Positions 1 to 64,000 of a stretch of DNA of 64,000 nt are shown here, in pieces; within the stretch, counting starts at the first letter, position 1, and every line of letters begins with the position of its first letter. The notes under the pieces are model-generated. The model was not told the DNA's origin, made no database searches, and saw only the letters and a program-made list of their open reading frames with translations. Position numbers and translations under genes: made by a program. The stretch covers positions 124,001 through 188,000 of the forward strand of contig OZ251252.1 of assembly GCA_965240325.2 (NCBI GenBank). Reading direction: 5' to 3'. Source of the stretch: Rebecca billardiae RCC1528. Taxonomy: Eukaryota; Protista; Haptophyta.

Positions 1-2939
1 GCGCGCATGCTTTCCACTGCCGCATTCACTCATGCAGGCGTTGGCGAGCGCGCGCCGTCGCGTGTGCTGCCTCTCTCCGACGCCGATACGCTGAATGTAA
101 TCATCATGATGCCTGCCGCTAGTTTCTTACCGGTGCCGGCTGCGCGAGCGCATCAACCTCCTCTCGCTGGGCGATGTCCGCGCGCTCTAGCAACAACTCA
201 AGGCACACGAGAACGCCACGGTGCTCAGGATGGACCCAGCTCGGCAAGGATGGCCTGTTGAACAAGAAGGTGGTGCACTACTGGTTTGAATCTCTCGCGT
301 TCCGCCTCGAGTGGCCGCTTCCTTGGCCCTGCCTGTTCTCTGTGCACGGCCGAGGCGCACGCCTGGATAGTGGGGCTGCAGCACGGATGTGCGAAGCAAA
401 GAACGCGCACGGACGTCACGCTCACCGCGGAGCAGGCGCGCGACGCCGAGCCCGCCGGCGCCATCACGGCCGCCAACAGCCGCGCAGGCACATCCGAGGC
501 CAAGGCGCGGCGTGAGGATCTGGCGGCGATCACAGCGGAGCAGCGCGCGGACCGCACTATGGTCAAGGCGGTGAGCACGGCGGGCGTGGCAGCAGAGTCA
601 GAGAGCGCGAAGCTCGCCGCCGAGCAGCTCGCCGAGCCGGAGGCCGCCTCGGTGGCTGGCCGCTGCAGCCGCGGTAATCGTAGACCGGTGGTGGCCTCGC
701 ATGGGCTCATGGGCTGGGGTAGGACGACTGGCGACGCGGCGCCGGTGCCGGCTGAGTCGCCAGTGTTGCGACCGAGCCCGCATATTCATCTCCGGCGCCC
801 GTATTCGAACGTACCCACATATATAGACATTGATTTGAATACATATGGACTCGCATCGACCGTTAGTATGTACGGGTACACACATGCTCATATTTACGGG
901 TATCTATCTGTATTTAAATGGGTAACATGCTCGATCTTGCTGCTGTTTCTCCTGAATTTCTACGCGCCCAGCATGGTGCGCCAAATATTCAGTCGCTGCA
1001 TCATAAATTCATTCGACTGAGTGGCAACGGTTGTCAATAAGTACTACCGACCGCATTCCGTCATCTAGCCGCCATCACGGGTGGGTACCACTTCGCTGAA
1101 TCTCTATGTGACACTAAGTGGCCGGCAGCGCGCCCGCACGACGGCGCGACGGCACGCGGAGTCGGTTTTGAGTGCTTCTGACGGCTGGGCTGGGCTGGGG
1201 GGCATACTAGAGGGCACTTCAACAGGCGACAGCCTCGACAGACACCTACATGGCAGGCCTGTCGAATACCCCCAACCGCTAGGCTGAGGGCCTGGACCCC
1301 CTATTCCAAACCGGCGTTTCCGTCCCGAACTCTAAGCCAGTAAGTTACTTGGGGTACCCCAAGTAATCGGAGTACTTTAATTCTTTCAGGCTCCCGCCAA
1401 GCGCTTTGATTAGGAGTTCCAAGCTGGCTCAAAGCTTTGCCAGCGCTCCACTGCGCGAAGCCAGGGCGAACCGCGAGCCCCGAGCTTTCGGGGGAGCTCG
1501 GAAGGTGGGCGGCTGGCAGGCGCACGGCGGTAAGCCTGCGAGCGAGGGGGGGGCGGCATTGCCCTGCGCGGTGCGCGCTGGTGTAGCTGCCGACGTGCCC
1601 GTGTAGGCGGCCTGCCAGCCTCAGATTGATTGGTTGCGTCCCACTGCGCCGTGCCCCCCGTCACCCAGCGTCGCTTGGGTACAGTCTCGGCCTCTCGCGG
1701 GAAAGCGGCGCCGCCCTGTGGCGGCGGGCCGCAAGATGAGATCGTGGTGCACTGCTGGGCTGACGCGCGGCGCGCTGTGCAGCTTGGCGTGGCTATGTAC
1801 ACATGCAATCGCGATGTGCTGTCCCCCGTAGTCACGACAAGTACGCCACCAGTCCAAGCACGCACGTCCAGGAGGCCGCCTGCGCCATACAGCTTCAGCG
1901 CGGAACCGCCGCACCCGCGACGCGATGGCGACACAGATGGACAATGCCTCAAACGTCTGCATGCTCATGCGACATTGCTGGTTGCAGGATGTGCGCATGG
2001 GATGCGATCGGGGCAGTATTCGCAACCAGCTCACCTATAGCTCCTCGTGAGAGCTCGGCCACGGATGGACTCTTGCGCCATTGTCGGAACGCTTTGAATG
2101 AAAAGCTACGACGGCTCGTGCTGTAGCTCTTGCGCAGACGTGCGAGGCCGCATGGCGCGCAACTGAGTAGGGCTATACACCGTCAGCAGCCCTCGCTCAC
2201 TCCTCGTTGACTGTCCAGTGTCAGTCATTCACACGGCTGCAGCACGATCGGCGGCGCCCGCCCGGTGCTCGCCGATTGGCAGCGTGGGCGCGCGCACTGA
2301 CCAGAGGCGGCAAGGTAGCAGCGGGCGACGCTGGCTACTGTTAGTTCACGTCTCTGATGGCGCTCCAGACCACTCCCCAGCTGCACGGCCGCGCGCGCCC
2401 CGTGCGATGCGACGTTAGCCGTCGCAAGACCGCTCGCCCCGCAATCGCCCACAACCCAACTTTTGGCCGCCTTCGCGGCCGCCTGCCCGTCTTTCGGTGT
2501 TTCCAATTCGCCGCGGGCCCGCGCGATCCCGCCGCCCGCGCAACGAAGTACTTTCATCACTTGTACGGCTTGTACCGCTCGGCTCCCCTTTCTTTGCCGA
2601 AGAACGGGCATCTGCGTGTGTTTTGCACGGCTGTAAGTTCGTTTGTCTATGTGGGTACTCGTTCTTTCGTTTGAGAAATCACGAAAATGTCCGCCCCGCC
2701 CACCCGGCAATCGTCGTGGTGGTCTTGAAACGCCCGCCGCGGGGCCACCTCGGCTGTGGGCAGGTGGTGCACTCGTAGGAGCGCGATGTCGCGCTCCCGC
2801 ACGGCGCCCGTGCTTGCCCCGCACCTCCGAGTGCGCGTGTTGCATCTTTGCGCACCATCCCCGAATCGAGCCGGCACTTCGCGCGCGCACAGTTCAAGAA
2901 GGCGATGCGACCGCCTTGCGACCAAAATCGGCGCACGCT

Positions 2940-5358
2940 ATGCCCTGCTGGCATCTCTCTGACAATCTAGCATTTTGGTCGCAAGGTCGGTCGTCGTTCT
3001 CGCGCAGCTGTGACAAGACTGAGGCTGCCTCAATCATTCACGGCATGAAGCACATGCTCGAGAAGGACCGCTGGTACGCCCTCTGCATCACGGAGGCGGT
3101 GGCTCTTTGGGTCAGAATCCACCTCAGCCACACCCTTGCAGGTGCCTTCGGCGCCTCGGACCCCGCCGTGTTCAACAACGCAGTTCGCGCGGCCGACCTT
3201 CCGTGGCGGCTACAGCTGCGTGCGGGGACTCGGCTGGCGCGTGTCGATTGAGGCCAGGACGACGATTCACACGACCCACTGCACTTGCCTGAGCGTGCAC
3301 GGGCGTAAGCTCTACTGGCTTTGGTTCGGCTGCAGCATCCCGCCCCGCGAGCCAGATGTCGAGGTCGAACGCGCGCAAGCGCGCGCGCGTGCGCGCCGCT
3401 CGCAGCGGCAGCGCAGCGTGCGCTGCGCGCCGATGAGCATCATCGAGTGGCTCGACTCGCTCCCGTCGGAGATCCCGCCAGACCCGCGCCCGTCGGCGCC
3501 ATGGCTATGGCCGCACATGTCCGTGCTCTCCACGCTCGCCGTCGCCGCCCCCGCTGCTGCCCCCGCCTCAGAGCCCGCCGCCGAGCCCGCGCTGCCGCCG
3601 GAGACCATCCTCTGCTTCCGCGTGCTCGGCATCACCAACCCCGTAGGCGCGGCGGATGGCGAGCTGCTGAAGCTGTCGGGCCCGGTCACGGCGCATGTCA
3701 CGAAGCCGCCCGCGGAAATTGGCGCGTCGTACTGGCGCGGGTTGCGCCGCGCGGCCGAGGCGCTCGTCAAGGAGCTCATGAACGTGCTCTTGCCGGGCAG
3801 CCCGACCAGGGCGCACCGCGCCCTCGGGCTGGGCGACTGGGTCGACGCCAACCAGAGCGCGCGTGAGCCCGCGCGGCGGAGAGCGGCTCGGCTGATGGGC
3901 AAGCAGGGCGATGCGTTGACGCGCGTCGCGGGGTTGATCAAGGAGATGCCCAAGCGCAAGGAGGCGCGAGGCGTGATCGTGCAGCTGCTCTCGACCCGTG
4001 CGCCGATCTTCAGCCGCAACGCGCGAGCATTTCGATCTCAGCGTCAGCGTGCGCCTCTGGCGCGAGGCGCGTTGGCACGCGAGGCTCTACGGCGAGGGCG
4101 AGCCCGTACCCGAGGAGCTGCGGCACGGGCGGCTCAAGGTGCACCGCGCACATCGCTCGGTCATCCGCGGCTGCCCTTGCTTCCTCGCGTCGATCTCTCA
4201 GCGCCTCGGCTCGCGCACCAAGGTGAACGAGCTGAGCAGCGGCGAGGAGCTCGAACACGGCGCGAGGCGTCGGCGTGCCAGGCGACCGAGCTGCAGAAGA
4301 CGATCGGCACGGCCGACGCCGCAGCGAGGTTTGTTTCATGGTGACCCGGGCGGGTACTCCCTGCACATCATCGCCGTCGGCGGGCCCATATTTGGCCGGC
4401 TCGAGCTGATATGCTCATCACGACGCTCAAGCAGGCGCCGTCGTACACGGTGGTGCGCCTGCAGCTGATGGTCGACAAAGCACAGGCGAAGGAGGACCAC
4501 ATGGCCGAGTCTGATGACGAGCGGGACGCTGGCGATGACGGCACCGACATCGACGACGATGACGACGACGACGACGGCACTGATGGTGCGCGGGCCCCGC
4601 GCGCGGCGGCGCGCGCGGGCGCGGCAGCGCGCGGGCGCGGCGGTGGCGGCGACAGCGGCGGCGGCGGCGGCGATGGCGGCGGTGGCGGCGACGGCGGCGG
4701 CGGCGGCGGCGGAGTGGCGGCGGCGCGCTCGAGCGGCTCGTTTATCTTCAACCCGCGCATCGTGAGCATCACGCCGCTCGGCGCGCTGCACAAGCTCGTG
4801 AGCGGCGGCAACGTTGGCGTCAGAGCCGAGCTAGCAAACAAACTGAGCGCGCAGTGGCCGACGTCGGCGCGCTCATCGGCGCGAGCGATGCTGCGCTCGT
4901 GGGTGGCTACGAGGTGATCCGCTCTTCCACACAGGGCTCTCTCGCGCGCATGCCCGCGCTCGAGCGCATCAAGGGCTTCGTCCGCGCGCTTGCTGACTTC
5001 ATCCGCAACCCGGCAGCTGCGTCCAGCGATGCACAACCGCACGCCAAGCGGGCACGCACCGAGCGAGGCAGGACGGGTCGGGGTGACGATGGCGCGTCGG
5101 AGAGTGACGAGGAGGAGCTCGATGAGGACGACGAGGACGACGAGGACGACGACAGCGACATTGTCAGTGGCTGCGAGGACGACGAGGGACGAGGACGACG
5201 ACGAGCTGTACCCCGTCGATGACATTGTGAGCAAGGAGACACGCGACGGTGTCGTCGGCTACATTGTGCGCTGGGAGGGAGTGGACGGAGCTGGGCAACC
5301 GTGGCCCGACTCGTGGGAGCCCGCCGACAACGTGTCGGGCGAACTCGCTCGAGTTTGA
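2940..5358 (+). pseudogene. Decayed, frameshifted transposase-like ORF (Sola3-like N-terminal block) ending in an acidic tract and a chromodomain
   Basis: Joining frames gives IVQLLSTRAPIFS..VRLWREARWHARLYGEGEPVP..GRLKVH..FLASISQRLGSRTKVNELSSGEELE (about 3975-4260). This resembles, from memory, the QILS/AR.H...G.G..VP/K.LKLSSG block of Sola3-type transposases. Several frameshifts are present and no DDD catalytic core is visible. Confidence 0.5.
5206..5358 (+). other. Chromodomain-coding segment
   Basis: LYPVDDIVSKETRDGVVGYIVRWEGVDGAGQPWPDSWEPADNV fits the chromodomain consensus Y.V..I......G...YLV.W.G.....TWEP..NL. Confidence 0.8.
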
Positions 5359-5582
5359 GCGGCAGCACGGCGGAGGGGGTGTCGGCGGGGCGCACTGGCG
5401 ATGGCGGCCCTCGTAACGGACTTCCGCGCTGCCCTATTTGGGATCCGACAGGGATCCGATTTGTTACCTATATATATATATACTCGGCTCGTCGCGGCCC
5501 GACGACGATGTAGGCGATACTGGGCGACGGCGTGGCGCCGCTCCGGTAGACGGCTAGCAGGTGCTAGTCAGTAGCAGCAGCG

Positions 5583-11180
<5,598 letters not shown>

Positions 11181-11455
11181 GACTCGATCTGAGTACGGCC
11201 GGTCAACGCACACCGCGCGCGGCGGCCCTCATCCGCGGATCCGCGGACTGTGTCTGTGAAGGCGACCGCCGCGACTGAACAGCATCATCGTCATCAGCAG
11301 CAGTATCGTATAGCATCAGATCGAGTTTATCATCGTCCGTCACTCGACGCCGTCGTATATAAATTCTGCCGGCCGGCGGACGATCTGCTGACGCGGTGGC
11401 CGCGAGACCGTACGTGACCACGCGGCACGCTCGGGCCCTCCGGCATCGCTGGCGG

Positions 11456-13614
11456 TCAAGACGGCGGCGGCGGCAGCGGCGGCAGGCTCGCCAGCGCCGC
11501 ATCCCAGCTCTCAAAACCGTCCGCCCCGCCCCCGCCGCTGGCGGCACCGCCGCCGCCGCTGGCAGGGGCGTCCGCACCGCCGGTGCTACTACTGCCTCCG
11601 CTGCTGCCGCCATCCCCCTCCTCCTCCTCCTCCTCCTCCGCACCGCCGCCGCCCTGCGGGGGAGCGCGGCTGCCACCGCCGCCCTCCTCCCCGTCGTCGC
11701 TGTCGTCGTCGAAGAGCGGCTCGCGCGGCCGGCCCTCGGCGGCAGGCCCGCCCGTTGCGCCCGCCGCCGCACCGCCTCCGCCGCCGCCGCCGCCCCCGCC
11801 GCCGCCCCCGCCGCCCACGCCCAGGCGCAACTCATCCGCCGCGTGCGCGAGCAGCGCGTCGACCTCGGCGCCGTCCACGCCGGGAGGCGGCGCGTCGAGC
11901 GCACGCGCGCCCGGCCGCTGCTCCCCCGCCGCCCCCGGCTGCGGCGGCGGCTGCTCGGCGCCGCCGGCCGCCCCGGCCACCGCCCCGGTCACCGCCGCCG
12001 CCGCGCCGACCCCCTGCTCAGCCGCGCCGCTCGCCGCGCGCCCCTCCTCCCGGCGCGCGGCCGCGGCGCCCGCCGCCCCCTCGCGCGCCTCGCCGTCCGC
12101 GCCGCTGCCGCCCCCCGCGCGCGAGCCGAACGCGGCGGCGATCTCCGTCGCGTACGCCTCGACCAGGTCGGCGGAGGGCTCGCGCGCGCCGTTGAGCGCC
12201 GCGGCGATGGCGCGCGAGGGCGCGCGCGCCGCGGCGTGCGCGCCGCCCGCGGGCAGCGCGCCGCCGCCAGGGCCGTTGCCGCCGCCCTCGCCCCGCCCGA
12301 CGAAGCGGTCGAGGGCGGCGCACACGCGCGGCAGCGAGGGCAGCAGCGCGCTCGCCACGCCCGCCTCGTCGATGGCGGAGAGGTCGAGCGCCGCCTGCTG
12401 CACGTCCGGCGGCAGCGGCAGCGAGCGTGCGCCGCAGGTGGGGGCGGGCGCGGCGCCGGGTCCGACCGGCCCGCCGCGCCGCCACTCGCCGCGCGCCTCC
12501 GCGTGCGACAGGAGCAGCTCGGTCATCTCCGCGGCGAGCGCGCACGCCTCCGTCTGGAAGTCGCCGCGCACCACGTCCGCGGCCGCGGCGCGCGCGCCCT
12601 CCGCGTCCGCGCCGGCCGCGTGCGCCGCCACCGCCTCCCACAGGCGCTGTGTGTGCGTGCGTGCCGCGCGCCGGGGCGGGCCGCGCGCGCCGGAGGGGGC
12701 GGGGCGTCAGCGGGGGGCCGGCGCGGCGCGGTCCGCGCGCTCTGCCCGCCCCGCCTCTCGGACAGGGGTCGGGGGCTAGGGCCGCGGCTAGGCGGCTGTG
12801 CCGCCGTTAGGGCTAGGGTTAGGGTTAGGGTTAGGGTTAGGGTTAGGGTTGGGCGCACCTTTGAGCGCGCGCCCGCGGTGTCGGCCGCGACGGCGCACTG
12901 AGAGGCCAGCGCCCGGAGCAGCGCCTCGAGGTCCTCCTCCGCGTCGAGCGCGGCCGCCTCCTCCTCTGCACGCGCGCGCGCCAGCGCCGCGGCCATCGCC
13001 GCCGCGCGCTCCTCGTCGAGCTCGCCGCCCGCCGCCAACGCCGCCGCGGCCGCCGCCGCCGCCGGCCGCGCGCTCGCGGCCGCCGGCCCCGCCGCGGCGT
13101 CTGCGCACGCGCCGCCGCCGCCGCCGGCCGCGCCGGGCGCGGTCGGCGCGCCCAGCGGGCCGGGCGGGCCCACCGAGCCCATGTGCAGCTCCAGCCGCAT
13201 CGCGCCCGGCGGGATCTCGAGGAAGTGCGCGAGCACGAGCGCGGCGCCGTCGGCCGCGCGCTCGGCCGCGTGCGCGGCGCGCGCGCACGCGTCGATCTGG
13301 CGGCGGAGGTAGGCCTGGAGCTCGGCGACGCGGAGCGCCTCGACCTTGGCGCGCACCGCCGAGGGCAGCTTCGGCGGGAACTTCTTCAGCGTGCACAGCC
13401 GGCCCACCGCCGCCGGGCACGCCGCGTGCAGCCGGACGTGCAGCGCGGTGAAATCTCGGAAGCGATGGTCGGCGAGGAACTCCGAGTTGCCGAGGCGGGA
13501 GACGATGGAGTAGGAGGTGTACCGCTTGCCGCGCTCGTCGAGCAGCTCGACCGCGCGCTCCACCGACACGCGGAGCTCGGCGAGCATCAGCGTGCCCGAC
13601 GGCGCCGCTGCCAT
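11456..13614 (-). CDS. PX (phox) domain protein; join complement(11456..12646,12859..13614)
   Basis: N-terminal KRYTSYSIVSRLG..HRFRDFTALHVRL..FPPK..EALRVAELQAYL..LAHFLEI is a PX signature. A phase-0 intron AAG|GTGCGC..ACAG|CGCCTG restores the frame. Confidence 0.8.
12807..12853 (+). repeat. Interstitial telomere-like (TTAGGG)n, about 7-8 units, in the PX-gene intron
   Basis: ttagggctagggttagggttagggttagggttagggttagggttggg. Confidence 0.9.
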
Positions 13615-14079
13615 CCTCCGCCCCGCGTGTTTGGGCGCCTTCGGGGCGCGGGTGCAGATCTTGCGGTGCTGAGGTGGGCACAGCTTGTAACCTTCCGGCG
13701 CGCCCATCGCCCGCCGCCGCCCGGACTGCATCCGGCATCATCGCTCTCGGTCAGCGAGATGGCGGCCTGCAGGCGGGCGGCTACACCATCCCATAGCAGT
13801 GTGTACACTGCTACTCGCGGGAGCCCCACGCAGACGCCGATCAGCGGACGCGTCTGTCCCGGAGCAGCACTGCAAGCGGTGGGGCGCAGCCTCCGACGGC
13901 CGCCTCGGGCGCCCGCGCGCGTGGCTGCTGAGGCACAGGCCGCCGCTCGACAACGGCGCTCGGGGCCGGACCGTTCGATCAGAGCGCGGTCCGTCCTGCT
14001 CACGCGCGTGTGCGCCGTCCGAAGCGGCGCGCGGACGGGCCGGCGGGCGCCGCACGCCTGCCCCCGCCGCCCCGCCCCG

Positions 14080-16483
14080 TCACCACTGCTCGCCCACCGG
14101 CTGCTCGCCTCGCTTGCGCCCGCGCGTGCCCGCGGCCTTCTCGGGCATGAACCGTGCGGGCGCGAACGGGCGCAGGTCGACGCACCGCGCCTCGCCGTCG
14201 AGGATGAGCTCGCTCATCGCCTTGCCGCTCACCGGCGCCCAGAGGATGCCCCAGCAGTTGTGCCCGCACGACAGATACGCGCCGCGCACGCCGGGCACCG
14301 CGCCCATGATCGGCAGCGCGTCGGGCGGGCACGGGCGCATGCACGCCTGCGTCACGCTCGGCGGCCGGCCGCCCAGCCGGCGGCTCATCTCGGCGAAGGC
14401 GCGCGTCGCCGCCTCCGCGCGCGCCGGGTCGGGCGGGACCTCCCCTGCGAGTCGGCCGGCGCGGCACGGCGCGCGCAGCGGCGCCGCTGCCGTCAGCCGC
14501 CGCCGCCGCCGCCCGCTCCGCGCGCGCCGCGCGCGCTCGGCGCGCGCCGCGCCGAGCGGCGCACCGGGCGGGTACTCGCCAGCGACCAGCCGCTCGCCGT
14601 CCACGTACTCGGAGCCGCCGAGCCCGCAGAGGTACACCTCGCCGCTCGAGCGCGGGTAGCTGCGCATGCCGCCGCAGGTTGGGGTTAGGGTTAGGGTGGT
14701 TGGGATTGCGGGGGCAGGGCGGGGGCGCGGGCCGCCATGCTGGCGCGGACGGGTCAGCCAAGGGCGCTGGGCGCGCGCGCGCGCGGTAGCCCCCCGCCGC
14801 CCCTGCAGCCCGCCTGCCCCGCCTGCACGCGCACTTCGAGGTGGCAGCCATGCTGCGCGTGCCCCCCTGCCCCGCCTGCACGCACACTTCGAGGTGGCAG
14901 CCATGCTGCGCGTGCCCCCCTGCCCCGCCTGCACGCACACTTCGAGGTGGCAGCCATGCTGCGCGTGCCCCCTGCCCCGCCTGCACGCACACTTCGAGGT
15001 GGCAGCCATGCTGCGCGTGCCCCCCTGCCCCGCCTGCACGCTCACTTCGAGGTGGCAGCCATGCTGCGCGTGCCCCCCTGCCCCGCCTGCACGCACACTT
15101 CGAGGTGGCAGCCATGCTGCGCGTGCCCCCTGCCCCGCCTGCACGCACACTTCGAGGTGGCAGCCATGCTGCGCGTGCCCCCTGCCCCGCCTGCACGCAC
15201 ACTTCGAGGTGGCAGCCATGCTGCGCGTGCCCCCTGCCCCGCCTGCACGCACACTTCGAGGTGGCAGCCATGCTGCGCGTGCCCCCCTGCCCCGCCTGCA
15301 CGCACACTTCGAGGTGGCAGCCATGCTGCGCGTGCCCCCTGCCCCGCCTGCACGCACACTTCGAGGTGGCAGCCATGCTGCGCGTGCCCCCCTGCCCCGC
15401 CTGCACGCACACTTCGAGGTGGCAGCCATGCTGCGCGTGCCCCCTGCCCCGCCTGCACGCACACTTCGAGGTGGCAGCCATGCTGCGCGTGCCCCCTGCC
15501 CCGCCTGCACGCACACTTCGAGGTGGCAGCCATGCTGCGCGTGCCCCCCTGCCCCGCCTGCACGCACACTTCGAGGTGGCAGCCATGCTGCGCGTGCCCC
15601 CTGCCCCGCCTGCACGCACACTTCGAGGTGGCAGCCATGCTGCGCGTGCCCCCTGCCCCGCCTGCACGCACACTTCGAGGTGGCAGCCATGCTGCGCGTG
15701 CTCGGCGCAGAAGAGCGCAAACGGCTCGACATCGGCGGCACTGTCCTCGAACACGATCGAGGTGGAGCGGATGCCGGTCATGGGCACGGGCACGCCGAGC
15801 CAGCGCGAGGCGAGCGCGGACCACGGGCCCATGCACACCGCGAGCGCGCGCGCGGGGATCGGCTCGCCGTCGACGACGACCGCGCGCACCGCAGCGTCGC
15901 CGGCGGCGCCGGCGGCGCCTGCTGCGGCCTCGGCGGCCGGCGCGGTCTCGACGCCTTCGACGCGGCCGATGCGGAGCTCGGCGCCCGCGGCGACGGCGGC
16001 CTCGACGAGCTTCGTGCACAGCTCGTGCGGGTTCACCTGCGCCGCGCCGTACTGGTCCAGGTAGTCTGAGTTCTTCACGCCGTCGCCGTCGAGCCACGGG
16101 CAGATGTCGATGGTGCGAGCGGTGCGCTTGCCGGGCTGGACGGAGAGGACGGGGATGCGGCGGTAGGAGGCGACGCCGAGCTGCGCGGCGAGCTCCCCGT
16201 GCAGCGCGTACGACACCTTGTGCAGCTGCTTCGTCGGCCCGCTGCCCCAGTCGCGCGCCAGGAAGCCGCCCCCCTTGCCGCTCGCCGCGCATGCGACGCT
16301 GTGCGCCTCGACGAGTAACGGCTTCTCGCCGCGCTGCGCGAGGTAGTAGGCGAGCGCGGCGCCGTGGAGGCCCGCGCCCGCGATCACGACGGGCGGGCGG
16401 GCGGGCGGCGCCGCCGACGAGGCGGGCGCGGCGTGCATCGCAAGTACGGCGGCACCCAGCGCGGCCGCGGCCAAGCGCGGCAT
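14080..16483 (-). CDS. FAD-dependent oxidoreductase, DAO family (TDA3-like); join complement(14080..14444,14565..14659,15672..16483)
   Basis: VVIAGAGLHG Rossmann motif, ACAASGKGGGFLARDW, EVYPR..GEVYLCG, QACMRPCPPDALPIMG and GHNCWGILWAPVSG. Splicing GAAGT|gt..ag|CTACCCG restores HLEVYPR. The hydrophobic N-terminus may be a signal peptide. Confidence 0.9.
14812..15701. repeat. Tandem array of 17 x 52/53-bp units spanning an exon/intron junction
   Basis: Sense unit GCACGCGCAGCATGGCTGCCACCTCGAAGT|GTGCGTGCAGGCGGGGCAGGGG(G). Units are near-identical and differ mainly in G-run length. Confidence 0.95.
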
Positions 16484-16845
16484 GGCGCAGATGGAATCTC
16501 CCGCCCGCTCCGGGCTGGCCGATCCGGACAAGGGAACTCCGGTGTCCGGAGCCCCGGCGCCGGAGTGCCGGAACCAGTGCCGACTGCCGCGGCGAGCTGT
16601 CCGGGGTCAGTCAAGCCAGCGCCAAAGTGTCGTCAAGACATGACGTCAATCACGTCATCTGTCACGGCAGCAGCCTGCCCAGGTCAGTCAGGTCCGTGCG
16701 CGTGCCAGCCGGCCAGCAGCCGCCCCCTCCAGCCGGGCGGCCGCCCGCCCGCCTCGAGCTGCCGGCGAGAGCGCGACCGCTCGCTGCCTCGCGCACGCTC
16801 GCAGGCTCGGCCTTCGACGGCCCCGCAAGGGCTGCGGCAGCGGCC

Positions 16846-17184
16846 ATGTGGCGGCTGGCGCACGCGCGCTCTGGCGTGCGCCCGCGGCTGCCCGCGCCCC
16901 CGCGCGGCTGGCACGCGGCGCAGCGGCACGCCTCCTTCACCGTCGACACGCCGCTCCTCTCCGACTCCGTCCCGCTCCCGGACGGCGTCCTCGGCACGAT
17001 CGAGGAGGTGCGCGTCGGCCCGGGCGACTCGATCGGCGAGAACGACGTCGTGGCGGTTGTGGACACGCACAAGGCGGCGCTCGAGGTGAGATCACCGGCT
17101 GCGGGGAAGGTGGTCACCATCCTCGTCAAGGTCGGCGACGAGATACAGGAGAAGACGCCCATCGCCGAGTGCGAGAGCGACTGA
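16846..17184 (+). CDS. Stand-alone lipoyl/biotinyl-attachment domain protein with a mitochondrial-type presequence (112 aa)
   Basis: P.LSDSV..GTIEEVRVGPGDSIGENDVVAVVDTHKAALEVRSPAAGKVVTILVKVGDEI has the E2 lipoyl-domain pattern. The N-terminus is Arg-rich and lacks acidic residues. Confidence 0.8.
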   Translation: MWRLAHARSGVRPRLPAPPRGWHAAQRHASFTVDTPLLSDSVPLPDGVLGTIEEVRVGPGDSIGENDVVAVVDTHKAALEVRSPAAGKVVTILVKVGDEIQEKTPIAECESD

Positions 17185-17869
17185 CGCTGCTGCGTAACGC
17201 GCCGCGGCGGGCGCGCGCCGCGTGCCCACCGACTCGCCGCGGCGCACGGCGTGGGCGGGCCTGTACACTACCTCCGTTTCGACCCGCGCGCCGATCTGGC
17301 CCGCCCCAGAACGCCCGCGGCGCGTGCTCGCGGCCGCCGCCCGCGTGCGGCCGTGCGGCGCGCGGCGGGTGCGGAGGTGCGCGGCCAGGCGGCAGCGCGG
17401 TGCTCGCCCTGCCGCCTGCGCCCCGCCCGCCTCCGTTCGCCGCGTGGCCGTGCGTGGGCGCACCGCACGCGTTGTACCTTTGGGATCTTTGGGCGGGCGC
17501 TGGGCCCCGCCGCGCCGCTCGGCCGCTGCGCGCGCACTCTGCGCCGGCGCCGGTGCCGCAGGTGCCACGGTTGGCGTGACGACTCACTGACGAGCGGCCG
17601 CCGATCATCACTGATGGCATCTATGCGCCATGTGACGAGGCTCGGGGTGCCGACGCGCGCGCCGGGCGTCTGGCCGGCCTTATCGTCGAATAACGATCAT
17701 ATAGTCGAAGGTGCTGGCCCAGTGTCCGCATTGTCCAACGGTACGGCTATGATTGTGCTGACTATTCTGACTCTGAGTCGGTGGAGCGGACGACCAGAAA
17801 AATTAAAACGCCGAAAATCACAAGAGCGCTCGCAGCTTGCTCGCCAGCTCCCGTCCCACACCGTACAAG

Positions 17870-19000
17870 CAAGGGTAGTAAGGGTGAGCAACTCCGCTGG
17901 CGACAGCCGCGGAGGTCGGTCGGGCTCTGTTTGCCTCGGCGCCCGGTGCGAGCGGAGCGGAGCGAGTACTATCAGCGGCTGAGGGCGCTGAGGCCGCGCA
18001 CGGCGTGAGGCGCGGCGTCGGCCGAGTCCGTCTGCGGAGGATACGCGGCGCTCGGCCCGCTGCGCAGCAGTAGTGTGCCTCACTTTGCCCCGAGCGCCGT
18101 CCTCCGCGTCGCCTCCTTCCCGCCTTGGAGCAGCACGCATGTGCGCGCCGCCACCTCGAAGGCGGCACGGGCTTGCTCAGACGACCGCGCGCGCGTGGCG
18201 CGCGACTCGGTCGACTGCGCGCGCGCGCTGCCGCGGTGCAAGGTAGCGCCACCGCATACGCGCGCCGTGCCCGCGCGTGCCTTTGCTTACGGCCATCTCA
18301 TGAGCGTAGTGCTCGTTTGTCTGCTTGCTCTCACGAATGGTTCGCTGTGCCTCACGCCAGCGCTCGTCGGTCGATCAGCGAGGTGTTGAGTGACATTGGA
18401 TACCCATGACGAAGGCCTAGCCGTGTGTATCCCTTCTCAGCACGAATGCAAGCGGACGCTATGGCTCCGCATCGATGGTACCAACACTCACGCCGCTGTC
18501 TTTTCCAGCTTCACGTCACTCGGCACTAGTCGGATGCGCAAGCAGCATTAGACATGTGTGTGAGCTCGCACTCACGTCCGCGCACACGCTCTCGCAAGGC
18601 CACGGCGCGCGTATGCGGTGGCGCTACCTTGCACCGCGGCAGCGCGCGCGCGCAGTCGACCGAGTCGCGCGCCACGCGCGCGCGGTCGTCTGAGCAAGCC
18701 CGTGCCGCCTTCGAGGTGGCGGCGCGCACATGCGTGCTGCTCCAAGGCGGGAAGGAGGCGACGCGGAGGACGGCGCTCGGGGCAAAGTGAGGCACACTAC
18801 TGCTGCGCAGCGGGCCGAGCGCCGCGTATCCTCCGCAGACGGCCTCGGCCGACGCCGCGCCTCACGCCGTGCGCGGCCTCAGCGCCCTCAGCCGCTGATA
18901 GTACTCGCTCCGCTCCGCTCGCACCGGGCGCCGAGGCAAACAGAGCCCGACCGACCTCCGCGGCTGTCGCCAGCGGAGTTGCTCACCCTTACTACCCTTG
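17870..19000. mobile_element. Foldback non-autonomous DNA transposon (P/Galileo-like): 400-bp TIRs, 7-bp TSD
   Basis: 17870-18269 is the reverse complement of 18601-19000, with one mismatch noticed. Termini are CAAGGG..CCCTTG, flanked by GTACAAG at 17863-17869 and 19001-19007. The spacer is 331 bp and non-coding. Confidence 0.9.
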
Positions 19001-19154
19001 GTACAAGCCTGGTACAAGGCTGCGGCGAGCGGCGAGCAGCGAGCGTACAGTAACGACATACAGACAGTACAGTCATCAGGGTTGACCCGGGCAAGCACCG
19101 GCACTCGGCCGGAGCGGCCGGCGTCTTGCTGCGGTGGGCGGCCGCGCAGCCGCC

Positions 19155-20108
19155 ATGGTCCAGCAGGAGCCGCGCAGCACGGGCAGCCGGCGGGCGTCGG
19201 CGACGTCGGCGAGCGCGCCACGCGAGGGCGCGGGCGGCTCGCGCCGCTCCAGCCTCTCCGTCCCGTCCGCCGCCGCCTCCGTGCGCGCCACCGGCGGCGG
19301 CGGCGCGCTGCTCACGCCCGCGTCCGCCGTGAGCACTCGGCCCGTGGCGGCCAAGGACCTGTTCCACTTTGAGCGCGCGGGGGGGAAGGGCGGGCGGCCG
19401 CGCGCGTCGCGGTACCACCTGCGCGGCTCCGCGGCGGAGGCCGGCGCCGACCTCGACGCTCGCCTCTCTCTCCTCCGCTCCGAGCGCGTCGTGACGTCCA
19501 TTGCGCGCTTCTGGGCATCGGCCGGGCTGGCCGACGGCGACGCGATGGGGCGCGAGGGGTACGTGGCGCTGTACGAGCGCGTGGCGCGCGCGCTTGGCGT
19601 GGTGCCGCGCGGGGCGCCCGCCGCCGCGCGCGCGCGCGAGCTCGCCCAGCGCGACTGGGAGTCCGACATGCGGCGCGAGATTGGCGCGGTGGCGGCGGGC
19701 GCGGCGGCCGAGGCGGCGGCGGAGGCGGCGGCGGGCGGCGCGGCGGCGGGCGGTGCGGCGGGGGACGAGGGCGGGGCCGCCGCCCCCGACGCCGCGGCGC
19801 CCGGACCTCCGGACGCCCCGGACCCCCGGCGCATGCCGCTCGACCTCTTCTGCGCGTCCATGTTCGAGCTGGCCGACACGTGGGTGGAGGGATCGGGGGA
19901 ATCAGACTTCCTCAGATTCCTCGGCACGCTGCACCGCCGCGTGACGCGGCACGCGGCGCCCGCGCGCGCGGTGCGCGAGGCGCTCGAGGCGCGCACCTCC
20001 GTGATGGAGGCCGCGCTCGGGGGCCTCGACGAGCTCCTCCGACAGATCGAGGCGACGCGCGTCCTCGCCAATGCGCCGCGCACTCTTGGCGGCGCGCCCG
20101 CCGAAGCC

Positions 20109-20140
<32 letters not shown>

Positions 20141-22008
20141 GGCCGCCGGCGCCGACGACGACGGCGGCGGCGGTGCGGAGGAGGGCGAGGCGGAGGGCGC
20201 GGCCGACGCGCGGACGGCGGGCCGCACGCCGCCCGGGCCCGCCACCCCGCGCACGGCTCAGGCCGAGGCCGAGCTCGCCCTCGTGCGCAAAGCCACGGCG
20301 GCCGCGCGGCGCGCGGCCGCGGCCGCGGACGATGCGGATGCGGCCGCAGCGCTCGAGCGCGCGCTCGCGCCGATCGTGGGCGACGCGGCGCGCGCGGAGG
20401 CGGCCGACGCGGACGCCGAGGCGCGCGCCGTCGTCGGCGCCGGCGCGGACGCGCTGATGGACCTCTGGGCCGCGCGCGCGCTCGCGGACGCCGTCGGCGC
20501 CGCCGAGGCGGCCGAGGCGGCGCCGGCGGCACCGGAGCGGACCGCGCGGCGGCGCGCGGCGGGGCTGGCGCTGGACGCGGCGGTGCTGACCGCGGCGGTG
20601 GCGGGCGCGCCGCCCGCCGGCGCGCCGCTCTCCGCGCGGCACGCGCACACGCTCGAGCGCGCGCTCTCCCGCCTCGCGCCGCGCCCGCGCTCCGCGCAGC
20701 CGCCGGCCGAGCGCCCAGGCAGCGCCAAGGCGGCGGCCGCGGCGCAGCCAGCCGCCGGCGGCTCGGCTGTGCGCACCAACATGGTGCGCCCGCGCGGCTG
20801 GCCGCGCGGCTGCCCCGCGGCGTGTCGCGAGGGCGGTGGGGGTGTGCAGAGCTCTAGGGGAGGGCTGGGGGTAGGGTTGGGGGGCAGGCAACGCGCCACG
20901 CTCAACGCGCGCGCGCCCCGCGCACAGCGCGCGCGCCCGCACCGCCGCGCCCGCACCCGCACCCTCGCCCTCACCCCTAACCCTAACCCTACCCTGACCC
21001 TCACACCCGACCCGAGCGCAGGTGCTCGCCCTGGGCGCCACGGCCGCGTCGCGCGCGCAGCTCGCCTGGCACCGCGCCGTGCCCGGCGCTGCCGCGGCCG
21101 TGGCGGCGCGCGGGCGCGCGCGCGGCAGCGCCGGGCACGGCGTGTCGGGCGGCGGCGGCGGCGCCGAGCGCGCGGCGGATGGCGCGGGGCGCGGCTCTGG
21201 CCCCGGGCCGGGCGGCGGCGGGGCTGGCGCTGAGCGCGGCGGCGGCGGCGGCGGCGGCGCGGGGACACAGCTGCCGCCCTCCCCCGCGGCCGGCGGCGGC
21301 CTCGCGCACCGCCACGTCGTCGACTTTGCGCCGTGCGGCGGGGCGGGCGGGGGCGCGGCCGCCGCCGCGGCAGCGCCCGCGCCGCCGCCTGCGCTAGCGG
21401 CCTGCGGCGCCTCTGCGGCGGCGGCGGTTGCGGCCGCGCGGCGCGCGGGCAGCGATGGCGGTGGCGTCGGCGGCGGGCGTGCGGCGGGCGAGGCGCGCGG
21501 CCTCGGCGGCGGGCTGGGCGCGGGCGCAGGCGGCGCTGAGCGCGGCGGCGGCGGCGTGGGGACGCCGCTGCCGCCCTCGCCTGCGGCCGGCGCCGCCGCG
21601 CTCGGCGCGCGCCGCGGGGGCAGCCGCGGCGGCGCCGAGCGCCCGCTTGCGCCTCTGCTGGCGGTGGCGCCGGTGCCGGCCGGCGAGGAGGAGGAGGAGG
21701 AGGAGGAGGAGGAGGTGGTGCGGCTGGACACGGGCTCGGAGGCCATGGCGGCCATTGCCGCGGCCGCCGCGCCCAACGGCGGCGGCGTGGCGGGGGCCTG
21801 CGGCGCGGGCGCGCGCGGCCCGGCGGCGCGCCTGGCCCCGCTCGGCGCGCGCCGCGCCGACGGCGGCGGCGGCGGCGACGACGACGGCGGCGCGACGCTG
21901 TCGCTGCCCACGTCGCCGCGCGGCGCCGGGCGCAGCGGCGGTGGCGTGCCGCCGCCGCGCGCGGGCGCGCGCTCCGCGCGGCGCAGCCTGCCGCCCCTCG
22001 AGCCGGGA

Positions 22009-22046
<38 letters not shown>

Positions 22047-22260
22047 GCGCGGCCGCGCACGGCGCTGGGCGCGGGCGCGGGCGCGGGCGCGGCGGACGCC
22101 TTCGCGCTGGTGCGTCCGTGGTCGTTTGGGGGCGGCGCGGCGGCGGACGCGGACGACGCGGGCGGCGCGGCGCACGACGCGGGACGGCGCATCGCGCCGC
22201 TGCCGCGCCGCTCGCCGCTACGCACCGACTCGCCGCCGCCCGCCGCCAACGGCGGCGAAC

Positions 22261-22293
<33 letters not shown>

Positions 22294-23018
22294 GCCTCAC
22301 GCCGCCGTCGCATCGCCGCGGCTCGGCAAGTCGGCCGGGCACGGCGGGGTCGGCGGGCGGCGGCGCGGCGGAGGCGGACGACGGCGCGCCCGCGTGCGCG
22401 CTCCTGGGCGGAGGCAGCGGCGGCGGCGGCGCGACCATCGGCGGCCTTCCGCCCGCGGCGAGCGCGCCCGCGCTGCCGCCCGCCAACGCGTTGCGCGCGC
22501 GGCCGATGGTGCGGCCGCGCTCGACCGCCAAGGGAGCTGCGCGCGCGCGCTCGCCGTCGGCGTGCGCGGCGTGCGCGCCCGGCGGCGGCGGCGGCGCGAT
22601 GGCGACGGCCGCGTCGCTCCCCGCCATGGCGCGCGTCTCCTCGCTCGCCTCCGCCGGCGCGGCGTCCGGTCCGGGGCCCCTTTCCAGCCCGCCCTCTCAA
22701 CACGCGTGTCTGCGCCCGGCATCGCACGCGTCCTCGCGCTCGGCCACGCCGCCGTCCGAGCGGCGGCACGCGCGCGGCGAGGGCGGCGACGGGGGCGCGT
22801 CCTCCCGCGCGAGCACCCCGCCGCGCACGCCGGGCAGCCGGACGCCCGCGAGTCCGGGCGGCGGCGTGGCGGCCATGGACGCCCTCTGGGCGAAGCAGGA
22901 GGAGTTGTGGGCGCGGGTGACGGGGGGCAGCGCGGCGGCGTCGCCCGTCGCCTCGCCCGTCTCGTCGCGCTCGGGCACGCCGCCGGCGTCCGCGCGCCGG
23001 CTGAGCGCGCGCGGGTAG
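19155..23018 (+). CDS. Uncharacterised protein with an N-terminal EF-hand-like helical domain and low-complexity tail; intron 20784-21021; apparent frameshift near 22045
   Basis: SIARFW..MGREGYVALYERVARALG..AQRDWESD..LFCASMFELADTWVE..FLRFLGTL looks like a conserved domain. ATG|gtgcgc..cgcag|GTG splice sites fit the frame. Confidence 0.55.
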
Positions 23019-23192
23019 CGCTGCGCCCTCGCAAGGGCTGGCGGCTTGTTTCGCCTTTCGGCCGGCCGTGCCGGTGGGCGTGGCCGGCCGCCATTGTGTT
23101 TGCCGGCCGGCTGCTGCAGCGGGTTGCCCAGCGGCTCGGAAGTCGGAACCGATTTGAACGTCCTGGTAGCGCGAGCGGACGCCGTTTTGACG

Positions 23193-24422
23193 ATGGCCGA
23201 CCAGCGCGTCGCGCTCGTCGTCGGCGCCTCGCCGACGGCGGACGCGCCGGCGCGCGAGCAGGCGGAGCGGCTGCGCCGCGACGCGGAGCACGCGCAGGAG
23301 CTCCTCCGCGCGCGCGACGCCGAGCTCGCCGACGCGCGCGCCGACGCCGCCTCCGCGCGCGAGGCGGCGGCGCGCGGCGCGCGCGAGCTGCACGAGGCGC
23401 GTCTCAAGCTCTCCGCGCTCGAGGTGGCGGCGTCGCACTCGGCGGAGCGGCTCGCGTCGGTGCAGGCGCGGCACAACGAGGAGCTCGGCGCGCAGCACGC
23501 GCGGCACGAGGCCGCGCTCGCCGAGAAGGACGAGGACCTCCGCCGCGCGCGCGACGACGCGCGTCTGAGCGAGTCGCAGCTGGGGGCACAGCTGCGCGAG
23601 GCGAGCGCGCGCGTGCAGGGCGCGGAGCGGCAGCTCGCGGAGCAGCGCGCCGAGCTGACGGCGCACTTTCGCGCGCAGCTCTCCGAGCGCGAGGTGCGCC
23701 GCGCCGCGCCCCGCCCTCGCAACCCGCGCGCTGTACGGAGGCTACTGATCGGCGCGCCGCCGGCGGCGCCGGCTGCGCGCTCACGCGCCCGCCGCGCCGC
23801 GCCGCGCCGCGCCGCCTGCCCGCCGCCCGCGCCGCGCGCGCGCGCAGGCGGTGTCTCAGTACAGCGCGGACGAGGCGCAGGCGTCGCGCGCGCGCGAGCT
23901 CGAGCGCGCGCGCGCCGCCGTGCGCGAGGCCGCCCTGCTGCGCGAGGCGCTCGCCGCCGTGCGCCGGGAGCTGAGCGCCGCGGAGCGCCAGGCGCGCGAC
24001 AACGGCGCGGCGCTGCGGGACGATGTGCACTTTGCGGGGTCGCGCGGGCTGGCGGCGGAGGGGCTGTTCGCGCTGGCGGCGGGGACGGGCCCGCCGGGCG
24101 GGCCCTCGCCGCTCGCCGCCGCCGCCGCCGCCGCGGGCGACGCCGCAGCCGCCGACGGGCTCGCGGACGACGGCGCGCGCGTCGCGCGGCTGTCAGCGTG
24201 CATCGCTGACGTGTGTCGTGCGCTCGCGCGCGCGAGGGAGGCGGCGGCGGCGGCGGCGCGGGACCACGCGAACCAGCTGGCGGACGCGAGCGCGCGGCAC
24301 GAGCGCGCGCTCGAGCGGCTGCGCAAGCAGCTCGACGTCGCCGAGCGCGCCGCCGCCAAGGCGCGCTCCGCGCCCGCCGCCGCCGCCGCGACCGCCGCCG
24401 CCGCCGCTGCTGCCGCCTCTGT

Positions 24423-24459
<37 letters not shown>

Positions 24460-25475
24460 CTGTACGACCCGGCGGAGGCGCCGCGCGCGCCGGCCGGCGG
24501 CTCCGACCCGCTCGTCTCGCTCCACGCCGAGGAGGCCGCGCGCTCTGCCGACGCGCTGCGCGCGCAGAAGGCCCTTCTTGAGAATCGCATCGCCGCTCTC
24601 GAGCGCTCGGCCGCGGCCGCGGCCGCGGAGGCGGCGGCGAGGCTGGGCGCGCGGGCGAAGGAGGCGGAGGGGTTGCGCGAGGGGAAGGCGGCGCTGGAGC
24701 GGCAGCTGGCCGGGCTGCTCGACGAGCTCGCCAAGGCGCGGCACGAGGCCAAGCGCGCCGCCACCGCCGAGGCCGACAGCCGCCAGGTCTCAGTGCGCGC
24801 GCGCGCGGAGGCGGACGCGGCCGCGCGCGACGCGTCGCACGCTCGCGACGAGCTCGCGGCGGCGCGCGCGCAGCTCACGCGCGCGCGGCGCGAGGCGGAG
24901 GAGGCGGACGCGGCGCTCGAGGCGCGGGAGGACGACGCGCGGCGCGCGCGGGACCTCGAGTCCGAGGTGCTCGCGCTGCGCCAGCGCCTCGCCGCGCTCT
25001 CTGCGCAGCGCGACGCGGAGGAGGCGGCGCGACATCGGGCCGAGGTGCGCGCGCGCGCGGCCGCGACGGCGCCGCGCGCGGCCGCGACGGCGCCGCGAGC
25101 GCGGCCGCCGACCGCCGGCCGCCGCGCCGCGCGGGTGCGGGCGACGGGCGAAGGGCGGGGACGGGCGCGTGCCGCCGCGCGTGTGCCGCCGCGCACCCAG
25201 CCAGCCAGCCGCGCCCGCGCGCCCGCGCGCGGGCGCCGGGCCGGGCGGCGCGCGCGCCGCCGCCCGCGAACCCGCGCCGAGGCGGCGCGCGCGCCGAGCG
25301 CCGCGCTGCGTCTGATGATGCGCGCACCCGCCACGCCGCCGCGCGCTGCGCGCCCTTCGCGCGCAGTCCGAGGCGGGCGCGGCGCGCGCGCACGCGCGCG
25401 AGCTCGCCGCTGTTCGAGACGAGCTTGACGCGCTGGGCGCGCGGCAGGCGCGCGATGAAGTTGGACTCGGCGCGA

Positions 25476-25518
<43 letters not shown>

Positions 25519-25961
25519 GTTGTTTCGCAGCCTCGGCGGCGGCGGCGTGAGTGGCGGCGGCGGCGGTGGCGGAGGGAGCGGCGAGGGCCTCGGGCTGAGC
25601 GGTGTGCTGTTCAGCTCGATGGGTGGGCTCACCGCCAGGGGCGCGGGCGGGGCGCGCGCGGAGGGCGGCGGGCGCGCCGCCGCGCCGCACGCCGCGGGCG
25701 GCGCGGCGGGCGGCGCGGCGGGCGGCGGCGCGGAAGGCGGCGGCGGCAGCGGCGGCGGCAGCCACTTTGCCCGCTGGCGGCAGCAGCGGCAGCAGCAGGG
25801 GGCGGCGGGCGCGTCGCCCGGCGGCGCGCGCGGCGGCGCCGGCGGCGGGGCGGCGGGGCGGCCGCTCTCGCCGCCGCCCCTCGCCGCCGCCTTCGCCGCC
25901 GCCTCCCCGGCCGGCGCCGCTGCCGGCCATGGCGGCGGCGCCGCCGCAGCGATGCGCTCAC

Positions 25962-26004
<43 letters not shown>

Positions 26005-26833
26005 GTTCGCTGGCGGTGCGGCGGGTGACTCGCTGCTCGCGTCGATGCAGCAGCGCGCGGCCGAGTCGGAGTCGCGCGCGCGCGCCGCCGAGGCCGCGCG
26101 CCAAGCCGACGCGCGCGCCCTGCACGAGCTGAGCGGGCTCGGCGCCGCGCTCAGAGCCGATCTCGTTCGAATCTCGCCGCCGCACGCGCCGGCTTTCAGC
26201 GCAGGCGGCTGCGGCTCGCCGCCGCACGCCGAGGCGGTGTTTGGCGGCGGCGGGGTGGCGATGACACCCGGGCTGGCGAGCGGCGCGGCGCACTCGCCGC
26301 CGCCCGCGCAGCCGTGCTTCAGCGCCGCGGCCGCCGCCAGCGCCTCGCTGCCGCGCGCGGCCGGCGGCGGCGGCGGCGCCGCCGCCGCCGCGCCGCGGGG
26401 CGCGCACGCCAGCTCGCCGATGGGCGCGTCGCCACTGGGAGCCGGCCCGCCACCCGCCGGCGCGTTTTGCGCGGGCGGCGCGGGCGGCGCGCAGCACTCG
26501 GCTGCGAGCCAGCTCTCCGCGCAGAAGGGCGCGCTCGAGCGCCAGCTGCGCGCGCTGCTTGAGGAGGAGGACGGCGGCGGGGCCGCGCCCGGCGGCGCCG
26601 GCGGCGGCAGCGGAAGCGGTAGCTTTGGCGGCGGGCTCGGAGGCGGCGGCGGCGGCGGCGGGCTCGGGCTTGCGCTCAGGACGACAGCCGGTGGGCGGGC
26701 GCTGCCCTCGCCGCCGCCGCCGCCGCCGCCGCTGAGCCAGCCGGCGCACCCGGCTGCCGCGTGCGGCGCCGCGCCGTCGCCGCAGCCACCGACGCGCGAC
26801 GCGCTAGGCGCCTGCGGCGGCGCTTGCGGCAGC

Positions 26834-26878
<45 letters not shown>

Positions 26879-27301
26879 TGCACGACGCGACTCTCGCTCG
26901 ATGCGCTGTACGGTGCGGGGGCGTCGGCGTCGGGCTCGCCGCGGGACAGCCTGGGCGCCAGCCCGCGCGCCAGCCCGCGCCCGCCCGCCGCGCCGGACAG
27001 TCCGGCCAGCAGCCCGTCGCCCGCGGCGCAGCGCCTCGCCGGCGCACGCGCGGCGCTGCACCTGCCGCCTGCGCCCGGCGCGCCGGGCGGCCGCGCGCGC
27101 GCGCCGACCGCCTCGGCGCTCGCGAGCTGGGAGCGCGCGTACGGCTGCGCCGACCGGCGCGGCAGCCGCAGCGTCAGCGCCGCGCCGGGCACCACCGCCG
27201 CCGCGCTCAGCCGCAGGTCGTCCGTCTTCTCGGCCGCGGGCGCGGCGCGCGCGCCCGGCGCGCCGCGCAGCGTGAGCGGCCGCAGCGCGAGCGGGCGGTG
27301 A
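23193..27301 (+). CDS. Long coiled-coil protein; exons 23193..23693, 23848..25044, 25367..27301
   Basis: Extended heptad E/R/A/L-rich ORFs joined in frame by canonical GAG|GTGCGC..GCAG introns. Confidence 0.7.
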
Positions 27302-27562
27302 AGCGCGTGCCGGCCGCGCTTGGCTGCCGCGCACCGCAGGCCAGACGTCTACCCGTGCCGATGCGCACGCTCGGCTGAACTCTAGACTGGCGGGCGAGCG
27401 TGCGAGCCACGCGTGGCGGGTCGTCGTGCGCCGCCCGGCAGCGCGGCTCGGCCGCCATCGCCCGTGACAAGGACGGGAGCCCACTGCGCAGGAACCGGCC
27501 GACGGCCGACGCACGAGGTCGAGGGCGCTCTTGATCAGCAGCTCACCGGGTAGCAATTCAGC

Positions 27563-28121
27563 ATGCCGGCCGACGGCGCCGGCGCGGGCGAGGGCGTGCC
27601 GCTCGGCGACGCGGAGGACCCGGCGGTGCTGCGCGCGGTAGAGGCGTGGGCGGGGCCGGAGCGCGAGATCGTGCTGCTCACGGCCAACCGCGCGGGGCTG
27701 CCCGGCGCGCTCAACGCCCTCCTCCGCTTCCACTCGCTCGGGCAGACGCGCTGCCTCACGTTTGCGGCCGCGCCGGCGGACTGCGCCGAGCTGCGCGGCG
27801 CGGGGGCGCGCGTGGGCCCGCCGGTGGGGCCGCTCGTGCCGGCGTGCGTCTGGTCCAGCTACGCGCCCAACGCCACGCAGCGCTCGCGCACCAACTTCCA
27901 CGCCGCCCTCTTCGGCGCGCGCAAGCGGCTGTTTGCGGCGCTTGTGCGCGAGATTGCAATCTCGACGCTGCAGGTGGACGCGGACGTGCTGTGGTTCGGC
28001 AGCCCGTACCCCGCGCTGCACGGGCCGTTTGGCGCGTACGACCTCGTCGTGCAGCGCGACACGCCGCTCGCCAACGGCGGCCTCATCTATGCGCGCGCGC
28101 GGCCGCGCGCGCGCGCGGCCA

Positions 28122-28176
<55 letters not shown>

Positions 28177-31100
28177 CGGCGCGTCGGCGGGTGCGGGCCC
28201 GGCGGCGTGGGCGCTGGACGAGCTGCACCGCCGCGTCTCGCTCTTCGCCACGCGCCCCTCCGCCATCACCGCCATCGTGCCCGACGCCGCCCCCCCGTGG
28301 CCGCGCAAGCTGGACAACGAGCAGACCAACCTCAACGACGTGCTCGCCTCCGCGGCGCTGGGCACGCAGCGGTGCGCGCCCTGTGCGCGCGTGTGTGCGC
28401 GCGTGTGTGTGCGCGCGCGTGTGTGTGCGCGCGCGTGTTTGAGCTGGGCGCGCGGCGGCGTGCTGTGCGCGGGGCTCGACGGCGGAGCGCGCGGCGCCCC
28501 GCGCCCCCCGCCCACACCCACGCACCGCGCGCACCGCCCCCCCCGCGCGCTCGCTCGCCCCTGCCTCCCCGCGTGCGTGCGTGCCCGCGCCGCAGCTACG
28601 CGTTCACCGTGCACAAGTGGCTCTACCTGCAGGGCAAGCGCTGGCCGCAGCGCACGCGCGCCACGCTGTACGGTGCGATGCGCGCGCAGGAGGCGGAGGC
28701 CAGGGCCGCGCTGCGCACTGTGCACCCGGGCGGCGGCGGCGGGGGCGGCGGCGGCGGCGCGGCGCGGTGGTGGGCGGCGGTGGGTGCGGCGCTGGGCGCG
28801 GGTGCGGGTGCGCGTGCTCCCACGGACAGCCAGGCGCTCGAGTCACTCGGCGTGTGCGCGCCCGGCTGTAACGGGCGCTGCCTCCTCGGCGACGGCGGCG
28901 CCATGCGAGTTCCGCCGGCGGAGGCGCCGCCGCCGTTGCTGCGCAGCGGCGGCGGCGGGAGCGGCGGCGGCCTGGCGGCGGCAGCGGGCGCGCCCACGCC
29001 GCCCGCGTCGGCGGGGCAGTTCCTCGTCGCGCCGGGCTGGCTCTTTGCGCACTTCAGCGCCGAGTGGTTCGAGCGCGCAACGGCGTGCGTGCACACGCGG
29101 CGGCGCGCGGACGGCGGCGGCGCGGACGGCGGCGGCGCGGACGGCGGCGCCGGCCGGGGCGGGCCGCCGGCGCCGCCGCTGCCGACGTTTGTGGAGGGCG
29201 CGGTGGTGCTGGACGCGTGCGCGCTGCACGCGCCGCCGCCGCCGGTGGCCGCGGCCGCGCGCGCCGTCGGGCCGGGCGCCGCCGCGCCAGCCGCCGCGCC
29301 GACGCTGCGGCGGCGGCTGCGCGCGCGCCGGCCGCCGCGCGCCGCGCGCGCCGCCGGCGGCCGCGGCCGCGCGCTCGCGCAGCACCAGCCGCTCTCGCCG
29401 GCGGCGGCGGCGGGCGCGTCGGCCGCGCCCTCCATCGCGCTCCACCTCTCCGCAGTCACGGACAACCGCGAGGGCCGCGAACTCGTCCAGCGCGCGCTCG
29501 GTGGCTGGGACCCCGCCGTGGACGCCGCCCTGCCAGAGGCCCTTGCGCCGCACGGCCACGGCGCGCGCTTCATGAGCGTGCGCGGCGTGGGCGCGCGGCA
29601 CCTGCTCGCGCCGAGCGGCGCGGCGCTGCTGCCTGGCGGCGGCGGCGGCTGGCCCAACGGCAGCAGCAGCAGCGGCGGCGGCGGCGGCGGCGCGGCGGGC
29701 TCCGCGCCGCCGGGTGCGCCGGTGCCCATGGCGGCCATGCTGGACGGTTTCGTCAACGGCGTGCTGCTGCCGCTGGTCCGGATGGCCGCCGCCTCGGGCC
29801 GGGTCGCCGTGGTGCCGTACCTCCCGGAGGAGATCCTCCCCGCCTTCGGGGACGGGCTGCGCGTGCCCAAGCCCGCGCCGCGCGGCACGGCGCGCGGCGC
29901 CGGCGCGCCGCCGCCGCTTCTGGTGAGCCCTGTGTGGGTGCGGCACGTGTGCGGCCGTGGGCGGTTTGCTGACGAGCCGCGCGCGCCGCCCGCGCGCGCG
30001 CCGCCCATCTGGCTGCTCAAGCCGACAGCGCACGGCGGCGTGCGCGGCGCGCTCGCGACGTGCCGCGGCACGCTCGCCTCGGCCGCCGAGCTGCCGCCCG
30101 AGCTGAGCGCACACCTGCGCCCGCCGCCGCGCGCGGGCACGGCGCGGGCTGGCGCCGGCGCCGCCCGCGCCGGCGGCGCCGCCGGCGGCGCGCGCGCGCG
30201 CGCCGAGGCGGGCTCGCGCGTGCGCGTGCTCGCGCCCGCGCCCGACATGGCCGCCGCGGCGCTCGGCGACGCGGTGGCGGAGGCGGCGGGTGCGGGAGAT
30301 TGCAATCTCCTCGTGATCGACGTGGGGCGGGTGGCGCGCGCGGACGCGCTGGCGGGCGCGGCGCTGCGCGCGGCGCGCAGGCTCGTGGCCGAGCGCGGCG
30401 GCGGCGCGCACGCCCTGCCGCCCGCCGTGCGCGCCGCGGTGACGGGGCCAACGGCGAGCGCTGCCAGGCTGTGCGCGGCCGCGGGGCAAGTGTGCGCGGC
30501 CGGGCGCAAGTGCCACTCCGCCGCGGCCAACCGCAGCGCGGCGCGCGCGGAGGCTGCAGCCAGCCGCAGCGCGGCGCGCGCGGACGCGGCGGCGGGCGGC
30601 GCGCGCGCGCGCGCGGGCGTGGGCGCGCTGGGCTCCGAGGCCGCGCACCGCGCACCGCCGACCGAGCCGGCGGCCCCTGCTGCGGCCGCCGCGCGCGCCG
30701 TGCCCCAGCCCCAGCCAGGCCCACGGCCAGACGGCCATTCTGACGATGCCGCCGCCGCGGACGCGGACGATGGCGGCGGCGGCCGCGGCGGCGGCGGCGG
30801 CGGCGGCGGCAGCAGCGCGCGGGGCCCGGAGGCCGTTGGCCGAGGCGTGCTGCGCGAGGCGCCGCACGCGTTCGCACGCGGCGCACACGCGGGCGAGGGC
30901 GGCGGGCTCGCGGGCGCGCTCGGCGCGCTGCGCGCCGCCGCGGCCGCGGGCGCGCTGCGACCCCACGAGGGGGCGGGGCCGCGCGCGTGGGCCGACGCGG
31001 CGGCAGGCCCGCGGCTCGCGCGCGGCGGCGCGGCGTCGCCGCCGCCGGCGGTGGGCGCGCTGCTCCGCGCTGCGCTCTCGAGCGCGCCGATGGCGAGCGG

Positions 31101-31239
31101 CAGCGCCATCGGCGCGCTCCTCGGCGCGCTTCTGATCTGCGCGGTCGCGCTGTGCGCGCGGCTCGGCGGCGCGGCGCGCGGCGGCGCGGCCGAGCGGCGC
31201 GGCGGCGCTGGGCGGCGGCGCGGGGCGGAGCCATCCTGA
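27563..31239 (+). CDS. Nucleotide-diphospho-sugar transferase (GT77-like); intron 28372-28595
   Basis: LQVDADVLWFGSPY (DxD motif), ANGGLIYAR and NEQTNLNDVL. The intron restores the frame. There is a C-terminal hydrophobic segment. Confidence 0.75.
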
Positions 31240-32061
31240 TTTCGAGTCCCGCAAGAGGGCGGGACGAGCTCGACTCGATCTCGCCGCGGCTGGCCTGGCT
31301 TTGAATCCGGGCGGCGGACGAGTCCGGCTGGGCCGCTCGGTCTCGATATTAGCTGATGAGCCACCCAGTCGTAACGCGCGCCCCTATGGGCTGCGCGTAC
31401 TGATGTTTGACGCTCGGGCGTTGACGAGGCGGCGCCAGCCAACCACAGCGCTGCGCGCGGCCGCAGCCTGCTTCCGGACCCGAGTCTGTTTCATCGGCGG
31501 CTGGTCCGGCGGCTGTCCCGGACCAGCGCTTCATCCCGCAACTGCGCGCGTGCGCGTGCGTGCCCTCCTGCCTCTGACGCCGCGCAGGGCGCACCGCCTT
31601 GCTGCCCCGCTGCCCCCGCCCCGCGGCGGACAGTGGTGTGCGCGCGCCTCCCGAGGCCACCGCAAGGGCGCCGCGCCGCACGAGGCGACGGGCGCGCTTC
31701 GGCTCCGGGGCGCACCGAGCAGCTCGACGGGCCGGCGACGGGCGCGTGCCAGCGCCCGCCTCGCCCGCGCCCTCCCCAGCCCGCCCGCCCGCCCGCCGCG
31801 GCGCGCCTCGCAGAGGGCGCGCACCGGCGGCGAGCAGAGGCGGCGCCGTCCGCGCCAGCCCGGCGGTCCGCCGGCGGCGCGCAGCGCACCGGGCGGCAGC
31901 CCCGGCGGCGCTCCACCGCGTGCCGCGCGCACACCGCGCGCGCGCTCGCTCCCCTCCTCCTCCGCGCGAGGGCCCCGCCGCCCTCCGACGGCGGAGAGTG
32001 CCGGCAAGGTAACCGCCCGGCCGCAGCGGCCCGCGAGCCCGCCCGCCCGGACACCGGCGCG

Positions 32062-35546
<3,485 letters not shown>

Positions 35547-36399
35547 GCCGCGCTTTGTGTGTGTGCCGGTGGGCCGCGCGCGGCGCGGGCGGCGGCCGAC
35601 GCCGCCGCGGCGGCGGCGGGGCGGCGGGCGGCGGCGGGCGCGCCGCCGCCCGGGGATGGATGCTGGCTGTGCGAGGGAGGGAGGGGGGGAGGGGGGGCGT
35701 GAGGGGCAGGGCAGGCTCGGGGGTCGGGGACCGGCGCACCACCGGAAGGCGCAGTGGGGGTGGGGCAGGGCTAGGGGAAGGGCGGGTGGGCGGGCGGCCG
35801 ACGGCGGCCGACGGCGAGCGGCGCAGCCGCAGCAGCGCGGCAGCCCGCGAGGCCGCGGGCCCGACCGTGCGGAGGCGCGGCGGCCGCACGCAGCTGCGGC
35901 GGCGCGGCGGCGGCGGCGGCGGCGGCGGCGAGTGAAGCGGACACGCGGCGGCGCGGCGCACAGTGCCGCGACACGTCGGCGTCCGCGCGAGCGCGCCACC
36001 ACGACGGCCGCCTCGTCAGCCGTCAGCCAGTCAGGCTGTCTGCGCCCCGCTCGACCGAGTGGGCGGCGGAGCGGCGCGGCCATGCCCGCCTGCGACTGCC
36101 GACTGCCGTCTGACGCGCGCGGCTCACGTCCTGCGCGCTGCGCCGCGGCTGCCGCCGTCTGCGCCGCGTGCTGCGCGCTCGTCATCTGCACAGTACGCGG
36201 CGCGGCCGTTGCGGCGCATCATCATATGCTGTCGATCATCGTCATCATCACCACGTGTATCGCACACGAACGACAGCGCATCCGCGATGACTTTTACTAC
36301 TGCTACGAATACTGGCGCGCGCTGAAATTACGCGGCGCTAATCGCGTGATACTACTACGGTACAACTACGTATATATATATATCGATATAATAATAATA

Positions 36400-38565
36400 T
36401 GACCGCGTTCCGCGGTCCTTCCGTAGAACCAACGCAGTTAGGGGCCCGCGGTGCACCCTCCGTCGGCTGCTGTCTCAGTCGGACATGTGTAACAGTTCGT
36501 TTGCCTCGGAGCTGCCACCGCCACAACTCAGTTACCGCCCACCGGGCCGGCGGGCCGAGGACTGTCGCCGGCGGGCCGCCGCGCGGGGAAGCGGCCGCCG
36601 CGGGGCGGCGCGCGCGCGCAGGCAGGGCGATAGGCGCCGCGCGGCGCGGGCCAGCGCGTGCGCGCGTGCGGGCGCACAGTCTGCTTGACGTGCTCGCGCG
36701 GCGCCATGCGCTCGACGACGGGCCGCTGGTCGCTCACTCAGCCGGCGCACCTCGTGCCGGCAGACGGAGCGAGAGCGCGCGCCGCGCAGTGCTGCCCCGG
36801 CCTGCGCTGCCGGCAGCCGCGCACCGAGACCGAGCGGAGCTCGGGGTGGAACGAGGCGAGCGGCGCGTCGCGCCTGCCGCCGCGCGTGCGCGCCTGCTCC
36901 ACCGCGCCGCCGTGCTCGCCCGCCGCCTCCTCCGCCGCGTCGGCCTCGAAGACGGCTGCGGCGGCCCGAGCCAGCGGCACGGGCTGAGCCCGTGCGCGCT
37001 GGCGCCCGGCGCCGATCGCCTCGACGGCCGTCTACTCCACAGCTGGCTGCTCGAGCTGCTGCACGGGGCGTCGCGACGAGGGCGCCACGCGCGCCCAGCG
37101 CGTCCGTCTCCGCGTCGCGCAGCGCGTCGAGCTCGGCGCCGCGCTTCGCCAGCTCGGCGCCCAGCGCCTCCGCACTCGCAGTTGGCATGCGCGAGCGTGC
37201 TCAAGCTGCTCGCGTGTGCCGCGTGTGCACTGGGCGCGGTGGCGGGTGCGCTGTGCGCCGCCGACACGTCCGCAGCGCGCGCCGCGCTCGGCGCCGCGCT
37301 CGGCGCGCTGCACGCCGCGGGCGCGGGCGGGCGCGCGGCGGCGTGGGCACGAGGGCTGTCCGTGCTGTGCGCGGAGCTCGGCGCCGCCGGCGCGGGCGCG
37401 TGCCACGCGGCGCTGCTCGAGCTGCCGGCGGGTGCGCAGCTGCGCGCGCTCGGCGGGCTGCTCGGCACCGCGCTGAGCGCCGCGCGCCCGCCCGCCGGCG
37501 CCACGCCGGCCGGCGCGCTCTGGCGCCGTCGCGCTGTTCCGCGAGCACCTGCGCGGCGCCGCGCTGGCGGAGGCGCTGGCGCACGGCGGCAGCGCGGACG
37601 ACGAGGAGGATGAGGAGACGATGAAGATGAGCAGGGCGAGGGCGGCGGACCGTGGGCCGGCACGCCACACGTCTACCGATGATGCTCGGGCGCCGAACGA
37701 AGGCCAGCGCCAGAACGCATATGCCTGCGGGTTGAAGGCCAAAGCTCCTTTCGCCCGCTCGAAAGTGAAGGTTGTCTCGTTTGCTGTGTGCTGATTGGTG
37801 GTCGTCTTTCTATGGGTCGTAACCAAGCCGCTGCGTTTTTGTCAATAGCAAAGTTGGCATGGGCGAAGAGCAAACATCATAGTAAATGCGTGAGTGATTC
37901 TCGGTTTTCGAGTCTCTCCGCTCGCTGCGCGCTGATTGGTCGTTGTGCAGCTAACCCAAGGTTTTTAGTACACAGGTTGGTAGGAGTTGTGTTGTGTCGA
38001 TATGGAATTGTGGACATAGAATGCTGAGCGTTTGACCAATCAACGTCTCGGGAAAAAGGACGAAACATGACTCACACGTGTGAGTACTCCCGATCTCCGG
38101 GAGATATGGCCATTTCCGCCCACTGGGGTCATTCAGGTGTAAAGTTGAGTAATTTGGCACCGCGCAATAAAGGTTCGTCGTTAGTAAAGTTGAGTACTTG
38201 ACGAAGACTTTTTGCCAGGAGCCCAGGACCTCCAGCGCACGCGCTGGGTCCTCGTCCTATTTGGCAATATGCTATGAAGATTTACAACAAATCGCAGATT
38301 CGTTCACCCAGATATACTGACAAATGCACGTCCGTCCATCGACATATGCGAAATGGCCCGGGCGCGGCTATTTCGTCAATCGCGTCTTGCTAATGCAGAG
38401 CAATGGGCGAATGTACCCCTCGAAAAAGCGAAAACTCACCCTCCAACAGCCCTCAAAATCGTCCCCCGTCCCCTTTTCTTTGATCAAAAGATCTGCTTTT
38501 TGACAACGTAGTGAGGGCCCCCGGCGGGGCTCCACGCTACGCGCTCCGCCCTGCACCGCGGGCCA
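36400..38565 (-). mobile_element. Helitron2-like family, copy 2 (2.2 kb), with unrelated internal cargo
   Basis: Starts TGACCGCGTTCCGCGGTCC..GGCCCGCGGTGCA (reverse complement of the copy-1 3' end) and ends CCCTGCACCGCGGGCCA (reverse complement of the 5' end). It sits in TA/TAA repeats. Confidence 0.75.
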
Positions 38566-38576
38566 TAATAATAATA

Positions 38577-39959
38577 TGACCGCGCGTTCCGCGGTCCTTA
38601 TTTTCCGTAGAACGAACGTAGTTCAGGGCCCGCGGTGGCGGTGCACCCTCCATCGCAGCAGTCGTCTAGCTATTGATACTACATATATTATCCGGAGTTG
38701 CATGCCGCCCGTACAACTAGACTCCAGCTGCGCGCCGCCGCCCGCCGCGCCGGGCGCGGGCCCTGCATCGCACTTCACGCACGGCCGCCGGGGCCGGCGC
38801 GGCGCCGATTGTGTACAGGCGGATGCGACGAGGCGTGATCGACGCATGAGCGCGACTCCACGTGCACGCCAGGCCACGCGAAGCTGACAGCCAGGGAGCA
38901 CGGTGCGGGGCCGCGGATTCGTTCGGGCCGCTGCTGCTGACTGACCGCTGTCCCGCGGGTCACCGCGCACCGGCAGCGCCAGGATAGTTAGCAGATGATT
39001 TGCACTGGTCCGAGTATAGGGTTCGACCAGCGCCTGCGCGACGGCCGACAGGCGGGCGCGAGGCGTGATGGACGCATGAGCGCAACTCTACGTGCACGCC
39101 AGGCCACGCGGTCGGCGGTGCTGTCAGCCCGAGGGAGCACGGTGCCGACTGGTGCGAGGGCACCAGGCATGGCAAGGGCGGCGCGTGGTGAAGTCGGAGA
39201 CTCAGAGATCGATCAGTCCGGCATCAGGCGCCGGCTGGCGCCGCTGCCCCCGAGCTTGCGAGAGCCCGAATACAGGGCGGCTGCCGCGGCGCAGGCGCCG
39301 GCCCGACGCGCGGCGGACGCGCAGGCAGTCGACACGGGCCTGGCGCGGGGGCGCGCGGAGTGAGGCGGGGCACGAACTCGATGTCGCCCGTCAGTCGGGA
39401 CCCGCCGCAGCCGCGCGCACCAGGCGCGCCACTCGCCGCGCGTACCTCCCATCGCGGGGCCATCGCCGTCCTCACCCCGTCCCCTCGCGAGTGCGACGAG
39501 TCGGTCGCTCGTGGCTCGCCCCCTTGTCTTGCCTCGGCGCAACGACTGGCGTACAAAACGCGGTCGGACACGCCGCGCGCGATACGGATAGCTGCGGCGG
39601 ATATTTTTCAATGTCTCGCACTATTGGAGTTGGTTGGACTATTATGTCAACGGTCGTTCTTGGCGGCATCTTGCGGCGGCGCACTACATGCGAACGAGAG
39701 TCTACCCACAATTATACCCAGCCTGGCACACTTGGGCGAGTGAGTTTCGTTGATTCCTCTGACTATACAAAAGGACCGGGCGCGACCTTTTCGGCCGTGA
39801 TCAGTGTTAGAGAGGGTCTCAAAATTCGAAACTCGGTCTCCTCCAGCCATGAAAATCGTCCCCCGTCCCTTTTTTTCTTGATCAAAGATCTTTTTGAAAC
39901 GTGGGTAGGGCCCACGGAGCGGGCTCCACGCTGCGCGCTCCGCCCTGCACCGCGGGCCA
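38577..39959 (-). mobile_element. Helitron2-like family, copy 3 (1.4 kb), resembling a deletion derivative of copy 1
   Basis: Same termini. 38700-39450 resembles the reverse complement of about 9540-10700, and 39770-39959 resembles 5787-5980. It is separated from copy 2 by only TAATAATAATA. Confidence 0.8.
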
Positions 39960-41254
39960 TAATAAGTGAATACTAGACGACGATGCTGATGATGACGAGG
40001 CGTAGTCTTATATAGTATTATATAGATGATGATGTCCGAATAAGATGCTACTGGTCGTCCGCTTTATTACTACTACTTATTTGGTACTATGATGTCTATA
40101 TATGGCATACGACTCTGTCTATATGGTAGTACGTCGTCGTAGTAGCTAGTTCGTTCGTCGTACGACTACTATATATATACCAAAATCCGCCGCCCGGATC
40201 GTCGCGTCGTGCTGCTGTTAACAGAGTTGCAGTGCGCGCTCGATCGACCGCCACCGGATGGCGCTCGATCACGCCCGCCTTCGCGCACGTCGCGGTTCTG
40301 GTGGAGGGCGTCAGACAGAAGAGTTCAAGCCGCGCGTCTCGTGGGCTAGCTCCTTGCCGTTGATGAGCGCGAGCACCATCAAGTTTGGCTCCGACTTGGC
40401 GGGGCCGGGGGGGGCGGGTGGGGCACTTTGCCAGACAAACCGCGTGGCGCACGCCCGAAGAGCTCACCTCGGAGTCACCAACTGCCGGGAGAGCTAGCTT
40501 CCCGTACGGGCTCTTGGCGCGTACCTGGCGTCCCTATACTACCTCCCAGCATGGCATGGCCAGCCGCCAGGTTGACGTCCCCTTGCAGTTGTATATACTA
40601 CTCCTGCGTTGCCGTGACGTCACTGCATAGTATACGGGCACCGCGCATTGCGGTTCACGGCGTCATCGCGGCCGTCTCACAGTAGTGACTGTGGCGGGGC
40701 ACGTTTTATGGTGCGCGCAGGCCAGGCATGGGCAGCGGAGCGGCCAGCAAACGAGCGGAGGTGCCAGCAGGCGCGCGCATGCATTCGATCTGTTAATTGC
40801 GGGCACTCACATGCACGGTCACGTGACGCGCGCGCCTAGATCGATCGACATATTTGTTATTTATAATATAGAATTATTAGATGACAAGACTTGCTGTCAG
40901 GCTGCTGCGCCCAGCACCTCACCAGTCACCTCGATCGGGCACCCGGCGGCGTTCGGTAGCGCGTGCACTGTGCTGACTGTGCAGCCTGCAGGGCGGGCGC
41001 TCGATCACGATGCAGCATGCACCCGGCTTCAGACTACGCGCCCGCCGCCAGTGGGCGTAGCTGAATCCAGTCGTGCTGAATAATAATACATATGCTGTGC
41101 ATATGTGCCAGTAGCTAACTACTACTAGCGCCAATATAATAATAACGCGCGCGCAGCAGCGAGCAGCACGTGCACGTCGCCCGCGCAAATGTGCGGCGCG
41201 GCGCCCGCCGGCACCGGCCGAGGCCGCCGAGCGTGCGGCGAAAGCGTGCGCTGA

Positions 41255-42861
41255 TCAGAGGCGCCACGGCACCGCCGGCCACTGTATCAGCGGGAGCAGC
41301 TCGAGCAGCAGCGCCTCCGCCTCCATCGCGTCATCCGCGCCCGCGCCCGCGCCCGCGGCGGCGACGCCGAGCGCGTCCGCAGCCGCCGTCGCGGCCGGAC
41401 TGCCGGCAGAGGGCCCGAGCGCGGCGGCGGCGGCGGCGGCGGCGCACGGCCCCTGCCATGCGCCGGCGGGCCAGCGCGGCGGCTGGCACGCCACGAACGA
41501 CGACGATCCCGCCGCCGCCGCTGCCGGGAGCGGCGGCGGCTGCGGCGCGAGGCGCGCGACCGCACCGGCACGCGGCGACGCATCGGCAGCAGGCGGCGGC
41601 GGCGGCAGCGGCTCAGCGCGCCGCGCCGCCTCGGTGCCGCCAGTGGTGCCGGGCGGCGCGCCGCTGCCGCCCGCCACGCCAGCGGCGCACGGCTCAGGCG
41701 GCCCCTCGGCGCGCACCGCCTCCGCCTCGCCAAGCCCGCGCCCACCGGCGCCCAGCGCGCGCGCGGCCGACGCGTCGGGCGCGGCTGCCGCGCGCGCGCC
41801 GCAGCGCGGCAGCAGCAGCGCGCGCGCCTCCGCCTCGACCGCGCCCAGCTGCGCGCACGGCACGAGCCAGCCGCCGCCGCCGGGCAGGAACGCATTCCAG
41901 AAGCCGCCGCGCGCGCGCAGCAGCGGCGCCAGCGGGCCGCCGCCGCCGCGGCCGGTGTCGTCCGAAGCGCCGGCGCCGTCCGCAGGGTGGCCGCTCGCCG
42001 CTGCGGCGGCGGCGCGCGTGCGCGTGCGCACCAGGGCCATTTGATCAGAGTAGGGACGCACGTCGAGCAGGGCGCTGGTGGGAAGCCGCGCGGCGGTGGC
42101 TGCTGTGCTGCCGCCGTGCGGCTCGGTGGCGGCGGCACCGGCTGGCGGCGCGCCGGCGGGCCGCGCGCTGGCGGCGGGCGCGGGCGCGGCTGGCGCAGGG
42201 GGCGGCGCGCGCGGCCGCGCCGGGCTGGCGGGTGCGCGCGTGCCGCCGGCGCGGGCGCAAGCGCAGCTGCCGGGCGGTTGGGGCTGGGAGGCGTCCGGCG
42301 CGAAGGGCGGCGGCGGCAGTGGCTGTGGCGGCGCGTGCTGCCACCACGCGGCGACCACCGCCTCCGCAGCGGCGGGCGGCTCGGCGGCCGGCGACCGTGC
42401 GGGTGACGCGGTCACGCCACCGCGCGCGCACCCGCCGCCGCCGCCTCCGCCTCCGCCTCTGCCGCCACCGCTGCCGCCACCGCCACCGCCGCCGCCGCCG
42501 CCGCCGCCAGCAGCGCTGGCGCCGCCGCGGACGCCCACGGCTGCCGAGCACACTCCCGCACGCCCGCCGCTGTCCGAGCCGCCACCGCGCGCGGCGGGGG
42601 ACCCCAACCCGGCGCGCGGTGCGTGCGCGCGCTTGGGTGCCGCGCCCCTGGGGCTCGTGGGCGGCGCGGGGCGCTTGGCGCCGCGGCACGGCGCGCCCGC
42701 GCGCGGCGCGGCGGCGGGCGGCGCGGTGCACTGCAGCGCTGCCGCCTCCGCAGCCGTGAGCAGACCCGCGCCAACCAGCGACTCGAGCTGCGAAGCCTCG
42801 GCGCGCGCCGTGGCGTCGCCTTTGCTGCCGCCACCGCCACCGCCGCCGCCGCCACCATCAC

Positions 42862-42911
<50 letters not shown>

Positions 42912-43712
42912 GCGCCGCGCCGCAGCGCGGCGGCTTCTGCCGCGCTGAGCAGCCCGGCGTCCACCAGCGCCTCGAGCTGCGCCGCCGCCTCCGCGTTGGG
43001 CGTGGCGGCGGCGTGCGTGCCGGCGGCGCCCCCGCCTGAGGGCCCCGGCGCGCGCGTGCAGCGGTGCGCGTCGCGCGCCGGCGGGGCGCGCGCGGGCATG
43101 CCGAACGCCGGCGGCGGCGCGCGGGCGGCGGCGGCGCGCGGCGAGCGGGCGGGCGTGGCGGTGGCTGCCACGGTCGGGCTGGCGGCCCACGCTGCCTCCG
43201 TGGCCGGCGCGGGGGCGCGCGCTGCGCCGCACGGCGGGGCGCGCGCGCCGTGCGCGTCAGAGCCGCCGCCGCCACTCGCGGCCGGCGGCGCCGCCGCCAC
43301 CGCCGCCGCCGGCGCGCGCAAGTCGGCGCCCGCGCTCGCGCCGTTGAGCGCGGCGGCGCGCGCTCGCAGTGGCACGCGCGCGCACGCCGGGGGCACGCCT
43401 GCGAGGAGGGCGCCGACGAGGTCGGTGCCGCCGCTCAGCGCGGGCGCTGGCCAGAGCACCAGCTGGCGGCAGTGCGCGCGCGCCAACTGCGCGCCGCACG
43501 GCGGCATGTGCGGCGGCGGCAGCGGCGGGCGCGCGCCGCCGCCGCCGCCGGCCGCGTCGGCAGCAGCGGCCTGCCGCGCGGCGCGCATCCGCGCCTGGCG
43601 CGCGCGCGCCGCCGCGTCTCGCATCGCGCCGAGCACGGCCTTCTGCGAGCGCACCACCGCGCTCAGGTCCCCCGCGGCCGCGCCGCCGGCACACAGCCCG
43701 CCCCCGCCACAC

Positions 43713-43795
<83 letters not shown>

Positions 43796-44593
43796 TCTCT
43801 CGACGAGCAACACGCACTCGCCCGCCGCGGACCGTCCGGTGCGGCCGAGGCGCTGCACCGTGCGCACTGGGGAGGCGGTGGCGTCGAAGCAGACGAGCAG
43901 CCCGACCTGCGGCACGTCGAGGCCCTCCTCGCCGATGCACGTGCACACGAGCACGTCCGTGCGCCCGTGGCGGAAGGCGTCCAGTGCCGCCTGCTGCGAG
44001 CGCTGCGGCAGGCCAGCTGCCGTCTCCGCGCGCGCGGCCGCGAGCGCGGCGGCGGCTGCGGCAGAGCGAAGCCCCGCGCCGTCGCCCGGCTCCGCGTCCT
44101 CCTCGGCGTCGGCGTGCGCGCCGTCGGCGCCGGCCGCACGCTGCTGCACGGGCACGGCGCCAGATGCAATCTCCCGCTGCTGCTGCTGCGCCGACTGGCC
44201 GATGAAGGCCGCCGCTCGGAGCGCGCGCCTGCTCGCGCCAGCGTGGGCGGCCGCGCCGCCCGCGTGCGCGGGTGCGCGCGGCGCGGCGTCGGCGGGCGCG
44301 CGGCCGCACAGTCGAATGGCCGCCAGCACTCGCGCGACAGCCGAGCGGCTCTCGCAGAAGACGATGGCGCGCGCCGGCGGCCGCTGGGCCGCGCCACCAC
44401 CGCCACCGTCGCCGCCGCGACCGCCGTCAGCCGCCGCGCCGCCCCGCGCGCCGCCGCAGCCAGGCGACTCGCCGCCGCAGCGCGCGAAGAATTGGTTGAG
44501 CTCCGCCACGAGCGCGCTCAGCTTGGGCGAGCTGGAGACGAGGTCGCACGCACCGGACTCGGCACCGCCGCCGGGCTCGAAGCCGCAGCCGAG

Positions 44594-44627
<34 letters not shown>

Positions 44628-45865
44628 GCGAGCGCGGGCGCGGGCGCGAGGCCACCTGCATCGCCGCCGCGCGCCGCCGCGGGCGCGGGCGCGCGCGCGG
44701 CCGCGTGTGCGCCGAGCGCCGCGCCCGCGCCCGCGAGCGCGCGGTGCAGCGCCCAGTTCGGCGGCAGCGCGCACGGCGCGCCGGCGTCGCAGAGCGCGCG
44801 CGCACACGCCTCGCAGCAGAGGCGCGCGGCGGGCGAGGCGTCCGCTGCCGAGCGCACGATGATGGCAGCCTCCGCCGCGGCCGCCGCCGCCTCCGTCTCC
44901 GCAGCGACGTCGGCGGCGGCACCGCGCGCGCTCGCGCGCGCCGCGTCCGAGCCCACGCCGCCCTCGACCGCCGGCGCCGACGCCGCGCCGAGCGCTGCCA
45001 AGCCGCGCCGCACGCGCGCGCACGCGCGCGCGCACGCGCCAGTGAGGCACGCGGCCGCGCCCGCGCGCCCGGCCGCGCCGCCGCCGTCTGCGCCGCCGCC
45101 CTCGGCGCCATGAGGAGCCGGCGGCGCGCAGCACGGCGGCCAGCGGCCCAGCGCGCGGCGCAGCGCCTCCGCGTGCGCACCCGCGGCCACGCCGCGCGCC
45201 GCCTCGTCCCCCCCGGCGCCGACCGCCGACCGCGCGCCGCCGCCGCCGCCGCAGCGCGCCACGGCCGCGGCGCCGCCGCCGGCAGCGGCGCAGCAGTTGT
45301 GACCGGAGAGCTCAATCATTGGGCTGCGGGCCGAGGGCGGTGGGGGCGGCGCGGGCCACGGGCTGGCGGCGGCACCGCCCGCCGCGCCGGCCGCGCCGCC
45401 GCCCTTCGCGCGCAGCAGCCCGCGGAAGCCGCCGCCGCCGGGCCCGCCGCCCGGCCCCCCGCCGCCGCCGCCGGCCGCGCCGCCGCCAGGCCCGGCGAGC
45501 AAGGCAGCGGCGAGCGCGCGCTCGGCCGCGCGCAGCGCGTGCGCGGTGCGCGCGCGCGCGGCGGCGGCGTGCGCCGCGGCGGCGCGCGGCGAGGCCGGCG
45601 CGCGCGCCGCCCCCGCGCCGCCACCGCCCGGCAGCGCCCGCCCCTTCCCGCCGCCCTGCGCCGGCGACTGCCGCCGTTTCCCGGAAGCTTCCGCGCGCAC
45701 GTACACGGTGCGCACGGTGCGCTCGAACACGTGCTCGGCGACGTAACGGTCGTCCTCGTCGAGCGCGACGACGTCGCACACGCGCAGCGCGCTCACCACG
45801 CGCTGCACCGCCGACACGTCGCGCCCCGCCGTCGCCGTCAGCGCGAGCACACGGAAGTGCGCGCT

Positions 45866-45914
<49 letters not shown>

Positions 45915-46423
45915 AGCGCGGCCGCGTGCGCGCTCAGCCGGCGGACGATGACGACGTACGCGTGCTCGCCCTGCGCGTGGTGCGCCTCGTCGAGCACGAG
46001 CAGCGAGATCCGCCCCGCCGGGCACGCGCCCGAGCCGAGGTCGTTGGCGAGCACCTGGCCAGTCGCGAACAGCGCGCGGCACCCGTCGTACGCGCGCGCG
46101 CGCTGCGCCGGCGGCGTGTCGCCCGTGAGCAGCTCGGCGGCGGCGCGCGGGAGCGGCACGTACGAGAGCACCGCGTCGAGCTGCTGCGCCGCGAGCGGGC
46201 GCGTCGGCGCGACGAACACGACGAGCGAGTCCGGGAACCAGCGCGCAAAGTTGTGCATCACCACCGCGGCCACCATCGTCTTACCCAGTCCGGTGGGCAG
46301 CGAGACGAGGCAGTTGGTGCGCAGCGCGGCGAGGACCGCCTCGTGCTGGTACTTGCGGAACGGCACGTCCGACGGGTACTCCCACGCGCGCAGCGCCTCG
46401 CGGTCCGCCGAGAGGCGCGCCAT
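41255..46423 (-). CDS. FANCM: FANCM/Mph1/Hef-type DEAH helicase (single long ORF)
   Basis: WEYP..PFRKYQ, LVSLPTGLGKTMVAAVVMHNFARWFP, FVAPTRPL, DEAHHAQG, LALTAT, AIVFCESR, CIGEEGLDVP and VQRLGRTGR. Confidence 0.9.
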
Positions 46424-46649
46424 CGCGGCAGCCCCGCAAGATGGCGGCGCGCTTTCGAAAGCTCCTTTGGCGCCAGGCAAGCCCTTCTGCGCACACGGAC
46501 CAGTGCGACGCACGCGGCTTGGTCGGCTCAAGGAAGGACTGTCTTGACGAAGCCCGCAGGAAGAGTCCGGGGCTTCTCGGCGACGACGCTCGACGGGCGG
46601 CGCTTTTCGCTTCCGCCACCGACGCGAAGGCGAGCAAGCCGCCGCGACG

Positions 46650-48743
46650 ATGTCGACGCCGATCGAGCGCCGCGTGCAGGAGGCGCTCGGCCAGCTCGAG
46701 CGCGCGCTGGACGAGGGCGGCGCGGACACCGACTCGACGCTGCCGCCGCTGCCGCTCCAGCCGCCGCCCATCACGGCGCCCGCGGGTGGCGGCGGCGGCG
46801 CGTCGGCCGGCGCGTTTGGCGGCGCCCGAGGCTGCTCCGTCTTCTCATTCGGCACCGGCAGCCCGTTCGGCGGCGGCGGCGGCGGTGGCGGCGGCGTGCT
46901 CAGCGCCGCCGCGCGCCTCTCCGGCGGGAGCGGCGCCCTGGGCGCGCGCGCCGCCGCCGCCGCGCTCGCCTCGCCCGGCGCCGCCGCCGCGAGCGCGTGT
47001 CGCCCGTGGTCGCGCGAGGACCTGTGCGCGCGCATCGGCACGTTCTCGGCGCGCACGTGGTTCGGCAAGCCGCCCGGCGTGGGCGCAATCGCGTGCGCGT
47101 CGCGCGGCTGGCGCAACGCCGAGTACGACTGGCTGCGCTGCGCCTCGTGCGCCGCGCGGCTGCGCGCGCCGCGCGCCGTCGCAGACTGGTCGGAGCGCGC
47201 AACCGCCGCGTTCGCCGCGCAGCTCGACGGCGCGCACGACGCGCTGTGCCCGTGGCGCGGCGTGTGCTGCGAGCCGGCGACGCTCGCGCTCGTGCTGCCC
47301 GCCGCCGACGCGCCGCCGCCCGGCGACGGCGACGGCCGTTCCGCCGACGGTTACGGCGGTTACGTTCTCGCGACGGGGCGGCAGCGCGCGCTGGGCCAGC
47401 TGCGCTCGCGGTACGCCGCGCTGCTCGAGCGGCGCGTGCTCGACGCTGAGGGCGCGCCCGCCGGGTACGCCGTGCCCGCCATCGCGCCCGACTTCCTCCG
47501 GACCGAGCTGCCCGCCGCCGCCGCGCTCGCGGGCGTGCGCGCCGCGGCGCGCGCGGAGGGCGGCGGCGCGGCCGAGGGCGGGGCGGAGGCGGCGGGGCGC
47601 GCGCTGCTCTCCGCTCTCGCGAGCGCCGCCGGCCTCCCCGACGCCGCCGCGTTCGCCGCCGCGCCGCGGGACGCCGAGGGCCGCGCGCGGGAAGCGGCGC
47701 TCTGTCTTGCGCTTCTCGGCTGGAGCTGGGCGGGCGTGCAGCCGGCGGGGGCGGCGCCGGCGGGCGCGCAGTCGGCGGCGGCGGCGGCCGAGGGCGGGCG
47801 CGGCGCTGCGGCGGGCGTGGGCTCGGCGCCGCCGCCGCACTCGGCGCAGCAGCAGCGGCAGACGGGCAGCCGGTACGACGCCGGCGTGCTCGTGTGCGCC
47901 GAGAGCGCTCGCCGTGTCGGCGCGTGGGCGTACGCGCGCGCCGACGCGCCGCCCGGTGCGCCCACGACCGCAGCCGCCGCCGCCGCCGCGTCGCCAGCGG
48001 GCGGCGGCGGCGGCGCGCTGAGCCCCGCGCTGCAAGTGCTGCTCGCGCAGGGCGGCACGGTGGGCGCCAAGCGCCGGCGGCAGGAGGGCGGCGGCGCGGG
48101 CTCCGCGCCCAAGGCCCTGCACCCCGTGCAAGCGCACGCGCCAGACTCGCCCTGGGTGGCCAGGCTGCCAGTGGTGCACGTGGCGCAGGGCGCCGGCGGC
48201 GCGGGCGGCGGGGCGGGGCGCGCGGGCGCGTGGGCGGTGGCCGCGGCGCTGCTCGCCGGCTCGGGCGCGGGCGGCGCCGCGCCGACCTCGCCGCTCTCGC
48301 CACCGGGCGCGCACGCGCGGCCAGCGCAGCCCGCCGCAGCCGCCGCCGCCGGCTCGCCCGGGCACGGGGGCGGCGCGGGCGCCTTCAGCTCAACTGTACG
48401 GACGTGCGGCGCGCCCCGCGCTGCGGCTGCCGCCACGGGCGGCGCCGGTAGCGCAGGCGCCCTCCCTGCTGCTGCTGCTGCGCGCGCCGGCGCGTGCGCC
48501 GCTCCGCGCTCACCCGCCCGTGCCTCGCCCCCGCCCGCCCTTCCGCCCGCTGCCGCGCCTGCCGCCGCCACCCGCCGCCCTGCCCTGGCCGCGACGCGTG
48601 CACACGCACACACACGCCTGCCTGCACGCCCGCCCCCTCGCCACCCGCCGCTGTGCCCCGCCTGCCCCCGCGCCTGGCCGCCGCAGGTTCGCTCCCTCTT
48701 TGACGCGGCCGTGCGCGGGCAATGGCGCGGCGGCCCCGCCTGA
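46650..48743 (+). CDS. C3HC zinc-finger protein (NIPA/ZC3HC1/Rsm1-like); probable in-frame intron 48396-48686
   Basis: CRPWSREDLCARIGTFS..WFGKP..ACASRGW..LRCASC..HDALCPW, plus a second half LALLGW..C..H..DSPW. Confidence 0.85.
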   Translation: MSTPIERRVQEALGQLERALDEGGADTDSTLPPLPLQPPPITAPAGGGGGASAGAFGGARGCSVFSFGTGSPFGGGGGGGGGVLSAAARLSGGSGALGARAAAAALASPGAAAASACRPWSREDLCARIGTFSARTWFGKPPGVGAIACASRGWRNAEYDWLRCASCAARLRAPRAVADWSERATAAFAAQLDGAHDALCPWRGVCCEPATLALVLPAADAPPPGDGDGRSADGYGGYVLATGRQRALGQLRSRYAALLERRVLDAEGAPAGYAVPAIAPDFLRTELPAAAALAGVRAAARAEGGGAAEGGAEAAGRALLSALASAAGLPDAAAFAAAPRDAEGRAREAALCLALLGWSWAGVQPAGAAPAGAQSAAAAAEGGRGAAAGVGSAPPPHSAQQQRQTGSRYDAGVLVCAESARRVGAWAYARADAPPGAPTTAAAAAAASPAGGGGGALSPALQVLLAQGGTVGAKRRRQEGGGAGSAPKALHPVQAHAPDSPWVARLPVVHVAQGAGGAGGGAGRAGAWAVAAALLAGSGAGGAAPTSPLSPPGAHARPAQPAAAAAAGSPGHGGGAGAFSSTVRTCGAPRAAAAATGGAGSAGALPAAAAARAGACAAPRSPARASPPPALPPAAAPAAATRRPALAATRAHAHTRLPARPPPRHPPLCPACPRAWPPQVRSLFDAAVRGQWRGGPA

Positions 48744-49376
48744 GCGCCGCCCGGCCCCCTGCCCGGCCCAGGTCCGGCCACGCGCGGCGGCTGCAGGGCT
48801 GCTCCCACGCATCCGCGGCGCTCGGCACACACACTCACTCACGAGCTGGCTGCCGGGCGGGCGCCCGCTCTCGACCGGCCGCCTGTGCCCAGCTCACGCG
48901 CTCACGGTCGGTCACAGGCGGCACACCCGAGTGGACGGCGCGTGGCACCTTGGCGCTGCCGTCCGCGAACGCGACCGAAAGCACTCGCGGCGCCACTGCG
49001 TGACTGTGACTGTCTGCGTCTGCTTACGCGGGCCCCGACTACGGCGCGCGCGGTGCAAGCAGAGTAACATCACGCGGCCGAGATCATATCAGTCAGTAGC
49101 ACCCCGGGCCGTGGCGGCACGATACTGCTACTACTTACTAGCAGGCGCGGGCACCGCCCGTCGCGCAGAGTCGTCCGCCGCCCGTGCGGCCGTGCGCACC
49201 CGGACCCGCGCGCATCGTCGGTGACGACTGACGGTCAACCGGCATGGCCCTTCCGACCGCGGCTCCGCGGGAGCAGCAGCCTGTCCCTCACTCCGACGAG
49301 TATAGACAGTCGGTAGATCGATGACAGTCATCCGTAGACAGTCGTCGTCTCCGCCTCGTCGGAGGGCTCGTCAGAG

Positions 49377-50990
49377 TTAGTCACTTAGAGGCCGCCGGTG
49401 GCGGCCGGGCCGCTGCTGCGGAGCGGGCGGGTCTGCGGCATCGCCATCGCGCTTCTGCCGCTGCGCCTTGGCCGCGGCCCTCTCCCAGGCCCTCGCGCGG
49501 CGCTTGGCCTTGAGCCACGCCGCGTTGGGCCTCTTGAGCGCGAGCGCGAGCGCCGCGCCCACCGCGAGCAGCGCGAGCACCGCCGCCGCCAGCAGCAGAG
49601 CGATCACGGCCGAGCCAGTGCGCGCGGCCGCGCACGTGGGCGCGAGGGTGTCGGCGCACGCGCACGCGCAGCCGGACCAGCCGGACTCCGGGCGCAGGTT
49701 GGCGCAGCGCAGCTCGGGCGGGGCGAAGGGGGCGCTCTCCGCCGCCTGGGGGCACCACACGCCCGGCGGCGAGAGCGCGGGCGGCGGCGGCGGCGGCGGC
49801 AGGCCGCGCGCCGCACCGCCGCCCGCCAGCCGCCGCGCGGAGCCACTGCCGCCGCCGCCGCCGCCGCCGCCGTCCCCACGCGCGGCGGGCGCGGCAGGAG
49901 GCGCAGCGGCCGTGGGCAGCGGGGCGGGCGTGCCCGCGCTCTGCAGCTTGCGCGCGTGCGGCCGCCGTCGGCGGCGCGCGTGGCCGGCGGCGGGGGCGAG
50001 CCACACGCCGCGGTTCAGGTGATCAAGGCATTCCGCCGCGCCTGCCGCCTCCGCCGCCGCCTCCGCCTCTCCGTCCGTGCGAGCGCCGCCGGCGTCGCCG
50101 CCGCCGCGGTGGGCGCGCACCAGCTCGCAGTGCCCGGCGCGCGCGATCCGCTTGCGCCAGAGCCACAGCGCGCCGCCAAAGAACCCGTACACCACCGCCG
50201 CCGCCGCGTGCAGCGTGGTCGACACCAGCACGCCGCCGCGGTGCCCCAGGCTGACCATGAGCAGGCTGTACACAGCGGTGCCCACGGGCAGCACGGACGC
50301 GCACGCCGCGATCGTGCCTGAGTAGCGCTGCGCCTGCCGAGGGCGAGGGGGGCGGAGGTCACCATCGGCATCATCCGGCAGGCACAAACGTACCCACACA
50401 TAGGCAGTAGGAGTAGGAGTACGAGTAGGAGCAGGAGTATAGGGGTGGGCACATGTGTGTCACGCGAGTGCGCGCAGGCGCAGGCAAAGGGCGAGCGCGT
50501 GTGAGCGGCGGTGGGCCCCGCGCGGCGCCCGGCGGCAGCAGAGCACGCCGCCACCGCCGCTTCCGCGCGTGCGCGCGCGCGCGCGCACGATCGTTCCGTC
50601 GTCCTCCTCCTCGTCCGCGTCCGCGCGCTCGCCAATCGGCGGTGGCAGCAGGCCACCGCTCGCGTCGCAGCGGCCGAGCAGGAGCTGGTGCTCGGCGAGG
50701 CGGTCCTCGCACGCGCGCGCGTCGGGCGTGACGAGCAGCGCCACCCGCGCGTGGAACGCCAGCGTCACGCCGAGCAGCACGACGCCGAGCAGCAGCAGAG
50801 CGCCGTTGAGCGCGACGGCGGCCATGAACGCCGGAGGCGGCTCGCCCGGGGGCGGTGGCGGGGCGGGGGGAGGCTTGGACGCGGGCTCGGGGGGCTCGGG
50901 CGGCGCGTCGCTGCGCGGCTCCTCGGCGTCGAGCGCCGGCTGCGCCTCCGCCGCCGCGGGCGCCGACGTGCGCGCGCCGCAGTTGCCCAT
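49377..50990 (-). CDS. Uncharacterised multi-pass membrane protein; join complement(49377..50333,50589..50990)
   Basis: About four hydrophobic segments. The MGNCG N-terminus resembles a myristoylation/palmitoylation site. A phase-0 intron ATC|gtgcgc..ggcag|GCG fits. Confidence 0.55.
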
Positions 50991-51308
50991 CACGATTCAC
51001 GGGCGGCCTGTACAACGATGGCCGCGGGGAGCGCCGCCGAAAAGTTGCACGCGGCGAGTACGTGTACAGTTATGGGGGTACTGTATGGGGGTAATGCGGC
51101 TGGATGTTCTATTGCGCCCGCCATCCTTCTCAACCTTTTGAAACATGACGCGTGGCACGTCGGTACACGTGTGCGGCGCGACTCGGGCTCGATCCCTAGT
51201 CCCAGGGGCTGCGCACTGACCACGGCGTGGTCGCTCGGCCTCAGCCCTCAGGCCAGCCCTCGAGCGCGTCGTAGTCGTCGCGGCCGACCAAGCTGACGCT
51301 GTGCCCGC

Positions 51309-51836
51309 TCACACCGCCGTGGCGGGTGGCTTCTCGTTGAAGTGGCAGCCGTTGTCGATCGCCCCAGACTCCTCCAGGTCGATGTGCTGCATCTGCTGCC
51401 CGAGCGCGCACGGCCCGCAGAAGCACACCAGCAGGCACGACGTGCACTGGCTCTCGCCCGTGTTGTACTTTTGGACAATCTTGGTGCGCAGAATGTACGA
51501 GAAGACGACCAGCCCGACGAGGATCAGGTCCGGGATGTTGAGGAACATCGGGTGGAGGTCCCCGGACGTCGAGAGCCAGTCGAGGACGAACTCGACGAGC
51601 ATGATCAGCAGCCAGACCGCGAGGGTGCCGAGGAGAACTTGCTGGAACGGGAAAGTGCCGGAGCGGCCGGCGGAGCGAGCGTAGCCAATGCACGGAAGGC
51701 ACGCGGAGAAGCAGAAGATGCCTGGGCACTGGCCGAAGCAGCTGAACAGATCGGCCTGCCAGCCCCGCCGCTGGGCCATCAGGCCACCCACCGGCTTGGC
51801 ATCGGCGACCACCGGCTTCTGCTCCGCGCCGCTCAT
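51309..51836 (-). CDS. PLAC8/cornifelin-family Cys-rich membrane protein
   Basis: WQADLFSCF..CFSACLPCIGY..LRTKIVQKYN..CLLVCFCGPCALGQ. Confidence 0.9.
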   Translation of the reverse strand: MSGAEQKPVVADAKPVGGLMAQRRGWQADLFSCFGQCPGIFCFSACLPCIGYARSAGRSGTFPFQQVLLGTLAVWLLIMLVEFVLDWLSTSGDLHPMFLNIPDLILVGLVVFSYILRTKIVQKYNTGESQCTSCLLVCFCGPCALGQQMQHIDLEESGAIDNGCHFNEKPPATAV

Positions 51837-52151
51837 GTCGCTCGCTGTGTGTGTGTGTATTCCATTCGCACACCCGCGCAGTGACGACCGCGCAGATGGC
51901 GCGGGCGCGGACGCGAGGCCAGGGGTTGGGGGTGTGGGGGAATCGTGACATCAGGCACCACGCGCGCGATGGATCCGTCCGGCTCGACTCAAATCGCCGC
52001 TTCGATCAGCCAGCTCGCGCGGGGGGCGGCGCACCTGCTTGCACTTGACAAGAGCCGAAGGACTCGACGCGACGGCTCGCGAACGCCGAGGGAATACAGC
52101 ATAAAAGTATTGCGGGTACGGCTCGCCATATTCGGAATAGCCATTCACTTT

Positions 52152-54064
52152 TGCTATGTTACGGGTAACGTGGGTTTGCGAGTACGCGGCGAGCTCATGG
52201 TCCGGACCCGTCGATCGGGTCCCTCCCGCCTGTGCTCGTTTTGGGTGGCGTCACGACGCCACCCTAAACGAGCGCTCCGCGCCGCCTCGGCGGCGCGTGG
52301 GCAGCTACCACCGGCCAGTCCAATCGGACGACAGGGCCGAGGACCCAAACGGATCGGCATGGGCTCCTCACGCCGCCGGCGCGGCACACGAGGAGCACCA
52401 GCCACCCCAATCGGGGGAGCGGAGGGCGAATCCGGCCTCCACTCTCTCACGCCTGGCGACGACGGTGGGTCGCCCGGCGCCGATGGTGCCGTTACCGGCA
52501 GCGAGCCCTCGGTGGGGGCTCCTGGTGACGAAGACGCTGAACCGGACGACGCTGGCCCTACCGGTGCTGGCGGTCGCCTTCAGCGTGGTGCTGAGAACCG
52601 GCTACCCGGTGAACACACGCTACCGCCGCGAGCGCACAACGCAAACGCACGTGGGCTCGCAGTGGACGAGGCGGTACTTGGAGGATCGCCTGGGGCGAAT
52701 GGAATCGCGACTACGGGAGTTGGAGTCGACGAACGGTGAGCTGCGACAGGCGAACGAGCGGCTCTCGGCGGCGGCTACCAGGCACGACGAGGACGCGCGG
52801 CGTCTGGATCCTTCGACGAATCGGCGTTTTTGTCGCTTCGTTGATGGGAATCCGGGCCGCGTGGACGCCGGAGTGGACCCTCGCGACCGGACTGTCCCAC
52901 GGCTGATGGTGCCAGATACCGACGCAGCTCGGAACCTATGGGTGATGGGACGCGACTACTCGCGCCAATCGGCGCTTTTCAAGGGGTACATTTACTCCAA
53001 CGCGGTGGAATACTACCTGTACAACGTGGCCGGTACGATCCAATATCTGCTGGACAGCTTCGGTCGCAACGACCTCGATTCTGAGGAGCTCGAAATCGAG
53101 CTCGAAGCTTGCTGGAATACCATCGATAAGCTTCTGGAAATCACTGGCTCCGTCAAAGCGGTACCTATCCTTCGCTCGCGATTCGCTGCAAACATGCAGC
53201 CTGGCGACGAGCAGCACGCTGCGTATGCGCTACGCGCCAAGCAGATCGAGGATCTGCACCGCCCGGCTCTCCCGGAGATCTCTCCGCAAGTGGACGAGAT
53301 CCTGCGCGCCGCCGATCGGGCGGTCGACGCTGCCGTGGCTAAGCAGCAGGCTGCTGCGGCCGCCCTCGCGCGCACGGTGAAGCCGACCAAGCTTCCGGTG
53401 CAACCGCTGGGGCGGCAGCCGCCTGGTCCCCCGGGGACCACCCCCGATGTCCACAAGGACCGACCCGTCGGCAGAGACCGACCTGCAGGGGCGACTGCCC
53501 CACGTGCGGGCACCGCCCGCCCCGCGCCGCCGCGCGACCACGCGCGAGCCGCTCACGCCGAACTGGACGAGGACAACCACACGTCCGACGAGTAACGATG
53601 CCGACGTCGACGTCGACATCGCCCGGATGGCGATCAACGCCAGTCCGCTCCCCACAGCCGCACGCTCGGCTGGTACGGCATCCTGCATGCCCCGCCGCTG
53701 TTGGCCATCCTCGGCGCGCACCCGTGCTCTTTGGTGGCAAATCATCGAGCCGTGACTCTTAGCAAATGCTATGTTACGGGTAACGTGGGTTTGCGAGTAC
53801 GCGGCGAGCTCATGGTCCGGACCCGTCGATCGGGTCCCTCCCGCCTGTGCTCGTTTTGGGTGGCGTCACGACGCCACCCTAACCCACCACGCCCCCCCCT
53901 GATGCTCGTTTTGGAGTGGGGGCCCGCAGCGACCGCACCCACTGGGCGTGGATCAGCCGCGGACCGACGCTGAGGGCCAGCCGGCCCCATCTGGGACTGC
54001 TGCCCCTCTGTCTGATGATTAACGTAGCTGCCTGGCAAATCATCGAGCCGTGACTCTTAGCAAA
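52152..54064 (+). mobile_element. Internally deleted tyrosine-recombinase retrotransposon (Ngaro/PAT/TOC1 split-direct-repeat type)
   Basis: A1 52152-52267 equals A2 53767-53882 (116 bp), and B1 53735-53766 equals B2 54033-54064 (32 bp). The order is A1-ORF-B1A2-B2. No TSD was seen, and GC is lower than in host genes. Confidence 0.75.
52156..53595 (+). CDS. Gag-like ORF1 of the split-direct-repeat element (start uncertain)
   Basis: 479-aa ORF with a coiled coil (LEDRLGRMESRLRELESTNGELRQANERL), a helical core and a Pro-rich tail. It occupies the ORF1 position. Confidence 0.55.
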   Translation: MLRVTWVCEYAASSWSGPVDRVPPACARFGWRHDATLNERSAPPRRRVGSYHRPVQSDDRAEDPNGSAWAPHAAGAAHEEHQPPQSGERRANPASTLSRLATTVGRPAPMVPLPAASPRWGLLVTKTLNRTTLALPVLAVAFSVVLRTGYPVNTRYRRERTTQTHVGSQWTRRYLEDRLGRMESRLRELESTNGELRQANERLSAAATRHDEDARRLDPSTNRRFCRFVDGNPGRVDAGVDPRDRTVPRLMVPDTDAARNLWVMGRDYSRQSALFKGYIYSNAVEYYLYNVAGTIQYLLDSFGRNDLDSEELEIELEACWNTIDKLLEITGSVKAVPILRSRFAANMQPGDEQHAAYALRAKQIEDLHRPALPEISPQVDEILRAADRAVDAAVAKQQAAAAALARTVKPTKLPVQPLGRQPPGPPGTTPDVHKDRPVGRDRPAGATAPRAGTARPAPPRDHARAAHAELDEDNHTSDE

Positions 54065-54380
54065 CCCGGTCGGTACGCCGTATGTATAGCGCGCGCTCAA
54101 ATTTGAGCGCAGCCCCAAGCAGGCAGGCGATATTATTTTGAGCGATTTTCCCCGCGCGGATTTTCCACCTGACCGCAACTACAGACGTCGCGCCCCCGAG
54201 TCAAGTCCAGAGCGACTCACGAGGGCGTACCTACCGGTCAAGGGGCGCTTCATCAACCGATTGAGACCGCGTAGCTCTGATCGAATGTCACACGTATCAT
54301 GCCAGTGCTGTAGAGTGTAGAAGACCGAGGCTGGCCCAATGACAACTCAGCGCCCTGCCGCCGGCGCAACCGTCTTCAGT

Positions 54381-54911
54381 TCAGACGGCCGCGCCCGACA
54401 TGGAGAGCAGCGCCGTGCCGAGCACGGTGATCACGACCCCCGCCGTCTTCGTCGTGCTCACGCCCTCGCCAAAGCACACCGAGCCAATCGCCGCGAGCGA
54501 CGCGATCACGACCGCCGACCAGACGGCATACGCGATCCCGATCTCGAGATAGCGCAGCGAGAAGTTGAACGCCACAAAGGAGGCGGCGTAGAGGAGCGAG
54601 CCGATGATGGACGGGACGGGGCGGACGAAGCCCTCGCCCAGCTTGAGCAGCACGCCCGACGCCAGCTCGAACACCGTCGCCATCGCCAGGATGGCCCAGC
54701 CGCGCGTCGCGCCTTGGCCGAGCCCGGCGAGCAGCGACGACGGCGCGGCGCCGCCGCCCTCGACGCCGCCGCCGCGCGCGCGGCGCAGGAGCGCGGGCCG
54801 CGCGGGGCGGAGCGCGGAGTGCTGTTGGGAGAGCGCCGCGCCCGTGCCGAGCACGCTCAACGCGACGGCGAGGCCGAGGGCGACGCGCGGGCGCCGCGTG
54901 GCGCTCGGCAT
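54381..54911 (-). CDS. Small multidrug resistance (SMR, EmrE/QacE-like) transporter with an N-terminal signal/transit extension
   Basis: WAILAMATVFELASGVLLKLGEGF (Glu14 equivalent), LLYAASF, LEIGIAYAVWSA and FGE..TTKTAGVVITVLGT; four TM segments. Confidence 0.88.
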   Translation of the reverse strand: MPSATRRPRVALGLAVALSVLGTGAALSQQHSALRPARPALLRRARGGGVEGGGAAPSSLLAGLGQGATRGWAILAMATVFELASGVLLKLGEGFVRPVPSIIGSLLYAASFVAFNFSLRYLEIGIAYAVWSAVVIASLAAIGSVCFGEGVSTTKTAGVVITVLGTALLSMSGAAV

Positions 54912-55124
54912 GCTGATCGACGGCGGCTTGATTCCTTCCTCGCGCAGCAATCAAGAGCCGGCCGCCGACCGGCGGAAAAAGCAGCCGCATGACGACATTA
55001 TTCGGCAGTTCGGCTGGAAGGTTCCGGGTACGACAATACAAAGGCCGGCCAGTTGCCCCGCCAGGCCCGGGCGGCGCTTTTCAAAAGCGCGTGGCGGGCG
55101 CGCACGCGTGCGCAGTGCTGCACG

Positions 55125-58100
55125 ATGGTGCCGAGCAGCGTCGAGCGCGAGCTGCGCGCGCTGCAGCGCGAGCTCGACCGGGCGGCGCCGCCCGCGTGGC
55201 CGCCGCCGGGCGACGGCGCGGAGGCGTACATCTTCTCGCTCCACGCCTCGCCGCTGCGCGCGCACCACCACGCCGCCGCCTCTGGCGGCGGCGCGCCGCC
55301 GCCGCCGTCCGCCGCGGCCGCCGGCGCCGCCGCGTCGATCGAGCACCCGGCGGCGGGCGCGGAGCTGGCGTTCGCGCGGCGCGAGGTGGCGGACCTGGAG
55401 CGCGCGCTCGGATACACCACGCAGGCGCTCGCAGCCGAGCGCGTCGAGGCGCGCCAGCTGCGCGCAGAGCTCGAGCGCTCGCGCACCGCCGCGGCCGCGC
55501 TGCGCGCCGAGCTCGCGCGCGCGGACGAGGCGGAGGCGTCGCTCGGCGCGGCGCGCGCGGAGGCGCGCGCCGGCCGCGCGGCGGTGTCGCGCGTCCGCGC
55601 GCTCTCCGTCGGCGGCGGCGGCGGCGTGGACGAGGCGGAGCGCGCGGCGGAGCGCGCGGCGCGCGCGCACGCGCTGCGCGCGCTGTGCGCGCCCGCGCTC
55701 GGTGCGTGGCGCGAGCGAACTGTCGGCGGCGAGGGCGCGTGGGCGCGGCACGGCGGCGGGCTGCGCCGCGCAGCGCAGGGCGGCCGCCGCGCCTCCGCCG
55801 CCGACCGCTCCACCGCCGCCGTCGCCGCCCTCGCGCGCCGCGTCCTGCGCGAGCGGCAGCGGCGGCGCGCGCTGGAGGCGATGCGCGCCGCGGCCGAGGC
55901 GGCGGCGCGCACGGCCGCGGCCGCGCGCTCCGCGCTCGCGCTGTGGAGCGGCGCGCGCGCGCGCCGCGCGTGGGTGAGCGTGTGGGCGCCGCGCGCGCGC
56001 GCCCACGCGCGCGCGCTGCGCGCCGCGCGCGCCGCGCTCGTGGGGCGCCGCGCGCTGCGCGCGTGGCGCGCGCAGCGCGCGGCCGCGCGCGGCGCGGCCG
56101 CGGCGCGCGCCGGCGGCGCGCGCTGGCGAGCGCAGTCAGCCGCGCGCGCCACGCGCGCGTGGCGCGCGGCGGCGGCGGCGCGCTCCGCGGCGGCGCGCGC
56201 GGCGCGTGTGGCGGCGCGCCAGTGGCGCGGCGACGCGCGCGCGCGCGCGCTGCGCGCGTGGCGCGCGGACGCGGCGCGCGCGCAGCGCGCGCGGCGCGCG
56301 CTCGGCGGCGCGCTCGCGCGCTGGCGGCGCGCCGAGCGCGCGCGCGCGCTGCGCGCGTGGGCGGACGCGTGCGCCGCGCGCGTGGCGGCGCGGCGCGGCG
56401 AGCGCGTGGCGGCGGAGGCGCGGCGTCATCCGCGCCGCGCGCGCGCGCGCGCCGCGCTGCGCGCCTGGCGCCGCGCCGCGCGCGCGCGCGCCGACGGCTC
56501 GCGCGCGCGGCGCGCGGCCGCGGCGCGCGCGCGCTGGCCTGCGGCGCTTGGCGCCGCGCTGCGCGCCGCGCTGCGCGCCGTTGCAGCGGCCGACCTCGCG
56601 CTGGGCGTGGGCGGGTACGCGGAGGGTGGCGGCGGCGGGCACGGCGTCGCGGCGGCCGGCGCCGCGCGCACGCAGCTCGGCAGCGAGCCGCCTACGCCGC
56701 TGCGCGCGGCGGGGGCCGAGCTGGCGGGGGCCAAGGCCGCGGACGGCGCGGGCGCCGCGGCGGCGGCGCCTGTCGCGCCGCGCGCCGCCGCCACTGGCGG
56801 CGTCGGCGGCGGCGGCGCCGATGGCACCGCGCCCGCCGGGCTCTCGTCGCCGCGCGCGCGCGCGGAGGCGCGCGCCAGCCTCGGCGGCGCCGCCGGCGCC
56901 ACCGCGCCCGACGCCGCCGCCGCCGCGCAGAATGACGCCCCTACCGCGGCCGCGCTCGCGCGGCTTGCGACACAGCTGGCGGAGGCGGAGGCGCGCGTGG
57001 CCGCGGCGTGCGCGGAGCTGCCGCGGCTGCGCGCGCGCGGCGGCGGTGGCGGCGTGGGCTGGGAGGCGGTGCTCGGCGGCAGCGGCGTGGGCTACTCCGC
57101 CGAGCCCTGGCTCGCCGACGGCCCCGCCGGCCTCGCCGCCACCAACGCCGCGGCAGCCGCGGCAGCCGCGGCCGCCGCCGCCGCCGCCGCCGCCGCCGCG
57201 GCCGACGCGGATGCGGACGACGGACCCGACGACGAGCAGCGATCGCTGGCCGCGCTGACGGCGCACACGTGCGGCGCGGCGCTCGCGTGCGCGCGCGGGC
57301 GGCTGCGCGACGCGACGCGCCACGCCGCCGAGGCGCACGTCTCCTCCGCCCTCGACTCGGAACTGCATGCGCTGCAGCAGCAGCAGGCAGCACTTCGGCG
57401 CTCGCACGCGGACCTGGCCGCGGCGCTTGCGGCGGTTTCGGCGGTGCTGCGGGGCGACGCGGCCAAGCCCGCCGCGTCGCTGCAGGGCGCGGCGGCGGCG
57501 CTCGAGGGCGTGCAGGCGCAGCTGCGCGCCGCGCTCGCCGACGCCGCCGACGCGCGCGCGGCGGAGGCGGCGCGCGCGGACGCGGCGGAGGGCGCGGGCG
57601 CGCGCGCGGCCGCGCTCGCGCGCGCCGGCGCGGTGCATGCGCGCGCGCTCGCCGCCGCGCTGCGCGACGCCGAGGCGGAGGCGGCGGCGGAGGCGGAGGC
57701 GCGGCGCGGCGCGGAGGCCGAGTGCGCCGAGCTCACCGACGCCGTCCACTTCCTCCGCCGCCTCGCCGCCGTGGACGCGCGCGAACACACGGCGCGCGCC
57801 AACGCCGTCGGCGCACACGTGGCGGAGGCGGAGGCGGAGGCGCAAACGGCGCGCGAGCTGTCGCTCGGGCTCGCCGCCGCGCTCGGCGACGCGCTGGACG
57901 GCGTGGCGGGCGCGGAGGCGCTCGCGGCGCACGCGGCCGCGCTCGGCGCGCGCCTCGCGCCCGGCGCGGGCAGCGTGCCCTGGGCGGAGCTGAGGGAGGC
58001 GGCGGCGGCGCTCGCGCCGCGCGCGGCCGGCGGCTCTGGTGGCGGCCGCGTGCCGCCGGCGCTCGCGGCGGAGGCGGGGCGGCCGGTACAGCACCGCTAC

Positions 58101-58157
58101 CAGTATGAGGCGCATGGCGCAGGCAGCGTGGACGAGGGCGCGCTCGGCTGGGCCTGA
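55125..58157 (+). CDS. Coiled-coil protein with Sfi1-like (ALRAWR) repeats
   Basis: Repeated A(L)RAWR units at roughly 23-33 aa spacing between coiled-coil segments, as in centrin-binding Sfi1 repeats. Confidence 0.5.
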   Translation: MVPSSVERELRALQRELDRAAPPAWPPPGDGAEAYIFSLHASPLRAHHHAAASGGGAPPPPSAAAAGAAASIEHPAAGAELAFARREVADLERALGYTTQALAAERVEARQLRAELERSRTAAAALRAELARADEAEASLGAARAEARAGRAAVSRVRALSVGGGGGVDEAERAAERAARAHALRALCAPALGAWRERTVGGEGAWARHGGGLRRAAQGGRRASAADRSTAAVAALARRVLRERQRRRALEAMRAAAEAAARTAAAARSALALWSGARARRAWVSVWAPRARAHARALRAARAALVGRRALRAWRAQRAAARGAAAARAGGARWRAQSAARATRAWRAAAAARSAAARAARVAARQWRGDARARALRAWRADAARAQRARRALGGALARWRRAERARALRAWADACAARVAARRGERVAAEARRHPRRARARAALRAWRRAARARADGSRARRAAAARARWPAALGAALRAALRAVAAADLALGVGGYAEGGGGGHGVAAAGAARTQLGSEPPTPLRAAGAELAGAKAADGAGAAAAAPVAPRAAATGGVGGGGADGTAPAGLSSPRARAEARASLGGAAGATAPDAAAAAQNDAPTAAALARLATQLAEAEARVAAACAELPRLRARGGGGGVGWEAVLGGSGVGYSAEPWLADGPAGLAATNAAAAAAAAAAAAAAAAAAADADADDGPDDEQRSLAALTAHTCGAALACARGRLRDATRHAAEAHVSSALDSELHALQQQQAALRRSHADLAAALAAVSAVLRGDAAKPAASLQGAAAALEGVQAQLRAALADAADARAAEAARADAAEGAGARAAALARAGAVHARALAAALRDAEAEAAAEAEARRGAEAECAELTDAVHFLRRLAAVDAREHTARANAVGAHVAEAEAEAQTARELSLGLAAALGDALDGVAGAEALAAHAAALGARLAPGAGSVPWAELREAAAALAPRAAGGSGGGRVPPALAAEAGRPVQHRYQYEAHGAGSVDEGALGWA

Positions 58158-58707
58158 TAGTCAGGGCAATCGTGATCCCTCCCATGGCGGGCGGCTGCTC
58201 GGCTGGGCCGCGCTGAGCCCCGGAACCGATTTACCGGCTCCGGCTGAAACCGTCTGAGATAGCAGCAGCGGCGCGGACGTAGGTCGTATTGCGGCGCCGC
58301 ACCGCGCCCGAGAGTCTGCCACGCGGTCACAACCCGCGCCGCGTCACCTGACATAGTACCGTCACTAGCCTAAGCCGGGATCAGGATGGCCGCCGCACAG
58401 CCCGGGCGGGCCCCCGCGGGCCGATTCGGGCCGCGCGCGCGTCCTGCAAGTGCAGAGCTAGGCGCTGCACAGAGGAGCCACCGCGTGGGCACGGCACACG
58501 GATGCCTCTTCCACGATGAGACCATCTACGCCACCCCGCCCTCGCTGTCGGGACGCCCGTATGTACATGCAAGGCACGTGGGGCACGCACGTGTGCGGCA
58601 GCCATCCCGGCCATTCCGGCCTTGTGATTCCGGGGAGTGTTTTCAGTTTGGACCGGTTCTAACCCGCCCCATGCCGCCGCCTGTCACTCGTCAGTCGCTG
58701 TGTACGC

Positions 58708-60540
58708 ATGGCGGCGGTCGGCGACTGCGAGCCGCTCGCGGCGGTCGCGCCCGTCGAGGTGCTCGACGCGCCGCCGGACGCGCGCAGCTTCTTCGAGCGG
58801 TACGTGGTGACGTGCACTCCCGTCCTCATGCGCGGCGCCGCCGACGCGTGGCCCGCGCGCCAGCCCGGCGGCGCGCGCGCGTGGACGGCCGAACGGCTGC
58901 GCGCGGCGCACGGCGACGCGATCGTCGCGGTCGCGCCGCTGCCGACCGTGGGCGCGCACGCGCGGTATGACAAGTCGATCGAGCCGGCGAACGCCTGGCG
59001 AGAAGCCGCGCCCGCCGAGACACGCCACGCCGCGCCCGCCGCCGCGCCCGCCTCGGCGGCCGCGGCCGCGGCCGCGGGCGGCGACGACCACACGGCCGCG
59101 GCGGCGGGCGCGGCGGCGGGCGCGGTGCGCGCGGACGCCGTGCTCGCGGTCGCGGCGGAGCGCGTGCCCATCCGCCTCGCCACGCTGCTCGACGTGCTCG
59201 CGGACGACGCCGCGGCGCTCGAGGCCGGCGCGCACGGCAGAGGCGTCACGTTTTACGCGGACGGAGCGGCCAACCTTGGCCGCCATTTTGATTTCCTCGC
59301 GGCCGACGTGTGCCCGCCGGCGTGCGGCGCGCTGCTCAAGCCGCGCCGCGCGGCCGAGGCGGGCGCGGAGGCGTCGCTCTGGTTCGGCGGCGCCACCGTC
59401 TCGCGCTGCCACTACGACAACACCGACAACCTCTTCACTCAAGTCGCGGGCACGAAAACTTTCGCGCTCGTGCCGCCGCGCGCGGCCGAGGCGGCGCGGC
59501 CGGGCGCGCTTCGCAAGGTGTACGCGGTGTGGCAGCCGCCGAGCGGGCCGGCGGAGGCGGCGGCGGCGAGGGAAGAGGGCGCGCGCTTCTCGCGGCGCGG
59601 CGCCGACGGCGCGCGCTTCTCCGACGAGCAGGTGCTCAACTACTGGCCGGAGCACCTGCAGCTGCGCGTGTGCGCGGCCGCGGCGCGCGCGGCCGCGGCG
59701 CCCGCGGCCGCGGCGCGCGCCGAGGGCGGCGCGACGGGCGACGGTGGCGTCGGCGTTGGCTGGGCGCGCGCCGCGCCGGACGCGGCGGACGAGCTCGTGG
59801 TGACCGACCCGCACGCCGCAGCCCTCGCCCTCGCCACCCCCGCGCCGCACGACGCCCCTCCCTCCGCCACCCCCTCTCCGTTCCTCCTTGCGGGCCGCGC
59901 GCGCGGCGGCGCGCGGCTGCCGTGCGCGCTGGTGAGCGTGCGGCCTGGGGAGACGCTGTACCTGCCGTTCGGCTGGTGGCACGAGGTGTGGGGGCGGCCG
60001 ACGAGCGCGGCGGAGGGCGGGCTGTGCGCGAGCGTCTCGCACTTCTACGCGCCCTTCTACTGCCGCGCGCGCGCGCCGGCAGACGGCCGGATCGGCGCGG
60101 TCCGGGTAAACCCCCGCTATTCGCTGCTCGCGCGCGCGGCCGCGGCGGGCGCGCTCGGCGCGGCGGCCGCGGCGGCGCGGCGGCGGCGGGACGCGGCCGC
60201 GGCAGGCGGGACGCGCGCGCCGTCGCACGCCCCGGCGTCCTCCTCCGCGTCCTCCTCCGCCGAGGACGAGGCCGCGCAGTCCGACTCGGAGGAGGCCGAG
60301 CCGTGCTTACCTGCCGGCCACGTGCGCGACGGCGCGACGACTGATGATGTCGATGATGATGGCGACGGTCCGGGCCCCGCCCGGCCCCGGGCCGTGCAGC
60401 AGGCGGCGGCGGCGGATGCGAGGCCCGGCGCCGCCCCCGGCGCGCGCGCGGCCGCTTATGCAGCAGTCGTCGATCGTCGCATCGTCATCGTGAATCGTGA
60501 CCGGATCGTCGAATCCGCGCGAGCATCATCATATTGCTGA
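58708..60540 (+). CDS. JmjC/cupin-8 2-oxoglutarate oxygenase (JMJD5/JMJD7/FIH-like)
   Basis: FFERYV..PVLMRG..WPA..WT, LWFGGATVSRCHYDNTDNLFTQVAGTKTFALVPP and VRPGETLYLPFGWWHEV (HxD..H triad). Confidence 0.9.
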   Translation: MAAVGDCEPLAAVAPVEVLDAPPDARSFFERYVVTCTPVLMRGAADAWPARQPGGARAWTAERLRAAHGDAIVAVAPLPTVGAHARYDKSIEPANAWREAAPAETRHAAPAAAPASAAAAAAAGGDDHTAAAAGAAAGAVRADAVLAVAAERVPIRLATLLDVLADDAAALEAGAHGRGVTFYADGAANLGRHFDFLAADVCPPACGALLKPRRAAEAGAEASLWFGGATVSRCHYDNTDNLFTQVAGTKTFALVPPRAAEAARPGALRKVYAVWQPPSGPAEAAAAREEGARFSRRGADGARFSDEQVLNYWPEHLQLRVCAAAARAAAAPAAAARAEGGATGDGGVGVGWARAAPDAADELVVTDPHAAALALATPAPHDAPPSATPSPFLLAGRARGGARLPCALVSVRPGETLYLPFGWWHEVWGRPTSAAEGGLCASVSHFYAPFYCRARAPADGRIGAVRVNPRYSLLARAAAAGALGAAAAAARRRRDAAAAGGTRAPSHAPASSSASSSAEDEAAQSDSEEAEPCLPAGHVRDGATTDDVDDDGDGPGPARPRAVQQAAAADARPGAAPGARAAAYAAVVDRRIVIVNRDRIVESARASSYC

Positions 60541-61447
60541 CTACTTCAGACGATCCGGGCTGAGTCGGCGGATATTTATGGCTCTGGCTTCGGCGGTTGA
60601 CCCCTGCCAGAGACGGGCACTGTGAGCTCCGGCCTTCGTCATGAAGTCACTCGTGAAAACTGCACAGGAGCCGACCTCAATGGACGATGCCTAGATGCTG
60701 ATGATCGACTTCAGAGCGATGATTGGGCCATCAATTACAATTATACTATACTGTCATAATTATTACGACAAGCATCACTTGACACCGTTCCTCTATCATC
60801 CGGTCTACTATAGTATTTAACGACGTGGCAGCATCGGACAAGCGTCAGGCTCAGAGTGCAACAGACACATAGAATGCGTCCGCGCCTTCCGTCCAGGTCA
60901 GACAGTGCACCACCCGCAGCCCTGCCCCCCTACGGGAGCGGGGCCGGGATGGAGCACCGCCTCGGCCTGGGGCACGTCAACTTCGCGGCGCCGCTCGGCC
61001 GTCGGCGGCTCGGCCCGCCGCGGCGGCGCCGCCCGCCAGCGCGGCCCGCGGCCATATATATGGCGGCAGCGCATGTATCTCGGATTCATCGTCAGCATCG
61101 TCGGCATCTGATGATATGATGATGACCCTCGTCAACGCGGTATACTGGTTAGAGGCGGACGGACCGGAACGGACCGCAACACTGCGCGCGCGTGAGCAGC
61201 CGACCGCGGTGCCGGTAGCTAGCAAGTGCCGCACAGCCCCACGAGCCGGTGCCGCGCGGCCAGCTGCTCCCTGCATGGCCGACTGCACACCGCCAAGTGG
61301 CCGTCTGCACCCATCTACTGGGCGAGCGGGCAGAGGCTGCTGCTGCTGCCCAGTGCCACTCAGCGCCTGCGGCGCACGGCGGCGCCGACGCGCCGGCACC
61401 ACCGCCGCCGTGCGCGCCAAGCCCCGCCGCGCGCCTCGCCCCTGCCG

Positions 61448-63662
61448 TCATTGTTCCCACGGCGGGATGCAGGTGGGGAAGATGACGTTGTACTCGAGCA
61501 GCAGCGAGAACACGAGGAAGATGAAGTAGAGGAGCATCATCGAGTAGCTGCGCGGCAGGCGAGGAGGGCGGGGTCGGGGCGGGGGCCACGTGCGCGCGTG
61601 TGTGCCGCAGCCACATCCAACAGCCAGCCACACAGCCGCGGCGGTTGGGCGGGCGCAGCGGCGACGGGGCAGCGGGCGGACGGGGCCGCCGGCAGGCGCA
61701 CGGGTGCAGCGGCTGCGCGCGTGACGCTCGGCCGCGCGGCTGGCCAGCGTGGCGGTGTGCCCCCGTGTCTCGCTCGCGCGCGCGCGCCGGCGCGCGCGCG
61801 CTTGTGCCGCCCTGCTGCCGCGCACCCGAGCCTCTTGAGCAGCTGCCAGCCGCTCAGGTGGATGATGATGATCACCGCGGCGACCATGAGGAAGAGCAGC
61901 GAGATCATCAGCGCCAGCCCTGCGGCACGCACGCAGCGGGCGCGGGGCGCGTGCGGGCAGCCAGCCGGCCGCGGGTGAGGCGCACGCCGCGCGCACGCCG
62001 GCCGCGCGGCGGTGCGGCGCCCGGCGCTTGGCTGCGGCGCTCACCCTCTGACTGGATGGTGACGTCGGTGCCCATGATAGTGGTGAAGAGGAACCACGGG
62101 ACGGGCAGGCCGATGAGGATGTCGAAGATGTTCGAGCCCAGCGAGGAGGACACCGCCATGTCGCCGTGCCCCTTCCGCGCGACCGCCATGCTGGAGAGGC
62201 AGTCCGGGATGGACGTGCCGCCAGCCAGCAGCGTCAGCCCCATCACCGGCGCCGGGATATTCGCCGTGATGCCGAGCTCTGTCGCCATCCAGACCATGAA
62301 GTAGGAGAGAAAGGCGATCCACACGATGGACATGAGGAAGGTGGCGAAGAAGAAGCGCTTGAACAGCGGGCGCCTGCAGTCCGGGATCGTCAGCCACATG
62401 CTCAGCAGCAGCGGGAACGACAGCGCCCACACGAACCGACCGGTCGCAGAGCTCGGGAGTTCAAACGGATTCGACGGCTCGTTGTCGTCATCGTCCTCGC
62501 CCTCGCCGCCGCCGTCGTCCGCGCCGCCGTCGGCGTCGGCGTCGGCGGGGTCGGGCCCGTGCTCCGCCGCGGCGGCGATCCCCGCCGCCACCCCGCGCCC
62601 GCCGCCCGCCTCCGTGTCCTCGTCCCCCGGCGCGAACGCCCGCGGCCGCGGCCGCTCGTGCGCCGCGGCCGCTCGCACGAGCGCGTCGCCGCCGCCGTCG
62701 GCGTCACCCATCGCCTCCGTGGTGAACGAGGCGTCGTCGGCGGGCACGGTGGGCACCGCGGGCACCGCGGCGGGCGCGGTCTTGCACGCGTGCGCCGGCT
62801 GCGCCTCCGCCTCGGTGTTCGCGCGCGCCGCGCGCTCCCCCGCCGAGTACCGCGCCTCCGCCCCTCTCCACTCGGGCTCCGCTCGCTTAGTGAGCGCGCC
62901 GAGCGCCGCCGCCGCCTTTGGCCTGTGGCCGATGGCGTGGTGGGCAGCGGCGTGGTGGTTGCCCTCCGGGGCGACGCGCACGATGGAGGGGCGGTGGCCC
63001 GAGGGCTGCACGCTCTCCCCGCCCGGCCGCTCGGCGCCGCCCAGCACCTGCTCGAAGAACGTGCGCTCCGCCGACAGGTGCACCTGCTGGCTCAGCGGGA
63101 TCGTGCCCGTGGGCGCGAGATTGAAATCTCCCTCGCGCACCTGCGTCGCGTTGTCGCGGTACGACTTTGCGAGCAGCCGGTAGAGCCGCGCGGCGCGGAG
63201 CACGCGCACGACGCGGATGAAGCGGAGCACGCGCAGCCCCGACGCCGTGCCCGAGCCCGTCCACGCCAGCTCGACGATGATCAGCAGCACGAGCACGCCG
63301 TCGAAGACGTTCAGCGCGTCCTGCCAGCACTGGAAGAACCCATAGCTGTACAGCTTGAGCGCAATCTCGGCGATGAAGATTGCGGCGCACGCGAGGTTGA
63401 CGCCTTCGAGCACGGCGGAGGCGAAGAGGTTGGAGAAGATGACCATGAAGACGTTCACCACGATCACCGCCATGATAAAGTACACGAACGGCTTCGACTC
63501 CACCAGCACCACCAGCCGCTCGCGGTGCGGCGGCCGCGGCTGCGTCTGCGCCTCGTACACCTTCCGCTCCGTCCACGCCTGCAAGGACTCGTTGTAATAC
63601 ATGATCGAGATATACCCGGCGTATAGGAAGAGCAGCGCGAGCGACTCCCACCAGGTCACCGC
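61448..63662 (-). CDS. K+-dependent Na+/Ca2+ exchanger (NCKX/SLC24-like), 3' part, with an inserted voltage-sensor domain; exons complement(61448..61547,61826..61919,62045..63662); 5' exons probably lie beyond the window
   Basis: TM5 VTWWESLALLFLYAGYISIMYYN, LTIPDCR..FFFATFLMSIVWIAFLSYFMVW and the alpha-2 repeat GLTLLAGGTSIPDCLSS..GDMAVSSSLGSNIFDILIGLPVPW. Canonical introns give a continuous frame to the stop at 61448. Confidence 0.92.
63165..63500 (-). other. Voltage-sensor domain (S1-S4) within the NCKX loop
   Basis: S1 ESKPFVYFIMAVIVVN; S2 NLACAAIFIAEIALKLYSYG; S3 WQDALNVFDGVLVLL; S4 LRVLRFIRVVRVLRAARLYRLL. Confidence 0.9.
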
Positions 63663-64000
63663 CTGCGCGCCGCACGCGCGGGCGCGCGAGAGCGCGCAGC
63701 CCGCCAGCCAGCCGACGCGGGGGCGCCGGGCGCACGGGTGAGCCCTCTGCCTCCGCCTCTGCCTCCGCCCGTCTCGCTCGGCAGCGCGCGCGCGCTGCGC
63801 CCGGCCGCGGGCGCGCGTCCGCCCACGCACAGGCGACGCGCCGGGCGGAGCGGCCCGCGAGGGCGTAGGGCGCACCGCGTGCGCGTGCACTGCCCACCCA
63901 GTCCACGCAGGCCGGGCCCCGCGCGGCCGCGCCGTGGCGGCGCGCGCACGACGGGCCACCGCCACGCGGACGGCGCGCGGGGCGCACCGCGCGCGCTGCC

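What the first reader, a model, noticed from the sequence alone, without database searches (positions are those of the whole stretch)
61448..63662. Candidate voltage-gated Na+/Ca2+-K+ exchanger: NCKX with an in-frame S1-S4 voltage sensor in its central loop
Seen: one uninterrupted exon (62045-63662) encodes NCKX TM5, then a four-helix module, an acidic loop, and the NCKX C-terminal half with an intact alpha-2 repeat (GTSIPD; GSNIFD). The module has Nav/Cav-type VSD hallmarks: S2 F..E...K, S3 N.FD, and an S4 with seven Arg at every third position. No pore (S5-S6) follows. Established: SLC24 exchangers have a soluble TM5-TM6 loop, and the GSNIFD Asp is tied to K+ dependence. Pore-less VSDs regulate VSP, Hv1 and the sperm Na+/H+ exchanger SLC9C1. 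Inference: a 4-TM insert preserves exchanger topology, so this may be an independently evolved voltage-regulated secondary transporter coupling membrane potential to Ca2+ extrusion. I do not recall such an NCKX being characterised.
Basis: partly seen in the sequence, partly recalled or inferred. Interest (0 to 1): 0.93.

Follow-up and report, generated by a model that had tools for sequence, protein, structure and literature searches.

The report
Calcium exchanger with built-in voltage sensor
This alga's gene, like relatives in many marine protists, places an intact channel-type voltage sensor inside a calcium-exporting exchanger; if the sensor controls transport, this would be only the second known kind of voltage-gated transporter.

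Summary
On the minus strand, one exon (63662-62045) plus two short exons (61919-61826, 61547-61448) encode NCKX TM5, a complete S1-S4 voltage-sensor domain (VSD), a hydrophilic acidic loop with no pore, and the NCKX alpha-2 half.

Pfam finds Ion_trans (1.1e-17, S1-S4 part only) and Na_Ca_ex (3.4e-23). The VSD is Cav/Nav-like by sequence and fold. It is neither a chimera nor a one-off:
- At least 74 related proteins carry Na_Ca_ex - Ion_trans - Na_Ca_ex. Named sources are Hondaea, Mucochytrium, Mataza and a mainly haptophyte cluster.
- One relative is an uninterrupted gene on 13 metagenome contigs. Two are transcriptome-derived.
- The S2 Glu and S3 Asp are invariant (74/74), the S2 aromatic is always F or Y, and S4 R1-R6 are basic in at least 70/74. 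The NCKX Ca2+/K+-site Asp residues are also invariant.

The most likely function is voltage-gated K+-dependent Na+/Ca2+ exchange. This is inferred, not shown. The alpha-1 half lies beyond the window end, and no sequencing runs were listed for this genome.

I found no paper describing this architecture. Papers from 2023 and 2024 name SLC9C1 as the only VSD-regulated transporter. The scan also flagged this locus from an overlapping window. Verdict: a new variant of a known kind, of high interest.

The parts
63663..64000 (-). Upstream intron (partial). The alpha-1 half of the gene lies beyond the window end.
   Evidence: No codon periodicity (GC1/2/3 = 0.84/0.83/0.89). No tblastn match to residues 1-260 of relatives. 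A CAG acceptor sits at 63665-63663.
62045..63662 (-). Exon A: NCKX TM5, VSD, acidic loop and alpha-2 half in one uninterrupted reading frame.
   Evidence: ORF and splice sites. Pfam Ion_trans 1.1e-17 and Na_Ca_ex 3.4e-23. GC3 0.92-0.96 throughout.
63546..63662 (-). NCKX TM5 and the basic cytosolic linker leading to S1.
   Evidence: Aligns with TM5 (..ESxxLLxxYxxYxxIMYxNE..) of all relatives and of VSD-less NCKXs.
63426..63494 (-). VSD helix S1, with an invariant Asn (N70, codon 63455-63453).
   Evidence: AF2 model of the window's VSD, helix 18-40. N is 74/74.
63342..63416 (-). VSD helix S2: N89, F96, E99 and K103 (charge-transfer centre).
   Evidence: AF2 helix 44-68. N 74/74, F/Y 74/74, E 74/74, K/R 74/74. 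Aligns with the Cav2.2 VSD-IV S2.
63255..63317 (-). VSD helix S3: N118-x-F-D121 and E131.
   Evidence: AF2 helix 77-97. D 74/74, N/D 74/74, E/D 74/74.
63150..63245 (-). VSD helix S4: seven Arg at every third position (R144 to R162, codons 63233 to 63177).
   Evidence: Sequence. AF2 helix 101-132. R1-R6 are basic in at least 70/74 relatives.
62478..63146 (-). Hydrophilic low-complexity loop with no TM segment (no S5-S6). It holds a partly conserved post-S4 T-Q-V motif and an acidic run (62478-62552) before TM6.
   Evidence: Maximum Kyte-Doolittle 0.67. Composition A50 G29 E20 D18 P18. T 42/74 and Q 51/74. The DDDDD..NPFE.P consensus appears in relatives.
62046..62477 (-). NCKX C-terminal half, first part: TM6 onward and the alpha-2 repeat, with GTSIPD (62219-62202) and GSNIFD (62138-62121).
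   Evidence: Pfam Na_Ca_ex. PDB sequence hits to NCLX, NCX_Mj and NCX1 at 1e-10 to 6e-8. Both Asp residues are 74/74 in VSD-bearing and 28/28 in VSD-less NCKXs.
61920..62044 (-). Intron 1 (125 nt, GT..AG).
   Evidence: No codon periodicity.
61826..61919 (-). Exon B: penultimate TM helix (LALMISLLFLMVAAVIIIIHLSGWQLLKRLG).
   Evidence: In-frame splice. tblastn to P0003 residues 653-688.
61548..61825 (-). Intron 2 (278 nt, GT..AG).
61448..61547 (-). Exon C: last TM helix and the stop codon (TGA at 61450-61448).
   Evidence: In-frame splice. tblastn to P0003 residues 689-709.

Best explanation
The locus encodes the C-terminal 603 residues of a K+-dependent Na+/Ca2+ exchanger (SLC24/NCKX type). Its cytosolic TM5-TM6 loop carries an inserted, intact, pore-less S1-S4 voltage-sensor domain of the Cav/Nav type.

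The gene belongs to an old, conserved protist family, seen in labyrinthulomycetes, a cercozoan, a mainly haptophyte cluster and this alga. The proposed mechanism has four steps:
1. The exchanger core moves Ca2+ plus K+ against Na+, as in other NCKXs.
2. The VSD sits in the same membrane in canonical orientation.
3. Its S4 arginines move through a conserved Phe/Glu/Asp charge-transfer centre when membrane potential changes.
4. That movement is passed to the exchanger, so that Ca2+ extrusion or reverse-mode entry is switched by voltage beyond the exchanger's own electrogenicity. The route could be the short TM5-S1 linker, the post-S4 segment, or direct helix packing.

What is shown: the architecture, the fold, the conservation of sensing and ion-site residues, and the family's spread. 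What is inferred: that S4 moves, that it gates transport, the polarity of gating, and which membrane the protein sits in.
For: - Domain calls: Ion_trans (S1-S4 part only) lies between the Na_Ca_ex halves in the window ORF and in 8 relatives tested.
- VSD identity by sequence: Cav2.2 at 1e-20, NavMs at 1e-10, TPTE2 at 5.6e-6. The family profile hits Cav3.2 at 6.5e-72.
- VSD identity by fold: the AF2 model of the window's VSD has pLDDT 86. All top Foldseek hits are VSDs, with TM 0.6-0.74 to Cav2.x, NavAb, Ci-VSP, CatSper and TPC1.
- Full-length relative: the P0003 model has pLDDT 79 and pTM 0.76. Its exchanger core matches NCLX, NCX1 and NCX_Mj, and its VSD matches TPC, Nav and Cav. An ESM Atlas model of that cluster's representative (732 aa) superposes at TM 0.76 over 600 residues, so the predicted VSD placement agrees.
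- Purifying selection on sensing residues: in 74 members the S2 Glu, S3 Asp, S1 Asn and S2 Asn are invariant. The S2 position is always aromatic. S4 R1-R6 are basic in at least 70/74.
- Exchanger sites are intact: the alpha-2 Asp and the GSNIFD Asp are 74/74, and the alpha-1 Glu is 70/70 where present.
- Real gene, not a chimera: P0003 is an uninterrupted gene on 13 metagenome contigs. MMETSP transcriptome proteins from Mucochytrium and Mataza have the same order.
- One clustered origin: on a tree built from exchanger-only columns, 72 of 74 VSD-bearing proteins form one group (SH-aLRT 94), and a single origin is not excluded.
- The same loop is a known regulatory site: sister protist NCKXs carry EF-hands there.
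Against: - There are no functional data for any member.
- No RNA or DNA runs were listed for this genome, so retention of the VSD in this gene's mRNA is unverified.
- The alpha-1 half is outside the window.
- S4 connects to TM6 only through a long, poorly conserved, low-confidence loop. A rigid S4-to-TM6 coupling of the channel or SLC9C1 kind is therefore not evident.
- Model coordinates could not be inspected, so the VSD-exchanger interface is unknown.
Confidence: 0.65

Rival explanations
1. The VSD senses voltage but does not gate transport. Instead it controls something else, such as partner proteins, clustering with channels, trafficking or lipid interactions. The exchanger would then serve mainly as its membrane anchor or co-localised Ca2+ sink.
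For: The S4-to-TM6 connection is a long, floppy, unconserved loop. No conserved rigid coupling helix was identified.
Against: The VSD is inserted inside the transporter between its two inverted repeats, at the loop that holds regulatory modules in related exchangers. EF-hands occupy it in sister NCKXs, and CBDs occupy it in NCX1 by established knowledge. AF2 and ESM Atlas models of two relatives agree on a packed arrangement.
Confidence: 0.12
2. The VSD is a structural relic that no longer responds to voltage. It would be a spacer or folding or oligomerisation module within the loop.
For: Non-sensing VSD-like domains exist, for example some TPC and NALCN repeats (established knowledge).
Against: The residues that matter only for charge transfer are invariant or nearly so across proteins that are otherwise 41-73% identical. 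These are the S2 aromatic and Glu, the S3 Asp, and six S4 basic positions.
Confidence: 0.08
3. The VSD itself conducts ions, as an Hv1-like proton path or an omega pore. The protein would then be a bifunctional channel and exchanger.
For: Pore-less VSDs can conduct, as Hv1 does.
Against: S4 carries a full ladder of Arg, and the hydrophobic and aromatic plug residues are conserved: S1 Ile 72/74 and S2 F/Y 74/74. The S1 polar residue is an invariant Asn rather than an acid. PDB sequence hits are led by Cav, Nav, TPC and VSP, with no Hv1 in the top 60. No direct alignment to Hv1 was made.
Confidence: 0.07
4. It is an artefact. Either the assembly or gene model fuses a channel fragment to an NCKX, or the locus is a pseudogene.
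For: The alpha-1 half and transcripts were not observable for this gene.
Against: The reading frame is single and open, with strong codon periodicity across both junctions. Relatives have the same junctions on 13 independent contigs and in transcriptomes. All invariant family residues are intact in the window's copy.
Confidence: 0.02

Closest known systems
[quoted passage not shown]
   Same: It is a secondary active ion exchanger joined in one chain to a canonical, pore-less S4-type VSD. [quoted passage not shown]
   Different: The transporter fold is unrelated (CPA/NHE versus CaCA/NCKX). In SLC9C1 the VSD is appended after the transporter and followed by a CNBD, and a long S4 is embedded in a cytosolic helix network. 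Here the VSD is inserted between the two inverted repeats, there is no CNBD, and S4 leads into a disordered acidic loop. SLC9C1 is a metazoan sperm protein, whereas this family was found in protists. The acquisitions are therefore independent.
Animal NCKX1-5 (SLC24A1-5) and Drosophila Nckx30C
   Same: The same exchanger core is present. It includes the alpha-1 GGSAPE (in relatives), the alpha-2 GTSxPD, the GSNIFD Asp linked to K+ dependence, the MYxNE motif after TM5, and an acidic stretch before TM6.
   Different: Animal NCKXs have a soluble TM5-TM6 loop with no TM helices. This family has four extra TM helices there. On the exchanger-only tree, the VSD-bearing proteins cluster apart from most VSD-less ones.
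Voltage-sensor domains of four-domain Cav/Nav channels and bacterial Nav (NavAb, NavMs)
   Same: These are the best sequence and fold matches. They share S2 F..E...K, S3 N.FD and the S4 Arg ladder.
   Different: There is no S4-S5 linker and no S5-P-S6 pore. The domain is single rather than one of four.
Ci-VSP / TPTE voltage-sensing phosphatases
   Same: A pore-less VSD controls a non-channel effector. The fold matches at TM 0.71, and TPTE2 is a sequence hit at 5.6e-6.
   Different: The effector there is a soluble enzyme attached after S4. Here the effector is a membrane transporter flanking the VSD on both sides.
NCX1 with CBD1/CBD2, and EF-hand-bearing protist NCKXs
   Same: A regulatory module sits in the TM5-TM6 loop of a CaCA exchanger (for the EF-hand NCKXs; established knowledge for NCX1).
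   Different: Those modules are soluble Ca2+ sensors. Here the module is a membrane-embedded voltage sensor.

Membership tests
SLC24 / NCKX (K+-dependent Na+/Ca2+ exchangers, CaCA superfamily) | Two Na_Ca_ex halves (alpha-1 and alpha-2 repeats) | tested here: inconclusive
   The alpha-2 half is present (Pfam 3.4e-23). The alpha-1 half lies outside the window. All full-length relatives have both halves.
SLC24 / NCKX (K+-dependent Na+/Ca2+ exchangers, CaCA superfamily) | Alpha-2 signature G-T-S-x-P-D with the Ca2+-site Asp | tested here: met
   GTSIPD lies at 62219-62202. The Asp is 74/74 in the family and 28/28 in VSD-less NCKXs, including animal ones.
SLC24 / NCKX (K+-dependent Na+/Ca2+ exchangers, CaCA superfamily) | Asp of G-S-N-I-F-D, tied to K+ dependence in NCKX2 (literature knowledge, not re-read here) | tested here: met
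   GSNIFD lies at 62138-62121. The Asp is 74/74 and 28/28.
SLC24 / NCKX (K+-dependent Na+/Ca2+ exchangers, CaCA superfamily) | K+-dependent Na+/Ca2+ exchange activity | not testable with these tools
   This needs flux or current measurements.
S4-type voltage-sensor domain (Pfam Ion_trans, S1-S4) | Four-helix S1-S4 bundle | tested here: met
   Pfam Ion_trans profile positions 2-110 of 241. AF2 pLDDT 86 with four long helices. All top Foldseek hits are VSDs.
S4-type voltage-sensor domain (Pfam Ion_trans, S1-S4) | S4 with basic residues at every third position | tested here: met
   Seven Arg, R144 to R162. These positions are conserved in 74 relatives.
S4-type voltage-sensor domain (Pfam Ion_trans, S1-S4) | Charge-transfer centre: S2 aromatic plus acid, and S3 acid | tested here: met
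   F96, E99 and D121 are present. Across the family they are F/Y 74/74, E 74/74 and D 74/74.
S4-type voltage-sensor domain (Pfam Ion_trans, S1-S4) | Measurable gating-charge movement | not testable with these tools
   This needs voltage clamp.
Voltage-gated cation channels (6-TM Ion_trans) | S5-P-S6 pore domain after S4 | tested here: not met
   The Pfam match stops at profile position about 110-116 of 241 in the window and in 8 relatives. There is no hydrophobic segment between S4 and NCKX TM6.
SLC9C1-type voltage-gated exchangers | NHE (CPA1) transporter domain plus C-terminal VSD plus CNBD | tested here: not met
   Only Na_Ca_ex and Ion_trans were found, with no NHE or cNMP-binding hit. The resemblance is in design principle, not homology.
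Hv1 voltage-gated proton channels | Stand-alone VSD with an S1 acidic selectivity residue and a short three-Arg S4 | tested here: inconclusive
   The domain is not stand-alone. S4 has 6-7 Arg. The conserved S1 polar residue is Asn in 74/74. No direct alignment to Hv1 was made.

The most novel reading that the evidence does not exclude
VSD-NCKX proteins would be a second, independently evolved class of voltage-gated secondary transporters. They are found in several marine protist lineages (a mainly haptophyte cluster, labyrinthulomycetes, a cercozoan). A Cav/Nav-type voltage sensor inserted between the two halves of a K+-dependent Na+/Ca2+ exchanger would switch Ca2+ extrusion on or off with membrane potential. 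This would tie Ca2+ clearance directly to electrical excitability in single-celled eukaryotes.
Probability: 0.6. Interest if true: 0.9.

Novelty: new variant of a known kind. Interest (0 to 1): 0.8.

Why it matters
Voltage sensors are known to control channels, one phosphatase family and a single transporter, SLC9C1. A second transporter family from an unrelated fold, with the sensor inserted inside the transporter rather than appended, would have three consequences:
- It would show that VSD-to-carrier coupling evolved more than once.
- It would offer a compact system for studying how S4 movement can control alternating access. Some members are intronless and only 650-730 aa long.
- It would suggest that marine protists, including ecologically dominant haptophytes, tie Ca2+ extrusion directly to membrane excitability.

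The claim is directly testable by heterologous expression. It may also offer a scaffold for engineering voltage-controlled transport.

Tried and rejected
- **Sequencing runs.** I searched for RNA runs and then for any runs holding the locus. None was listed. Splicing of this gene remains unverified.
- **Finding the alpha-1 half.** tblastn of three relatives against the whole window found nothing for their N-terminal 250-260 residues. A degenerate DNA pattern for the window's TM5 peptide found no metagenome contig.
- **Literature.** Nine full-text searches combined VSD or voltage sensor with NCKX, SLC24, CaCA, Pfam names, protists, algae, coccolithophores and Foldseek. One further query failed on syntax. 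None returned a paper on this architecture. The E. huxleyi paper listing NCKX paralogues does not mention a VSD.
- **AFDB cluster search.** It returned only ordinary NCKXs plus one fragment, with organisms masked, so it added little.
- **Assembly chimera or pseudogene.** Rejected on the continuous frame, codon periodicity and conserved junctions in relatives.
- **Truncated channel.** Rejected because there is no pore and NCKX sequence lies on both sides in the same exon.
- **Not attempted.** I could not inspect model coordinates for the VSD-exchanger interface, because the tools do not expose them. I did not run a coevolution analysis, because there are too few sequences. I did not search for the nearest non-NCKX VSD donor, because the top of any search is saturated by family members.
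Full report
**1. What is in the sequence**

The feature lies on the minus strand. A 685-codon open frame (63965-61908) contains the real exon, which starts after a CAG acceptor at 63662 and ends at a GT donor after 62045.

Splicing to two short downstream exons (61919-61826 and 61547-61448, ending in TGA) uses GT-AG introns of 125 and 278 nt and keeps the frame. This yields 603 residues. A 712-aa relative, P0003, aligns collinearly with all three exons by tblastn (residues 261-709). Its first 260 residues find nothing anywhere in the window. The N-terminal alpha-1 half of the gene must therefore lie beyond position 64000.

Codon-position GC supports coding across all of exon A. This holds for TM5, the VSD, the low-complexity loop and the alpha-2 part, where GC3 is 0.92-0.96 and GC2 is 0.38-0.60. 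Positions 63663-63998 and intron 1 lack this periodicity.

**2. Domain identity**

- Pfam finds Ion_trans at 1.1e-17, matching only profile positions 2-110 of 241 (S1-S4). It finds Na_Ca_ex at 3.4e-23.
- The 135-residue sensor segment alone hits solved Cav2.2 (1e-20), Cav3.x, Nav VSD-II, bacterial NavMs (1e-10), the voltage-sensing phosphatase TPTE2 (5.6e-6) and TPC1.
- A profile of 63 family VSDs hits Cav3.2 at 6.5e-72, then Cav1, Nav, NALCN and TPC1.
- An AF2 model of the window's own VSD has pLDDT 86 and pTM 0.73, with a pre-S1 helix and four long helices.
- Every top Foldseek PDB hit to that model is a VSD: Cav2.1 and Cav2.2 at TM 0.73-0.74, NavAb 0.67, Ci-VSP 0.71, CatSper 0.74 and TPC1 0.70.
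- Between S4 and NCKX TM6 lie 223 hydrophilic residues rich in Ala, Gly, Glu, Asp and Pro. The maximum hydropathy is 0.67, so there is no pore domain.
- The alpha-2 part matches solved NCLX, NCX_Mj and NCX1 sequences. No NCKX structure appeared among these hits.

**3. It is a family, not an accident**

A homology search returned about 90 protein clusters whose precomputed Pfam content is PF00520 plus PF01699. The named sources are:
- Hondaea fermentalgiana and Mucochytrium quahogii, both labyrinthulomycetes (Mucochytrium from MMETSP).
- Mataza sp. D1, a cercozoan (MMETSP and EukProt).
- One NCBI entry, CAK9005813.1.
- A Tara/JGI/ENA cluster.

The ESM Atlas holds one cluster of 71 such proteins whose known phyla are mostly Haptophyta.

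Pfam on eight of these relatives (nine proteins scanned, one an EF-hand type) gives Ion_trans (S1-S4 part only) lying between the two Na_Ca_ex halves. P0003 is an uninterrupted 2139-nt gene flanked by other genes on 13 independent metagenome contigs, and the table lists its domains in that order.

A profile search of 1.84 billion representatives placed VSD-bearing proteins at the top, as single end-to-end matches. At least 25 representatives at 50% identity carry the sensor motif. Ordinary NCKXs follow as two separate half-matches.

On a tree built only from exchanger columns, 72 of 74 VSD-bearing proteins form one group (SH-aLRT 94). The well-supported branches do not exclude a single origin. 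The window's protein is sister to a 36-member subgroup containing the P0003 cluster.

**4. Conservation tells what is under selection**

Across 74 VSD-bearing members, which are 41-73% identical to P0003 overall, these positions are conserved:

| Position | Conservation |
|---|---|
| S1 Asn | 74/74 |
| S2 upper Asn | 74/74 |
| S2 aromatic | 64 Phe, 10 Tyr |
| S2 Glu | 74/74 |
| S2 Lys/Arg | 74/74 |
| S2-S3 Trp | 74/74 |
| S3 Asp | 74/74 |
| S3 Glu/Asp | 74/74 |
| S4 R1-R6 | basic in 70-74 of 74 |
| Alpha-2 Asp of GTSIPD | 74/74 |
| Asp of GSNIFD | 74/74 |
| Alpha-1 Glu | 70/70 where present |

The window's copy has every one of these residues, plus a seventh Arg. The two alpha-2 Asp residues are shared with animal NCKX1 and Nckx30C in the same alignment.

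This pattern is what one expects if both the voltage-sensing machinery and the K+-dependent Ca2+ site are in use.

**5. Topology (inference from sequence)**

The TM5-S1 linker, the S2-S3 turn and the post-S4 segment are rich in Lys/Arg. The S1-S2 and S3-S4 loops have none. By established knowledge, the TM5-TM6 loop of CaCA exchangers is cytosolic.

The sensor therefore has the canonical orientation, with the S1 N-terminus and the S4 C-terminus inside. Four extra helices leave the exchanger topology unchanged.

The full-length AF2 model of P0003 (pLDDT 79, pTM 0.76) has high confidence in S1-S3 and moderate confidence in S4. Confidence is low after S4. An ESM Atlas model of that cluster's representative (732 aa) superposes on it at TM 0.76 over 600 residues. 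The predicted placement of the sensor beside the exchanger therefore agrees between the two models. I could not inspect the coordinates.

**6. Most likely mechanism**

The exchanger core works as an NCKX. The VSD responds to membrane potential and modulates the transport cycle.

Coupling probably does not run through a rigid S4 extension as in SLC9C1, because S4 leads into a long, unconserved, low-confidence loop. Three candidate routes remain:
- The short basic TM5-S1 linker.
- A partly conserved T-Q-V/T motif a few residues after S4 (T 42/74, Q 51/74).
- Direct helix packing, or an electrostatic interaction between the S4 end and the conserved acidic run (DDDDD..NPFE.P) just before TM6.

The polarity of gating and the host membrane are unknown. 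NCKX transport is electrogenic (established knowledge). Two roles are plausible: blocking reverse-mode Ca2+ entry during depolarisation, or boosting extrusion after it. All of this paragraph is inference.

**7. Rivals**

I considered four alternatives:
- A sensor that controls something other than transport.
- A non-sensing relic.
- A conducting VSD.
- An artefact.

The conservation data argue against a relic. The intact Arg ladder and hydrophobic plug argue against conduction. Independent contigs and transcriptomes argue against an artefact. The first rival is the hardest to exclude.

**8. Comparison with what is known, and novelty**

A 2023 Nature paper and a 2024 review name SLC9C1 as the only transporter known to be regulated by a VSD (PMC10620092 and PMC13095418). 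Nine full-text searches found no paper describing an NCKX or any CaCA exchanger with a VSD. A paper listing six E. huxleyi NCKX paralogues does not mention one.

The proteins do exist in public databases with automatic names such as 'Sodium/potassium/calcium exchanger 1'. The sequences are therefore not new, but the architecture appears uncharacterised.

SLC9C1 differs from this family in three ways. Its transporter fold is unrelated (CPA versus CaCA). Its sensor is appended after the transporter rather than inserted within it. It also carries a CNBD. The resemblance is convergent design, not membership. I class the finding as a new variant of a known kind, namely VSD-coupled non-channel proteins.

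**9. Earlier scan notes**

The same locus was flagged from the overlapping window (s1-363192). Other notes report a pore-less VSD fused to a phosphodiesterase and another fused to a cyclase in this genome (s1-336722, s1-341161). I did not test those. They suggest, without showing, that this alga uses VSD fusions repeatedly. I call the organism an alga only on the strength of those notes.

**10. Limits**

- There is no transcript or read support for this gene.
- The alpha-1 half was not seen.
- There are no functional data for any member.
- Model coordinates could not be examined.
- The taxonomic range rests on a few named sequences.

Noticed in passing
window 58708-60540 (+): A 610-aa ORF just downstream, convergent with the exchanger gene, is a Cupin_8/JmjC-like protein (Pfam 5.7e-24). 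It has long Ala/Arg-rich low-complexity inserts.
   Followed up: partly
window 56000-58000: GC content is extreme here, at 0.82-0.91 in 500-nt windows. This is well above the 0.64-0.79 of the exchanger's coding parts.
   Followed up: no
relatives P0097, P0102, P0104, P0114: Sister protist NCKXs lack the VSD and instead carry EF-hand pairs, in P0097 between the Na_Ca_ex match at 142-296 and the C-terminal part. An Atlas cluster of such proteins is commonest in diatoms. This loop seems to be a hot spot for swapping regulatory modules.
   Followed up: partly
relatives P0015, P0028, P0038, P0044: Some family members have inserts within the VSD segment that make it 80-170 residues longer. In P0015 the insert is Cys-rich and lies between S1 and S2, so it is probably extracellular. 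This may add an external ligand-binding or adhesion part.
   Followed up: no
relatives, just after S4 (window residues 173-175, 63146-63138): A partly conserved T-Q-V/T motif, often followed by P/E-x-D-W/F, follows S4 in most members. It is a candidate coupling element.
   Followed up: partly
same genome, other pieces (earlier notes s1-336722, s1-341161): Earlier scan notes report pore-less VSDs fused to a class I phosphodiesterase and to a cyclase in this genome. With the VSD-NCKX, that would make three different VSD-effector fusions in one alga.
   Followed up: no
L001 4001-6139 and neighbours: The P0003 relative sits in a compact, apparently intron-poor genome next to a Glyco_transf_61 gene and a RabGAP-TBC gene. 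The same arrangement appears in several marine metagenomes.
   Followed up: no
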